From a virus (Duplodnaviria > Caudoviricetes), in the IMG/VR virus record IMGVR_UViG_3300017911_001939, positions 59,210 to 123,209 of that record: DNA of 64,000 nt. One strand, 5' to 3'. Shown in pieces: positions 1 to 64,000 of this stretch (position 1 is its first letter; each line of letters starts with the position of its first letter). The notes beneath the pieces are model-generated. The model ran no database searches. It was not told the DNA's origin and saw nothing but the letters and a program-made list of their open reading frames with translations. The position numbers and the translations under genes were made by a program.

Positions 1-364
1 ACCATACTGCATGTGGATTTGCTTTCCAAGCTTTAGGATACCAACTTTCTGGTTTAGCCGCAGATGCGTGGTGTACTGTTACAGAATTTCCATTTTTGTA
101 TGCCATTTCTAGCATTTCTATAAACTTGGGATGGTGCACTGGATCTGATACTTGACCACAAAAATTAATATGATAAAAATGATTTAAAATTTTTTCATAT
201 CTATCCAAAGGCATATCTTCTCCAGTTACTTTTAATCCCTTAGAAGTAAATGAAGTGTATCTTTGGCATCTTAAACATTCTAACGGACATCTATGCGTGA
301 TATCAATATTACACGCTGGTCTGTGATGAAATGTATTTGGATCTACTGGTAATTTTTCTCCCAT
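1..364 (-). CDS. Radical SAM protein (partial, runs off window start)
   Basis: Manual translation from ATG at 364: MGEKLPVDPNTFHHRPACNIDITHRCPLECLRCQR..., with CxxxCxxC motif and later FCGQVSDP; GAGG SD upstream; not in ORF track because truncated. Confidence 0.85.
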   Translation of the reverse strand, partial: MGEKLPVDPNTFHHRPACNIDITHRCPLECLRCQRYTSFTSKGLKVTGEDMPLDRYEKILNHFYHINFCGQVSDPVHHPKFIEMLEMAYKNGNSVTVHHASAAKPESWYPKAWKANPHAVW

Positions 365-371
365 ATAATCC

Positions 372-731
372 TCACATATAATTAATTTTGTCTATAGACT
401 TATTAAGAGAAGTTTCACACCATATTTTAAATTGTTTATTTAAAGCAGTTAGAAGATTATATTCTACTATATGATTGAAATGTTCTATAAAATATTTAGC
501 ATTTGCATTGTTAAAAGATAAGTAAGTCTTTTCGACTATTAAATCATAAATTTCTGGACATACACCTTTAGTATATTCTTCATTAATTATAAATTCTTCA
601 TAACAATGTTCACTAAAAATTTTATGCAGATGTACTTCTTTTTTAAGTCTATCAGACACATCTATTAAATTAAAGTTTTCGTCAAGAATACAAAATTTAT
701 CTATTTCTTTGTCAATTAATAATTCTACCAT
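372..731 (-). CDS. Hypothetical protein
   Basis: 119-aa ORF tightly packed in minus-strand operon. Confidence 0.6.
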   Translation of the reverse strand: MVELLIDKEIDKFCILDENFNLIDVSDRLKKEVHLHKIFSEHCYEEFIINEEYTKGVCPEIYDLIVEKTYLSFNNANAKYFIEHFNHIVEYNLLTALNKQFKIWCETSLNKSIDKINYM

Positions 732-732
732 A

Positions 733-1797
733 TCAGACTCTTAATGCAACTGTGTTGATGACATGTTCAATTTCCTCATCTTTTAACCAAGCATGAATAG
801 GTAACGAAAGTACGGTGTCTGCAGTATGCCGTGCTACTGCACAATATCCGCTACGATATTGGATATGGTTGTACATTGAATTATCGGGAATAACTCGCTC
901 ATAATGTACTGATCCACCTAAAGCTTTCTTTACTTCGTTACGCGTTTCTTTATCCTCGAATTGTATTACGTATTTATGATAGTTGTGGTTGTCATGTTTT
1001 TGCGGAGTCTTTACAAGACCATCGAATTCATAATCATATTCTTTTGCAATTTCTTGTCTACGCTTTTGCCATTGTTCCATAAACTGAAAGCGATGTAGAA
1101 TAACATCTGCATTAAAGTTATACATCTTTGAGTTGTAGCCCAACATAGCAAAGTCTTTATCTTTACCATGCTTAGCAAGCATACGTACTGTCTTGGCAAT
1201 CTGATCGTCATCTGTCATAAACATGCCACCGCCTGAGATACCAGCAATGACTTTATTACCATTAAAGCTGTACGAACTACAATCACCAATTGTACCAGCC
1301 TTGCGGCCATTTAGACTTACACCTAATGACTGAGCCGCATCTTCAATAAAGACAATATCATTTTCTTTACAATAGTTCTCAATCTCGGTAGTATCGGTCA
1401 TATTACCAAAAAGGTGTGTATAGATGAGAGCGCAGTTACCATCACGCTTCATCTTTTTTACAGACTCAAGTGTCATATGATAAGAGTCAGGATCAATATC
1501 ACAAAAGACTGGCATTGCACCCGCCATAGAGATACAACTTGCTGATGAGATCCATGAAAAACCAGTCACAAAGACTTGCCAACCTGGACCAATGCCATGT
1601 GCTTTCAAAGAAAAATACAATGCATCGGTTGCACTACTTACAGGCACACAGTGTTTACGACCTGTATAATCTCTGAACGCTTGCTCTAGCTCTTCGGTTG
1701 GCCCTTCTGGTTCTTTTGCCATAGCCTTGTCAAAGAGTTCATAATATAGTTCTTTATTCTCGAGATATTCTCTATCCCAACCGTTGTAGTTCATCAT
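733..1797 (-). CDS. DegT/DnrJ/EryC1/StrS family PLP-dependent sugar aminotransferase
   Basis: SSATDAL, VFCDID, IEDAAQS, SFNGNK (PLP Lys), GGGMF, LSLPIH motifs. Confidence 0.92.
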   Translation of the reverse strand: MMNYNGWDREYLENKELYYELFDKAMAKEPEGPTEELEQAFRDYTGRKHCVPVSSATDALYFSLKAHGIGPGWQVFVTGFSWISSASCISMAGAMPVFCDIDPDSYHMTLESVKKMKRDGNCALIYTHLFGNMTDTTEIENYCKENDIVFIEDAAQSLGVSLNGRKAGTIGDCSSYSFNGNKVIAGISGGGMFMTDDDQIAKTVRMLAKHGKDKDFAMLGYNSKMYNFNADVILHRFQFMEQWQKRRQEIAKEYDYEFDGLVKTPQKHDNHNYHKYVIQFEDKETRNEVKKALGGSVHYERVIPDNSMYNHIQYRSGYCAVARHTADTVLSLPIHAWLKDEEIEHVINTVALRV

Positions 1798-2617
1798 ATG
1801 CTTTCATAATAGGTTCAATATTGGGCTTTTCTATAGAACGTCGACTATAAACCCAACCGCCATCTCTAATTTTTGTAGATCTATTATACTCTATTTTCTT
1901 ATCGAAGTACATGCATTCTTGCAAAATTCTTGGCGCAGGATCAAATTGCTCTTTCGCATACACATACGTATTAAACATGCCTAATAAATTATCTACAGGT
2001 GCGAAAATATTTTGTAAAAGGGGGTTTACAAACGCTTCTTTATATGTTATAATAAAGTATGACTTGTAGGAGGGAGCCAGTATACCCGCCCTTTCGTAGT
2101 ACTGTTTTCCAGTCCCTAAAAACATATGTTCTGCTTTTAGATCTGGAACAGGATCTTTGTAAATATCAAAATTAATTCTTTTTTCGAAGTGATCACCTAC
2201 ACCATTCACATACACATCAGTGTCACATAGATCATATACATGTCGTGGTCTAAAATAGTCTAAAGCATAATTATACTCTATAGGATGATTTTCAGAATAT
2301 ACTGATATTAGTTTGTGCGAAAACGCATCTATTAGAGAGAATAGTTGGTCATGACTATACTTATCTTTTAATTTCCACGCGTGAGTAAGCATACTTCTAC
2401 CCATAATAAGGGTAACATCGGTTTCTTCATAGAAATATTCGAATGATACATTTTTACAATGTACATACTTTTTTTCTAAAGAAGTGATATAATCATTTAC
2501 TTTGAAATCTGGATGTGGTATAATAATAAGTCGAGCATCGAGTAAAGATGCATATTCATAACTATAATATAACAAACCATCGCACGGCTTACTCGTACAT
2601 AGAATGTTCAATCTCAT
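1772..2617 (-). CDS. Hypothetical protein (possible divergent glycosyltransferase-like fold, unconfirmed)
   Basis: 281-aa ORF overlapping the DegT gene; no decisive motif. Confidence 0.55.
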   Translation of the reverse strand: MRLNILCTSKPCDGLLYYSYEYASLLDARLIIIPHPDFKVNDYITSLEKKYVHCKNVSFEYFYEETDVTLIMGRSMLTHAWKLKDKYSHDQLFSLIDAFSHKLISVYSENHPIEYNYALDYFRPRHVYDLCDTDVYVNGVGDHFEKRINFDIYKDPVPDLKAEHMFLGTGKQYYERAGILAPSYKSYFIITYKEAFVNPLLQNIFAPVDNLLGMFNTYVYAKEQFDPAPRILQECMYFDKKIEYNRSTKIRDGGWVYSRRSIEKPNIEPIMKAYDELQRLG

Positions 2618-3354
2618 TGCGAATCAAATGCCCATTTCTTTTCATAACACCAAAAACAATGACCACACTCTTTTGCAAAATAATCTGTTTCTCTTGCTGT
2701 ACCCACGCACGAACCAGTAATTGGATAAAGAGTTTTCATTAAGCCTTCTTCTTTATAAACACCTGCTACAAATTTTTTATCAACATTTATATATGGCCTA
2801 TATTCATCACCTTTTCCTGCCCAATTTTCTTGTGTATACGATCTTCTTTTTTCAGCAAGGTGATCAAAACCAATATTTTTCATAATATCTTGTGGCGGAT
2901 TTTTTGTTATACCAGTGACGATTAAACACTCGTGCATTTTTTCGCAAATTTCTAAATGTTTTTGTTTTTCTAAAACTTTTACTAGACCTTCAATGTTATT
3001 ACATCTATCAACATATTGGCCATCTATTAATACGCGTTCATCATTCCAACGCTCTTTAGCATATTCTTGCAATTCTTGATCATAAATGTCGAATTCATAG
3101 ATATAGTGTTGACCGATTTTATGATTTGGAAATGTATCTTTCATAAATTCTACAATATCTAATGAGCAGAGCGCATCAAATGGAGCAGTCAAATCTTTTC
3201 CCGTAAAAGGAATAATTTCGACATTTGGAAAATGTTTACAGATTAAGTATAACAGAGATGCCGAATCAAGTCCTCCAGATAGCGATAAGATAATTTTATC
3301 AGGAACATACTTATCGAATAGATCTATCGTTTGGTTTCCATAACTAATTTTCAT
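2614..3354 (-). CDS. QueC-like PP-loop ATPase
   Basis: SLSGGLDS PP-loop and C-terminal SC...CGHCFWC Zn motif as in QueC. Confidence 0.75.
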   Translation of the reverse strand: MKISYGNQTIDLFDKYVPDKIILSLSGGLDSASLLYLICKHFPNVEIIPFTGKDLTAPFDALCSLDIVEFMKDTFPNHKIGQHYIYEFDIYDQELQEYAKERWNDERVLIDGQYVDRCNNIEGLVKVLEKQKHLEICEKMHECLIVTGITKNPPQDIMKNIGFDHLAEKRRSYTQENWAGKGDEYRPYINVDKKFVAGVYKEEGLMKTLYPITGSCVGTARETDYFAKECGHCFWCYEKKWAFDSQ

Positions 3355-3374
3355 TATTAAAACTCCATTTTATA

Positions 3375-4010
3375 TCATTTTATCCAATTGATAACTTCGT
3401 CATAATCAGGCTTATGTTCTCCTGCATTTTTTATATATTTTTGCGGATAACGTCCAGAATGTTTATATCCGAATTGCATAGAAAATATTACTTTTTCGTT
3501 ATCAAGAAATTTCAATTCTTTTTGTAACATTTCGGATTTATAGCATAGCAAATAAGAAACTTGTAAACCGGCTTCAATACAAAGGCCAGATAATATGGTA
3601 GAAAACATTCCAATTTCTATAGCATTTTCTCTCATTTGAGTATCACCATTGTATCTCTGTGGATCTACACAATAATGCTCAAATACTCTTTTTCTTTGAA
3701 ATATACGTAACACAGAATCATTAGGAAAGGTTAGCCTAGAAGTAAAAAGAAGAACATAAGGAGCATATACATTTTTATTGATAAAGGTGCCATTATGTGT
3801 AGATGCCTCATACAAGATTTCTTTTTCTTTTTTGTGTTTAGGCTGCAATACGTGAACTGTGTATGGCATTAAAGATTGTTTAGACGGTACTAATTCGTAC
3901 GTTTTTTTAAGCAATTCTTCTACTAATTCTTGAGGTGGTTCTTCTCGGCCGTAATATCGAATTTGAGTCCTTTTACTAAATACGTCTTCTATCGGCATCT
4001 TTCTCTCCAT
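3375..4010 (-). CDS. Nitroreductase-family protein
   Basis: KRTQIRYY, VPSKQ, 'IEIGMFSTILSGLCIEAGL' and FGY segments match the nitroreductase FMN-binding layout. Confidence 0.7.
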   Translation of the reverse strand: MERKMPIEDVFSKRTQIRYYGREEPPQELVEELLKKTYELVPSKQSLMPYTVHVLQPKHKKEKEILYEASTHNGTFINKNVYAPYVLLFTSRLTFPNDSVLRIFQRKRVFEHYCVDPQRYNGDTQMRENAIEIGMFSTILSGLCIEAGLQVSYLLCYKSEMLQKELKFLDNEKVIFSMQFGYKHSGRYPQKYIKNAGEHKPDYDEVINWIK

Positions 4011-4071
4011 ATAAATACCATCACCAATTTATTTATATGTATAAATAGGTCTGTATGGTTTTGTATAAATA
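4010..4071. promoter_or_regulatory. Divergent cluster of T4-type late promoters (TATAAATA)
   Basis: TATAAATA on + at 4010, 4040 and 4064; on - at 4030-4037 (TATTTATA). Confidence 0.8.
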
Positions 4072-4100
4072 TAGACAAACAACGTAAAGAGTATTTGTGA

Positions 4101-4451
4101 ATGGCCCAATACGAAGAAATTACAATTGATCAAGGTGCGGATGCATCTATTGAACTACATCTTGTGAATACAGATGGCTCTAAGAAAAATCTTACGAACC
4201 ACACCGTCACAGCGAAAATGAAAAAGAATTATACGAGCGACAGTTCAGACACAACCGATTTTGTGTCAACAATCGCAAATGCTCTTGACGGTATTGCAAC
4301 TATTTCATTAACAAATCTACAAACAGATGCCCTTAAAGCAGGTCGATACGTTTATGATGTTGAGCTATCATTTCAAGATAGCGATGGTGATACGATTATT
4401 GAAAGGGTGTTAGAAGGTAAAATTACAATCACGCCGTCTGTAACGAGGTAA
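4101..4451 (+). CDS. Virion structural protein (BppU N-terminal-like Ig fold)
   Basis: IDQGAD...LKAGRYVYDVE...RVLEGKITITPSVT pattern common in T4-like marine phages. Confidence 0.7.
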   Translation: MAQYEEITIDQGADASIELHLVNTDGSKKNLTNHTVTAKMKKNYTSDSSDTTDFVSTIANALDGIATISLTNLQTDALKAGRYVYDVELSFQDSDGDTIIERVLEGKITITPSVTR

Positions 4452-4454
4452 GTC

Positions 4455-4715
4455 ATGGCAATAAGAGTCGGTACAGGTCAGACTACTCAAATAAAGACGG
4501 TTAGAGGCGTTGGTCAAACAACACAAGTTCGAAAGGTTGTTGTTGGTCGACCAGTAAGAAACGTTAGTTCGGGTGCTACAGATATTAATAACCTTTTAGG
4601 TGTTGATACTTCAGGCAGAGTTGATGGCGCTATCTTACAGTTTGACGCGGCTCTTGGTGTATTTGTGGCAAATGCCGAACTAACAAAACAGGACATTAAC
4701 GGAGGCAATTATTAA
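4455..4715 (+). CDS. Hypothetical virion protein
   Basis: 86 aa; ends DINGGNY, like the IDGGTY end of the next gene. Confidence 0.6.
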   Translation: MAIRVGTGQTTQIKTVRGVGQTTQVRKVVVGRPVRNVSSGATDINNLLGVDTSGRVDGAILQFDAALGVFVANAELTKQDINGGNY

Positions 4716-6376
4716 TGGCCACTATTATTAGAATCAAAAGATCGACGGGTACCAGCGCTCCAGGGTCATTAAAATCAGGCGAACTCGCCTACTCCTCAGG
4801 TGCCGGTACTCAAGGAAACGGCGGTGATCGACTTTACTTTGGTAAAGGTGATGACGGCTCAGGTAACGCAACAACCGTAGAAGTTATCGGCGGTGCTTAT
4901 TTCTCTAACTTGCTGGATCATGTAGCTGGTACCCTTACAGCAAGTAGTGCAATTATCGTTGATGCGTCTTCTAAGATTGACAACCTTAAAGTTGACAACT
5001 TAGATCTTAACGGCAACACAATTAGTTCTACAGACACTAACGGTAATATCGTACTTGATCCAAATGGTGCAGGTACAGTCGATGTTAATACATCGAAGAT
5101 CGTTAATGTTACAGATCCTACCGCAGCACAAGACGCTGCGACCAAGAAATACGTAGATGATCAAAATGCTGCTGGTAGCTTAGACATCTCTACTGATTCT
5201 GGTGGTACTCATACATTAATGCTTCAAGACTCTGACCTTACCATCGTTGGTGGTACAGGTATTGGTACTCGTCTTGATGCACATCAAATTACAGTCGAAC
5301 TCGATAATACTGCGGTTTCTGCTGGCACATATGGTAGTGCTACTGCGATTCCTGCTATTACTGTTGATGCACAAGGTCGAATCACGTCTGCCTCTACTAA
5401 TAACGTGGCTACAGACCTTACAGTCGCAGCTGATGCTGGTACAAATGCGACGGTCTCACTCTTAACAGATACACTGACAATTCAAGGTGGCACAAACATT
5501 AACACTACTGTTGGTGGTGATGTTGTTACAGTTCACCTGGATTCTTCTGTTTCGATTAATACTCAGTTAACTGTTGACAATATTAAAATTAATGGTAACA
5601 CGATTAGTTCAACCGACGGTTCTAATCAGTTATACCTCGATCCGGCTCCTGAAGATTCTGATGGTGGTGATCTTATTGTTCGTGGTAACCTACAAGTTAA
5701 TGGTACAACCACGACAATCAATTCTGTCAACTTGTCAGTTAATGATAAACTCATTACACTTGCCGATTCTGCCGCAGACTCCGCTGCTTCAGATGGTGCG
5801 GGTATTGAGGTCGCAGGTTCGAATGCGTCTATCAAATATGATAATGCGACTGGTCGATGGGACTTTAACAGAGACATTGAAGCCGATGCATTCCACGGTA
5901 ATGTAACTGGTGATATTACGGGTGATGTTACTGGTAACGTAACAGGCAATGTGACTGGTAATATCGATGGTGACTCTGGTGACCTGAGAACATTTACTGC
6001 AAATACTATTACATCTGGTTCATTAACCACAGATTCTGCAACAATTGACGGTGACCTACGATTAACTGGTAACCTACTTGATGCTACAACCGACAATATC
6101 ACTGAAGGTTCTTCTAACCTTTACTTTACTGACGAACGTGTCGATGATCGATTAAATAACCTCTTATTAGCAGGTGAAGGTATCGATCTTACCTATGACG
6201 ATGCAGCAAACTCACTTACTATTGATGGTGAAGATGCTACGTTAACGAATAAAGGTATTGCTTCATTTGGTGGTTATGCTGACTCGGCTAATGCTCCTGT
6301 TCCGGGTAATGCAAGACAGTTTAGCTTGACAAACGGAGATGTTACTATCGCAGTGATTGACGGCGGAACATATTAA
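4715..6376 (+). CDS. Tail fibre-like protein
   Basis: N-terminal IRIKRS..P..L..GELAY, DAATKKYVD, ITVDAQGRIT, GNVTG repeats, TEGSSNLYFT, C-terminal IDGGTY. Confidence 0.8.
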   Translation: MATIIRIKRSTGTSAPGSLKSGELAYSSGAGTQGNGGDRLYFGKGDDGSGNATTVEVIGGAYFSNLLDHVAGTLTASSAIIVDASSKIDNLKVDNLDLNGNTISSTDTNGNIVLDPNGAGTVDVNTSKIVNVTDPTAAQDAATKKYVDDQNAAGSLDISTDSGGTHTLMLQDSDLTIVGGTGIGTRLDAHQITVELDNTAVSAGTYGSATAIPAITVDAQGRITSASTNNVATDLTVAADAGTNATVSLLTDTLTIQGGTNINTTVGGDVVTVHLDSSVSINTQLTVDNIKINGNTISSTDGSNQLYLDPAPEDSDGGDLIVRGNLQVNGTTTTINSVNLSVNDKLITLADSAADSAASDGAGIEVAGSNASIKYDNATGRWDFNRDIEADAFHGNVTGDITGDVTGNVTGNVTGNIDGDSGDLRTFTANTITSGSLTTDSATIDGDLRLTGNLLDATTDNITEGSSNLYFTDERVDDRLNNLLLAGEGIDLTYDDAANSLTIDGEDATLTNKGIASFGGYADSANAPVPGNARQFSLTNGDVTIAVIDGGTY

Positions 6377-6381
6377 TACCA

Positions 6382-6417
6382 TAGCCTGAGTTTTTACTCA
6401 CTAAGGCTACCTTTTTT
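6382..6417 (+). terminator. Putative intrinsic terminator/attenuator
   Basis: TAGCCT-GAGT-TTTT-ACTC-(ACTA)-AGGCTA hairpin followed by CCTTTTTT. Confidence 0.5.
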
Positions 6418-6428
6418 AAGGACTGGAA

Positions 6429-8027
6429 ATGGCAACTGATATTAGGCTCAAGAAATCCTCCGTAGCCGGTAGGATTCCTGACTCATCGGATCTTGAATAT
6501 GGCGAATTGGCCATTAACTATGCCGATGAGAAATTATATTTTAAAAATTCATCTAACGTAATCAAATCGATTGGCGGTAGTGGTATTGACTCTGCTACCA
6601 TCACGACTATTGTCGATTCTGATTACGTACTGAATAGATCATCTGCATCATTCCCAATCCATAACGAAGATTCCAGCCTTTCTCATTACGAGAAAATGTC
6701 CTTTACTGTTAAAACGGACGCTGGTGGTATTGTTGTACTACAACCTCAAGTAACATATCAAGATTCTGGCGGAACAGATGTCCTTGTTGATATTAATTTA
6801 TCAAAAGGTGTATTTAGCGATTCAAATCCTGTTATCGATCTTATCGATTCTGCATATATTCAGGCAAGACAACAGCTCGTAGACTCTGCTTCTATTATTG
6901 CATTGGTCGATTCTGATTATGTCCGCGCAAGACAAATTCGTACTATTGACTCTGCACTTGCAGAATATCGATTTATGGATTCTGGCGAGGTTATTACACT
7001 TGTAGATTCTGCATATGTTCAGGCTCGATCAATTACTATCGATTCTGATTATGTACAACTACGGGTACCTGAAACATATCTTGCGACTATCATTGACTCT
7101 GATTATATTTCTGACAGACAAGCTGCAGGTACTGATTCGTCTACAGTTATTAATCTTATCCAATCTACTGTTGATTCATCATATGTTGCCGTCAGATCGT
7201 CAGACGGTGGAGATGTTGTAAATGGTTCTGTAACTACTCATACGGCAAATCAATTTACTGGTGATGGGTCGACAACATTATTTACAATTGACAATTCGAT
7301 TAGTAATACTGCTCAGCTATATGTTACTATTAATGGTGTCTTACAGCATACTGACACATATAGTTTCTCAGGTGCAAACGTTACACTTGACTCTGCGCCA
7401 GAAGATGGTGATGATGTAGAAATCAGACTAAATAATACGCAGTCAACTAATGTTACATTGCGTGATTACCAATCATATTTCTATACACCTGATTCCGCAA
7501 CATCTGTATTCAGCGGCCAAGATAATCGTGGTAATTCCTTATCATATAAACGTGGTAAAATTGAGGTATATCTTAACGGTTCAAAACTTGTTGACTCTGA
7601 TGACTACACCGCACAGAATGGTTCACAAGTTACAATTCTCGGTGATGCAGTTGACAGCGGTGATACACTTGAAATTATTTCTTTGCAGTCTGCAGCAATT
7701 TATGATGGTATTATTTTCTCGGTTAGTAAAGACTTTACTACCGATTCTGCAGACCAACGAGTAGACACATTCTCTAAAACTCTATATCGTACTACAAAAT
7801 ACATCGTACAAATTGAACATGATTCTGATAATAAATACCACAGTGAAGAGATATTGCTTTCGCATACTGGAACAAAGGTTGGTATGGTAACATATGCACA
7901 GCTGTTACTTGACTCAAACCTTGGTACATTCGATGCAGAATTAGACGGAGATAATTGTAGATTGTTGTTTAGTCCAACATATACGAATACAAGTGTGAAG
8001 GTCAGAGCTATAAGGACTGGTGTATAA
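6429..8027 (+). CDS. Virion structural/fibre protein with DS-rich repeats
   Basis: N-terminal IRLKKS..GRIP..L.YGELAINY; repeats of (L/I)(I/V)DS(A/D)Y(V/I)xAR; FTGDGSTT..F and YLNG modules; 23 DS dipeptides. Confidence 0.75.
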   Translation: MATDIRLKKSSVAGRIPDSSDLEYGELAINYADEKLYFKNSSNVIKSIGGSGIDSATITTIVDSDYVLNRSSASFPIHNEDSSLSHYEKMSFTVKTDAGGIVVLQPQVTYQDSGGTDVLVDINLSKGVFSDSNPVIDLIDSAYIQARQQLVDSASIIALVDSDYVRARQIRTIDSALAEYRFMDSGEVITLVDSAYVQARSITIDSDYVQLRVPETYLATIIDSDYISDRQAAGTDSSTVINLIQSTVDSSYVAVRSSDGGDVVNGSVTTHTANQFTGDGSTTLFTIDNSISNTAQLYVTINGVLQHTDTYSFSGANVTLDSAPEDGDDVEIRLNNTQSTNVTLRDYQSYFYTPDSATSVFSGQDNRGNSLSYKRGKIEVYLNGSKLVDSDDYTAQNGSQVTILGDAVDSGDTLEIISLQSAAIYDGIIFSVSKDFTTDSADQRVDTFSKTLYRTTKYIVQIEHDSDNKYHSEEILLSHTGTKVGMVTYAQLLLDSNLGTFDAELDGDNCRLLFSPTYTNTSVKVRAIRTGV

Positions 8028-8467
8028 TGGCAACAAAGATTAAATCAGGCAATTTTAGTATTGATGCCAATCAACATATTAGATTAGAATCACCATTCGG
8101 TAGATTTGCTGCAGAAAACTATCCGACTTCTGCTGATAGTGCTACTGCACCTGGTGCAAGTGCAATCGCGTTAGGTGCTAGTGCAAATGCAGGTCATACA
8201 AATTCTACTGCAATTGGTATTGATGCACATACCAATGATAGCAGTCAAGTTATGCTTGGTGGTCCATCTATTAATTCTATTCGTGTTGGCAATAGTTCGT
8301 ATACACCAACCGATAGCGCAGATTTGGTCACAAAAAAATATGTAGATGATAATGAAATTGCAGGCATTGATTCTGCCGCTACAATTGCATTGATTGATAG
8401 TGATTATATCAGAACACGAGAAACACCATCTGACTCATTACTTAATGCATTGATTTTTGGAGGTTAA
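8027..8467 (+). CDS. Small fibre protein with YadA-like head repeats
   Basis: ASAIALGASANA / NSTAIGIDAHT repeats followed by DLVTKKYVD neck-like motif. Confidence 0.65.
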   Translation: MATKIKSGNFSIDANQHIRLESPFGRFAAENYPTSADSATAPGASAIALGASANAGHTNSTAIGIDAHTNDSSQVMLGGPSINSIRVGNSSYTPTDSADLVTKKYVDDNEIAGIDSAATIALIDSDYIRTRETPSDSLLNALIFGG

Positions 8468-8468
8468 C

Positions 8469-8708
8469 ATGGTATCAAAGGCAAGACATCTAGCATCATT
8501 AGCGAAAGCTCTGAATACAAATTCAAATGGAGCGGTAGAAATGTCTGGTGACATGATTCCAGAGAATGCTATTACTCAAGCTAAAATTGCTCCAGGTGCA
8601 GTTAATTTTACGGAAATGGCAGATAGCGCAGGTTATGCAACAGGTGCGCTTGATAGTGCATTCGGTATTATGATGGACGAATTAATTAATATTGCGGAGA
8701 ACAGATAA
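8469..8708 (+). CDS. Hypothetical virion protein
   Basis: MVSKAR start, AITQAKIA fibre motif; GGAGG SD. Confidence 0.6.
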   Translation: MVSKARHLASLAKALNTNSNGAVEMSGDMIPENAITQAKIAPGAVNFTEMADSAGYATGALDSAFGIMMDELINIAENR

Positions 8709-9679
8709 TGGGTAGAAGGAATTTTACCAACTTCTTTGCCAATAAACGGGCTTTGCTAAGAACAGAGATCGACGAATTTGTTACGTTTAAAACAAACGAA
8801 CGTAATACTGCTATTACAAATACAAGTGCTCGTAAAGACGAAGCAGACTCTGCCGCAACAGAAGCAATTTCATTTAAAGACGAAATTCAGGCATTTAAAG
8901 ATAGTGCAGATACACTTTTGGCCCAGCTTCAAGCTGGTGGTATGACTGCGGCAGAGGCCGAATATAAACGTGGTCTAATGGAGCAATTATCTCGAGCCGC
9001 TGCAGCATCATTTAAAAGAGCGGAAGAAGCACGTATCGAGGCCGAAACGAAAGCACTTGATGCGGCAAAATTCTTTGAAAATACTCGAAGTAGTACGACT
9101 GCACAAGCAGACAAAGAGGATGCAGACTCTGCAAAACAAGCAGCGATTGATGCACTCGAAACTGCCTCTTCATTAAAGGCAATGATTGATACTAAACTGA
9201 CTCTTGCAGTTGAGGAAGTAAGTGATATTAAATTAAGTGCACAATTACAAAATGTTAATGTGACAGAAATTACTGGCGATACATTTATTGCAGGAAACTT
9301 AAGAGTTGGTGATTCTTCTGCGGCATCTTATCCATTGCATGTAGTAGGTCATGCATATGCAAGTGGCGATATGATTTCTGCATCTGATATTAGGCTTAAA
9401 GATCAGATTGAAGCAATTAATAACGCAGCAGATATTATTGCATCTCTTGAAGGTAAAAGATATATTAAAGATGGCGAGCCAAGTGTTGGTCTTATTGCAC
9501 AAGAGGTTGAAGCAGTTTTACCTGAGGTTGTGCATACTGCTAATGATGAAATGGGACTTAAATCAGTTTCGTATGGTAATCTTGTCGCGGTATTGATTGA
9601 GGCACATAAAGAGCTAACAGATAAGGTCGAAATTCTTGAAGACGAGGTTAGACGCCTGAAATATGGAGAAGATTACTAA
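8708..9679 (+). CDS. Fibre protein with C-terminal intramolecular chaperone (peptidase S74) domain
   Basis: Ala-rich coiled coil, then SDIRLK...GLIAQEVE.VLPEVV...VSYGNLVAVLIEA. Confidence 0.85.
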   Translation: MGRRNFTNFFANKRALLRTEIDEFVTFKTNERNTAITNTSARKDEADSAATEAISFKDEIQAFKDSADTLLAQLQAGGMTAAEAEYKRGLMEQLSRAAAASFKRAEEARIEAETKALDAAKFFENTRSSTTAQADKEDADSAKQAAIDALETASSLKAMIDTKLTLAVEEVSDIKLSAQLQNVNVTEITGDTFIAGNLRVGDSSAASYPLHVVGHAYASGDMISASDIRLKDQIEAINNAADIIASLEGKRYIKDGEPSVGLIAQEVEAVLPEVVHTANDEMGLKSVSYGNLVAVLIEAHKELTDKVEILEDEVRRLKYGEDY

Positions 9680-10839
9680 TGGCATTTAAACTTGATCAAA
9701 GCGGTACTTTAGTCCAACAGGCAAACGTGCCATCATCAACTGCTGCGGGCCGTGGTTCTTATCTTGTATCGGATGGTGCTGGTGGTGCCTTTTGGGCATA
9801 TTTAGGAAATACTGCAACTGCAGGCCAAGTTGACAATTCTCAATGGTTATATAGAACGATTTATACTCATGGCTATTTGGCGTGTGGATACAAAGGTTCT
9901 AATCCATGGAGAACACTCAATAAAACTTGGCATCCAACAGAAACGACAATTTATTGTGGCGAACAAATATCTGGAACACAAGGATATACGAATGGTAATT
10001 GGTCTGATTACTATGGATATATTATTGCTGGTTCTGGGTTTAACGTTGCATCATCGGTGATTAGTTCATATAACCTACATAGCGGTGCTATCAGAACATT
10101 TTCTGCTGATGGTTATTCATCAGATGGTGTTACATATGGCTATCAAGGACATGATCCTAAAAACGAAGGTGTAGAATACGGTACTGCGGGTTATGGTGGT
10201 GATGTTGGTGGTATGAGAATGCATGCTACAAGATTAGATGGTCAATCAACTCAAGATATTAAAGGCCAACATGGTTATCACGCTGGTGGTCAGAGATCCG
10301 CAGACGGAGATAGCAGACACCATTTCCCGACAGAGGTAATGTATAAAATGAGTAATGCACCTCATAATGGTAGAGGTGATGCAGCATATGGCGAATTAAA
10401 AGGATTTTTTAGGTCTGACGGTAATAATGTCACATACACTCTTACATGGTCAAATACTTCATGGTCAAATGGGGGTTGGACGTCTGGTTCTGTAGATGTG
10501 CATGGCAAAATGATGGGATCTAAACATGGTCATTTCTATGCAGAAAATAGTACGAATGTAACATGGCCAAAAATTAAAGTTAATTCAAGCACTGGTGCTA
10601 CTATTTCTTCATTCAATAAAGTTCGTGCGTATGGTGAATCGAATAATGAAGATGGGCAAGATAACGGTTATGTGATGGGACATTATGACGGTCAACAAAA
10701 TAACCATACAATTAGACAAAGTTATTCTACAGACACTGAAGTAACGCTTGGTGCTGCAGCTCAACCAAAAGGACATTATGGTCAATCATCTGGTGCCTGT
10801 TCTACGGCCGCTGCAACTGTTGCTGTATTGGGGAATTAA
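9679..10839 (+). CDS. Gly/Tyr/His-rich repeat (beta-propeller-like) virion protein
   Basis: Recurring GY(L/I/H/V)xxG units about 40-50 aa apart. Confidence 0.6.
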   Translation: MAFKLDQSGTLVQQANVPSSTAAGRGSYLVSDGAGGAFWAYLGNTATAGQVDNSQWLYRTIYTHGYLACGYKGSNPWRTLNKTWHPTETTIYCGEQISGTQGYTNGNWSDYYGYIIAGSGFNVASSVISSYNLHSGAIRTFSADGYSSDGVTYGYQGHDPKNEGVEYGTAGYGGDVGGMRMHATRLDGQSTQDIKGQHGYHAGGQRSADGDSRHHFPTEVMYKMSNAPHNGRGDAAYGELKGFFRSDGNNVTYTLTWSNTSWSNGGWTSGSVDVHGKMMGSKHGHFYAENSTNVTWPKIKVNSSTGATISSFNKVRAYGESNNEDGQDNGYVMGHYDGQQNNHTIRQSYSTDTEVTLGAAAQPKGHYGQSSGACSTAAATVAVLGN

Positions 10840-11682
10840 ATGAAATATATTATTACTAAGACAGATCCATTAAGACCATATTTTGGTGGTAACCAAGATC
10901 AAACCGACGATAACTTCTATTGTCGCGATTTGTATACGCTTTTTGATTTAAGTTGTGTTGCAATTGCAGAACCGCTTTTTGATACAATCTATCCTCTTAT
11001 TCCGGCAGGATACGAAGAGGTATCTGAAGATGAGGCTTTATATGGCTCACAGTTTTTCTCTGAAGTCAGAGATATTGTAAAGCTAAAAGGTCCAGCAGAA
11101 CATGATGAAACACTTGATTCTTCAGGTAGTTTACTTACAACCGGTAGTTTTACTCTTTACACAATTCCAGATTCTGTGAAAACTCATGTTCTAAATTTCA
11201 TGTTTAAATTTGCAAAAGAGATTATTGAGAACGAATATAATTATAGATTTAAACATAATATTCGTAAAACAACAGAATTGGAACAAGCATCGTGGGAAAT
11301 TCAAAAGCATGAAGCCAACGAATGGTTAACATATGGTCAAGACTCTGATCATCTTACGCCATTCTTGGATTATATTGCTACTGAGCGTAGTATAAATAAA
11401 ACGACATTAGCAAATAAAATTTTAACAAAGGCAGAATCGTACCAAGATAATTTGTCTACCGAGCTTGTTAAATACCAAAAGCTTTTAAAAGAGTTTGAAG
11501 GGTGTACTACAATTAGGCAGATGAATACAAAATACGAAAAGTATTTCGGAATTATGGTTCCTGCTTTGCAGGCACAAGAAGAAAATCTACAAGATTCTGA
11601 TGGTCGTAGAATTTTTGACTCTGATGGAACAACATATTGGGATATAAATAATCCTAGATTTGGTAATAAATTAAATTTTTAG
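10840..11682 (+). CDS. Hypothetical protein (fibre-associated, DUF4376-like C-terminal half)
   Basis: LEQASWEIQKHEA...TPFLDYIA..R...LANKIL pattern resembles tail-associated helical domains. Confidence 0.55.
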   Translation: MKYIITKTDPLRPYFGGNQDQTDDNFYCRDLYTLFDLSCVAIAEPLFDTIYPLIPAGYEEVSEDEALYGSQFFSEVRDIVKLKGPAEHDETLDSSGSLLTTGSFTLYTIPDSVKTHVLNFMFKFAKEIIENEYNYRFKHNIRKTTELEQASWEIQKHEANEWLTYGQDSDHLTPFLDYIATERSINKTTLANKILTKAESYQDNLSTELVKYQKLLKEFEGCTTIRQMNTKYEKYFGIMVPALQAQEENLQDSDGRRIFDSDGTTYWDINNPRFGNKLNF

Positions 11683-11689
11683 GTGATGT

Positions 11690-12487
11690 ATGAATGACGT
11701 TATTGTCCCTATTAGGGAAGAACTTGATATCTTAAATTTGTCTGACGATGATCGTAACGTATTAGAAAAAGCACTCAATCAAACCGGCGCGGGTCAAACA
11801 ACCTTTCAATCAAAATATTTTGTTGCTGGTTCACAATTAACCCCATATCGAATGGCAAAACAGTGTCTGCTCGAGCTCGAGTCAAGGCATCATTCTTATG
11901 TGGGTATTCAGGCAAAACAGAAGAGAGCTAGCTACGAGAAGGCTATTGCAGAACGAGCACTTGCTAATGAACCAGATGAATTGAAAAAAGGTTTGATTCA
12001 GTGTGACATTGATGATATTGATTATGACCTTAAAGTATGGGAAAGAAAAAAGAGACAGTGCGAAGATGAATTACGTGACTATCTTGGCATCTTTGAACAA
12101 GTAAAACAACTTGATCCTGTTGCTGCTGAGAAAGCTTTTGAATACGATGAGGAAGAAGAACGACAATATTGGATTACCAGAATGGCTAAACAGGCTGCGA
12201 TGGATATGGTATCATATGGTCGCATCGGTACTGGCAACATGGATTCGATCGCTATGATGAATGATGAAGATCAGGTTATGACTCTTGCGACCACTTTACA
12301 ATATCACGAAAGACTTGGCCAAGGTATGCAACAAATTCATGGTGCAGTGAATGAAGGACTGTTAGAAAATAAGGAACATCTGCCAAAATTTGATATTCCT
12401 AATTTTACAGATAAATTATTGTCAAAGGATTTAATTGAAAATGTTCAGCGTGCCGTTGAACCCAAAACTGGACCAGAAACAGTTTGA
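11690..12487 (+). CDS. Hypothetical coiled-coil protein
   Basis: 265-aa ORF with SD; helical, charged; no known motif. Confidence 0.65.
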   Translation: MNDVIVPIREELDILNLSDDDRNVLEKALNQTGAGQTTFQSKYFVAGSQLTPYRMAKQCLLELESRHHSYVGIQAKQKRASYEKAIAERALANEPDELKKGLIQCDIDDIDYDLKVWERKKRQCEDELRDYLGIFEQVKQLDPVAAEKAFEYDEEEERQYWITRMAKQAAMDMVSYGRIGTGNMDSIAMMNDEDQVMTLATTLQYHERLGQGMQQIHGAVNEGLLENKEHLPKFDIPNFTDKLLSKDLIENVQRAVEPKTGPETV

Positions 12488-13493
12488 GGGATTCTTAGGG
12501 TTTCTCCGAGCCCATCAGCATTTAATCTATGATGTTTACTTTACTAGTCGTATTGCTCCGTTCGAGCAAGACGCGATGGGTGATGTGTTCATTAATGACC
12601 CGATTGATCTAATCAATAATGCTCTTATTATTCAAGATGAGCTTGGCATTAAGGCAAGCGCTACCTTTAATAATATTCAGGTTAGACCAGATCAAAAAAA
12701 TCTTAATATGTGGATGGACAACTTTAGAGAGTTGTATAATCGTGGTATTCATTCTGCGACAATCCCGCATACACATTGGATTATGACTGGTGAAATTCAA
12801 AAAAGATTCCCAAAACTTTTTATCAAAAATACAATTTTAAGAGAAGTAAATACGGCATCGGATGTTGCGAAACAAGCCGAAGCAGGATTTCATTACATTA
12901 ATATTGATCGAGATCTAATTCGTAATAGAGATGAATTAGAAAAAATTAAAAGAGTTCGTGAGAAATATAATGTAAAGGTCGCTATACTTGGTAATGAAGG
13001 GTGTCTCGGTGGATGTCCTGTTATGGCAGAACATTTTCATTTTAATAACACTCGCACAGATGGTCCTCAATATTTTAATGATACAATAAGCCGTGTATCA
13101 TGTCCAAAATGGGATATTACAGAACCAGTGACTCCTCTTAAAACTGCAAACATTGCACCGTGGAGAGAAGACTGGGAAGAAATGTTCCAATATGTAGATG
13201 TGATTAAAATGCATGGCAGAGAATCGATTCATCAAATGGCTAGCACTATGGATATTATTGCAAGATATAGAAACGGTGATCAGATACTCTTCGATGATTT
13301 TAATTCATATATTAATGATACAAATTTGGCAGGCAAACCTATCGAGGCATGGAGACAGTTTATAAAAAACTGTAAGTTTGATTGCTGGGATTGTAATAAA
13401 TGCGATAAGTTATATGAGGCCAAAAATGGTCTGCCTGAAACTACATTAGAAAAATTAGTGGTGGAATCAATATGCACGGCATACCTGGATTAA
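12441..13493 (+). CDS. Peptidase U32-family (Fe-S hydroxylase-like) protein
   Basis: INIDRDLIR, NEGCLGGC, SCPKW, VIKMHGRE, C-terminal CKFDCWDCNKC. Confidence 0.75.
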   Translation: MFSVPLNPKLDQKQFEGFLGFLRAHQHLIYDVYFTSRIAPFEQDAMGDVFINDPIDLINNALIIQDELGIKASATFNNIQVRPDQKNLNMWMDNFRELYNRGIHSATIPHTHWIMTGEIQKRFPKLFIKNTILREVNTASDVAKQAEAGFHYINIDRDLIRNRDELEKIKRVREKYNVKVAILGNEGCLGGCPVMAEHFHFNNTRTDGPQYFNDTISRVSCPKWDITEPVTPLKTANIAPWREDWEEMFQYVDVIKMHGRESIHQMASTMDIIARYRNGDQILFDDFNSYINDTNLAGKPIEAWRQFIKNCKFDCWDCNKCDKLYEAKNGLPETTLEKLVVESICTAYLD

Positions 13494-14026
13494 CATCTAA
13501 AAAAGTTCAAAATTTTATAAATGATATGTGCAAATATGCAGAGACATATTTGGAAGTAGGTTGTTATTTGGGTGCAACTGCATGTGCAGCATTGCATAAA
13601 AACAATATTGAGGTTTATCTAGTTGATAATTGGAAAGAAGACATACAACCTTTTAGAGATGATCTGCCTAATTTGCCACCAAACGATAAAGAGTTATTTC
13701 GTCAATTTATCAAAAACAGCAAGGGTGACAATAAAGTAAATGTCTTTGATTGTGATATGTTTGATGTCGATTTAACACAAATAAAACCGATTGATGTATT
13801 TTTTTATGATGCTGATAAAACAAAGGTAAAGGAAGCTATAGAATATTATTGGCCTGTTTTATCTGATACAGCAATCATTATTATTGATGACGCAAATGAT
13901 AAGTCAATTGTCGAAGCAGCGCAAAGCGCATTAACAGGTATATCATACGAAAGAATTATTATGAATGATATAGAAGATGAAAAGGAATGGTGGAATGGAA
14001 TCTACATTGCAATTATTAACAAATAA
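13472..14026 (+). CDS. Class I SAM-dependent methyltransferase (Methyltransf_24-like)
   Basis: YLEVGCYLGAT motif I; IDVFFYDAD; IIIIDDAN. Confidence 0.85.
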   Translation: MHGIPGLTSKKVQNFINDMCKYAETYLEVGCYLGATACAALHKNNIEVYLVDNWKEDIQPFRDDLPNLPPNDKELFRQFIKNSKGDNKVNVFDCDMFDVDLTQIKPIDVFFYDADKTKVKEAIEYYWPVLSDTAIIIIDDANDKSIVEAAQSALTGISYERIIMNDIEDEKEWWNGIYIAIINK

Positions 14027-14900
14027 TCAGTGGTATCTATTTTATTTGGCTGCAATTATGATCCTTGCAGGATATGCGAGAGATCTTCGTTTATTTGCGC
14101 CAGTTTATAGACTTATCTTATCAAAGGTAAAATCTAAACGAGCAGTCGTAGCATTAATCTCTATGATTACTGGTGTGCTACCTATTACTGGTCGTGTAAG
14201 TGTTTCGGCTGGTTTCCTCGATACTATTGCGCCAAAAGATAAGAAAAAACGAGAGATCTTTGGCATTATCGACTATCTCTCGACTCATCATTATTATCTG
14301 TGGTCACCAATCGAGAAGTCTGTCATCATTCCAATGGCTGCACTCGGTATTGCATACAGTACATTTATGTGGCATATGCTACCTCTTCTTATCGTAATTT
14401 TTGCTGTTATCTTTTTCTATATCTTTTATGTAATGCAAGAAGAAGAAGTTGATATTAGTACAGAAAAATTTGAGACTGGTGAAAAGTATTTTGAGAAAAA
14501 TCCAAGTAAATATATTAGTTGGACTACACTTGCAGTGTTAGCCGCAATTATTGTATTAGGTAACTTCGCAAAAGGATATACTGATGAGATTAAACAATTT
14601 GTTGAATCAGATGTTGCAAGCTTTGCTGTGGTATCAGCCCTCGCTTTTTGTGGCTCGCTTGCTTTGGGTTCTTCTTCTCGGTTTGCTGCTATTACTGCCA
14701 TATGTGTAACCGTATATGGTATCGAATATTTGCCATGGTTCTTTGCAATTGATTACGCAGGTTATATGCTATCACCTGCCCATAAATGCCTGACAATCGG
14801 TAAGATGTATTTCGGTACACCAATCGTACGATACTATAGATCTGTTATCGTATTATGTGGTGCATTGTTTTTTACGGCTTTGGCGACATTAATCGTATAA
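13995..14900 (+). CDS. Multi-pass membrane protein, ion-transporter (IT) superfamily-like
   Basis: About 8-9 hydrophobic segments; GVLPITGRVSVSA and LSPAHKC motifs resemble IT/DUF401-type permeases. Confidence 0.65.
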   Translation: MESTLQLLTNNQWYLFYLAAIMILAGYARDLRLFAPVYRLILSKVKSKRAVVALISMITGVLPITGRVSVSAGFLDTIAPKDKKKREIFGIIDYLSTHHYYLWSPIEKSVIIPMAALGIAYSTFMWHMLPLLIVIFAVIFFYIFYVMQEEEVDISTEKFETGEKYFEKNPSKYISWTTLAVLAAIIVLGNFAKGYTDEIKQFVESDVASFAVVSALAFCGSLALGSSSRFAAITAICVTVYGIEYLPWFFAIDYAGYMLSPAHKCLTIGKMYFGTPIVRYYRSVIVLCGALFFTALATLIV

Positions 14901-14903
14901 ATA
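14896..14903 (+). promoter_or_regulatory. T4-type late promoter
   Basis: TATAAATA upstream of 14932. Confidence 0.75.
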
Positions 14904-14931
14904 GATTTGATAATCTATTTGGAGGCAATAT

Positions 14932-15267
14932 ATGGCCAATACGCTCAAAAATGTTCAACTGAACAATATTAGTACAACCGCGACCACGCTATATACCACT
15001 CCTGCAAACACCACTACGATCGTAATTGGTGCCACTGCTGCTAACATTCTTGCAAATAATAACATTAATTTCAGTATGACAATGCATGATTCGGCATCTG
15101 CCCCTGGTGTGCATGTCGTTAAGAATGCTACTATTGCACCAGGTGGTTCATTGGTTCCTATTGGTGGTGATCAAAAAGTAATTGTAGAAACCGGACATTA
15201 TTTAAAAGCCTCGAGCTCTGACTCTGATTCGGTTGATCTCATCTTATCAATCGTAGAGCAGACATAA
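14932..15267 (+). CDS. Small virion protein (paralog of 20511..20840)
   Basis: MANT(L/F)K...YT.PA...IG...AN...VVK.A.I..G.SLV.(I/V)GGDQK shared with 20511. Confidence 0.7.
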   Translation: MANTLKNVQLNNISTTATTLYTTPANTTTIVIGATAANILANNNINFSMTMHDSASAPGVHVVKNATIAPGGSLVPIGGDQKVIVETGHYLKASSSDSDSVDLILSIVEQT

Positions 15268-15268
15268 C

Positions 15269-16048
15269 ATGGCAGTTATTGGTAATAAACCTAATCCAAA
15301 CGATATATCTGTTTTTAAAACCGTAAACAAGCAAACGATTACGGGAACAGGTGATAGCTCGTATAATTTATCCTATAATGTATCGGCACCTGAAGAAATT
15401 GAGGTTTTTGTCAATAATGTAAGACAGGAGCCTAGAATTGCATATGATGTTGGATCAGGCCAAATTACGTTTGATGAAGGTATTGATAGTACAGATGGTT
15501 GTTATATTATATTTCAAGGATCTCGCGTAGGTACTATTGCACCTGCAGATAATACCATTACTACCGATATGATGAAAGATAACTCTGTTACGGCATCAAA
15601 GTTGGTAGATAGTTCAATTACAAGCTCAAAATTATCTGACACTTATGTAGATATTGTTGGATCTGTCGGTAAGGTAAAACTGCAAAGAGTATCAGCTACT
15701 CTTAGTTCTGATACAACTTTTAATGTTACTACTGATACTGCCATTGTAAGTGTTAACATTACGGTTGACTCAGGTTCGGATGTGTTTGTGACATTTAATG
15801 GCGAGCAAAATGGTCAAGTTGGTGATGCCTGGCAATGGGTACAATTATTTAGAGGTACTACTGCACTTGGTACATCAACCATATCTGTTGTGCGAAGCGG
15901 CTGGAATGAACACATTAGTTTACAATACTGGGATGAAAACTTGTCGGCAGGAACATATACTTATTCGTGTAAAGTAAGAAATGGTGCAAACTATTGTAAC
16001 TGGGGTGAACATAGCACACCAATCATTCAATGTACAGAGTTCGGATAA
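15269..16048 (+). CDS. Fibre adaptor/adhesin module
   Basis: MAVIGNKP start, VFVNNVRQEP module, SVTASKL repeats, C-terminal GTYTY domain. Confidence 0.65.
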   Translation: MAVIGNKPNPNDISVFKTVNKQTITGTGDSSYNLSYNVSAPEEIEVFVNNVRQEPRIAYDVGSGQITFDEGIDSTDGCYIIFQGSRVGTIAPADNTITTDMMKDNSVTASKLVDSSITSSKLSDTYVDIVGSVGKVKLQRVSATLSSDTTFNVTTDTAIVSVNITVDSGSDVFVTFNGEQNGQVGDAWQWVQLFRGTTALGTSTISVVRSGWNEHISLQYWDENLSAGTYTYSCKVRNGANYCNWGEHSTPIIQCTEFG

Positions 16049-16051
16049 GAT

Positions 16052-17071
16052 ATGTCATTAAGTAAGGTAAACAATAAACAAACATCAGTTCCAGCAAGTT
16101 CAACTGCTCCTTCAAGCCCATCTGTTGGTGATTTCTGGTTTGACACTGATGAAACACTAATGAAAGTTTGGAATGGATCACAATGGGATACTGTTTCAAA
16201 TAGCTTTTCTGCTACTGGTGGTACTCAAGAAGAATATAGTTCTGGAAATACTACATATAAGGTACATATCTTTAAATCTTCTGGTAACTTTATTGTTCAA
16301 TCTGGAAGTAAACAAGTTGATTATCTTATTGTAGCTGGTGGTGGCGGAGGATCTAGTGATGACTCTGGTGGTGCTGGTGCCGGCGGTCATTTAAGTGGAA
16401 CTTATACAGTAGCTCCAGGAAGTCACGCAGTTGTTATTGGCGCCGGTGGTGCAAAAACACCAAGTGGATCATCATCCAATGGTGGTAATGGAGGTAACTC
16501 TTCTGTGTTTGGTTTTACTTCTATTGGAGGAGGCGGCGGAGCCTATCAATCAGGACCTACTGGTAATAGCGGCGGCTCTGGTGGAGGTGGTGGTCACGCT
16601 CCTAGCGCTGGAGGAAGCTCACCCGGCGGCTCTGGAACATCTGGTCAAGGCAACAACGGTGGAGCCGGCCGCGGTTACGGAGATCCATGGGCCGCTGGCG
16701 GCGGCGGTGGAGCTGGAGCAGTAGGTTCAGATGGTGTTAACGGTAATAATCCAACTTCTTTTGGTGGAGTGGGGTTAACAACAAATCTTATTACAACATC
16801 ACTTGCAACAACTCATTCGGTAGGTGAAGTATCGGGTGGTAGTGTGTATGTTGCTGGAGGCGGTGGTGGTCAATACCGTGATGGATATACCGGTAGTGGA
16901 ACAAATCTAGGTGGTCTTGGTGGTGGTGGGGATGGAGGTCATGTCTCTACTGCTGGAACTAATGGAACGGCAAACACCGGTGGAGGTGGCGGTGGTGGAG
17001 GCAACCAAACCAATAACTATCTTGGTGGTAATGGTGGTTCAGGTCTAGTAATTATAAGGTATGAAGTATAA
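16052..17071 (+). CDS. Glycine-rich adhesin-like protein
   Basis: P..GDFWFDT N-terminus; YLIVAGGGGG, many GGGGG runs, ANTGGGGGG, GGSGLVIIRY end. Confidence 0.8.
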   Translation: MSLSKVNNKQTSVPASSTAPSSPSVGDFWFDTDETLMKVWNGSQWDTVSNSFSATGGTQEEYSSGNTTYKVHIFKSSGNFIVQSGSKQVDYLIVAGGGGGSSDDSGGAGAGGHLSGTYTVAPGSHAVVIGAGGAKTPSGSSSNGGNGGNSSVFGFTSIGGGGGAYQSGPTGNSGGSGGGGGHAPSAGGSSPGGSGTSGQGNNGGAGRGYGDPWAAGGGGGAGAVGSDGVNGNNPTSFGGVGLTTNLITTSLATTHSVGEVSGGSVYVAGGGGGQYRDGYTGSGTNLGGLGGGGDGGHVSTAGTNGTANTGGGGGGGGNQTNNYLGGNGGSGLVIIRYEV

Positions 17072-17409
17072 TGGCACACTACGCAAAAGTATTAAATGGC
17101 AAAGTAGTTGATATGATTGTAGCTGAAGAAAGTTTCTTTGATACATTTCAAGATACATCCCCTGGTGAATGGATTCAAACATCATATAATACATTTGGTG
17201 GAGTTCACACACAAGGTGGCACGCCGCTAAGAAAAAATTATGCTGCAGTAGGTCACACCTATGATAGAGACAAAGATGCATTTATTGCGCCTCAACCATA
17301 TCCAAGTTGGATTTTAAACGAAACAAGTTGTTTATGGGAAGCACCAGTAGATAGACCAGAAGGTGACTGGCTCTGGAATGATTCAGATCAAAGTTGGGAT
17401 AGCGCATAA
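17071..17409 (+). CDS. Conserved partner of glycine-rich protein
   Basis: MAHYAKV...WIQTSYN...LRKNYA..G..YD...DAFIAPQPYPSW. Confidence 0.7.
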   Translation: MAHYAKVLNGKVVDMIVAEESFFDTFQDTSPGEWIQTSYNTFGGVHTQGGTPLRKNYAAVGHTYDRDKDAFIAPQPYPSWILNETSCLWEAPVDRPEGDWLWNDSDQSWDSA

Positions 17410-17879
17410 TGGCAGTAATTGGTAACGAACCTAGATATGCAAGGATTTTTAAACTGGACCAAATACTTGGTACCGGTGATAGTTCCTATACACTTACATA
17501 TAATGGTAATCAGGAAAGAAATCTAATTGCCGAACAATTACTTGTGTCTATTAATGGTACAATGCAGAATCCAAACTCTGCTTTTACAATTAGTGGTTCG
17601 ACGATTACATTTTCAGAGGCAATTGATTCTGATGATACGATTGACTTTATTACGGTCATTGGTGAGGCACACAACGTTGCCACTGTATCAGATGGTGGTG
17701 TTACGGCAAACAAATTAAACGATGCGATTGGTGTAACAGACACACCTGTTCGTAAAAATAGAAATAGAATTAGTCAAGGATTTACTCTTGACTCTGCAGA
17801 TAATGCTATGGCAGCAGGTCCTATTACGATAGACTCTGGTGTATCTGTTGTTCTTCATGGTTCATTCACGGTGGTATAA
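17409..17879 (+). CDS. Fibre adaptor module
   Basis: MAVIGNEP; LVSINGTMQNP; C-terminal NAMAAGPITIDSG. Confidence 0.65.
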   Translation: MAVIGNEPRYARIFKLDQILGTGDSSYTLTYNGNQERNLIAEQLLVSINGTMQNPNSAFTISGSTITFSEAIDSDDTIDFITVIGEAHNVATVSDGGVTANKLNDAIGVTDTPVRKNRNRISQGFTLDSADNAMAAGPITIDSGVSVVLHGSFTVV

Positions 17880-18437
17880 ATGGGATCTACATTATCAGTA
17901 ACACATCTTAGAGGTTTGACATCGGGTAACGATGCTAATACAATTTACTTGGATAGTGGTCATGAATTGCATGCGCCGGGTCATATCATTCAGACAGTTC
18001 AAAATACCTTTGGCGGTTATGATACTATTACATCTACAACATTGACAAATACAAGTTTAAATGCTACAATTACACCTAAATTTTCAACATCAAAAATTTT
18101 GGTTAAAGCATCATTTTTATTTGGTCAAACAAGATCCGCGCAAAATCAAGATAATATGAAATATTTTACTATAAAAAGAGGTAGTACAAATATTGCACCA
18201 CATAATAGTCGCTTCTTTGCTCATCAAAACGAGACTTCTGGTAGCATTGATTTTAATGAGCAAACACAGGTTGCCACAATTGAATACCTTGACTCACCTG
18301 CAACGACGTCTGCAACTACCTATACATTGGCATGCTCGTGTGATAATTCTGCAGTAACCATTTCATTAAATAGTAGAGCAGATGGTGGTGGTCAAAAGGG
18401 ATCTTGTACAATGATTTTACAGGAGATTGCACAATGA
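17880..18437 (+). CDS. 'QEIA'-type adhesin/fibre-tip module
   Basis: APGHIIQ...ITPK..SKILV...DSPATTSATTY...LQEIAQ. Confidence 0.65.
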   Translation: MGSTLSVTHLRGLTSGNDANTIYLDSGHELHAPGHIIQTVQNTFGGYDTITSTTLTNTSLNATITPKFSTSKILVKASFLFGQTRSAQNQDNMKYFTIKRGSTNIAPHNSRFFAHQNETSGSIDFNEQTQVATIEYLDSPATTSATTYTLACSCDNSAVTISLNSRADGGGQKGSCTMILQEIAQ

Positions 18438-19090
18438 CCAGTGAATTAAGAGTTGATGCAATTAAAAATGTTGCCGGTGAAGAGATAGCAGATCTCGGTG
18501 ATCAATTCGTGCCGAAGTATAAAATGCCGGATGGAACATATGCTAGCACACCACACTTTGAAGCGTATTCACAAATAGGTGGATATAATCATTCGTTTAC
18601 CACAACAGATTCTACGTCATTTGGTGCAACAAGCGGTAGACAAGCATATCTAACATTTAATAATGTTCATGGTGGTAATACTACAGGATTTACGACTAGT
18701 AGTACAAAAGGTGCATCAAAGTATAAGGTACCTGTGACAGGAATTTATACATTATCATTTAGATGTCTTGTTAATACGCAAGTAACATCGCACTATGATA
18801 CCGCATTTTATATTACAGATAAAGATGATACCTTTTCAGATATTAGTGGATTATATCCATGGAGTGCGCAAGTTACAGAGTTTACATCATCATCAAGTCA
18901 TGGCGTAAGAGGTTTTACCCGTATATCAGAAAGTGATGGATTATCCAGCGGACCTGGCCAATCTATTACAATTAAATTATACAAAGATCAACATGTAAGG
19001 CCGGCAATTGTTATGAACGCAACTGAAACTGTGTCAATTTACCTATCTAATCATAACTATTTTCACGGCGTATTGGTGGCAGCACTATGA
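18434..19090 (+). CDS. C1q/TNF-like fibre-tip module
   Basis: PHFEAY...YKVPVTGIYTLSF...YFHGVLV. Confidence 0.6.
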   Translation: MTSELRVDAIKNVAGEEIADLGDQFVPKYKMPDGTYASTPHFEAYSQIGGYNHSFTTTDSTSFGATSGRQAYLTFNNVHGGNTTGFTTSSTKGASKYKVPVTGIYTLSFRCLVNTQVTSHYDTAFYITDKDDTFSDISGLYPWSAQVTEFTSSSSHGVRGFTRISESDGLSSGPGQSITIKLYKDQHVRPAIVMNATETVSIYLSNHNYFHGVLVAAL

Positions 19091-19689
19091 GTACTCTATT
19101 CGTAAACAAATTAAAAGCAGCGGTTGGTTCGTTAATTAAATTGGACCATAATCTTGATGCAAATGGTAACGAAATATATGCACCAGGTCATGTCATACAG
19201 GTAAAATCAACAATTATTACATCAAAGGTTACTGCAACTAGTACAAATGTCAACTCGGGTGTTGGTGCAGATATGGGTCTAAATGTCACAATTACCCCAA
19301 AAAGAACCGGTAGTCATTTTTTAATTCAATGCCATGTTGGTATTGCTGCAACAACCAGTGGTAATACATATGCTGCAATATTATCCAGAGGTGGATCAAG
19401 AATTGGTGTGGGTGATACTGTATCTTCAAAATTAGGGGTATGGTTTAAAGGTCCTGACCATGCTGGTAACAATGGGGCGGATACAAATCATGGTGTTGGT
19501 AATGGTGGTGTTTATTATGATTCGACAGCAAATGCCGTGGCAGGTACCGCAATAACGTATAAGGTTGGATTCTCAGGCGAGGGTGGTCAAGTACAAATTA
19601 ACCACAATGAAGGTAGTTATTCTGGTAGTTCATATCCTGTTGAGGCGCTGACAAGTTCATCACTTATTGTTCAGGAGATCGCACAGTAA
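19087..19689 (+). CDS. 'QEIA'-type adhesin/fibre-tip module
   Basis: APGHVIQV...ITPK..S.FLI...ITYK...VQEIAQ. Confidence 0.65.
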   Translation: MSTLFVNKLKAAVGSLIKLDHNLDANGNEIYAPGHVIQVKSTIITSKVTATSTNVNSGVGADMGLNVTITPKRTGSHFLIQCHVGIAATTSGNTYAAILSRGGSRIGVGDTVSSKLGVWFKGPDHAGNNGADTNHGVGNGGVYYDSTANAVAGTAITYKVGFSGEGGQVQINHNEGSYSGSSYPVEALTSSSLIVQEIAQ

Positions 19690-20189
19690 TGCCACTTACA
19701 CGACCTAATTTAAAGTTTGCTGCAACAGGTTCTGTTATTCAAACTGTATCTGCTAATTGGAATAGTACAATTGATATTACTGGAACAACGGTCAGCGCGA
19801 CAGGATTAAAAGCCTCCATTACACCGTTATATAGTAATTCAAAAATAGAAATTCATATTCAAGCACACATTAATAACCGAAGAGAAAGTGGTAGTGGAGC
19901 AATTGGACAAAAATTAGAACTTCAGAAAAAAGTTGGTTCCGGTTCATACTCATATTTGCATCAATTTGCACAAGCTGGAGTTGACTATCAAATTTATCAT
20001 AATATTCCTGATAGTACGGGTGATAAGGATATTTGGTATCCATGGACTGTTTTTTATACTGACACGCCTGGAACAACATCCACATTAGAATTTCAACTGT
20101 ATGGTTGTGAAAGACCAGCAAACGCGGGTGCGACCACTAGACTTAGAGTTCGTGGTGGAAATATGATTTTAAAAGAAATTAAAGTATAA
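19689..20189 (+). CDS. 'QEIA'-type adhesin/fibre-tip module
   Basis: GSVIQTV...ITP..SNSKI...DTPGTTS...LKEIK. Confidence 0.65.
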   Translation: MPLTRPNLKFAATGSVIQTVSANWNSTIDITGTTVSATGLKASITPLYSNSKIEIHIQAHINNRRESGSGAIGQKLELQKKVGSGSYSYLHQFAQAGVDYQIYHNIPDSTGDKDIWYPWTVFYTDTPGTTSTLEFQLYGCERPANAGATTRLRVRGGNMILKEIKV

Positions 20190-29152: not shown

Positions 29153-30169
29153 ATGGCCAACAGAGTACCACTCGTTGTAGCAAATCAAAAGATGCGGGAA
29201 ATCGCCGACGGGGATACTCTTGACCTAACAGGCAATCCGCTTATCGTTGGTGGTGATCTTACACCATCTGTCGATTCCGCATACGATCTTGGTAGCTCAT
29301 CAAAGAAATGGAAAGACCTGCATCTTTCAGGTTCTACAATCCATTTGGGCAATATTCTTCTGCAAGATAGCGGAGGAAAATTTGTTACGCGTGATTCTGC
29401 AAATGGTCCAGTTACATCATTCCAACTTTCAAATAATACCACAGACGATGTAGCAGAAGGTTCATCCAATCTTTATCATACAACAGCGAGAGCAAGAAAT
29501 GCTATCAACGTTGTAGATGCTGGTGGAGATGGTTCATTCGCATATGACTCTTCGCTTGGTAAGTTAACTTATACTGGGCCTTCGGCTTCTGAAGTAAGAG
29601 CACACTTCACGGGTGGTTCTGGTATTGGTATCACTAACGGTACTATTGATCTCGATTCTGATCTTACAGTTACTGGTAACTTAATCGTTACACAGAACCT
29701 GACTGTTCAAGGTACAGAAACTATTATTAATTCAACGACTCTTTCGGTTAATGATAAGACAATTATTTTGGCAGATAGTGCGGCTGACTCAGCTGCTGCA
29801 AGTGGAGCTGGTATCGAGGTGTATGCAGCTGGTGCTTCTATCACATACGATCATTCAAATGTAGAATGGGATATTAATCGTAAGATTAATGTACGTGGTA
29901 CTACTGTGGATGATGGTGGTATTCAAATTAAAACAACTACAGGTTCTGTTGCATATGTAGATTTATTCTGTGAATCAGGTAACTCTCATAGAGTACGGGT
30001 TAAATCACCTACACATTCACAATATTCTGGAAATATTGATGTTATTCTTCCTGCAGAAGCGGGTACATTGGCTACAGTTGGTAATGATTCGACTGATCGC
30101 TTACTTATTAAAGATTCAAGTGGTTCAACAATTAAAACAATTCAAGGCGTCGGTAACTCGGCATTATAA
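29153..30169 (+). CDS. Fibre-like virion protein upstream of gp13 (partial paralog of 4715..6376)
   Basis: YDLGSSSKKWKDLHLSG; EGSSNLY; LSVNDK.I.LADSAADSAA..GAGIEV shared with 4715 gene. Confidence 0.7.
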   Translation: MANRVPLVVANQKMREIADGDTLDLTGNPLIVGGDLTPSVDSAYDLGSSSKKWKDLHLSGSTIHLGNILLQDSGGKFVTRDSANGPVTSFQLSNNTTDDVAEGSSNLYHTTARARNAINVVDAGGDGSFAYDSSLGKLTYTGPSASEVRAHFTGGSGIGITNGTIDLDSDLTVTGNLIVTQNLTVQGTETIINSTTLSVNDKTIILADSAADSAAASGAGIEVYAAGASITYDHSNVEWDINRKINVRGTTVDDGGIQIKTTTGSVAYVDLFCESGNSHRVRVKSPTHSQYSGNIDVILPAEAGTLATVGNDSTDRLLIKDSSGSTIKTIQGVGNSAL

Positions 30170-30172
30170 TAG

Positions 30173-30928
30173 ATGGCAAATCCTAATTCAAGAGCTACAT
30201 TGATCGATTATTGCAAGCGCCGTTTAGGTGATCCTGTAATTGAGATTAATGTAGACGAAGACCAAATCGAAGATCGCATTGACGAAGCGATTCAGTATTA
30301 CCAAGAGTTTCATTCTGATGCGACTCGTCGTGGTTATCTGAAGCATCAGTTGACAGCGACAGATATTGCGAACGAGTATATTACTCTTTCGACAGATATT
30401 CAATTTGTCTCGAGGATTTTTAGATTTAACTCATCATTTGCCCAAACAGGTAACATGTTTGATATCAAATATCAAATGGCTCTTAACGATATTTGGGACA
30501 TGACTAAGTTTGCGGGCGATTTGGCATATTACGATCAGTTGCAACAATACTTATCGACTCTCGATATGAAATTAAATGGTCAACCAATTGTTGACTTTAC
30601 GCGTAAACAAAATAGACTCTATATTCACGGTAATATTCCAGACAAAGATGTCGCAGTAGACGAATATGTCATCTTAGAGATCTATGAAACGATTGATCCC
30701 GATACGTTTACTTCGATTTACAATGACATGTGGCTAAAACAGTATGCGACTTCACTGATTAAACTGCAGTGGGGCATGAACTTGATCAAGTTTGAGGGTA
30801 TGCAATTACCAGGAGGAGTCATTATTAACGGCAGACAGATCTATGATGATGCTCAGGCAGAGATACAAGAATTGCAGGAGAAGATTCGTATAGAGCACGA
30901 GATGCCCGCAGACTTTTTTGTAGGATGA
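30173..30928 (+). CDS. gp13: Neck protein gp13
   Basis: YC.RRLG.PVIEINVD.DQ.EDRIDEA; QWGMNLIKFEGMQLPGG. Confidence 0.93.
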   Translation: MANPNSRATLIDYCKRRLGDPVIEINVDEDQIEDRIDEAIQYYQEFHSDATRRGYLKHQLTATDIANEYITLSTDIQFVSRIFRFNSSFAQTGNMFDIKYQMALNDIWDMTKFAGDLAYYDQLQQYLSTLDMKLNGQPIVDFTRKQNRLYIHGNIPDKDVAVDEYVILEIYETIDPDTFTSIYNDMWLKQYATSLIKLQWGMNLIKFEGMQLPGGVIINGRQIYDDAQAEIQELQEKIRIEHEMPADFFVG

Positions 30929-30929
30929 T

Positions 30930-31523
30930 ATGGCTAGAAATATTTACTTCACCGACAAATTCAAAGGTGAGACAGAATTATATGAAAACATAGTCATAGA
31001 ATCACTCAAGATCTATGGTCAAGATGTTTATTACATTCCACGAGACATCGTAAACGAAGATAAAATCTTCGGCGATGATATCGAGTCGTCTTTTAATTCC
31101 TCATATAAAGTAGAAATGTACCTCGACAACATTGAAGGTTTTGAGGGCGAAGGAGATTTGTTCACTCGTTTTGGCGTAGAGATTCGAGACGAATGCACAT
31201 TTGTAGTTGCGCGGCGTAGATGGTCGCAGACGGTATCACGCTATGATAATGATATTAACAGTGATAGACCTCGTGAAGGTGACTTAGTCTATCTTCCGCT
31301 ATCTAATTCGCTTTTCCAAATTACACACGTTGAACATGAGGCACCTTTCTATCAGGTATCAAACCTCAATGTGTATAAACTACGTGCACAATTATTCGAA
31401 TATACTGGCGAAGATCTCGATACGGGCGTAGAAGCTATCGATGATATCGAAGTAGATTACGCGCATCAATATAAAGTTAAGGTCGCTGCACCGAAGACAG
31501 CGAAAGGCACGGCGGTATTGTAA
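30930..31523 (+). CDS. gp14: Neck protein gp14, N-terminal part
   Basis: ESLKIYGQDVYYIPR; FGVEIRDE; RPREGDLVY; HEAPFYQ. Confidence 0.9.
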   Translation: MARNIYFTDKFKGETELYENIVIESLKIYGQDVYYIPRDIVNEDKIFGDDIESSFNSSYKVEMYLDNIEGFEGEGDLFTRFGVEIRDECTFVVARRRWSQTVSRYDNDINSDRPREGDLVYLPLSNSLFQITHVEHEAPFYQVSNLNVYKLRAQLFEYTGEDLDTGVEAIDDIEVDYAHQYKVKVAAPKTAKGTAVL

Positions 31524-32731
31524 TGGCACAGATCAAGCATTTAACAGATATTACACTTACCGATTCTGGCCTTATGTACAGTCAGGCACCAACAGTTACA
31601 TTTACTGGTGGTTTTGCTGATTCGTCTGATCATATTAAGTTTGGTAATAACTCGCTTGATATGGCGGCTAATCATTATATCTACGAATTAGATAGTGGTG
31701 AGGCATCAAGCCCGGATGGATTCTTTGCATTCTGGTTGTGGGTTGATAGTGATGCACTACCTGATTCTGCTGGTTCAAATCTAAAACCACTTGTAGAATT
31801 TGGCGATGGTCCAAACCTTAATCGTAGGCGACTTGGCGTTGATAATTTGGGTAGATTAAAGTCTACATTAAAATATGCAAATGCTAATTCATTCTTTACC
31901 TGGGAAAACCAAGGTTCATATGGACGTATTACAGAAAATCAATGGAACCATGTAATCTTTGGATTTAGTGGTGCTGATCAAGGCCCGGGAACAAGAAGGG
32001 CAGAGATTGCCATTAATGGTATTAGAACATATTACACAAATTCAACAGCATTCTCTGGAATGTTTGGAGAATCTGGCACTGTATTCGGTTCTCTTAATCA
32101 GGGTGCATATGGAATTGGTGATGTAGTATTTGACTCACCAACTGGCATGTATATGGATAATCTGTATCTTGACAGTGACGATGCAACATTTACACTTAGC
32201 ACAGAAATTGCTGCGCTATACACTAATGATTCTGGCGGAGGTAACTGGTTTAGTAATTCGCTTACAAAACATATGACCTTTGATAATGATTCTGCTGAGG
32301 TATCAACTACAATCGATTCTGACGGTAAAGTATCTAGTATCACAGTCACAAATGGTGGTAATTATATTAGCGCGCCAACAGTAGCATTTACAACAGTACC
32401 CGCATCTGATGTCAGACAAGGCGATAGCGCATCTCAAGTATTATCTTCAGGTGTTATTGTAAGGGGTGAAGTACTCAAGTATTCTGACTCTGACGGCATT
32501 ATCCATATTGGTCATGTTGGTGCAGATGATGGAAAATATCATGACTTCCAAACAGGAAGAACAATTACATTCGGTGGTTTAGATCGTACATATTATAGAG
32601 AAGTTGTATTTGTAGGTGATTCAGATCTTAAGTTATCAGAGAACGAACAGAATAGAGACTTTAGCTCTATCTCTGATGACTTCCTTGACTTTACCGAAGA
32701 TAATCCATTTGGTGAAGTGGAGAATAATTAA
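31523..32731 (+). CDS. gp14 C-terminal part with inserted LamG/concanavalin-like domain
   Basis: FAFWLW...NQWNHV...YMDNL LamG-like pattern between APTV.F repeats; ends DFLDFTEDNPFGE, the typical gp14 C-terminus. Confidence 0.7.
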   Translation: MAQIKHLTDITLTDSGLMYSQAPTVTFTGGFADSSDHIKFGNNSLDMAANHYIYELDSGEASSPDGFFAFWLWVDSDALPDSAGSNLKPLVEFGDGPNLNRRRLGVDNLGRLKSTLKYANANSFFTWENQGSYGRITENQWNHVIFGFSGADQGPGTRRAEIAINGIRTYYTNSTAFSGMFGESGTVFGSLNQGAYGIGDVVFDSPTGMYMDNLYLDSDDATFTLSTEIAALYTNDSGGGNWFSNSLTKHMTFDNDSAEVSTTIDSDGKVSSITVTNGGNYISAPTVAFTTVPASDVRQGDSASQVLSSGVIVRGEVLKYSDSDGIIHIGHVGADDGKYHDFQTGRTITFGGLDRTYYREVVFVGDSDLKLSENEQNRDFSSISDDFLDFTEDNPFGEVENN

Positions 32732-33525
32732 TGTTTGGTACACACTTTTACCACGAAAAGACTAGAAAATGCGTAGCAGCATTCGGACGGCTGTTTAACA
32801 ACATTTATGTTGTTCGTAAAACCAACAGCGGCACAGGTTTGTCTCAACTCAAAGTTCCTTTGTCTTATGCTCCTAAAGCAAAATACTTAGATCGTATTCG
32901 AGAAAACCCAGACCTTGACACAGATACAAAAGTTGCACTAAAGTTACCTCGTATGTCGTTCGAGATTACGAGCATTAATTACGATACGACTCGACAACTT
33001 TCTAAACTTAATAGCGTGCAAGGTTCAAATAGTAATACTGCACGTAATAAGTTGTTTACTGGTGTCCCATATGTTTTAGGATTCCAGTTAAACATTTATG
33101 CAAAATCTCAAGATGATGCTTTACAAATTATGGAGCAAATCTTACCAACTTTTAATCCACAATATACACTTACAATGTTGCCATTGAAAGCTGACTATCC
33201 TACATTTAAGGAAGATATTCCTATTAGTATCGCGGGTGTAGGGTTTACAGATGATTTCGATGGCGAGTTAGCAGCACGAAGAACGATTGTTTATACTATC
33301 GACTTCGAAATGAGAATTCAATATCATAGCGGAATCAGTAGTTCTTCTATTATTCGCCAATCAAATGCACGCATCTTCGACCAAGGTGGAGGCGTGAGCG
33401 GCGATTCAGATACAAGACTTGAAACAATTCAGGTAAATCCTGATCCGTTAACAACTATAGGACTAGCAGACAGTGACTTCGGATTCACAACAACCATCTT
33501 CGACGCAGATTCAGACTACAGATAA
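32731..33525 (+). CDS. gp15: Tail terminator / sheath stabiliser gp15
   Basis: FG.LFNNI; KVPLSYAPK; LPRMSFEI; QI.EQILP.FNP. Confidence 0.93.
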   Translation: MFGTHFYHEKTRKCVAAFGRLFNNIYVVRKTNSGTGLSQLKVPLSYAPKAKYLDRIRENPDLDTDTKVALKLPRMSFEITSINYDTTRQLSKLNSVQGSNSNTARNKLFTGVPYVLGFQLNIYAKSQDDALQIMEQILPTFNPQYTLTMLPLKADYPTFKEDIPISIAGVGFTDDFDGELAARRTIVYTIDFEMRIQYHSGISSSSIIRQSNARIFDQGGGVSGDSDTRLETIQVNPDPLTTIGLADSDFGFTTTIFDADSDYR

Positions 33526-33856
33526 CGACTACGATTATAGTCGTGAGACGTACTATGAGTTGATCGAAAAGGGCAAAGATGCACTCGAGGACATGATTAA
33601 CGTGGCTCGAGAGTCTGAGCATCCACGTGCATTCGAAGTATTGTCCGGTATGATTAAGAATATTTCAGACGTCAATGATAGATTGATGGATCTGAATAAA
33701 AAGAAAAAAGAACTTGATCGTAAAGATGAAACAGTAAAACAGATCGAGAACCAACAAAATAATTTTTATCTTAGTACTTCTGAATTACAAAAGATGATGG
33801 CACAAGGCGAAGTAGTTGATGCAGATCCAGACCCAAAGTTACTTAGGGAATCCTAA
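33473..33856 (+). CDS. gp16: Terminase small subunit gp16
   Basis: DYDYSR.TYY.LIEKG; SEHPRAFEV; STSELQK. Confidence 0.9.
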   Translation: MTSDSQQPSSTQIQTTDNDYDYSRETYYELIEKGKDALEDMINVARESEHPRAFEVLSGMIKNISDVNDRLMDLNKKKKELDRKDETVKQIENQQNNFYLSTSELQKMMAQGEVVDADPDPKLLRES

Positions 33857-35405
33857 TGTCAAGAGAGACGGTGTTCAAGAATCGTGGACTCCTGAAAAAG
33901 TTCAGGAGTACAAAAAATGCATGCTGGACCCCGTGTATTTCGCAGAGAAATATGTTAAAGTTATATCTCTTGACTCTGGTCTGGTAGATTTTAAGTTATA
34001 TCCCTATCAAAGGGAAATGTTTAAACACTTTAACGAAAACCGGTTCAATGTCGTTCTCGCATGTCGTCAATCTGGCAAGTCAATATCTGCCTGCGCCTAC
34101 CTCTTATGGTTCGCGTTATTCAATCCTGAAAAGACAGTTGCGATTCTTGCAAACAAAGGTGCAACTGCGAGAGAAATGCTCTCTCGTATTACACTCATGC
34201 TTGAGAACATTCCGTTCTTCCTTCAACCAGGTGCTAAGGCTCTCAATAAAGGTAGTATTGAGTTTGGCAATAATAGTCGTATTCTCGCCGCTGCTACTAG
34301 CGGGTCTTCTATCCGTGGTCTCTCTGTTAACTTACTTTATCTAGACGAGTTTGCCTTCGTTGAGCGTGCAGCCGAGTTCTACACCTCGACATATCCTGTG
34401 GTATCTGCAGGTAAGGACACAAAAATTATTATTACCTCTACTGCAAATGGCATTGGTAATATGTTCTATAAAATTTGGGAAGGTGCAGTACAAGAAGTAA
34501 ACGAGTTTAAATCATTTCGTGTTGATTGGTGGGATGTACCAGGTCGAGACGAAGAATGGAAGAAACAAACGATTGGCAATACAAGCCAACTACAGTTTGA
34601 TCAGGAATTTGGTAATACATTCTTTGGTACAGGTGATACGCTTATCAATGCAGAAACATTGATGTCACTAAAGGCCAAACAACCGGAAACTGCCCTCGAG
34701 GGTGGGGATCTATTAGTATATGAGAAAGTAGAAAAAGGCCACGAATATGTGATGTGTGTAGATGTGGCGAAGGGAAGAGGACAGGACTATTCAACTTTTA
34801 ATTTGATCGATATTAGCGTTCGCCCGTTTAGACAGGTTGCTGTATATCGCAATAACACTATTTCTCCAATACTCTTCCCGAATATTATCTATAAATATGC
34901 GAAAGTCTACAATGAGGCATATATCGTTGTAGAATCAAATGATCAAGGAAGCGTCGTGTGTAATGGATTATATCATGATTTTGAATACGAGAATTTGCAT
35001 GCAGAATCTACTGTAAGAGCAAATGATCTAGGTATCAATATGAATCGTAAAGTTAAGAGACTCGGTTGTTCAGCTATCAAAGATATTCTCGAGACTCAGA
35101 AACTAAAGATTGTTGACGAAAATACGATTCTTGAGTGTAGTACATTTGAAGCCAAAGGACAATCATATGAGGCATCTGACGGTAACCACGATGACCTTAT
35201 GATGAATTTAGTTTTATTTGGTTATTTTGTATCTACATCGTATTTTGGAGATATGACTGATATTGACGTAAAGAAAATGCTATTTGACCAAAAGATGAAA
35301 GAAATCGAAGATGATGTTGTGCCATTCGGATTCATCGATGACGCAAGTGACTATGTACCAGAAGATGAAAAACCTGATTGGTACGTCGAATACGATATAA
35401 ATTAA
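33816..35405 (+). CDS. gp17: Terminase large subunit gp17
   Basis: YLGNPN; RQSGKS Walker A; LYLDEFAF Walker B; STANG; DVAKGRGQDYS; HDDLMM. Confidence 0.97.
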   Translation: MMQIQTQSYLGNPNVKRDGVQESWTPEKVQEYKKCMLDPVYFAEKYVKVISLDSGLVDFKLYPYQREMFKHFNENRFNVVLACRQSGKSISACAYLLWFALFNPEKTVAILANKGATAREMLSRITLMLENIPFFLQPGAKALNKGSIEFGNNSRILAAATSGSSIRGLSVNLLYLDEFAFVERAAEFYTSTYPVVSAGKDTKIIITSTANGIGNMFYKIWEGAVQEVNEFKSFRVDWWDVPGRDEEWKKQTIGNTSQLQFDQEFGNTFFGTGDTLINAETLMSLKAKQPETALEGGDLLVYEKVEKGHEYVMCVDVAKGRGQDYSTFNLIDISVRPFRQVAVYRNNTISPILFPNIIYKYAKVYNEAYIVVESNDQGSVVCNGLYHDFEYENLHAESTVRANDLGINMNRKVKRLGCSAIKDILETQKLKIVDENTILECSTFEAKGQSYEASDGNHDDLMMNLVLFGYFVSTSYFGDMTDIDVKKMLFDQKMKEIEDDVVPFGFIDDASDYVPEDEKPDWYVEYDIN

Positions 35406-35411
35406 AAAAAT

Positions 35412-35419
35412 TATAAATA
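35412..35419 (+). promoter_or_regulatory. T4-type late promoter
   Basis: TATAAATA upstream of gp18. Confidence 0.8.
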
Positions 35420-35479
35420 GTTACGATAGTTGAATAACCGTATTATGAGTCATATAATTTTTAACCGAAGAGGAAAGCA

Positions 35480-37240
35480 ATGGCACTTTTTACTCCATCA
35501 CAATCTCCTGCGGTAGTAGTCAAAGAAGTAGATCTGACAGGCGGCGTGCCTAATGTACAGTCTACTACTGGTGCTATTGTAGGTAATTACCGGTGGGGTC
35601 CTGTAGATGAGAGAACACTCATCACAAATGAAGCAGGTCTTATCGAGACTTTTGCTACACCGGACACCACTAATAACATCGATTTCATGAATGCTGCGAT
35701 GTTCCTGCAGTATTCTAACTCTCTACAAGTTGTTCGCGGGAATAACGGCGGAACAAACTCGACTGCAAATATCGGTCAAACTAGCAGCTACAATCCTGCT
35801 AATTATACTGATCCTGTAGTCAAGAACAAATCAAATTTCGATACTCAATTGGCTGCTCTCGACTCTGACGAGCACACGTTTGTAGCGAGATTCCCTGGCG
35901 ATCTTGGTAACTCATTAAGAGTTTCAATTTGCCCGAAATCAACTGACGACTCTGCATTTGATAACTGGGTTTATAAATCTAGCTTTGACGGTGCACCAAG
36001 CGAATCATTTTACGATTCAAATCGTGACGGTTCTGCTACAGAAGTACACGTCGCAGTTGTCGATAAAAACGGCAAATTCTCTGGAACAAAAGGTACAGTT
36101 CTTGAAACATATCCATATGTCTCACTGGCCTCTAACTCAAAGAACTCAAACGGTTCTACAGCGTTCGTTAAAGACATTATTAACGGTCGTTCAGAATACG
36201 TTTATCTTGTTGGATTCGACTCTGACTTTAACGCTGGTAACGCTGGTACAGATCTTACACCTGGCACAGCAAAATCATATGCGACTGCAGACGCTGCAGT
36301 AGTTAACTATGATTTTGACTCAGGCGCAAATTCATCTGCACTGACTCAAGGCATTTTCCAGACAGCATACGATTTGTTCGATGATAAAGAACAAGTTGAA
36401 GTAGACTTCCTTATTGCACCAGGTCTTAATGACTCTGCAGATCAAAAGAGCATGGTTAATAGCTTGATTGGTGCGGCAGTTACTCGTAAAGACTGTATGG
36501 TTGTTGCTTCACCACACCGTGACGCAATTGTTGGTCAGACTAACGAAGCTACAATTACAACAAACATTACAGGCTATGCTAATACACTGCTTCAGTCTTC
36601 TTACCTCGTCAACGATGGTAACTACCTGAAAGTTTACGATAAGCATAACGATCAATTCATCGAGATTCCTGCGGCATCTTCAACTGCTGGTATTATGGCG
36701 CTGACAGATAGAGATGCAGCTCCTTGGTTCTCACCTGCAGGCGTACGCCGTGGTCAATATCTTGGTGTGACATCGCTGAGCTACAACCCTGGTAAAAACA
36801 ACAGAGATGCTCTATACAAGGCTGCTGTTAACCCAATCGTTAACACACCTGGTCAAGGTATTGTACTCTTCGGTGATAAGACTGGTCTCACAAGACCTAC
36901 AGCTTTTGATCGCATTAACGTACGCCGCTTGTTCATCGTCCTCGAAAGAGCAATTGCAAGAGCGGCCGAAAACGTTCTGTTCGAATTCAACGATGAATTT
37001 ACAAGAGCAGAATTTGTTAACGTTATCGAGCCTGTACTGAGAGACATCAAAGGCAGACGCGGTATCACAGACTTCCGTATTGTTGCTGATGAAACAGTCA
37101 ATACTCCGGCAGTTGTAGATCGCAACGAGTTCATCGCTAATATCTTCATCAAGCCTGCACGTTCAATCAACTACGTAACACTGAATTTCGTAGCTGTAAG
37201 AACAGGTGTAGACTTCGAAGAAGTTACTGGCACAGTTTAA
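35480..37240 (+). CDS. gp18: Tail sheath protein gp18
   Basis: SPAVVVKEVDLT; WFSPAG..RG; FDRINVRRLF; FEFNDEFTR; IKPARSINY. Confidence 0.97.
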   Translation: MALFTPSQSPAVVVKEVDLTGGVPNVQSTTGAIVGNYRWGPVDERTLITNEAGLIETFATPDTTNNIDFMNAAMFLQYSNSLQVVRGNNGGTNSTANIGQTSSYNPANYTDPVVKNKSNFDTQLAALDSDEHTFVARFPGDLGNSLRVSICPKSTDDSAFDNWVYKSSFDGAPSESFYDSNRDGSATEVHVAVVDKNGKFSGTKGTVLETYPYVSLASNSKNSNGSTAFVKDIINGRSEYVYLVGFDSDFNAGNAGTDLTPGTAKSYATADAAVVNYDFDSGANSSALTQGIFQTAYDLFDDKEQVEVDFLIAPGLNDSADQKSMVNSLIGAAVTRKDCMVVASPHRDAIVGQTNEATITTNITGYANTLLQSSYLVNDGNYLKVYDKHNDQFIEIPAASSTAGIMALTDRDAAPWFSPAGVRRGQYLGVTSLSYNPGKNNRDALYKAAVNPIVNTPGQGIVLFGDKTGLTRPTAFDRINVRRLFIVLERAIARAAENVLFEFNDEFTRAEFVNVIEPVLRDIKGRRGITDFRIVADETVNTPAVVDRNEFIANIFIKPARSINYVTLNFVAVRTGVDFEEVTGTV

Positions 37241-37251
37241 GGAGGTAAGAA

Positions 37252-37791
37252 ATGGCACTTGGTAGCGTAGACCAATTTAAAGCAAGACTTGCCGGTGGCG
37301 GCGCACGTGCTAACCTGTTTCAGGTTACTCTTGCCAATCCACGCGGTGGTCTTGGTGTTGACCTCGACATCGACTTCTCATCATTTATGTGTGAAGCAGC
37401 TCAATTACCTGCATCAACAGTTGGTACGATTACGATCCCGTTTCGTGGTCGTCAGCTGAAGGTTGCTGGTGATAGAACATTCGATGTGTGGACAGTCACT
37501 GTTATCAACGATACTGGCTTTAAGATCCGTGATGAAATGGAAAAATGGATGAATGCAATTGCTAACCATGCTGATGCTGGTGGCGTGCAGAATCCTGAAC
37601 TCTATTTTGCAGATCTTCAAGTGCAACAGTTCGATAGAGACGAAAGTGTAATTAAGACATACACATTTAAAGATGCATGGCCATCTGACGTTTCAGCAAT
37701 CGATCTGAGCTATGGCGATACAGATACAATCGAAAGATTTACTGTAACGTGGCAGTATCAGTATTGGACATCTAATACGACCGATAGCTAA
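37252..37791 (+). CDS. gp19: Tail tube protein gp19
   Basis: GGARANLF; FRGRQLKVAGDRTFD.WTVTVIND. Confidence 0.96.
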   Translation: MALGSVDQFKARLAGGGARANLFQVTLANPRGGLGVDLDIDFSSFMCEAAQLPASTVGTITIPFRGRQLKVAGDRTFDVWTVTVINDTGFKIRDEMEKWMNAIANHADAGGVQNPELYFADLQVQQFDRDESVIKTYTFKDAWPSDVSAIDLSYGDTDTIERFTVTWQYQYWTSNTTDS

Positions 37792-37793
37792 GA

Positions 37794-37829
37794 TATACAT
37801 AGAAGGAGTGGCTGATTATGGCCACTCCT
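37794..37829 (+). promoter_or_regulatory. Late-promoter variant plus leader hairpin before gp20
   Basis: TATACATA at 37794; AGGAGTGGC-N8-GCCACTCCT hairpin at 37804-37829. Confidence 0.5.
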
Positions 37830-37843
37830 ATAAGGATTAAGAG

Positions 37844-39358
37844 ATGGCTGAAGACAATAGCAAAGGTATCCGTTTATTCGGATTTGAAATTAAGAGATCG
37901 AAGGAAGAAGACGCGAAGAAAAAACCGTCTATCGTTCCTGCTCGTGATGATGATGGCGCAGGCTATGTAACGGCTGCGGGTACCCACTATGGTCAGTACA
38001 TCAACCTCGACGGCGATGATGCAAAAGACAACTATCAGTTGATCATGAAGTATCGCGGCGTCAGCATGCATCCAGAAGTTGACGCCGCTATCGAGGATAT
38101 CGTCAATGAGTCTATTGCTGGCAGCGAAACAGAGCAATCTGTTGACGTTAGAATGGATAACTTAAAGCAAAGTGATGCCATTAAAAAGCAAATCAAAGAA
38201 GAGTTCGATAATATTATTAGTATGTTGAACTTTAATGAAAATGGACACGATATCTTCAGGCGCTGGTATGTTGATGGTAGACTATATCATCATCTCGTAG
38301 TCGATGAGAATAACTTAAAATCTGGTATTCAAGAGATTCGTTTTATTGACGCCTCTAAAATGAGAAAAGTAAAACAAGTCAAGAAAAAGAAAGACGAAGC
38401 AACTGGTGCCAAACTTATTCAAAAGGTAGATGAATACTACATTTACCAAGAAAAACCTGGTAGTGCACATCAAGGCGGTGTAAAAATGAGCCTTGACTCT
38501 GTGAGCTACGTAACATCTGGCCTTCTTGATGAAGGTCGTAAAAAGATTTTATCGTATCTGCATAAGGCACTAAAGCCTATTAACCAGCTACGTATGATGG
38601 AAGACTCATTGGTCATCTATCGTCTAGCTCGTGCTCCAGAACGTCGTATCTTCTATATTGATGTTGGTAACTTACCTCGCGGTAAAGCCGAACAATATAT
38701 GAAAGATATTATGGCGAGATACAGAAATAAACTTGTATATGATGCTAAGACTGGTGAAATTAAAGATGATCGTAAACATCAGTCATTACTTGAAGATTTT
38801 TGGTTACCACGTCGTGAAGGTGGTAGAGGTACTGAAATCTCTACATTACCTGGCGGTGATAACCTTGGACAGATAGACGATATTGTATACTTCCAAAAGA
38901 AATTGTATCGTGCACTGAATGTGCCTATCAATCGTTTGGAACAAGAAGCTCAGTTCTCTCTTGGCAGATCAACAGAGATTAGTAGAGACGAACTAAAGTT
39001 TCAGAAGTTTATCGATCGTTTAAGAACAAGATTCTCAAATCTTTTCTTAGGCATTCTTAAAACTCAGCTTATCCTCAAAGGTATTATTACCGATGAAGAT
39101 TGGGCTGATATGAAAAATGATATTCTTGTTGACTATGTACGAGATAACCACTTTACAGAACTCAAAGATCTTGAAGTCTTAAGAGAAAAGGTGCAGACTC
39201 TCGATATGGTTAACAATTATGTTGGTACATACTTCTCGCGTGAATGGATCATGAAGAACGTACTACACTTCAGTGATGAAGATATTGACAATATGGCAAA
39301 ACAAGCCTCTGATGAAGAGGGCGACATGGAAGGTGACAATGGAAGAGACGCAGAATAA
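37844..39358 (+). CDS. gp20: Portal protein gp20
   Basis: WYVDGR; NQLRMMEDSLVIYRLARAPERRIFYIDVGNLP; EDFWLPRREGGRGTEI. Confidence 0.98.
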   Translation: MAEDNSKGIRLFGFEIKRSKEEDAKKKPSIVPARDDDGAGYVTAAGTHYGQYINLDGDDAKDNYQLIMKYRGVSMHPEVDAAIEDIVNESIAGSETEQSVDVRMDNLKQSDAIKKQIKEEFDNIISMLNFNENGHDIFRRWYVDGRLYHHLVVDENNLKSGIQEIRFIDASKMRKVKQVKKKKDEATGAKLIQKVDEYYIYQEKPGSAHQGGVKMSLDSVSYVTSGLLDEGRKKILSYLHKALKPINQLRMMEDSLVIYRLARAPERRIFYIDVGNLPRGKAEQYMKDIMARYRNKLVYDAKTGEIKDDRKHQSLLEDFWLPRREGGRGTEISTLPGGDNLGQIDDIVYFQKKLYRALNVPINRLEQEAQFSLGRSTEISRDELKFQKFIDRLRTRFSNLFLGILKTQLILKGIITDEDWADMKNDILVDYVRDNHFTELKDLEVLREKVQTLDMVNNYVGTYFSREWIMKNVLHFSDEDIDNMAKQASDEEGDMEGDNGRDAE

Positions 39359-39668
39359 TCCGTTAGAAGATCTTGTGCAACACGCACTTGATCAGGATTT
39401 CAATAAAGCCAATAAGGTATTTGGTGACCTGATGGGAACCAAAATTAATGACCTACTTGACCAGGAGAAAGTCAAGATTGCGGGTCAAATCTATAACGAC
39501 GAAGAACCAGAAGAAGAGGAGGACTTCGATGCAGAAACTGAAGACGATGCTGACGAAGTTGGGGATGATGATCTGGACGGCGCTGAAGTGGACGATGATG
39601 AAGATCTGGACACTGATGAAGAAGCTGTGGAAGATGATGAAGACGATGATGACGAAGATCAAGAATAA
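39339..39668 (+). CDS. Acidic prohead core protein (gp67-like)
   Basis: Directly after gp20; D/E-rich tail. Confidence 0.65.
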   Translation: MEETQNNPLEDLVQHALDQDFNKANKVFGDLMGTKINDLLDQEKVKIAGQIYNDEEPEEEEDFDAETEDDADEVGDDDLDGAEVDDDEDLDTDEEAVEDDEDDDDEDQE

Positions 39669-39697
39669 ATTTTCATCTCAGTAGAAAATAATAAAGT

Positions 39698-39705
39698 TAT
39701 AAATA
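39698..39705 (+). promoter_or_regulatory. T4-type late promoter
   Basis: TATAAATA. Confidence 0.75.
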
Positions 39706-39723
39706 TATACGAAGGACAAGAAT

Positions 39724-48611: not shown

Positions 48612-50320
48612 TTTTATTTCAAAAAGTCAGGTACAAGAATTTCTTGTCGACTGGCAATAACTTTACTGAGATCGACCTTAATCGTAGTAAGTCGACTCTC
48701 ATTGTTGGTCAAAACGGTGCAGGTAAATCAACTATGCTTGATGCATTAGCATTTGCATTGTTTGGTAAACCTCACCGTAATATCAACAAGCCTCAACTTG
48801 TAAACTCTATCAATGGCAAAGGATGTCTTGTCGAGGTAGAGTTTGCATTAGGCTCATCACAATTTAAGATTGTTCGTGGTATCAAACCAAATGTATTTGA
48901 GATTTGGAAGAATGGCGAGATGATTAACCAATCGTCACATGCCAAAGAATATCAGAAAATCCTCGAACAAAATATTCTCAAAATCAACCATAAGTCATTC
49001 CATCAAGTGGTGGTACTTGGCTCATCGTCGTTTATCCCGTTCATGCAGCAAAGACCATATGATCGTAGATTGGTTATCGAAGACCTTCTCGATATTGGTG
49101 TCTTTTCTAAAATGAACCAACTGTTAAGAGAAGAAATCAATGGCATTAAAGATTCCTTAAAAGATGTCTCCTACAACATTGACCTCACAAAGAATAAGGT
49201 AGATACGCAAAAGAAATATATTGCGGATGTATCTGCTCTGACTGAGGAGAATAGGAGAAACTATGAACATAGGATATCAGAGGCGCAGAATAGCATCGAT
49301 GAATTACAGGCTCAGAATAGTGAGCTTAGCATGGGCCTCGACGAATCTATTGGAGAAACCGAGAAAGAGTTATCGACTCTATCAGATAAACGGCAAGGGC
49401 TTCTGCTCAGAGGTCAAGATCTTCAGACGAGGTCGAAGCAAATTGCCGAACGTGCCATGTTTTTTGACAAGAATGAGAGTTGTCCCACATGCGACCAAGC
49501 CATCTCAGACTCGCATAAACATGACATACTCGAATCTGCGAAGTCAGAAGCCAAGACTCTACAATCCCAACGCCGTGCGGTCGGAGAGGAAGGGTCATCC
49601 GTGGAAGAAGCGATTAGCACGACTAACGAGTTACTTCGAACGCTTCGATCTAAAGTATCACAACTCGGTGAGAACAATCGGGAGATCGATGCATTCCAGA
49701 AATCGATTAAAGAATACACACTATATCTCGAGAAAGATGTAGGTGCAGATCTTGTAAAAGCAAATTCAGATTTGACGGACATCAAAGAAACTCTGTCAAA
49801 TCTCCAAGACGATAAAATCAAGATGAATGACGAGTATACATATAAACTTGTAATTGCAGAAATGTTAAAGGATACTGGTATCAAGACGAAGATCATCAAA
49901 CAATATTTGCCTGTGATGAATCAGCTTATTAACCAGTATCTGCAAGTTCTTGATTTTTACGTGCACTTTGACTTGGACGAAGAGTTCAATGAGACTATTC
50001 GTTCTCGTCATCGTGATGAGTTTACTTATGACTCATTTAGTGAAGGTGAGAAACAACGTATCGACCTTGCGCTCTTGTTTACATGGCGTCAGATCGCAAA
50101 GATGAAGAACAGTGTGGCTACAAACCTACTGGTCCTCGATGAAACGTTTGACTCTTCTCTTGATCATGAAGGTGTAGATAATCTATTGAAGATCTTGCAT
50201 ACACTTGGTGATGATACAAATATTTTTGTTATCTCTCACAAAGGCGAGATTCTTGATGGTAAGTTCGATGCCAAACTTGAGTTCAAGAAAGAGAAAAATT
50301 TCTCACAAATGGCTGCATAA
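48608..50320 (+). CDS. gp46: Recombination ATPase gp46 (Rad50-like)
   Basis: GQNGAGKS; CPTC hook; FSEGEK; LDETFD; ISH. Confidence 0.96.
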   Translation: MILFQKVRYKNFLSTGNNFTEIDLNRSKSTLIVGQNGAGKSTMLDALAFALFGKPHRNINKPQLVNSINGKGCLVEVEFALGSSQFKIVRGIKPNVFEIWKNGEMINQSSHAKEYQKILEQNILKINHKSFHQVVVLGSSSFIPFMQQRPYDRRLVIEDLLDIGVFSKMNQLLREEINGIKDSLKDVSYNIDLTKNKVDTQKKYIADVSALTEENRRNYEHRISEAQNSIDELQAQNSELSMGLDESIGETEKELSTLSDKRQGLLLRGQDLQTRSKQIAERAMFFDKNESCPTCDQAISDSHKHDILESAKSEAKTLQSQRRAVGEEGSSVEEAISTTNELLRTLRSKVSQLGENNREIDAFQKSIKEYTLYLEKDVGADLVKANSDLTDIKETLSNLQDDKIKMNDEYTYKLVIAEMLKDTGIKTKIIKQYLPVMNQLINQYLQVLDFYVHFDLDEEFNETIRSRHRDEFTYDSFSEGEKQRIDLALLFTWRQIAKMKNSVATNLLVLDETFDSSLDHEGVDNLLKILHTLGDDTNIFVISHKGEILDGKFDAKLEFKKEKNFSQMAA

Positions 50321-50324
50321 GTGG

Positions 50325-50353
50325 TTTACATGTTGCGGTCACTATGGTATAAT
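50325..50353 (+). promoter_or_regulatory. Sigma70-like promoter for gp45
   Basis: gTTTACA-N17-TATAAT with TGG. Confidence 0.75.
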
Positions 50354-50382
50354 ATACATAATCAAAAACACGAGGATACATT

Positions 50383-51060
50383 ATGGAACTAAGCGAAAAC
50401 ACCTTATCGGTATTTAAGAATTTCTCTGGTATCAATCAGAATATTCTTGTACGTAGTGGTAACACACTTAAAACTATGTCCGAAGCACGAAACGTATTGG
50501 CTACAGCAGTAGTTGATGAAGAGTTTCCACAAGACTTTGGCGTATATGATCTTAACGAATTTATTGGCGTACTTGGTCTCGTCGATACACCTAATCTACA
50601 GTTCGAAGATGAGTTTGTAAAAATCATTGACTCATCTGGTAGATCTAAAGTCAAGTATTTCTTCTCAGCAGAAGAGACACTGACAACACCGAACAAAGAC
50701 ATTACAATGCCTGACGCAGACGTAAGCTTTACACTTGATAATAACACACTCAATAAGCTTAAGCGTGCTGCATCAGCTCTTGGTCATAACGAAGTCTCTA
50801 TTACTGGTAGTAATGGTGTACTGAGTCTTTCGGTTGTAGATAGCCAGAACATGACATCTAATGCATTCTCCATTGACGTCGATGGTACATTTGCAGAAGA
50901 TGCCGTGTTTAATTTTGTACTGAGCATCCCTAATCTGAAAATCCTCCCTGGCGATTATGAGGTTCAGATTAGTAAGAAGCTTATTTCACAATTCAGTAAT
51001 ACAACGTCAAATGTAAAATACTGGATTGCTCTCGAGAAAACATCAACTTTTGGAGTTTGA
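50383..51060 (+). CDS. gp45: Sliding clamp gp45
   Basis: KNFSGIN; FGVYDLNEF; NLKILPGDY; YWIALE. Confidence 0.95.
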   Translation: MELSENTLSVFKNFSGINQNILVRSGNTLKTMSEARNVLATAVVDEEFPQDFGVYDLNEFIGVLGLVDTPNLQFEDEFVKIIDSSGRSKVKYFFSAEETLTTPNKDITMPDADVSFTLDNNTLNKLKRAASALGHNEVSITGSNGVLSLSVVDSQNMTSNAFSIDVDGTFAEDAVFNFVLSIPNLKILPGDYEVQISKKLISQFSNTTSNVKYWIALEKTSTFGV

Positions 51061-51061
51061 C

Positions 51062-51271
51062 ATGTCAGAATCAATGAATGAATTGCGTGATCTTGCGCAA
51101 CGTTCTTCACGTAGTACCGTCGCAGTGATCGACGCCATGACACAGCGTGGTGCATTTAAAGGTGAAGAGCTTTCCACCATCGGTGGTCTTCGTGATCAGT
51201 GTATTCAGGTTATTCAACTAGCAGAAAACATCGAGCAAGAAGCTGCGATGGAAGAAGCAGACGCTGAGTAA
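51062..51271 (+). CDS. Small conserved hypothetical protein
   Basis: VIDAMTQRGAFKGEELSTIG; GGAG SD. Confidence 0.65.
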   Translation: MSESMNELRDLAQRSSRSTVAVIDAMTQRGAFKGEELSTIGGLRDQCIQVIQLAENIEQEAAMEEADAE

Positions 51272-51348
51272 ATGCTGATGGGTTGGTACCCTAATATACC
51301 CGCGTGGTCCAACGGTCAGGCCACAACCTTTTATTATGGAGTGTGTGA

Positions 51349-52275
51349 ATGTCTAATGACTTTTTGTGGGTCGAAAAATATCGGCCCAATACTATTACTG
51401 GTACAATTCTGCCAGAAAATCTCAAAAAAACGTTTCAAGAAATCATAAATACTGGCGAACTGCCTAACATGTTGTTTACAGGTACCGCCGGTCTTGGTAA
51501 GACTACAGTCGCTAAAGCCCTTTGCGATCAAATGGGTCTCGACTATATTCTTATTAATGGTTCCGAAGATGGTAACATTGATACTCTACGTGGTAAGATC
51601 AAGCAGTTCGCTAGTTCGATCTCTCTACAAGGAGGATATAAAGTTGTCATTTTGGATGAAGCAGATTATCTCAATCCACAATCAACACAACCAGCTCTCC
51701 GCGGGTTCATTGAGGAGTTTAGTAACAACTGTCGTTTTATTCTAACTTGTAATTTCAAGAATAGAATTATTGAACCGTTGCACTCTCGTTGTGGCGTATA
51801 TGAATTCAATACCACAAAGAAAGATCTTGTCGGTCTTTGTGAGCAAATGATGAAGCGCGCTCAACATATCCTCGAAGCAGAAGGTGTTGAATATACAGAC
51901 AAAGCTATTGTGCCTGTGATTATGAAGCATGCGCCAGATTGGCGTCGTGTCCTCAATGAATTGCAACGTGGTTCTGTCAGTGGTACATTTGGCTACTCTG
52001 AAAAAGCCGACAACTATGATCAACTTTTCAATCATTTGAAAGAAAAAGACTTCAAGCAAATGCGATCTTGGGTCGCCAACAATATAGATACTGATGCATC
52101 TGCGATCTTCCGTGCAATCTACGACCGCATGTCCGATAAGATCGCTCCTCAATCAATTCCACAACTGGTTTTGATTTTGGCCGACTATCAGTATAAGAAT
52201 GCTTTTGTCGCCGATCATGAACTTAATGTTGTCGCCTGCTTAACGGAGATTATGGCCAATGTCGAACTCGCTTAA
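51349..52275 (+). CDS. gp44: Clamp loader large subunit gp44
   Basis: LWVEKYRP; GTAGLGKT; ILDEAD; SRC. Confidence 0.96.
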   Translation: MSNDFLWVEKYRPNTITGTILPENLKKTFQEIINTGELPNMLFTGTAGLGKTTVAKALCDQMGLDYILINGSEDGNIDTLRGKIKQFASSISLQGGYKVVILDEADYLNPQSTQPALRGFIEEFSNNCRFILTCNFKNRIIEPLHSRCGVYEFNTTKKDLVGLCEQMMKRAQHILEAEGVEYTDKAIVPVIMKHAPDWRRVLNELQRGSVSGTFGYSEKADNYDQLFNHLKEKDFKQMRSWVANNIDTDASAIFRAIYDRMSDKIAPQSIPQLVLILADYQYKNAFVADHELNVVACLTEIMANVELA

Positions 52276-52537
52276 ACTATACACTCAACATGCTTGCCCT
52301 TATTGTGTTCTTATGAAAAAGAAACTCGATTCGTGGGGCTATGCATACGAAGAGATTAATCTTCACGAGCAACCTGAGGCCAAAGCGTTTATGAAAGAAC
52401 GTGGCCATCGTGTAGTTCCTCAGCTGTATTCGAATGGCGTACATCTCAATAAGTGTGATACTTCTGACTTTACTCAAGATAAACTTGAGCATGCGTTGTA
52501 TCCTAATGTTGACGGCGGCGTGGAGATGTTTGGGTGA
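52259..52537 (+). CDS. Glutaredoxin (NrdH/NrdC-like)
   Basis: CPYC active site; VPQ cis-Pro motif. Confidence 0.88.
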   Translation: MSNSLKLYTQHACPYCVLMKKKLDSWGYAYEEINLHEQPEAKAFMKERGHRVVPQLYSNGVHLNKCDTSDFTQDKLEHALYPNVDGGVEMFG

Positions 52538-52704
52538 AAAGCTTATGGACTACATGGAAATATGCCATAGGTAGTTTTAGCGACGACAAAACAAAACCTT
52601 ATGATGACCGTGTGGTATGGATCAGAACATTTTGGGTGTTAGTGCATCTTATCACATGCTTTTTTATTATTGCACATAATGGAGTGAAGATTGGCTGGTT
52701 TTAG
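52534..52704 (+). CDS. Small membrane protein (56 aa, not in ORF track)
   Basis: GTG start with GGAG SD: MKSLWTTWKYAIGSFSDDKTKPYDDRVVWIRTFWVLVHLITCFFIIAHNGVKIGWF; fills the gap exactly. Confidence 0.65.
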   Translation: MKSLWTTWKYAIGSFSDDKTKPYDDRVVWIRTFWVLVHLITCFFIIAHNGVKIGWF

Positions 52705-53077
52705 TCCTTTTGATTTTCTTAACGATATCAACTATAGTAAATCAAATATTATGGTTGATGATCTGGTTGAGAAACAATATAATGCATTTATGGTGAATAG
52801 AGGTCTATCCTATTTTCAAGATACCGTTCTCATGGCAAATGAGATGAACCTTAACTCGCATATCGATAATCGTTTACAATTTGAATTTTTTATAAATATA
52901 GTACGGAAGAAAAAAAGATTCTCCAAATGGGCAAAAGCCCAGACTACTGATGACGTGGAAGTACTAAAAGAATATTATGGCTATAGCACAGAAAAAGCCC
53001 GCCAAGCCTCTAAACTTCTTTCGTCTGAACAGATAAATGAATTGAAGAAGAAGGTTTTTAAAGGTGGAAGAAAATAA
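52691..53077 (+). CDS. gp62: Clamp loader small subunit gp62
   Basis: PFDFLN.IN; Y..FMVNRGLS; RKKKRFSKW; YYGYS.EKA. Confidence 0.92.
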   Translation: MAGFSPFDFLNDINYSKSNIMVDDLVEKQYNAFMVNRGLSYFQDTVLMANEMNLNSHIDNRLQFEFFINIVRKKKRFSKWAKAQTTDDVEVLKEYYGYSTEKARQASKLLSSEQINELKKKVFKGGRK

Positions 53078-53474
53078 AATAATTGAATGGTCACCTTCCT
53101 CGATGTTAGAGGTTACACTAAACGAGCCTGATGACTTTTTAAAGGTTCGTGAAACACTCACTCGTATCGGTGTCGCATCACGTAAAGACAACAAGTTATT
53201 CCAATCTTGTCACATTCTACATAAACAAGGCAGATATTTTATCGTGCACTTTAAGGAGTTATTTCTCCTCGACGGTAAGAAATCTAATCTTGAAGAAAAT
53301 GATATTGCACGTAGAAATACGATTGCACAATTGATGAGTGATTGGGGTTTGATTAGTATTGACGATAAGAAACGGGCGTCACCGCTGGCTCCTATGCGTC
53401 AGATTAAAATCATTCCGTTTAAGGAGAAGAATAAATGGGAATTATGTCCAAAGTACAACATTGGTTCGAAATGA
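53064..53474 (+). CDS. regA: Translational repressor RegA
   Basis: PDDFLKVRETLTRIGVAS; QSCHILHKQGRYFIVHFKELF. Confidence 0.97.
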   Translation: MEENKIIEWSPSSMLEVTLNEPDDFLKVRETLTRIGVASRKDNKLFQSCHILHKQGRYFIVHFKELFLLDGKKSNLEENDIARRNTIAQLMSDWGLISIDDKKRASPLAPMRQIKIIPFKEKNKWELCPKYNIGSK

Positions 53475-53573
53475 TTTTCAAATATAAACACGTTGGTGAT
53501 TTGTCACAGCATCGTGTACACACTTTAAAATACGAAGATCTCTGTAAATAAAGATTTTCGTATATATAGTATT

Positions 53574-53628
53574 GACATGCCCGTAAGGGGTGTCGCTTAA
53601 CCTTGCTAGTCAATAGGAGGAACATATG
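53574..53628 (+). promoter_or_regulatory. ROSE-like RNA thermometer in hsp20 leader
   Basis: 5' hairpin GACATGCCC-GTAA-GGGGTGTC, then CCTTGCT (UUGCU) pairing with SD AGGAGG with a bulged G. Confidence 0.65.
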
Positions 53629-54090
53629 ACTGGAATTGTATACCCACGTTCGGGTTTTATCGGTTTTGACCACATCTTTGATCAGCTTGAGAATATTCAC
53701 AAGCAGGCCAAGGATCACTACCCACCCCACAATGTCGTAAAAGACGATGAGCTTAAGTTCACCGTTGAGATGGCTGTGGCTGGTTTCAAAAAAGAACATA
53801 TCGACATTGAAGTAAAAGATCACGTCCTTACGATTAAGGGCGAGAGACCTTCGCGCCGCGAGCAAGACAGATATGTTCATAAAGGTATCAGTGCGAAAAA
53901 CTGGAAAAAGTCATTTAGACTGTCGGAATATACCGAAGTTATCGGAGCGGATCTTGAGGATGGAATTCTGGCCGTGAATTTACAGGTCGTCCTTCCACAA
54001 GAGAAGTTGCCTCGTAAAATTTCAATTGGAAAAAACGAGGAAAACGAAAATGACAGCACTAGCTCTCAACTACTCAACGAAGGCAATTAA
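53626..54090 (+). CDS. hsp20: Small heat shock protein Hsp20 (IbpA-like)
   Basis: IGFD..F; YPPHNVVK; EMAVAGF; HKGIS; GADLEDGIL. Confidence 0.95.
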   Translation: MTGIVYPRSGFIGFDHIFDQLENIHKQAKDHYPPHNVVKDDELKFTVEMAVAGFKKEHIDIEVKDHVLTIKGERPSRREQDRYVHKGISAKNWKKSFRLSEYTEVIGADLEDGILAVNLQVVLPQEKLPRKISIGKNEENENDSTSSQLLNEGN

Positions 54091-54295
54091 TTTATTTAAG
54101 CCTTTATTTAACTTCTTAAGTGGCGTAATGAAATCGTGGAGTTTCGCGATTGCATGTTCACGCCAAATGGAAGCCAATAGACAAGTTGCTTTTCATTTGC
54201 GTTGCGAATATCCTAATATGTCAGAATGGGAAATTGTAGCAATGTTAAATGAAAAATCTCTTAAATCTCTTGAGAAGGAGTTTTACGGTGATTAA
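54050..54295 (+). CDS. Small hypothetical protein
   Basis: GAGG SD, ATG at 54050; RQMEANRQVA..L..EYP. Confidence 0.6.
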   Translation: MTALALNYSTKAINLFKPLFNFLSGVMKSWSFAIACSRQMEANRQVAFHLRCEYPNMSEWEIVAMLNEKSLKSLEKEFYGD

Positions 54296-54425
54296 AGCAA
54301 TTATTAATTGGTTTACAAAGAAAAGCATGGATCCTGTAGAAAAGTATCTGTCCCAATCAACTGATCTTGTTGATCTCGAAAGACGTCAGCGGGAATTAAT
54401 GTTTAAAGGGAAATATTGGATTTAA
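54288..54425 (+). CDS. DUF3563-like microprotein (45 aa, not in ORF track)
   Basis: AAGGAG SD + GTG: MIKAIINWFTKKSMDPVEKYLSQSTDLVDLERRQRELMFKGKYWI. Confidence 0.65.
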   Translation: MIKAIINWFTKKSMDPVEKYLSQSTDLVDLERRQRELMFKGKYWI

Positions 54426-54488
54426 TGTGGCCTTATACTTACGAAGAAGCTAAATGGTTGATGGACCAACCAAAACAAAGATAAATAA

Positions 54489-54514
54489 AAAGGACCGGCG
54501 TAAGTTGGTCCTTT
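54489..54514 (+). terminator. Hairpin (putative terminator)
   Basis: AAAGGACCGGC-GTAA-GTTGGTCCTTT stem with GNRA loop. Confidence 0.6.
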
Positions 54515-54531
54515 AAACTTTGGAGATCGAA

Positions 54532-54726
54532 ATGAATGATGATGTATTAAAGCAAATTGATCCCGATAAACGGGAATGGGAATACGATGGTGATGGCGTC
54601 AAGATCTACAAACCCGAGGCTGGTTTTGGAGTTAAAACTCCATATCCTTGGCCTCCAGCACCAGATATCGATGAAGTAACTGGAGACATCTATACGAAAG
54701 AACCTTACTACGTCGATTTACCATAG
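54532..54726 (+). CDS. Hypothetical protein
   Basis: GGAG SD; PDKREWEYDGDG.KIYK. Confidence 0.55.
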   Translation: MNDDVLKQIDPDKREWEYDGDGVKIYKPEAGFGVKTPYPWPPAPDIDEVTGDIYTKEPYYVDLP

Positions 54727-54734
54727 GAGATGAC

Positions 54735-54872
54735 ATGACCGAATGCAAAAAATGTGGACATGAGTGCCACTGTACAGAAGGCGAGTGCAAAGATTGTACT
54801 AACGATGTATGTTACGATTGTGAATGTCAAAACGAGCGGGATATTCCCGACTCCTTCACTCAAAGGAATTAA
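54735..54872 (+). CDS. Cys-rich metallothionein-like microprotein (45 aa, not in ORF track)
   Basis: AGGAG SD + ATG: MTECKKCGHECHCTEGECKDCTNDVCYDCECQNERDIPDSFTQRN (9 Cys, 2 His). Confidence 0.65.
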   Translation: MTECKKCGHECHCTEGECKDCTNDVCYDCECQNERDIPDSFTQRN

Positions 54873-54874
54873 AA

Positions 54875-55387
54875 ATGGCTGCAGAAAATTATAGTCAATG
54901 TTTAGAAATGATCCTTCATCATGAAGGTGGATATGTTGATCATCCTGATGATCCAGGCGGTGAGACCAATATGGGTATCATTAAGCGCGTATGGGAAGAT
55001 TGGGGCGGAACTAAAGATATGAAAGACTTGACTCGCGAAGATGTCGAGCCTATCTATCGAGCAAATTATTGGGATCGCGTAAAAGGCGATGATCTTCCAG
55101 CAGGACTTGATCTTTGCGTCTTTGATTGGGGTGTAAACTCTGGTACAGGTCGCGCAGCAAAATATCTACAACGTATGATTGGTGCCACTCCTGACGGTGG
55201 TATTGGTCCTATGACCTTAGCTGCTCTCGATGAATATTTAATCGATAACGATATTGCTGATGTGATTAAAGAATATACTGCACAGCGTCAAGCTTTTTAT
55301 GAAGGTTTAAGCCACTTTGATACATTCGGTAGAGGTTGGACTCGCCGCAATGATGAAACATGTGAGGCTGCATTACGTATGATTTAA
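54875..55387 (+). CDS. Endolysin, glycoside hydrolase family 108
   Basis: HEGGYVDHPDDPGGETNMGI; VFDWGVNSG; DGGIGPMTL; FGRGWTRR. Confidence 0.92.
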   Translation: MAAENYSQCLEMILHHEGGYVDHPDDPGGETNMGIIKRVWEDWGGTKDMKDLTREDVEPIYRANYWDRVKGDDLPAGLDLCVFDWGVNSGTGRAAKYLQRMIGATPDGGIGPMTLAALDEYLIDNDIADVIKEYTAQRQAFYEGLSHFDTFGRGWTRRNDETCEAALRMI

Positions 55388-55390
55388 TGG

Positions 55391-55419
55391 TTTACTTCTC
55401 CACAAATATTTGGTATAAT
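55391..55419 (+). promoter_or_regulatory. Sigma70-like promoter for gp43
   Basis: gTTTACT-N17-TATAAT with TGG. Confidence 0.7.
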
Positions 55420-55441
55420 TAGTCATGAAGTTGGAGGTAGT

Positions 55442-57931
55442 ATGTCATTCTATACAAATGTTGCCCGTTACGGTAATACAATACTCTATCGCGGTTACTC
55501 GGCCAATGGTCAGAAAGTAATTAAACGCGATACACAATTCAAGCCACAGTTCTTCACTCAGTCAAAAGTAGATACTGGGTGGAGATCGCTTGATGGTGAG
55601 CCTATTGGCTCGATCGAGTTTAGTCATATGCGTGAAGCGCGCGAATGGCTTGAAATGAATAAAGACGTTTCTGGTCGAAAGATCTTCGGCAATAGAAACT
55701 ATTTACAACAATATATTACACAAAAATTCCCTCGCGATATCGAATTTGATCGTGACCTCATTGATGTAGGCACATTCGATATCGAGACTGCATACGAGAA
55801 TGGATTTCCTACACCCGATGTAGCAGATCAAAAAATCCTCTCGATCACCTATAAATCAAGCAAGTCTAAACTATATCATGTATGGGGTTATGGCGACTTT
55901 GATACTAAAGCGTCACTTATCCAGCCTGTACGATACTACAAGTGCGAAGACGAGTATCACTTGCTTGAATCATTCATTGCTTTCTTTTCAGATCCATCAC
56001 ATTGTCCTGATGTATTGACTGGTTGGAACATTCGATTCTTCGATGTGCCATACCTTATCAATCGTACAGCGCGTATGCTTGGTGTAGATTACTCGAAGAA
56101 GTTCTCGCCTTGGGGCTTGATCGACTATCGCGAGATTACGCGTCGTGGTCGTAAGGATCATTGCTACCATATTACAGGTATTGAGCAGCTCGATTACCTC
56201 GAACTGTTTCAAAAGTTTGGCTATTCGTATGGTGCACAAGAATCATACAAACTTGACCATATTGCATATGTAGTTCTCGGTGAAAAGAAGCTAAGTTACG
56301 CCGAACAAGGCTCGCTTAAAAATCTATACAAAGAAGACTTTCAACGTTATATCGATTATAATATGAAAGACGTTGAGCTCGTTGAACGACTCGAAGATAA
56401 GATGGGTTTGCTCACACTTGCCATGACTGTGGCATATAAAGGTGGTGTAAACTATGGTGATACATTTGGTACTACTGCTATATGGGAATCAATCATCTAT
56501 CGTAAGCTAAACAGCCAAAAACGTGTACCTAAAGCATGGACACCTGATGCTGGTAAATCTAAATTTGCTGGTGGCTATGTCAAAGATCCTATGGTTGGTG
56601 GTCATGATTGGGTTGTTTCGTTCGATTTAAATTCTCTGTATCCTAATATTATTGTGCAGTGGAATATGTCACCTGAAACACTTATCGATCAAGCTGAGGT
56701 GTCTGGTGTAGATTACTATATGAATTCGCCAAAGGTCGAAGGTAACTATGCAGTCGCTGCAAATGGTTCGCGCTACAATAAAAACTTCGAAGGTGTTATT
56801 CCTTCTATTATTGTAGACTACTATGATGATCGTAGATCTATCAAAGATCAAATGCTTGCTGCACAATCGGCATATCAAAAAGAAAAAACTACGGAGCTCG
56901 ATAAAGAAATCAACAAACTTAATAACCAGCAAATGGCTATTAAGATTCTGATGAACTCTCTTTATGGTGCACTCGGTAATCAATACTTCAAGTATTTCGA
57001 TCTTCGTCTCGCCGAAGGTGTTACACTGTCTGGTCAGTTGGCTATTCAATGGGCTGAACGCGCAATGAACGAGACCATGAATAAGGTACTAAAGACAGAC
57101 AATGTTGATTATGTTATTGCTATTGACACCGATTCTCTCTATGTTAACTTTGGACCTCTTGTTAAGAAGCTCACTCCTAAAAACCCTGTGGCTTTCCTTG
57201 ATAAAGTATGTCAAGACCATTTTGAACCAGCTCTAAAGCAATGCTACGACGCGCTCTTCTCAAAGATGAACTGCTATGTTAATCGTATGGAAATGGGTCG
57301 TGAAGTAATTGCAGATCGTGGTATATGGACTGCAAAGAAGCGATATATACTTAACGTACATAACTCAGAAGGTGTGCAATATGCAGAACCAAAACTTAAG
57401 ATTATGGGCATTGAAGCAATCAAGTCCTCTACGCCAGAAATCTGTCGTGATAAATTCCGCGACATCTTCAAGGTTATTATATCGGGATCAGAAGCTGATA
57501 CTCAGGCTTTTATTAAAAATTTCAAGGAAGAATTTAAAAGCTTGCCACCTGAAAAGGTCGCATTTCCGCGGTCTGTCTCGAACATTACTGACTGGAGCGA
57601 TAGGAAAACTGTGTACAAGAAAGGCACGCCAATTCACGTTCGTGGCTCGCTCTTGTACAACAAGCTTCTCAAGTCTTCATCCCTCACTAAAAACTACGAG
57701 CTTATATCAAACGGCTCGCGAATCTTCTTCTCGTACATGAGGACACCAAATCCTATGCATGAGAATGTACTAGCATTTCCTGATGTATTGCCCGAAGAGT
57801 TTAAGCTAAATAACTATGTGGACTATGACAAACAATTTGACAAGACATTTGTCGAGCCACTCAAATTAATTCTTGATGCGGTTGGCTGGAATCCTGAACC
57901 AGTTGCAACACTCGATGAATTTTTCGGTTAA
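55442..57931 (+). CDS. gp43: DNA polymerase gp43 (family B)
   Basis: DIET exonuclease motif; SFDLNSLYP; KILMNSLYGALGN; DTDS; KKRY. Confidence 0.98.
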   Translation: MSFYTNVARYGNTILYRGYSANGQKVIKRDTQFKPQFFTQSKVDTGWRSLDGEPIGSIEFSHMREAREWLEMNKDVSGRKIFGNRNYLQQYITQKFPRDIEFDRDLIDVGTFDIETAYENGFPTPDVADQKILSITYKSSKSKLYHVWGYGDFDTKASLIQPVRYYKCEDEYHLLESFIAFFSDPSHCPDVLTGWNIRFFDVPYLINRTARMLGVDYSKKFSPWGLIDYREITRRGRKDHCYHITGIEQLDYLELFQKFGYSYGAQESYKLDHIAYVVLGEKKLSYAEQGSLKNLYKEDFQRYIDYNMKDVELVERLEDKMGLLTLAMTVAYKGGVNYGDTFGTTAIWESIIYRKLNSQKRVPKAWTPDAGKSKFAGGYVKDPMVGGHDWVVSFDLNSLYPNIIVQWNMSPETLIDQAEVSGVDYYMNSPKVEGNYAVAANGSRYNKNFEGVIPSIIVDYYDDRRSIKDQMLAAQSAYQKEKTTELDKEINKLNNQQMAIKILMNSLYGALGNQYFKYFDLRLAEGVTLSGQLAIQWAERAMNETMNKVLKTDNVDYVIAIDTDSLYVNFGPLVKKLTPKNPVAFLDKVCQDHFEPALKQCYDALFSKMNCYVNRMEMGREVIADRGIWTAKKRYILNVHNSEGVQYAEPKLKIMGIEAIKSSTPEICRDKFRDIFKVIISGSEADTQAFIKNFKEEFKSLPPEKVAFPRSVSNITDWSDRKTVYKKGTPIHVRGSLLYNKLLKSSSLTKNYELISNGSRIFFSYMRTPNPMHENVLAFPDVLPEEFKLNNYVDYDKQFDKTFVEPLKLILDAVGWNPEPVATLDEFFG

Positions 57932-57934
57932 CTG

Positions 57935-57963
57935 TTTACAAATGATGAATAATGGAGTATAAT
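57935..57963 (+). promoter_or_regulatory. Sigma70-like promoter
   Basis: gTTTACA-N17-TATAAT. Confidence 0.7.
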
Positions 57964-57969
57964 AATACT

Positions 57970-58389
57970 ATGAAAACTTGGCATAATGATATTAATGACA
58001 TGCACAAAAAATTTGGCGTGCATGATTGGGTAAAGGGCGAGCTCGATAAAGGTGATTGGTCTCGTCTTCGTAAATTTATTGACTTTCGTCTGCGTTTCTT
58101 GCAAGAAGAATTGGACGAAACTAAGAATGCTGTAGAGAATGCTGATGCTCCTGAAGTGGTAGATGGTCTTATCGATCTCTGCGTCGTGGCTATCGGTACT
58201 CTTGATGCATTTGGTGTAGATGCGCAAAAAGCATGGGATGAGGTACATAATGCCAATATGGCAAAAGAACGTGGTATTAAAGAATCACGACCTAATCCGC
58301 TTGGCTTGCCTGATTTGATTAAACCTGAAGGATGGACAGGACCGAACCATGATGACAACACAGGCACTATCACTGACGCTCTTCGATAG
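57970..58389 (+). CDS. MazG-like NTP pyrophosphohydrolase
   Basis: LQEELDE...EVVDGLIDL...WDEVHNANMAK...PDLIKPEGW. Confidence 0.85.
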   Translation: MKTWHNDINDMHKKFGVHDWVKGELDKGDWSRLRKFIDFRLRFLQEELDETKNAVENADAPEVVDGLIDLCVVAIGTLDAFGVDAQKAWDEVHNANMAKERGIKESRPNPLGLPDLIKPEGWTGPNHDDNTGTITDALR

Positions 58390-59290
58390 CATCTTTGACA
58401 ACAAAACAAACAAACGCATTGATCTCAAAGATTTCGATGCGTTTGAACGCGTTCTGTATGAACTTGCCGAAAAGCCTCGTGCTGGTAAGAAAGATGCAGA
58501 ACTTATGTCTCCTGCTACATACATGCCTAATACTACTCGTAAGAACGATAATGTTATCGAGTGGTCAGGTTGGTGTGCGGTTGATGTAGATGATTATGAA
58601 TTTGAAGGAGACTTAAAAGATGTATTGGTTGAACGTTTTGGTCATTACCGTTTCGTTTGTTATTCTACTGCGAGCAGCAGCGAGTCTTCGCCAAAGTTCC
58701 GCATTGTGTTCCCACTTACAAACTCAGTTAGAAGGGATCGAATTAAGGAATTCTGGTGGGCACTCAACACCGAGCTGGGAGACATCGGAGATAAACAGAC
58801 TAAAGACCTCTCTCGGATGTATTATATTCCTGCAAGATATGATTCTGCATTTAACTTTATTTTCAGCCACAATGGTGGCATGCCTATTGACAGTGATGAA
58901 CTAATCTTCAAGCATCCTATGCCTCAGAAGTCATCTCTCAATAATTTCTTTGATCGTCTTCCTACGGCTATGCAAAAAGAAATCATTGAACACCGTAAGG
59001 CACAACTCGACCAGAACTTTGAATGGACTTCATATCATGATTGTCCATTTTGGCCTAAACAACTTGCTGCTGAATATCAGACTATCTCAAAGACTGGTTG
59101 GTATCATAAGATGTACCAGATTATGGTTGCTGTGGCTGGTAAGGCAGTTGAACGTAAGTATCCAATCGAAGCTGCCGAGATTAGTCAACTCTGTCGTCAG
59201 TTTGATGAAGCTACTGGTAATTGGTATAAGAATCGTCCGCTCGATAAAGAAGCAGATCGAGCACTAGAATACGTATATAAAAACCTCTAA
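58349..59290 (+). CDS. AEP/PrimPol-type primase-like protein
   Basis: AVDVDD (DxD), YSTASS...KFRIVFPL, D.QTKDLSRMYYIP; helical C-terminal domain. Confidence 0.7.
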   Translation: MMTTQALSLTLFDSIFDNKTNKRIDLKDFDAFERVLYELAEKPRAGKKDAELMSPATYMPNTTRKNDNVIEWSGWCAVDVDDYEFEGDLKDVLVERFGHYRFVCYSTASSSESSPKFRIVFPLTNSVRRDRIKEFWWALNTELGDIGDKQTKDLSRMYYIPARYDSAFNFIFSHNGGMPIDSDELIFKHPMPQKSSLNNFFDRLPTAMQKEIIEHRKAQLDQNFEWTSYHDCPFWPKQLAAEYQTISKTGWYHKMYQIMVAVAGKAVERKYPIEAAEISQLCRQFDEATGNWYKNRPLDKEADRALEYVYKNL

Positions 59291-59357
59291 AAAAATTAAA
59301 AAAAATTTAAAAAAGTGCGTTTTTACTATGTACAATCCTGGATTTTTATGGTAAGAT
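59289..59357 (+). promoter_or_regulatory. Probable early promoter with A-tract UP element
   Basis: Phased A-tracts at 59289-59314, then TGTACA-N17-TAAGAT with TGG; GAGGAG SD downstream. Confidence 0.6.
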
Positions 59358-59387
59358 ATATCCATAATCAGAGTTGAGGAGAAAACG

Positions 59388-59690
59388 ATGACAAAGCCAA
59401 TCAACAAAACATCAATGTTTAACGTTAACCGTCTGATCGATAGCTACATGAAAGAGTGTAACTACTGGTTTGGCCGCGACAACGGCATGTCTGAAATGTA
59501 TGCTGCTGATCGCAACGACTTTATGACAGTTCGTGACCTGTATAAAGGTCTTGAGTATGATAAGATGGTTGAGTTCGTCCATCGTATGGACACTTCACCT
59601 CGTGAAGATATTGTAATTGCTATGGCAAAAGATTGTGGTGTTGCATTTGTACGTGACACCCTTGGTTATGATTGTGAAGGACATGTATAA
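59388..59690 (+). CDS. Hypothetical early protein
   Basis: GAGGAG SD; downstream of early-type promoter. Confidence 0.65.
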   Translation: MTKPINKTSMFNVNRLIDSYMKECNYWFGRDNGMSEMYAADRNDFMTVRDLYKGLEYDKMVEFVHRMDTSPREDIVIAMAKDCGVAFVRDTLGYDCEGHV

Positions 59691-60451
59691 TGGAAAAATT
59701 TATTGAAATCAACAAAGTCGTACCTGCAACACCAGACGACTATATTCTAAAGCGCATGCGTGAGCGTGCAGAAGAAAGTCATGGCACACGTGACCTCGAT
59801 CTTATTAGCGAACGTCGTCGTTGGGAAGCAGAGTTTCCCGAGTATCATCAGTGTCAGGTTGACTCTAAGCAAGAAGTTTATTGGGGTTTCCAATATGACA
59901 CGATGCACGAAGATCTTGGTGAAATGGAATATAAGCAGTTTGCTAAGAAAGGCGTTAAGCTAAGTCCATATACACAAGACCGTATCAAAGACGGTACAGT
60001 CAAATATATTGTTGTTTGGAAATGGGCTGACGGAAATCGTTGGTCTCCGCTTGAAGCAAACAAGCAAGCTAACTACGAAATTTGTGGTTATGTAGAAGCC
60101 AATCGCGCTCTTGAACTTCTTCAAAATGTGGACGGAGATATGCGTTTCCCTTATCCTCCACCTCCATCTCTTGAAGAAGTTACTGAAGTCGAAGAAGAAG
60201 ATCGTGCTGAAACGATTCGTAAGCTTGAACGTATGCCTGTTGATAAGGCACGTACAATTGCACTTCGTCTGATGGAAGATTGGAATCCTACTAAAATTGG
60301 TGGGAAAGCCTCTAAAAACCGTACTATATATGATATCGAACATGCATTTACATCACGCGATATCTGTGGTATAATGTATCGACTACAACTTGCTAGCGAA
60401 GGTTTAGGTACAATCGACTCTTCGTGGCAACAACATTATAGGAACATCTAA
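59690..60451 (+). CDS. Hypothetical two-domain protein
   Basis: 253 aa; PYPPPP-EEE linker between two domains. Confidence 0.6.
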   Translation: MEKFIEINKVVPATPDDYILKRMRERAEESHGTRDLDLISERRRWEAEFPEYHQCQVDSKQEVYWGFQYDTMHEDLGEMEYKQFAKKGVKLSPYTQDRIKDGTVKYIVVWKWADGNRWSPLEANKQANYEICGYVEANRALELLQNVDGDMRFPYPPPPSLEEVTEVEEEDRAETIRKLERMPVDKARTIALRLMEDWNPTKIGGKASKNRTIYDIEHAFTSRDICGIMYRLQLASEGLGTIDSSWQQHYRNI

Positions 60452-60798
60452 TGAAAGAATCCATTAAAGTCCTACAAGAATGCGCTGAATTGCAAACGAA
60501 TAAAGGTAATGATTACCAAAACGAGCATTCGCGCATCCGTCAAGCAGATTATTATCCTAACGGTGTATCAACTCTGCTTGACATCAATCATGCGAAGATG
60601 CTTCGTATGCAATCTGTCGTAGCTGCTATGATGTCAGATCCAGACTACGAACCAAACTTTGAGTCTATCGAAGACTCAGCGAAAGACATGATCAACTATT
60701 GTTCATTCATCGTTGCCTATTGCCGTGGTAAGATGGATGGTCAGAATCCAGACCATGACTTTCTTAATCGACCAAAGAGAGTAAAAAATGAAAGCTAA
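60451..60798 (+). CDS. Nucleotide-modification-associated domain protein (Nmad1/DUF1599-like)
   Basis: KGNDY...K.LR...ESIEDS.KD.INY pattern. Confidence 0.65.
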   Translation: MKESIKVLQECAELQTNKGNDYQNEHSRIRQADYYPNGVSTLLDINHAKMLRMQSVVAAMMSDPDYEPNFESIEDSAKDMINYCSFIVAYCRGKMDGQNPDHDFLNRPKRVKNES

Positions 60799-61084
60799 TT
60801 CTATTGTAACAGCTGTACTACTAAATGGTGCAGAAATCATTGGACGTTTTGTAGAAGAGAATGAAAATACAATCACTATCTACAAACCACGTCTTGTTTC
60901 CCCTCAACAACAAGGATTAGCTTTTGTACCGGGAATCGCCATGACTGGCGTAGAGCCAAATGGCGATTTCCAATTTACAAAGCATTCTGTTCTATATGTA
61001 ATTGAAACACAAGAACAGATTGCAGGTGCATGGCAAAAGGCCACATCTGGTCTTGAGATGCCAACTGGTGGGTTAGTAGCGTGA
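60788..61084 (+). CDS. Conserved T4-like hypothetical protein (Sm-like fold)
   Basis: L.NGAEIIG...KPRLV...Q.ATSGL. Confidence 0.6.
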   Translation: MKANSIVTAVLLNGAEIIGRFVEENENTITIYKPRLVSPQQQGLAFVPGIAMTGVEPNGDFQFTKHSVLYVIETQEQIAGAWQKATSGLEMPTGGLVA

Positions 61085-61494
61085 AGGTAGGTTTAACTGC
61101 ATCCACGTTTGACCTACTGCATGCTGGTCATGTCGCGATGTTGCGTGAAGCCAAAACACAGTGTGATTGGCTGATCGCCGCATTGCAAGTAGATCCTTCT
61201 GTAGATCGCAAAAATAAAAACAAACCTATTCAAAGTATCGTCGAAAGGCAAGCACAAATTGCTGCCGTAAAATATGTCGACGAAGTCATTATTTATTGTA
61301 CAGAAGACGATTTACTTGATATAATTAACATGTATCCAATCGATATACGAATCCTCGGTGAAGAATATCGATTGAAAGATTTTACTGGTAAAGATGAATG
61401 CCGTACACGTGGCATCGAACTTTACTTTAACAAACGAGATCATAGGTTCTCGTCGTCTGACCTAAGGGAGCGAGTCTGTGCTAAACGTAAGTGA
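61081..61494 (+). CDS. Cytidylyltransferase (TagD-like)
   Basis: TFDLLHAGH HxGH motif; ER..Q...VKYVDEV; FSSSDLR. Confidence 0.88.
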   Translation: MKVGLTASTFDLLHAGHVAMLREAKTQCDWLIAALQVDPSVDRKNKNKPIQSIVERQAQIAAVKYVDEVIIYCTEDDLLDIINMYPIDIRILGEEYRLKDFTGKDECRTRGIELYFNKRDHRFSSSDLRERVCAKRK

Positions 61495-62176
61495 TATCCG
61501 CAAACATTTTATTGAGGAGCTAAAGAATGAAAACTTTTCCCGGGACAAATCTGGAGTCAAAACTATTGAGCTTATCGGTGCTTCGTTCAACGCCGATGAA
61601 CCCGCCATCTTCGGATCGGTCAATCAAGACTATGTTGATGCTGAGCTTGCTTGGTATAATTCTCAGTCTAGTAGCATATACGACATACGACCTGATGGTG
61701 ACCCTCCAGCAGCTTGGAAATATAGTGCAAATAAACACGGACAGATTAACAGCAATTATGGCAAACTAATCTACGCTGATAAATACTTTAACCAATACGG
61801 TCAAGCACTCGATGAACTGCTTCGTAATCCTGACAGTCGTCGTGCAATCATGATTTATAATCGACCGTCTATGTGGGTAGATTGGTGTGAAGATGATAAA
61901 AATGATTTTGTATGCACTAATGCTGTTAGCTATTATATCCGTAACGGTGCAATACACTGCGTGGTACAAATGCGCTCAAACGATGTCGTGTACGGATACA
62001 AAAATGACTATGCTTGGCAGCTTCATGTTCTGACCGAGTTTACACGTGACTATAACTCTCTTTATATGGATGCAGCATGGGATGCTGACTATCGTAAAGA
62101 GATGACTGTTGGTAATATTACATGGCAAGTACAAAACTTGCACGTCTATGAAAGGCATTTCGACCTTGTCAAGTAA
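61478..62176 (+). CDS. dCMP hydroxymethylase-like (T4 gp42-type thymidylate synthase family)
   Basis: INSNYG; DFVCTNAV; MRSNDVVYGYKNDYAWQ; QNLHVYERHF, closely matching T4 gp42. Confidence 0.85.
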   Translation: MLNVSDIRKHFIEELKNENFSRDKSGVKTIELIGASFNADEPAIFGSVNQDYVDAELAWYNSQSSSIYDIRPDGDPPAAWKYSANKHGQINSNYGKLIYADKYFNQYGQALDELLRNPDSRRAIMIYNRPSMWVDWCEDDKNDFVCTNAVSYYIRNGAIHCVVQMRSNDVVYGYKNDYAWQLHVLTEFTRDYNSLYMDAAWDADYRKEMTVGNITWQVQNLHVYERHFDLVK

Positions 62177-62636
62177 ACTAAATCTCGTAATCCAACGTAA
62201 AGAAAGCTGGGATTCTCGCTTTCTTGATTTAGCCGAACAAATCGCGGGATGGTCAAAAGATCCATCTCGCAAAATCGGTGCGGTTGCTATTGGATCTGAG
62301 GGACAAGTACTTGCACAAGGATACAATGGATTTCCTCGAGGCATTATAGACCTAGAAGATAGGTACAACGATCGCCAAGAGAAATACAAGTTGGTGGTTC
62401 ATGCTGAAATGAATGTAATATATAATGCTACGTTTAATGGTGTATCGTTGAAAGACTCAACGCTATACGTGCATGGACTTCCTGTTTGCTCTGATTGTGC
62501 CAAAGGCATAATTCAGGTTGGTGTTAAAAGAGTCGTCATGAGAGAACAAGAAATTCCAGATATTTGGAAAGACTCATGGCAAAAAACAAGGGAGATGTTC
62601 GATGAAGCAGGTGTCAAATGGGAATTCTACTCGTGA
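62166..62636 (+). CDS. cd: dCMP deaminase (start uncertain)
   Basis: WSKDPS; GYNGFPRG; HAEMN; PVCSDC. Confidence 0.92.
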   Translation: MSSKLNLVIQRKESWDSRFLDLAEQIAGWSKDPSRKIGAVAIGSEGQVLAQGYNGFPRGIIDLEDRYNDRQEKYKLVVHAEMNVIYNATFNGVSLKDSTLYVHGLPVCSDCAKGIIQVGVKRVVMREQEIPDIWKDSWQKTREMFDEAGVKWEFYS

Positions 62637-62799
62637 AAGTTACCATGATTACATGCTACGAAAGATGCGAGAAGAAGATAAACGCTTAGGTATCGATCAC
62701 CGATCACCAGACACTAAAATAAAAGAACTCACAAATCGAGTCAAACAGCTAGAAGTTGATATGGCACATATGATGAGGAAACTTGAAGGAACTACTTAA
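62602..62799 (+). CDS. Small hypothetical protein
   Basis: Fills gap between cd and next gene; coiled-coil C-terminus. Confidence 0.55.
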   Translation: MKQVSNGNSTRESYHDYMLRKMREEDKRLGIDHRSPDTKIKELTNRVKQLEVDMAHMMRKLEGTT

Positions 62800-63968
62800 T
62801 GAACATTGAGCTCACCGAATATTATGATGATTTTTTGAGGTACTTTAATAAAGCCTACGAACAGCAGATTAAATGTAACGTGGCTGATGAAGCACCATAC
62901 GGTATGATCCCTCATATGGAGTCCGATATGGACGATGACCTTATGCATTGGATCGAGCTCTATGACGTAGTCGAACGTAAATATGCTGGCTTCTCTCAAA
63001 TTATGAATGATTGCTGGTCTGGTTGGACCGAAGATCATCCATATTGGAAAAAGATGGAAGCCGGCAAAATTACTAATCAAAGAGAAGTGGTAGCCAATAA
63101 TTGGACAGGCAAACATAAAGACTTCGATTTGCCCGAATGGTTGTATCTGTTTATTCTGCATCGTGTAACAGGATCTGCCATTAATTATGGTACTAAACCA
63201 TCTGGCTACCACAACACTCTGCTTTTTACTCTTCATAAGGCTCGTACTATTGAAGAGATGATTTGGCATATGAAGAGACATAAGTCTCCATTCTACACAT
63301 CAATTGGTTATCAATTCCCTAAATTTCCAAAACCTCAAGGTGATTATAAAAAAGGTGGTGACTATTACCTTGGTGAATATGCACCTCGTCTAGCTCGTGA
63401 GATGGCCGAATGGCTACAAAAATCTAATGAGCGCAAAGATCTTCGTGAGATTGGTGAATTTATGGGCCAGTGGAATGAACGTAATGGTCTTAATCGTTAT
63501 ACATTTCAATATGCTGCTGTAGTTGCAGATATCGCTGATTGGTATCCTGAGTTTGTCAATAAAGAATCGCCATTCTATTATGGCACAAATGCTGTAGAGT
63601 GTATTTCTTATCTCGCAAAGCCAACAGTAAAGATGAAGAAAGAACAGTTTCTCGATGCTGTGATGGCTAAGATCTACGAAGATACTAAGTCATATCCATA
63701 TAATGCAGAAGATGTATGCTGTGACTATATCCGTTGGGTCGAAAACTATGTACGGCCAGGTGCACACTACTCACACGTAAATCTTGATGAAATTTGGTCA
63801 TCGAGCAATATTAAAAACCATCCATATGGCAGACAAAAAGCCATGTTAGAAATGGGATTGGTTGAATCATTTAATGGTCTTAAGCATCATCCATCAGATG
63901 ATACAGTTATTAAAGCCGCAGGCATCAGCGTAGAGGAATACAAACAAAGATGCATAACTCTACACTAG
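62799..63968 (+). CDS. aGPT-Pplase / amino-acid:DNA transferase-like protein (HhH glycosylase fold)
   Basis: YDVVER, LFILHR, F.YAAVVAD, GTNA, EDVCCDYIRW align by eye with the FTNV.R / LFR / F.AYQ..D / GPGA / E..LCE..KY motifs of the family. Confidence 0.6.
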   Translation: MNIELTEYYDDFLRYFNKAYEQQIKCNVADEAPYGMIPHMESDMDDDLMHWIELYDVVERKYAGFSQIMNDCWSGWTEDHPYWKKMEAGKITNQREVVANNWTGKHKDFDLPEWLYLFILHRVTGSAINYGTKPSGYHNTLLFTLHKARTIEEMIWHMKRHKSPFYTSIGYQFPKFPKPQGDYKKGGDYYLGEYAPRLAREMAEWLQKSNERKDLREIGEFMGQWNERNGLNRYTFQYAAVVADIADWYPEFVNKESPFYYGTNAVECISYLAKPTVKMKKEQFLDAVMAKIYEDTKSYPYNAEDVCCDYIRWVENYVRPGAHYSHVNLDEIWSSSNIKNHPYGRQKAMLEMGLVESFNGLKHHPSDDTVIKAAGISVEEYKQRCITLH

Positions 63969-64000
63969 ACGAATTTATTCCTGCTGACGAAAATCAAATC
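63950..64000 (+). CDS. Start of next gene (partial)
   Basis: GAGG SD, ATG at 63950, open to window end: MHNSTLDEFIPADENQI. Confidence 0.45.
   Translation, partial: MHNSTLDEFIPADENQI

What the first reader, a model, noticed from the sequence alone, without database searches (positions are those of the whole stretch)
57970..63968. DNA hypermodification locus pairing a cytosine-type hydroxymethylase with an aGPT-Pplase-like transferase
Seen: MazG-like pyrophosphatase, Nmad1-like protein, cytidylyltransferase, thymidylate-synthase-family enzyme, dCMP deaminase and a 389-aa HhH-fold transferase-like gene. The synthase reads RSNDVVYGYKND. Established: Asp at this last position (T4 gp42 GFRND) selects dCMP, while Asn selects dUMP; characterised aGPT-Pplase/amino-acid:DNA transferases act on phosphorylated 5-hydroxymethyluracil. 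Inference: this phage may make 5hmC and attach a non-glucose group (amine, amino acid or CDP-activated polyol), giving a possibly new hypermodified cytosine. The 389-aa family call is by eye and the locus continues past the window.
Basis: partly seen in the sequence, partly recalled or inferred. Interest (0 to 1): 0.75.

Follow-up and report, generated by a model that had tools for sequence, protein, structure and literature searches.

The report
Hydroxymethylcytosine locus with glycosylase-fold modifier
An uncultured marine T4-like phage makes T4's hydroxymethylcytosine, and where T4 keeps its glucose-adding gene it starts a conserved gene set, cut off by the contig end, that probably puts a still unknown non-sugar group on the cytosines of its DNA.

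Summary
Window 57952-63968 encodes a MazG-like pyrophosphatase, a weak Nmad1-like protein, a cytidylyltransferase, a T4 gp42-type dCMP hydroxymethylase, a dCMP deaminase and a 389-aa protein.

The hydroxymethylase matches PDB 1B49 at E=2.8e-66. It keeps the Cys, the RSND Asp, the Asp at the N177 position and the acidic L143 position.

The 389-aa protein has no Pfam or PHROG hit. Its AlphaFold model (pLDDT 94.6) has the helix-hairpin-helix DNA-glycosylase fold. The best solved match is the PaMx11 glycine:DNA transferase gp46 (Z 10). It carries an invariant Glu304-Asp305-x-x-Cys308 that resembles gp46's Glu243-Thr244-x-x-Cys247.

It is not a sequence-level member of the aGPT-Pplase/AADT family. 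Pfam and profile-profile tests fail.

The window ends at the contig end, 17 codons into the next gene. Close relatives, including a complete 152.7-kb genome with a 92% identical homolog, continue with a paralog, a fold-II PLP enzyme and an SGNH-fold protein, then uvsX. No 5-hm DNA kinase and no T4 glucosyltransferase was found in them.

Most likely this is a kinase-free, non-glycosyl hypermodification of 5hmC. The chemistry is unknown.

The cytidylyltransferase is an accessory insertion.

This scan found the same cassette before on other genomes.

The parts
55442..57931 (+). T4 gp43-type family-B DNA polymerase. It anchors the locus in the T4-like replication module.
   Evidence: tblastn: 54% to Phage C48C1 and 47-48% to cyanomyovirus DNA polymerases. 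Syntenic genes in relatives carry DNA_pol_B Pfam hits.
57952..58389 (+). MazG-like / PRA-PH all-alpha NTP pyrophosphatase. It is a candidate dCTPase that feeds dCMP to the hydroxymethylase; this role is inferred.
   Evidence: PF01503 E=2e-10; phrog_671 E=1.7e-25. It is conserved next to gp43 in all long relatives. PRA-PH co-occurs with Asp-type TS genes on cytosine-modified contigs (PMC8670742).
58349..59290 (+). Conserved 313-aa protein of unknown role. It resembles the N-terminal part of a PHROG annotated 'DNA primase'.
   Evidence: phrog_9765 E=3.6e-48. No Pfam, NCBIfam or PDB sequence hit. Present in 16 related loci.
59388..60451 (+). Two ORFs of unknown function in a variable slot: 100 aa at 59388-59690 and 253 aa at 59690-60451.
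   Evidence: No hits in Pfam, PHROGs, NCBIfam, PDB or the Atlas. Only the 3' part (60193-60789) aligns to the nearest relative L042.
60451..60798 (+). 115-aa Nmad1-like protein. The assignment is weak.
   Evidence: phrog_1485 and phrog_18404. No Pfam hit itself. Homologs in L004 and L033 hit DUF1599 (Nmad1) at E 6.6e-4 and 1.5e-4, below cut-off. Present in 23 related loci.
60788..61084 (+). 98-aa ORF (phrog_527, unknown function). It is part of an insertion relative to the nearest complete relative.
   Evidence: phrog_527 E=6.5e-10. Window 60790-61491 has no counterpart in L042.
61081..61494 (+). 137-aa cytidylyltransferase of the GCT/ECT/RfaE-II class. The substrate is unassigned. It is accessory to the cassette.
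   Evidence: PF01467 E=6e-13. PDB 3elb E=4.4e-21 and 1coz E=1.1e-12, with the HxGH motif aligned. RfaE-II and TagD equivalog scores are far below cut-off. Absent in L042, L004 and L008. Present at 70% identity in the L033/L034/L056 lineage between gp42 and the 389-aa gene.
61478..62176 (+). dCMP hydroxymethylase, T4 gp42 type (5hm-dCMP synthase).
   Evidence: PDB 1B49 E=2.8e-66 over residues 2-231. NDFVCT has the catalytic Cys with an acidic residue at the ThyA L143 position. RSND keeps Asp169. ...KND has Asp at the N177 position. All 26 neighbours of the 389-aa family share these motifs.
62148..62636 (+). dCMP deaminase. The ORF is open from TTG 62109; the in-frame ATG is at 62148.
   Evidence: PF00383 E=1.3e-18; phrog_174 E=8e-44. 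Start codon read.
62602..62799 (+). 65-aa ORF of unknown function. Relatives carry 69-154-aa ORFs here, one with a weak UDG-superfamily hit.
   Evidence: ORF list. L004's 137-aa counterpart hits PF03167 at E=3.8e-5, borderline.
62799..63968 (+). 389-aa HhH-glycosylase-fold protein with invariant Glu304-Asp305-x-x-Cys308. It is the first gene of the post-replicative cassette.
   Evidence: AF2 pLDDT 94.6. PDB best match 8z2n PUGT: Z 10.0, rmsd 3.9, 210 aa; then AGOG, DUF2419 and other HhH glycosylases. BFVD hits are named AADT, HMUDK-helical or Pplase1. Invariant residues. At least 965 metagenomic homologs and 144 clusters at 50% identity. No hit in 50,697 phage records.
63950..64000 (+). First 17 codons of the second gene of the cassette (the paralog), cut by the contig end.
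   Evidence: The ATG at 63950 overlaps the 389-aa gene by 19 nt, the same geometry as in L008. The N-terminus (MHNSTLDEFI...) resembles those of the L008 and L004 paralogs.

Best explanation
The window carries the replication-module end of an uncultured marine T4-like phage.

Before replication, three enzymes act on nucleotides. A MazG-like pyrophosphatase supplies dCMP (inferred). A gp42-type enzyme converts dCMP to 5-hydroxymethyl-dCMP (well supported). A dCMP deaminase feeds dUMP to a separate ThyX, which is seen in relatives. The phage DNA therefore contains 5hmC.

The 389-aa gene at the window's end is the first gene of a conserved post-replicative cassette. The cassette occupies the slot where T4 has beta-glucosyltransferase, between gene 42 and uvsX.

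In relatives the cassette continues with:
- a paralog of the 389-aa protein;
- a fold-II PLP enzyme;
- a two-domain protein whose C-terminal domain is SGNH (esterase/O-acyltransferase fold) and whose N-terminal ~100 residues weakly resemble the DNA/5hmC-binding domain of T4 beta-glucosyltransferase.

My reading of the mechanism is inferred, not shown. The two glycosylase-fold proteins flip 5hmC out of DNA and use the conserved Cys at C6, as proposed for PaMx11 gp46. This makes the 5-methylene carbon exchangeable. The SGNH protein acts on the 5-CH2OH oxygen and may install an ester leaving group in place of the phosphate used in thymidine pathways. The PLP enzyme supplies or trims an amino-acid-derived substituent.

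The product would be a non-glycosyl hypermodified cytosine made without a DNA kinase. The cytidylyltransferase in this window is an accessory insertion and not a core part.
For: 5hmC synthesis:
- PDB 1B49 E=2.8e-66, with all diagnostic residues. The diagnostics are taken from PMC13326640.

Fold and motif of the 389-aa protein:
- Model confidence is high.
- The best PDB match is the AADT gp46, Z 10, above generic HhH glycosylases at Z 8.5 or less.
- BFVD neighbours are named AADT or HMUDK-helical. Atlas neighbours carry PF18723 and PF18724.
- Glu304 and Cys308 are invariant in 48 divergent homologs. They resemble gp46 Glu243 and Cys247, whose roles are given in PMC11472151.
- Three profile alignments put the E-x-x-x-C motifs of the 389-aa family, its paralog, AADT and HMUDK_hel in register.

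Cassette:
- The paralog is homologous: hhalign Prob 95%, E=2e-8, with the motifs aligned.
- The order 389-paralog-PLP-SGNH-uvsX (PLP and SGNH swapped in L004) holds in L004, L006, L008 and L042. The paralog follows the 389-aa gene in 39 of 47 IMG/VR loci.
- Seven clusters fuse the SGNH protein to a 389-like domain.
- The SGNH fold scores Z 12.5, with the GDSH and GxND blocks invariant.
- The weak beta-GT N-domain signal appears in 11 records at the same place. hhalign gives E=1.6e-4.

No kinase and no glucosyltransferase:
- PF18723 hits 0 of 3 here but 30 of 30 AADT phages.
- No full beta-GT and no alpha-GT was found, with T4 as positive control.
Against: - No sequence-level homology to PF18724 or PF18723: Pfam gives no hit, and hhalign probabilities are 0.1-4%.
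- The E/C equivalence with gp46 rests on motif pattern and non-significant alignments. I could not superpose coordinates.
- Z 10 for a helical protein lies in a range where shared arrangement alone is possible (note).
- The rest of the cassette is not in this window or genome. It is inferred from relatives at 72-92% identity.
- No T4 gp1-type dNMP kinase was found in the complete relative, so the route from 5hm-dCMP to the triphosphate is not accounted for. One AAA_33 kinase lies 30 kb away in G001.
- In one lineage (L053) the pair sits beside a true HhH-GPD glycosylase, with no TS gene on a 49-kb fragment.
- No chemical data exist and no cultured phage carries the family.
Confidence: 0.58

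Rival explanations
1. The 389-aa protein and its paralog are DNA glycosylases or other base-excision-type enzymes. They might remove C or U from host or unmodified DNA, or serve repair or anti-defence. They would not be group transferases, and 5hmC would stay undecorated or be modified by something else.
For: The fold family is that of HhH DNA glycosylases: AGOG, Mag1, EndoIII, OGG and MutY score Z 4-8.5. In L053 a true HhH-GPD glycosylase gene sits directly upstream of the pair. A weak UDG-like ORF precedes the gene in L004.
Against: No HhH-GPD Pfam hit. The invariant Glu-Asp-x-x-Cys is the gp46-type signature rather than the glycosylase Asp/Lys. The gene is tightly linked, and in seven clusters fused, with SGNH, and linked with a PLP enzyme; both are tailoring enzymes, not repair partners. 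The best structural match is the transferase.
Confidence: 0.14
2. The 389-aa protein is mainly a base-flipping DNA-targeting module, as the helical domain is for the 5-hmdU DNA kinase. The chemistry would be done by the SGNH partner, so the final mark would be a simple O-acyl ester of 5hmC, such as 5-acetoxymethylcytosine, rather than an amino-acid adduct.
For: Atlas and BFVD neighbours are more often labelled HMUDK helical domain than AADT. One of 48 homologs hits PF18723 at E=0.01. SGNH::389-like fusions mimic the kinase::helical-domain architecture. A minimal 389+SGNH pair occurs without the paralog or PLP enzyme in L036, L050 and L054. SGNH relatives include the O-acetyltransferases PatB and OatA.
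Against: Glu304 and Cys308 are invariant in both paralogs, which argues for catalysis. The PLP enzyme and the second paralog are conserved in most lineages, which implies more steps than one acylation.
Confidence: 0.15
3. One reading: the cytidylyltransferase makes a CDP-activated alcohol (glycerol, ethanolamine or similar) that is attached to 5hmC in this phage.
For: The enzyme is a true GCT/ECT-class cytidylyltransferase and abuts gene 42. A 70% identical copy sits between gp42 and the 389-aa gene in a second lineage. The same slot holds NDP-sugar epimerase and UDP-glucose dehydrogenase in L006 and L007.
Against: It is absent from the nearest complete relative (92% identical 389-aa homolog) and from L004 and L008, which keep the whole cassette. 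No phosphotransferase for a CDP-alcohol was found. Pelagimyophages carry rfaE-like and UDP-glucose dehydrogenase genes, which PMC7029224 reads as envelope-related auxiliary genes.
Confidence: 0.08
4. The cassette acts on thymine or 5-hydroxymethyluracil, as all characterised AADTs do, and the TS-family enzyme serves dUMP.
For: A dCMP deaminase, which supplies dUMP, is adjacent. All characterised AADTs act on phosphorylated 5hmU (PMC8989533).
Against: The enzyme has Asp, not Asn, at the N177 position and is a close gp42 homolog. Relatives carry ThyX for dTMP. No 5-hmdU DNA kinase is present (against the control). T4 itself has both a dCMP deaminase and gp42.
Confidence: 0.03

Closest known systems
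T4 5-hydroxymethylcytosine pathway (gp56 dCTPase, gp42 dCMP hydroxymethylase, cd deaminase, then alpha/beta-glucosyltransferase)
   Same: A gp42 ortholog with all diagnostic residues. A dCMP deaminase. An all-alpha NTP pyrophosphatase. The same genomic neighbourhood: gp43 ... 42 ... [modifier slot] ... uvsX, 41.
   Different: No alpha- or beta-glucosyltransferase. No gp1-type dNMP kinase was detected in the complete relative. The modifier slot holds the four-gene cassette instead.
Thymidine hypermodification pathways of phages M6, ViI, PaMx11, PhiW-14 and SP10 (5-hmdU DNA kinase, then amino acid:DNA transferase, then PLP decarboxylase and other tailoring enzymes; PMC8989533)
   Same: Post-replicative logic on a 5-hydroxymethylpyrimidine. 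A glycosylase-fold enzyme with an E-x-x-x-C motif. A co-located fold-II PLP enzyme. Paralogous pairs, as in ViI.
   Different: The base is cytosine, not uracil. No PF18723 kinase: 0 of 3 here against 30 of 30 AADT phages. An SGNH-fold protein takes the place beside or fused to the transferase-like protein. There is no sequence-level membership in PF18724.
PaMx11 gp46 / PUGT, 5-phosphomethyl-dU glycinyltransferase (PDB 8Z2N, PMC11472151)
   Same: Best solved structural match: Z 10.0 over 210 residues. It has a similar C-terminal Glu-(Thr/Asp)-x-x-Cys motif, in which gp46 Cys247 is the proposed C6 nucleophile and Glu243 binds the metal at O4.
   Different: 7% identity. The window protein is about 100 residues longer. 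hhalign is not significant. The gp46 residues that hold glycine (Trp146, Lys150, Asp24) could not be mapped.
5hmC carbamoyltransferase giving 5-carbamoyloxymethylcytosine (MetaGPA study, PMC8670742)
   Same: Another non-sugar derivative of 5hmC, found in uncultured phages next to an Asp-type TS homolog, PRA-PH and a dCMP deaminase.
   Different: A different enzyme family (TobZ-like carbamoyltransferase). No such gene was seen in this locus.
5-hydroxy-dCMP synthases of RB69 and DLP3 with arabinosylation (PMC13326640)
   Same: T4-like phages whose TS homolog has Asp at N177 and an acidic L143 position. A nucleotide-sugar gene slot lies near DNA polymerase.
   Different: Those enzymes have Asn at the ThyA-169 position. 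This one and all 26 relatives keep Asp (RSND), so 5hmC and not 5hoC is expected.
T4 beta-glucosyltransferase, N-terminal (DNA/5hmC acceptor) domain
   Same: The SGNH protein of the relatives sits directly upstream of uvsX, as beta-gt does. Its first ~100 residues give weak PF09198 hits in 11 records. hhalign gives E=1.6e-4, aligning N-L-F-G-G with T4 N70-F-F-G-G and D99 with T4 D100.
   Different: All hits are below the Pfam cut-off. The UDP-glucose-binding C-terminal domain is replaced by an SGNH domain. This gene lies beyond the end of this window.

Membership tests
T4 gp42-type dCMP hydroxymethylase (5hm-dCMP synthase) | Close homology to the solved T4 enzyme within the thymidylate-synthase fold | tested here: met
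   phmmer against PDB 1B49: E=2.8e-66 over residues 2-231. PF00303 E=9.5e-14.
T4 gp42-type dCMP hydroxymethylase (5hm-dCMP synthase) | Catalytic Cys, plus Asp in place of ThyA Asn177 (which selects dCMP) | tested here: met
   NDFVCT and ...GYKND align with T4 SDFMCT and GFRND.
T4 gp42-type dCMP hydroxymethylase (5hm-dCMP synthase) | Acidic residue at ThyA Leu143 (admits water) and Asp kept at ThyA 169 (Asn there marks 5-hydroxy-dCMP synthases) | tested here: met
   Asp lies three residues before the Cys. RSND is identical to T4's. The criteria come from PMC13326640.
T4 gp42-type dCMP hydroxymethylase (5hm-dCMP synthase) | Enzymatic conversion of dCMP to 5hm-dCMP with methylene-THF | not testable with these tools
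   Needs an enzyme assay.
Amino acid:DNA transferase / aGPT-Pplase (Pfam PF18724 ADDT) | Match to the family profile | tested here: not met
   No PF18724 hit at E up to 10 for the protein or in the genome. None of 48 homologs hits it. hhalign against two gp46-family profiles gives Prob 0.1-4%.
Amino acid:DNA transferase / aGPT-Pplase (Pfam PF18724 ADDT) | Fold of the solved member (PaMx11 gp46, 8Z2N) | tested here: met
   Top PDB match by VIA-align: Z 10.0, rmsd 3.9, 210 aligned residues. Foldseek BFVD neighbours are named AADT.
Amino acid:DNA transferase / aGPT-Pplase (Pfam PF18724 ADDT) | Catalytic Glu...Cys (gp46 Glu243, Cys247) at the flipped-base pocket | tested here: inconclusive
   Glu304 and Cys308 are invariant with the same spacing and are placed in register through HMUDK_hel alignments. 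Those alignments are not significant, and no coordinate superposition was possible.
Amino acid:DNA transferase / aGPT-Pplase (Pfam PF18724 ADDT) | Works with a 5-hydroxymethylpyrimidine DNA kinase encoded in the same genome | tested here: not met
   PF18723 hits 0 of 2 near-complete relatives and does not hit G000. It hits 30 of 30 PF18724-bearing phage genomes.
5-hmdU DNA kinase helical domain (Pfam PF18723) | Match to the family profile, and linkage to a P-loop kinase domain | tested here: not met
   No hit for the window protein. One of 48 homologs hits at E=0.01. hhalign gives E=0.017, Prob 2.6%. The fused forms have no Walker A motif.
HhH-GPD DNA glycosylase superfamily | Helix-hairpin-helix glycosylase fold | tested here: met
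   AGOG Z 8.5, DUF2419 Z 8.4, and Mag1, EndoIII, OGG and MutY Z 4-7.
HhH-GPD DNA glycosylase superfamily | Profile match (PF00730) and the catalytic Asp/Lys of glycosylases | tested here: inconclusive
   No PF00730 hit. The catalytic residues could not be mapped without a residue-level superposition.
MazG / PRA-PH all-alpha NTP pyrophosphatase | Profile match above the curated cut-off | tested here: met
   PF01503: 41.4 bits against a cut-off of 21.3. dCTP specificity was not tested.
Cytidylyltransferase (GCT/ECT/RfaE-II class) | PF01467 match with the HxGH nucleotide-binding motif | tested here: met
   PF01467: 49.5 bits against a cut-off of 21. The motif LHAGH aligns with ECT.
Cytidylyltransferase (GCT/ECT/RfaE-II class) | Assignment to one substrate-specific equivalog (TagD or RfaE domain II) | tested here: not met
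   TIGR02199: 78 bits against 181.5. TIGR01518: 65 bits against 165.4.
Nmad1 (DUF1599, PF07659) | Profile match | tested here: inconclusive
   The window's 115-aa ORF has no hit. Homologs in L004 and L033 score 20-22 bits against a cut-off of 25.

The most novel reading that the evidence does not exclude
A widespread group of marine T4-like phages converts 5hmC in DNA into an amino-acid-derived or acyl-derived hypermodified cytosine without any DNA kinase.

A descendant of beta-glucosyltransferase has swapped its sugar-donor domain for an SGNH acyl-transfer domain and acts on the 5-CH2OH group. Two Cys-dependent glycosylase-fold enzymes then exchange the substituent at the 5-methylene carbon. 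A PLP enzyme tailors the product.

This would be the first cytosine counterpart of the thymidine amino-acid hypermodifications, and a new way of activating the base.
Probability: 0.33. Interest if true: 0.85.

Novelty: new variant of a known kind. Interest (0 to 1): 0.68.

Why it matters
Every characterised amino-acid-type DNA hypermodification is on thymine and needs a DNA kinase. Every well-characterised 5hmC decoration is a sugar, or in one case a carbamoyl group.

A kinase-free, non-sugar pathway on 5hmC would have three consequences:
- It would add a new base to the list of natural DNA chemistries.
- It would add new enzymes for site-selective labelling of 5hmC.
- It would change how restriction, CRISPR and sequencing chemistry (bisulfite, APOBEC, nanopore) behave on an abundant class of ocean phages.

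The family is large: at least 965 homologs and 144 clusters at 50% identity. None has a cultured representative, which explains why it has gone unstudied.

Tried and rejected
Searches that found nothing:
- Megablast of the locus and tblastn of the 389-aa protein against 50,697 phage records: no match.
- Pfam, PHROGs and NCBIfam on the 389-aa protein: nothing. PDB sequence search with the protein and with its profile: nothing.
- PDB, Atlas and NCBIfam on the 253-aa and 313-aa ORFs: nothing.
- ThyX in G000: not on the held 73%. In relatives it lies beyond the contig end.
- Literature searches for an AADT-type or kinase-free 5hmC hypermodification: none found. Papers on the roles of T4 BGT Asn70 and Asp100 were not found in the library, so those roles are quoted from memory.

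Tests that were not significant:
- hhalign of the family against gp46 alone, against a 30-sequence gp46 family profile and against a 73-sequence one.
- hhalign against an HMUDK_hel profile. The known-related AADT/HMUDK_hel pair reached only Prob 19% in the same test.

Kinase searches:
- T4 gp1 dNMP kinase: no hit in G000, G001 or G002; the T4 self-control hit.
- An AAA_33 kinase was found 30 kb away in G001. It has no PDB relative, and only its last 48 residues are conserved in G000.

- The genome search on L004, L006 and L008: the records are not held.

Idea rejected: the contig is circular with the cassette continuing at its start. There is no terminal repeat, and the start carries unrelated genes.

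Full report
**What the window is.** The window is the last 64 kb of a 123,209-bp linear IMG/VR viral contig that CheckV rates 73% complete. The contig has no terminal repeat. Gene content and order around the finding are those of a T4-like replication module: clamp loader, RegA and a gp43 DNA polymerase at 55442-57931. The polymerase is only 54% identical to the nearest record (Phage C48C1) and 47-48% identical to cyanomyoviruses. Neither the locus DNA nor the 389-aa protein finds anything in 50,697 phage records. Related contigs come from marine and estuarine metagenomes. [quoted passage not shown] That link is my inference.

**Checking the observation.** All genes lie on the + strand.
- 57952-58389 is a MazG-like/PRA-PH pyrophosphatase.
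- 61081-61494 is a cytidylyltransferase. Its best solved relatives are ethanolamine-phosphate and glycerol-3-phosphate cytidylyltransferases. It reaches no substrate-specific NCBIfam cut-off.
- 61478-62176 is the thymidylate-synthase-family enzyme.
- 62148-62636 is a dCMP deaminase.
- 62799-63968 is the 389-aa ORF.
- The reported motif RSNDVVYGYKND is present at residues 166-177.
- The 'Nmad1-like' call is weak. The 115-aa ORF at 60451-60798 has no Pfam hit. Its homologs in two relatives hit DUF1599 only below threshold.
- The 313-aa ORF next to MazG resembles part of a PHROG annotated as primase and stays unexplained.
- At 63950 a new ORF starts, overlapping the 389-aa gene by 19 nt. The contig end cuts it after 17 codons.

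**The hydroxymethylase.** It matches the solved T4 dCMP hydroxymethylase at E=2.8e-66 over its whole length. Ordinary thymidylate synthases score only about 1e-4. It has the catalytic Cys, an acidic residue at the ThyA Leu143 position and Asp at the Asn177 position.

A 2026 paper shows that many T4-like 'gp42' homologs in fact make 5-hydroxy-dCMP, and that these carry Asn at the ThyA Asp169 position (PMC13326640). This enzyme keeps Asp (RSND, identical to T4), and so do all 26 homologs that neighbour the 389-aa family in related loci. I therefore take 5hm-dCMP synthesis as well supported. The adjacent dCMP deaminase does not argue for a uracil pathway. T4 has one too, and relatives encode ThyX a few kb downstream.

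**The 389-aa protein.**
- Sequence libraries give nothing.
- It belongs to a large, well conserved family: at least 965 metagenomic homologs at 68-85% identity, and 144 clusters at 50% identity.
- With a 48-sequence alignment, AlphaFold gives a confident, mostly helical model: pLDDT 94.6, pTM 0.92.
- Among solved structures the best match is PaMx11 gp46, the 5-phosphomethyl-dU glycinyltransferase (Z 10.0, rmsd 3.9 Å, 210 residues). AGOG, the queuine-salvage DUF2419 enzyme and other helix-hairpin-helix DNA glycosylases follow at Z 4-8.5.
- Among predicted viral structures, a 63% identical protein is named 'amino acid:DNA transferase domain-containing'. More distant hits are AADT, the 5-hmdU DNA kinase helical domain and Pplase1 proteins.
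- The language-model Atlas points the same way.

Family membership, however, fails at the sequence level. PF18724 and PF18723 do not hit. Profile-profile comparison with gp46-family alignments of 30 and 73 sequences is not significant.

The family's invariant residues include Glu304 and Cys308, with Asp305 and Asp309 nearly invariant. In gp46, Glu243 and Thr244 hold the metal at O4, and Cys247 is the proposed nucleophile that attacks C6 (PMC11472151). The spacing is the same. Three independent but non-significant profile alignments put the E-x-x-x-C motifs of the 389-aa family, its paralog, AADT and HMUDK_hel in register. In the same test the known-related AADT/HMUDK_hel pair reached only Prob 19%, so the method is near its limit here. 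I treat the catalytic equivalence as likely but unproven.

**What lies beyond the window.** Five related loci read in detail, at 69-92% identity, continue in the same way. In L004, L006/L007, L008/L009 and L042 the order is gp42-like, dCMP deaminase, a small ORF, the 389-aa gene, a 327-334-aa gene, a fold-II PLP enzyme, a 325-353-aa protein and then uvsX; L033 keeps the cassette core but has a C5 cytosine methylase and gp45 after it, not uvsX. In L004 the PLP enzyme and the 325-353-aa protein are swapped. Sources: L004, L006/L007, L008/L009, L042 and L033. L042 lies in G001, a 152,719-bp genome with direct terminal repeats that CheckV rates 100% complete.

- The 327-334-aa protein is a true paralog of the 389-aa protein (hhalign Prob 95%, E=2e-8). 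Its E-D-x-x-C motif aligns with Glu304/Cys308. Its N-terminus resembles the 17 codons at the window's end.
- Across 47 IMG/VR loci, the paralog follows the 389-aa gene in 39. SGNH and PLP genes are found wherever the contigs are long enough in the close lineages.
- Seven protein clusters fuse the 325-353-aa protein to a 389-like domain, which is strong evidence that the two work together.
- I folded the 325-353-aa protein (pLDDT 89.5). Residues about 142-330 form an SGNH hydrolase domain: Z up to 12.5 against acetylesterases and the O-acetyltransferases PatB and OatA. The GDSH and GxND blocks are invariant.

**A lead I have not seen noted before.** The first ~100 residues of the SGNH protein give weak, sub-threshold hits to the Pfam model of the T4 beta-glucosyltransferase N-terminal domain.
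- The hits occur in G001, G002 and 9 of 24 further records, always at the same place. None occurs in the 14 control genomes.
- hhalign against T4 beta-gt gives Prob 50%, E=1.6e-4. It aligns the family-invariant N-L-F-G-G with T4 N70-F-F-G-G, and D99 with T4 D100.
- From memory, not checked here, Asn70 fills the gap left by the flipped base and Asp100 is the general base for the hydroxymethyl group.
- In T4, beta-gt sits between gene 42 and uvsX. In G001 and L008 this gene is the one directly upstream of uvsX.

The simplest reading is a beta-gt descendant whose sugar-donor domain was replaced by an acyl-transfer or esterase domain.

**Kinase and glycosyltransferase tests.**
- The HMUDK_hel profile finds a gene in 30 of 30 phage genomes that carry a true AADT. 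It finds none in G001, G002 or G000.
- The fused forms have no Walker A motif.
- T4 alpha-glucosyltransferase is absent, and beta-gt is absent as a full gene, with T4 as positive control.
- No gp1-type dNMP kinase was found. A 269-aa AAA_33 kinase 30 kb away in G001 may fill that role.

**Mechanism.** The steps differ in how well they are supported.

| Step | Status |
|---|---|
| 5hm-dCMP synthesis | Well supported by sequence |
| A conserved, co-transcribed and partly fused set of two glycosylase-fold Cys proteins, an SGNH protein and a PLP enzyme in the beta-gt slot | Shown |
| These act on 5hmC in DNA after replication | Inferred |
| The Cys attacks C6 as proposed for gp46, so the substituent on the 5-methylene carbon can be exchanged | Inferred |
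| The SGNH protein acts on the hydroxyl and may provide an ester leaving group in place of the phosphate of the thymidine pathways | Inferred |
| The PLP enzyme provides or trims an amino-acid-derived group | Inferred |

C5-methyltransferases are known to couple thiols to 5hmC through the same covalent C6 activation without a kinase. This is my own knowledge of work from the Klimasauskas laboratory and was not checked here. It means a kinase-free route is chemically reasonable. I cannot name the final base.

**The cytidylyltransferase.** It abuts gene 42 in this window. It is part of a ~700-bp insertion that is absent from G001, L004 and L008. A 70% identical copy sits between gp42 and the 389-aa gene in the G002 lineage. 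L006 and L007 carry an NDP-sugar epimerase and UDP-glucose dehydrogenase in the same slot. It may add a lineage-specific twist, or it may be an envelope-related auxiliary gene as proposed for pelagimyophages. It is not core.

**Earlier notes of this scan.** A look-up after I had formed this reading showed that the scan had already flagged the same cassette on other genomes. Two follow-ups called it a kinase-less 5hmC hypermodification cassette. I tested the main points independently here: the missing kinase with a positive control, the paralogy, the SGNH fold and the fusions. They hold.

**Verdict.** This window holds the nucleotide-level half and the first gene of a probably new cytosine hypermodification system. 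It is a new variant that combines T4's 5hmC pathway with a kinase-free, AADT-like tailoring set. No paper found in four searches describes it.

Noticed in passing
L033:14354-15562 (G002, IMGVR_UViG_3300023178_000009): A C-5 cytosine DNA methylase-family gene (PF00145, E=4.6e-16) sits directly after the SGNH gene of the cassette. The phage should have little unmodified C, so its substrate is unclear. The cassette there lies between gp46/47-like genes and gp45, not next to uvsX.
   Followed up: no
L173 (Erythrobacter phage vB_EliS_R6L, KY006853.1, gp1 across the record start): The only cultured-phage relatives of the cassette's PLP-fold enzyme (34-36% identity, E down to 1e-34) are domains inside large proteins annotated 'DNA modification methylase', in two Erythrobacter phages and a Microcystis phage. 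This PLP-fold domain is therefore fused to DNA-modifying enzymes elsewhere.
   Followed up: partly
L053:9166-12138 (G003, 49.5-kb fragment): In a 58%-identity lineage the 391-aa gene and its paralog follow a true HhH-GPD glycosylase gene (PF00730, E=9e-10). No thymidylate-synthase-family gene is on the contig, and a SegE-like GIY-YIG endonuclease lies just downstream.
   Followed up: partly
L036:9992-12297, also L050 and L054: A minimal form occurs: a 401-aa 389-like gene directly followed by a 376-aa SGNH gene, with no paralog or PLP gene detected.
   Followed up: no
window 58349-59290: A conserved 313-aa protein always sits next to the MazG gene in this phage group. It matches only the N-terminal part of phrog_9765 ('DNA primase', E=3.6e-48) and has no Pfam or PDB relative. 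Its role in the module is unknown.
   Followed up: partly
L006:6729-8238 and L006:754-1971: In the slot where this window has its cytidylyltransferase, a close relative has an NDP-sugar epimerase and a UDP-glucose dehydrogenase. It also has a radical-SAM gene just upstream of the DNA polymerase.
   Followed up: no
L001:361-1660 (G000:C1:361-1660, the start of the same contig): A second, 355-aa cytidylyltransferase-like protein (phrog_395 and phrog_3041) overlaps a DUF5824 gene, a few kb before a class-II-like ribonucleotide reductase.
   Followed up: no
L058:1444-2253 (G001:68023-68832) and L001:5591-5734: A 269-aa P-loop AAA_33 kinase in the complete relative is a candidate dNMP kinase. In this genome only its last 48 residues are conserved (69% identity), after a 196-aa ORF that lacks a Walker A motif.
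   Followed up: partly
L008:15679-16101: A 140-aa APS-kinase/AAA_18/AAA_33-type P-loop kinase lies between uvsX and the gp41 helicase in one close relative only.
   Followed up: no
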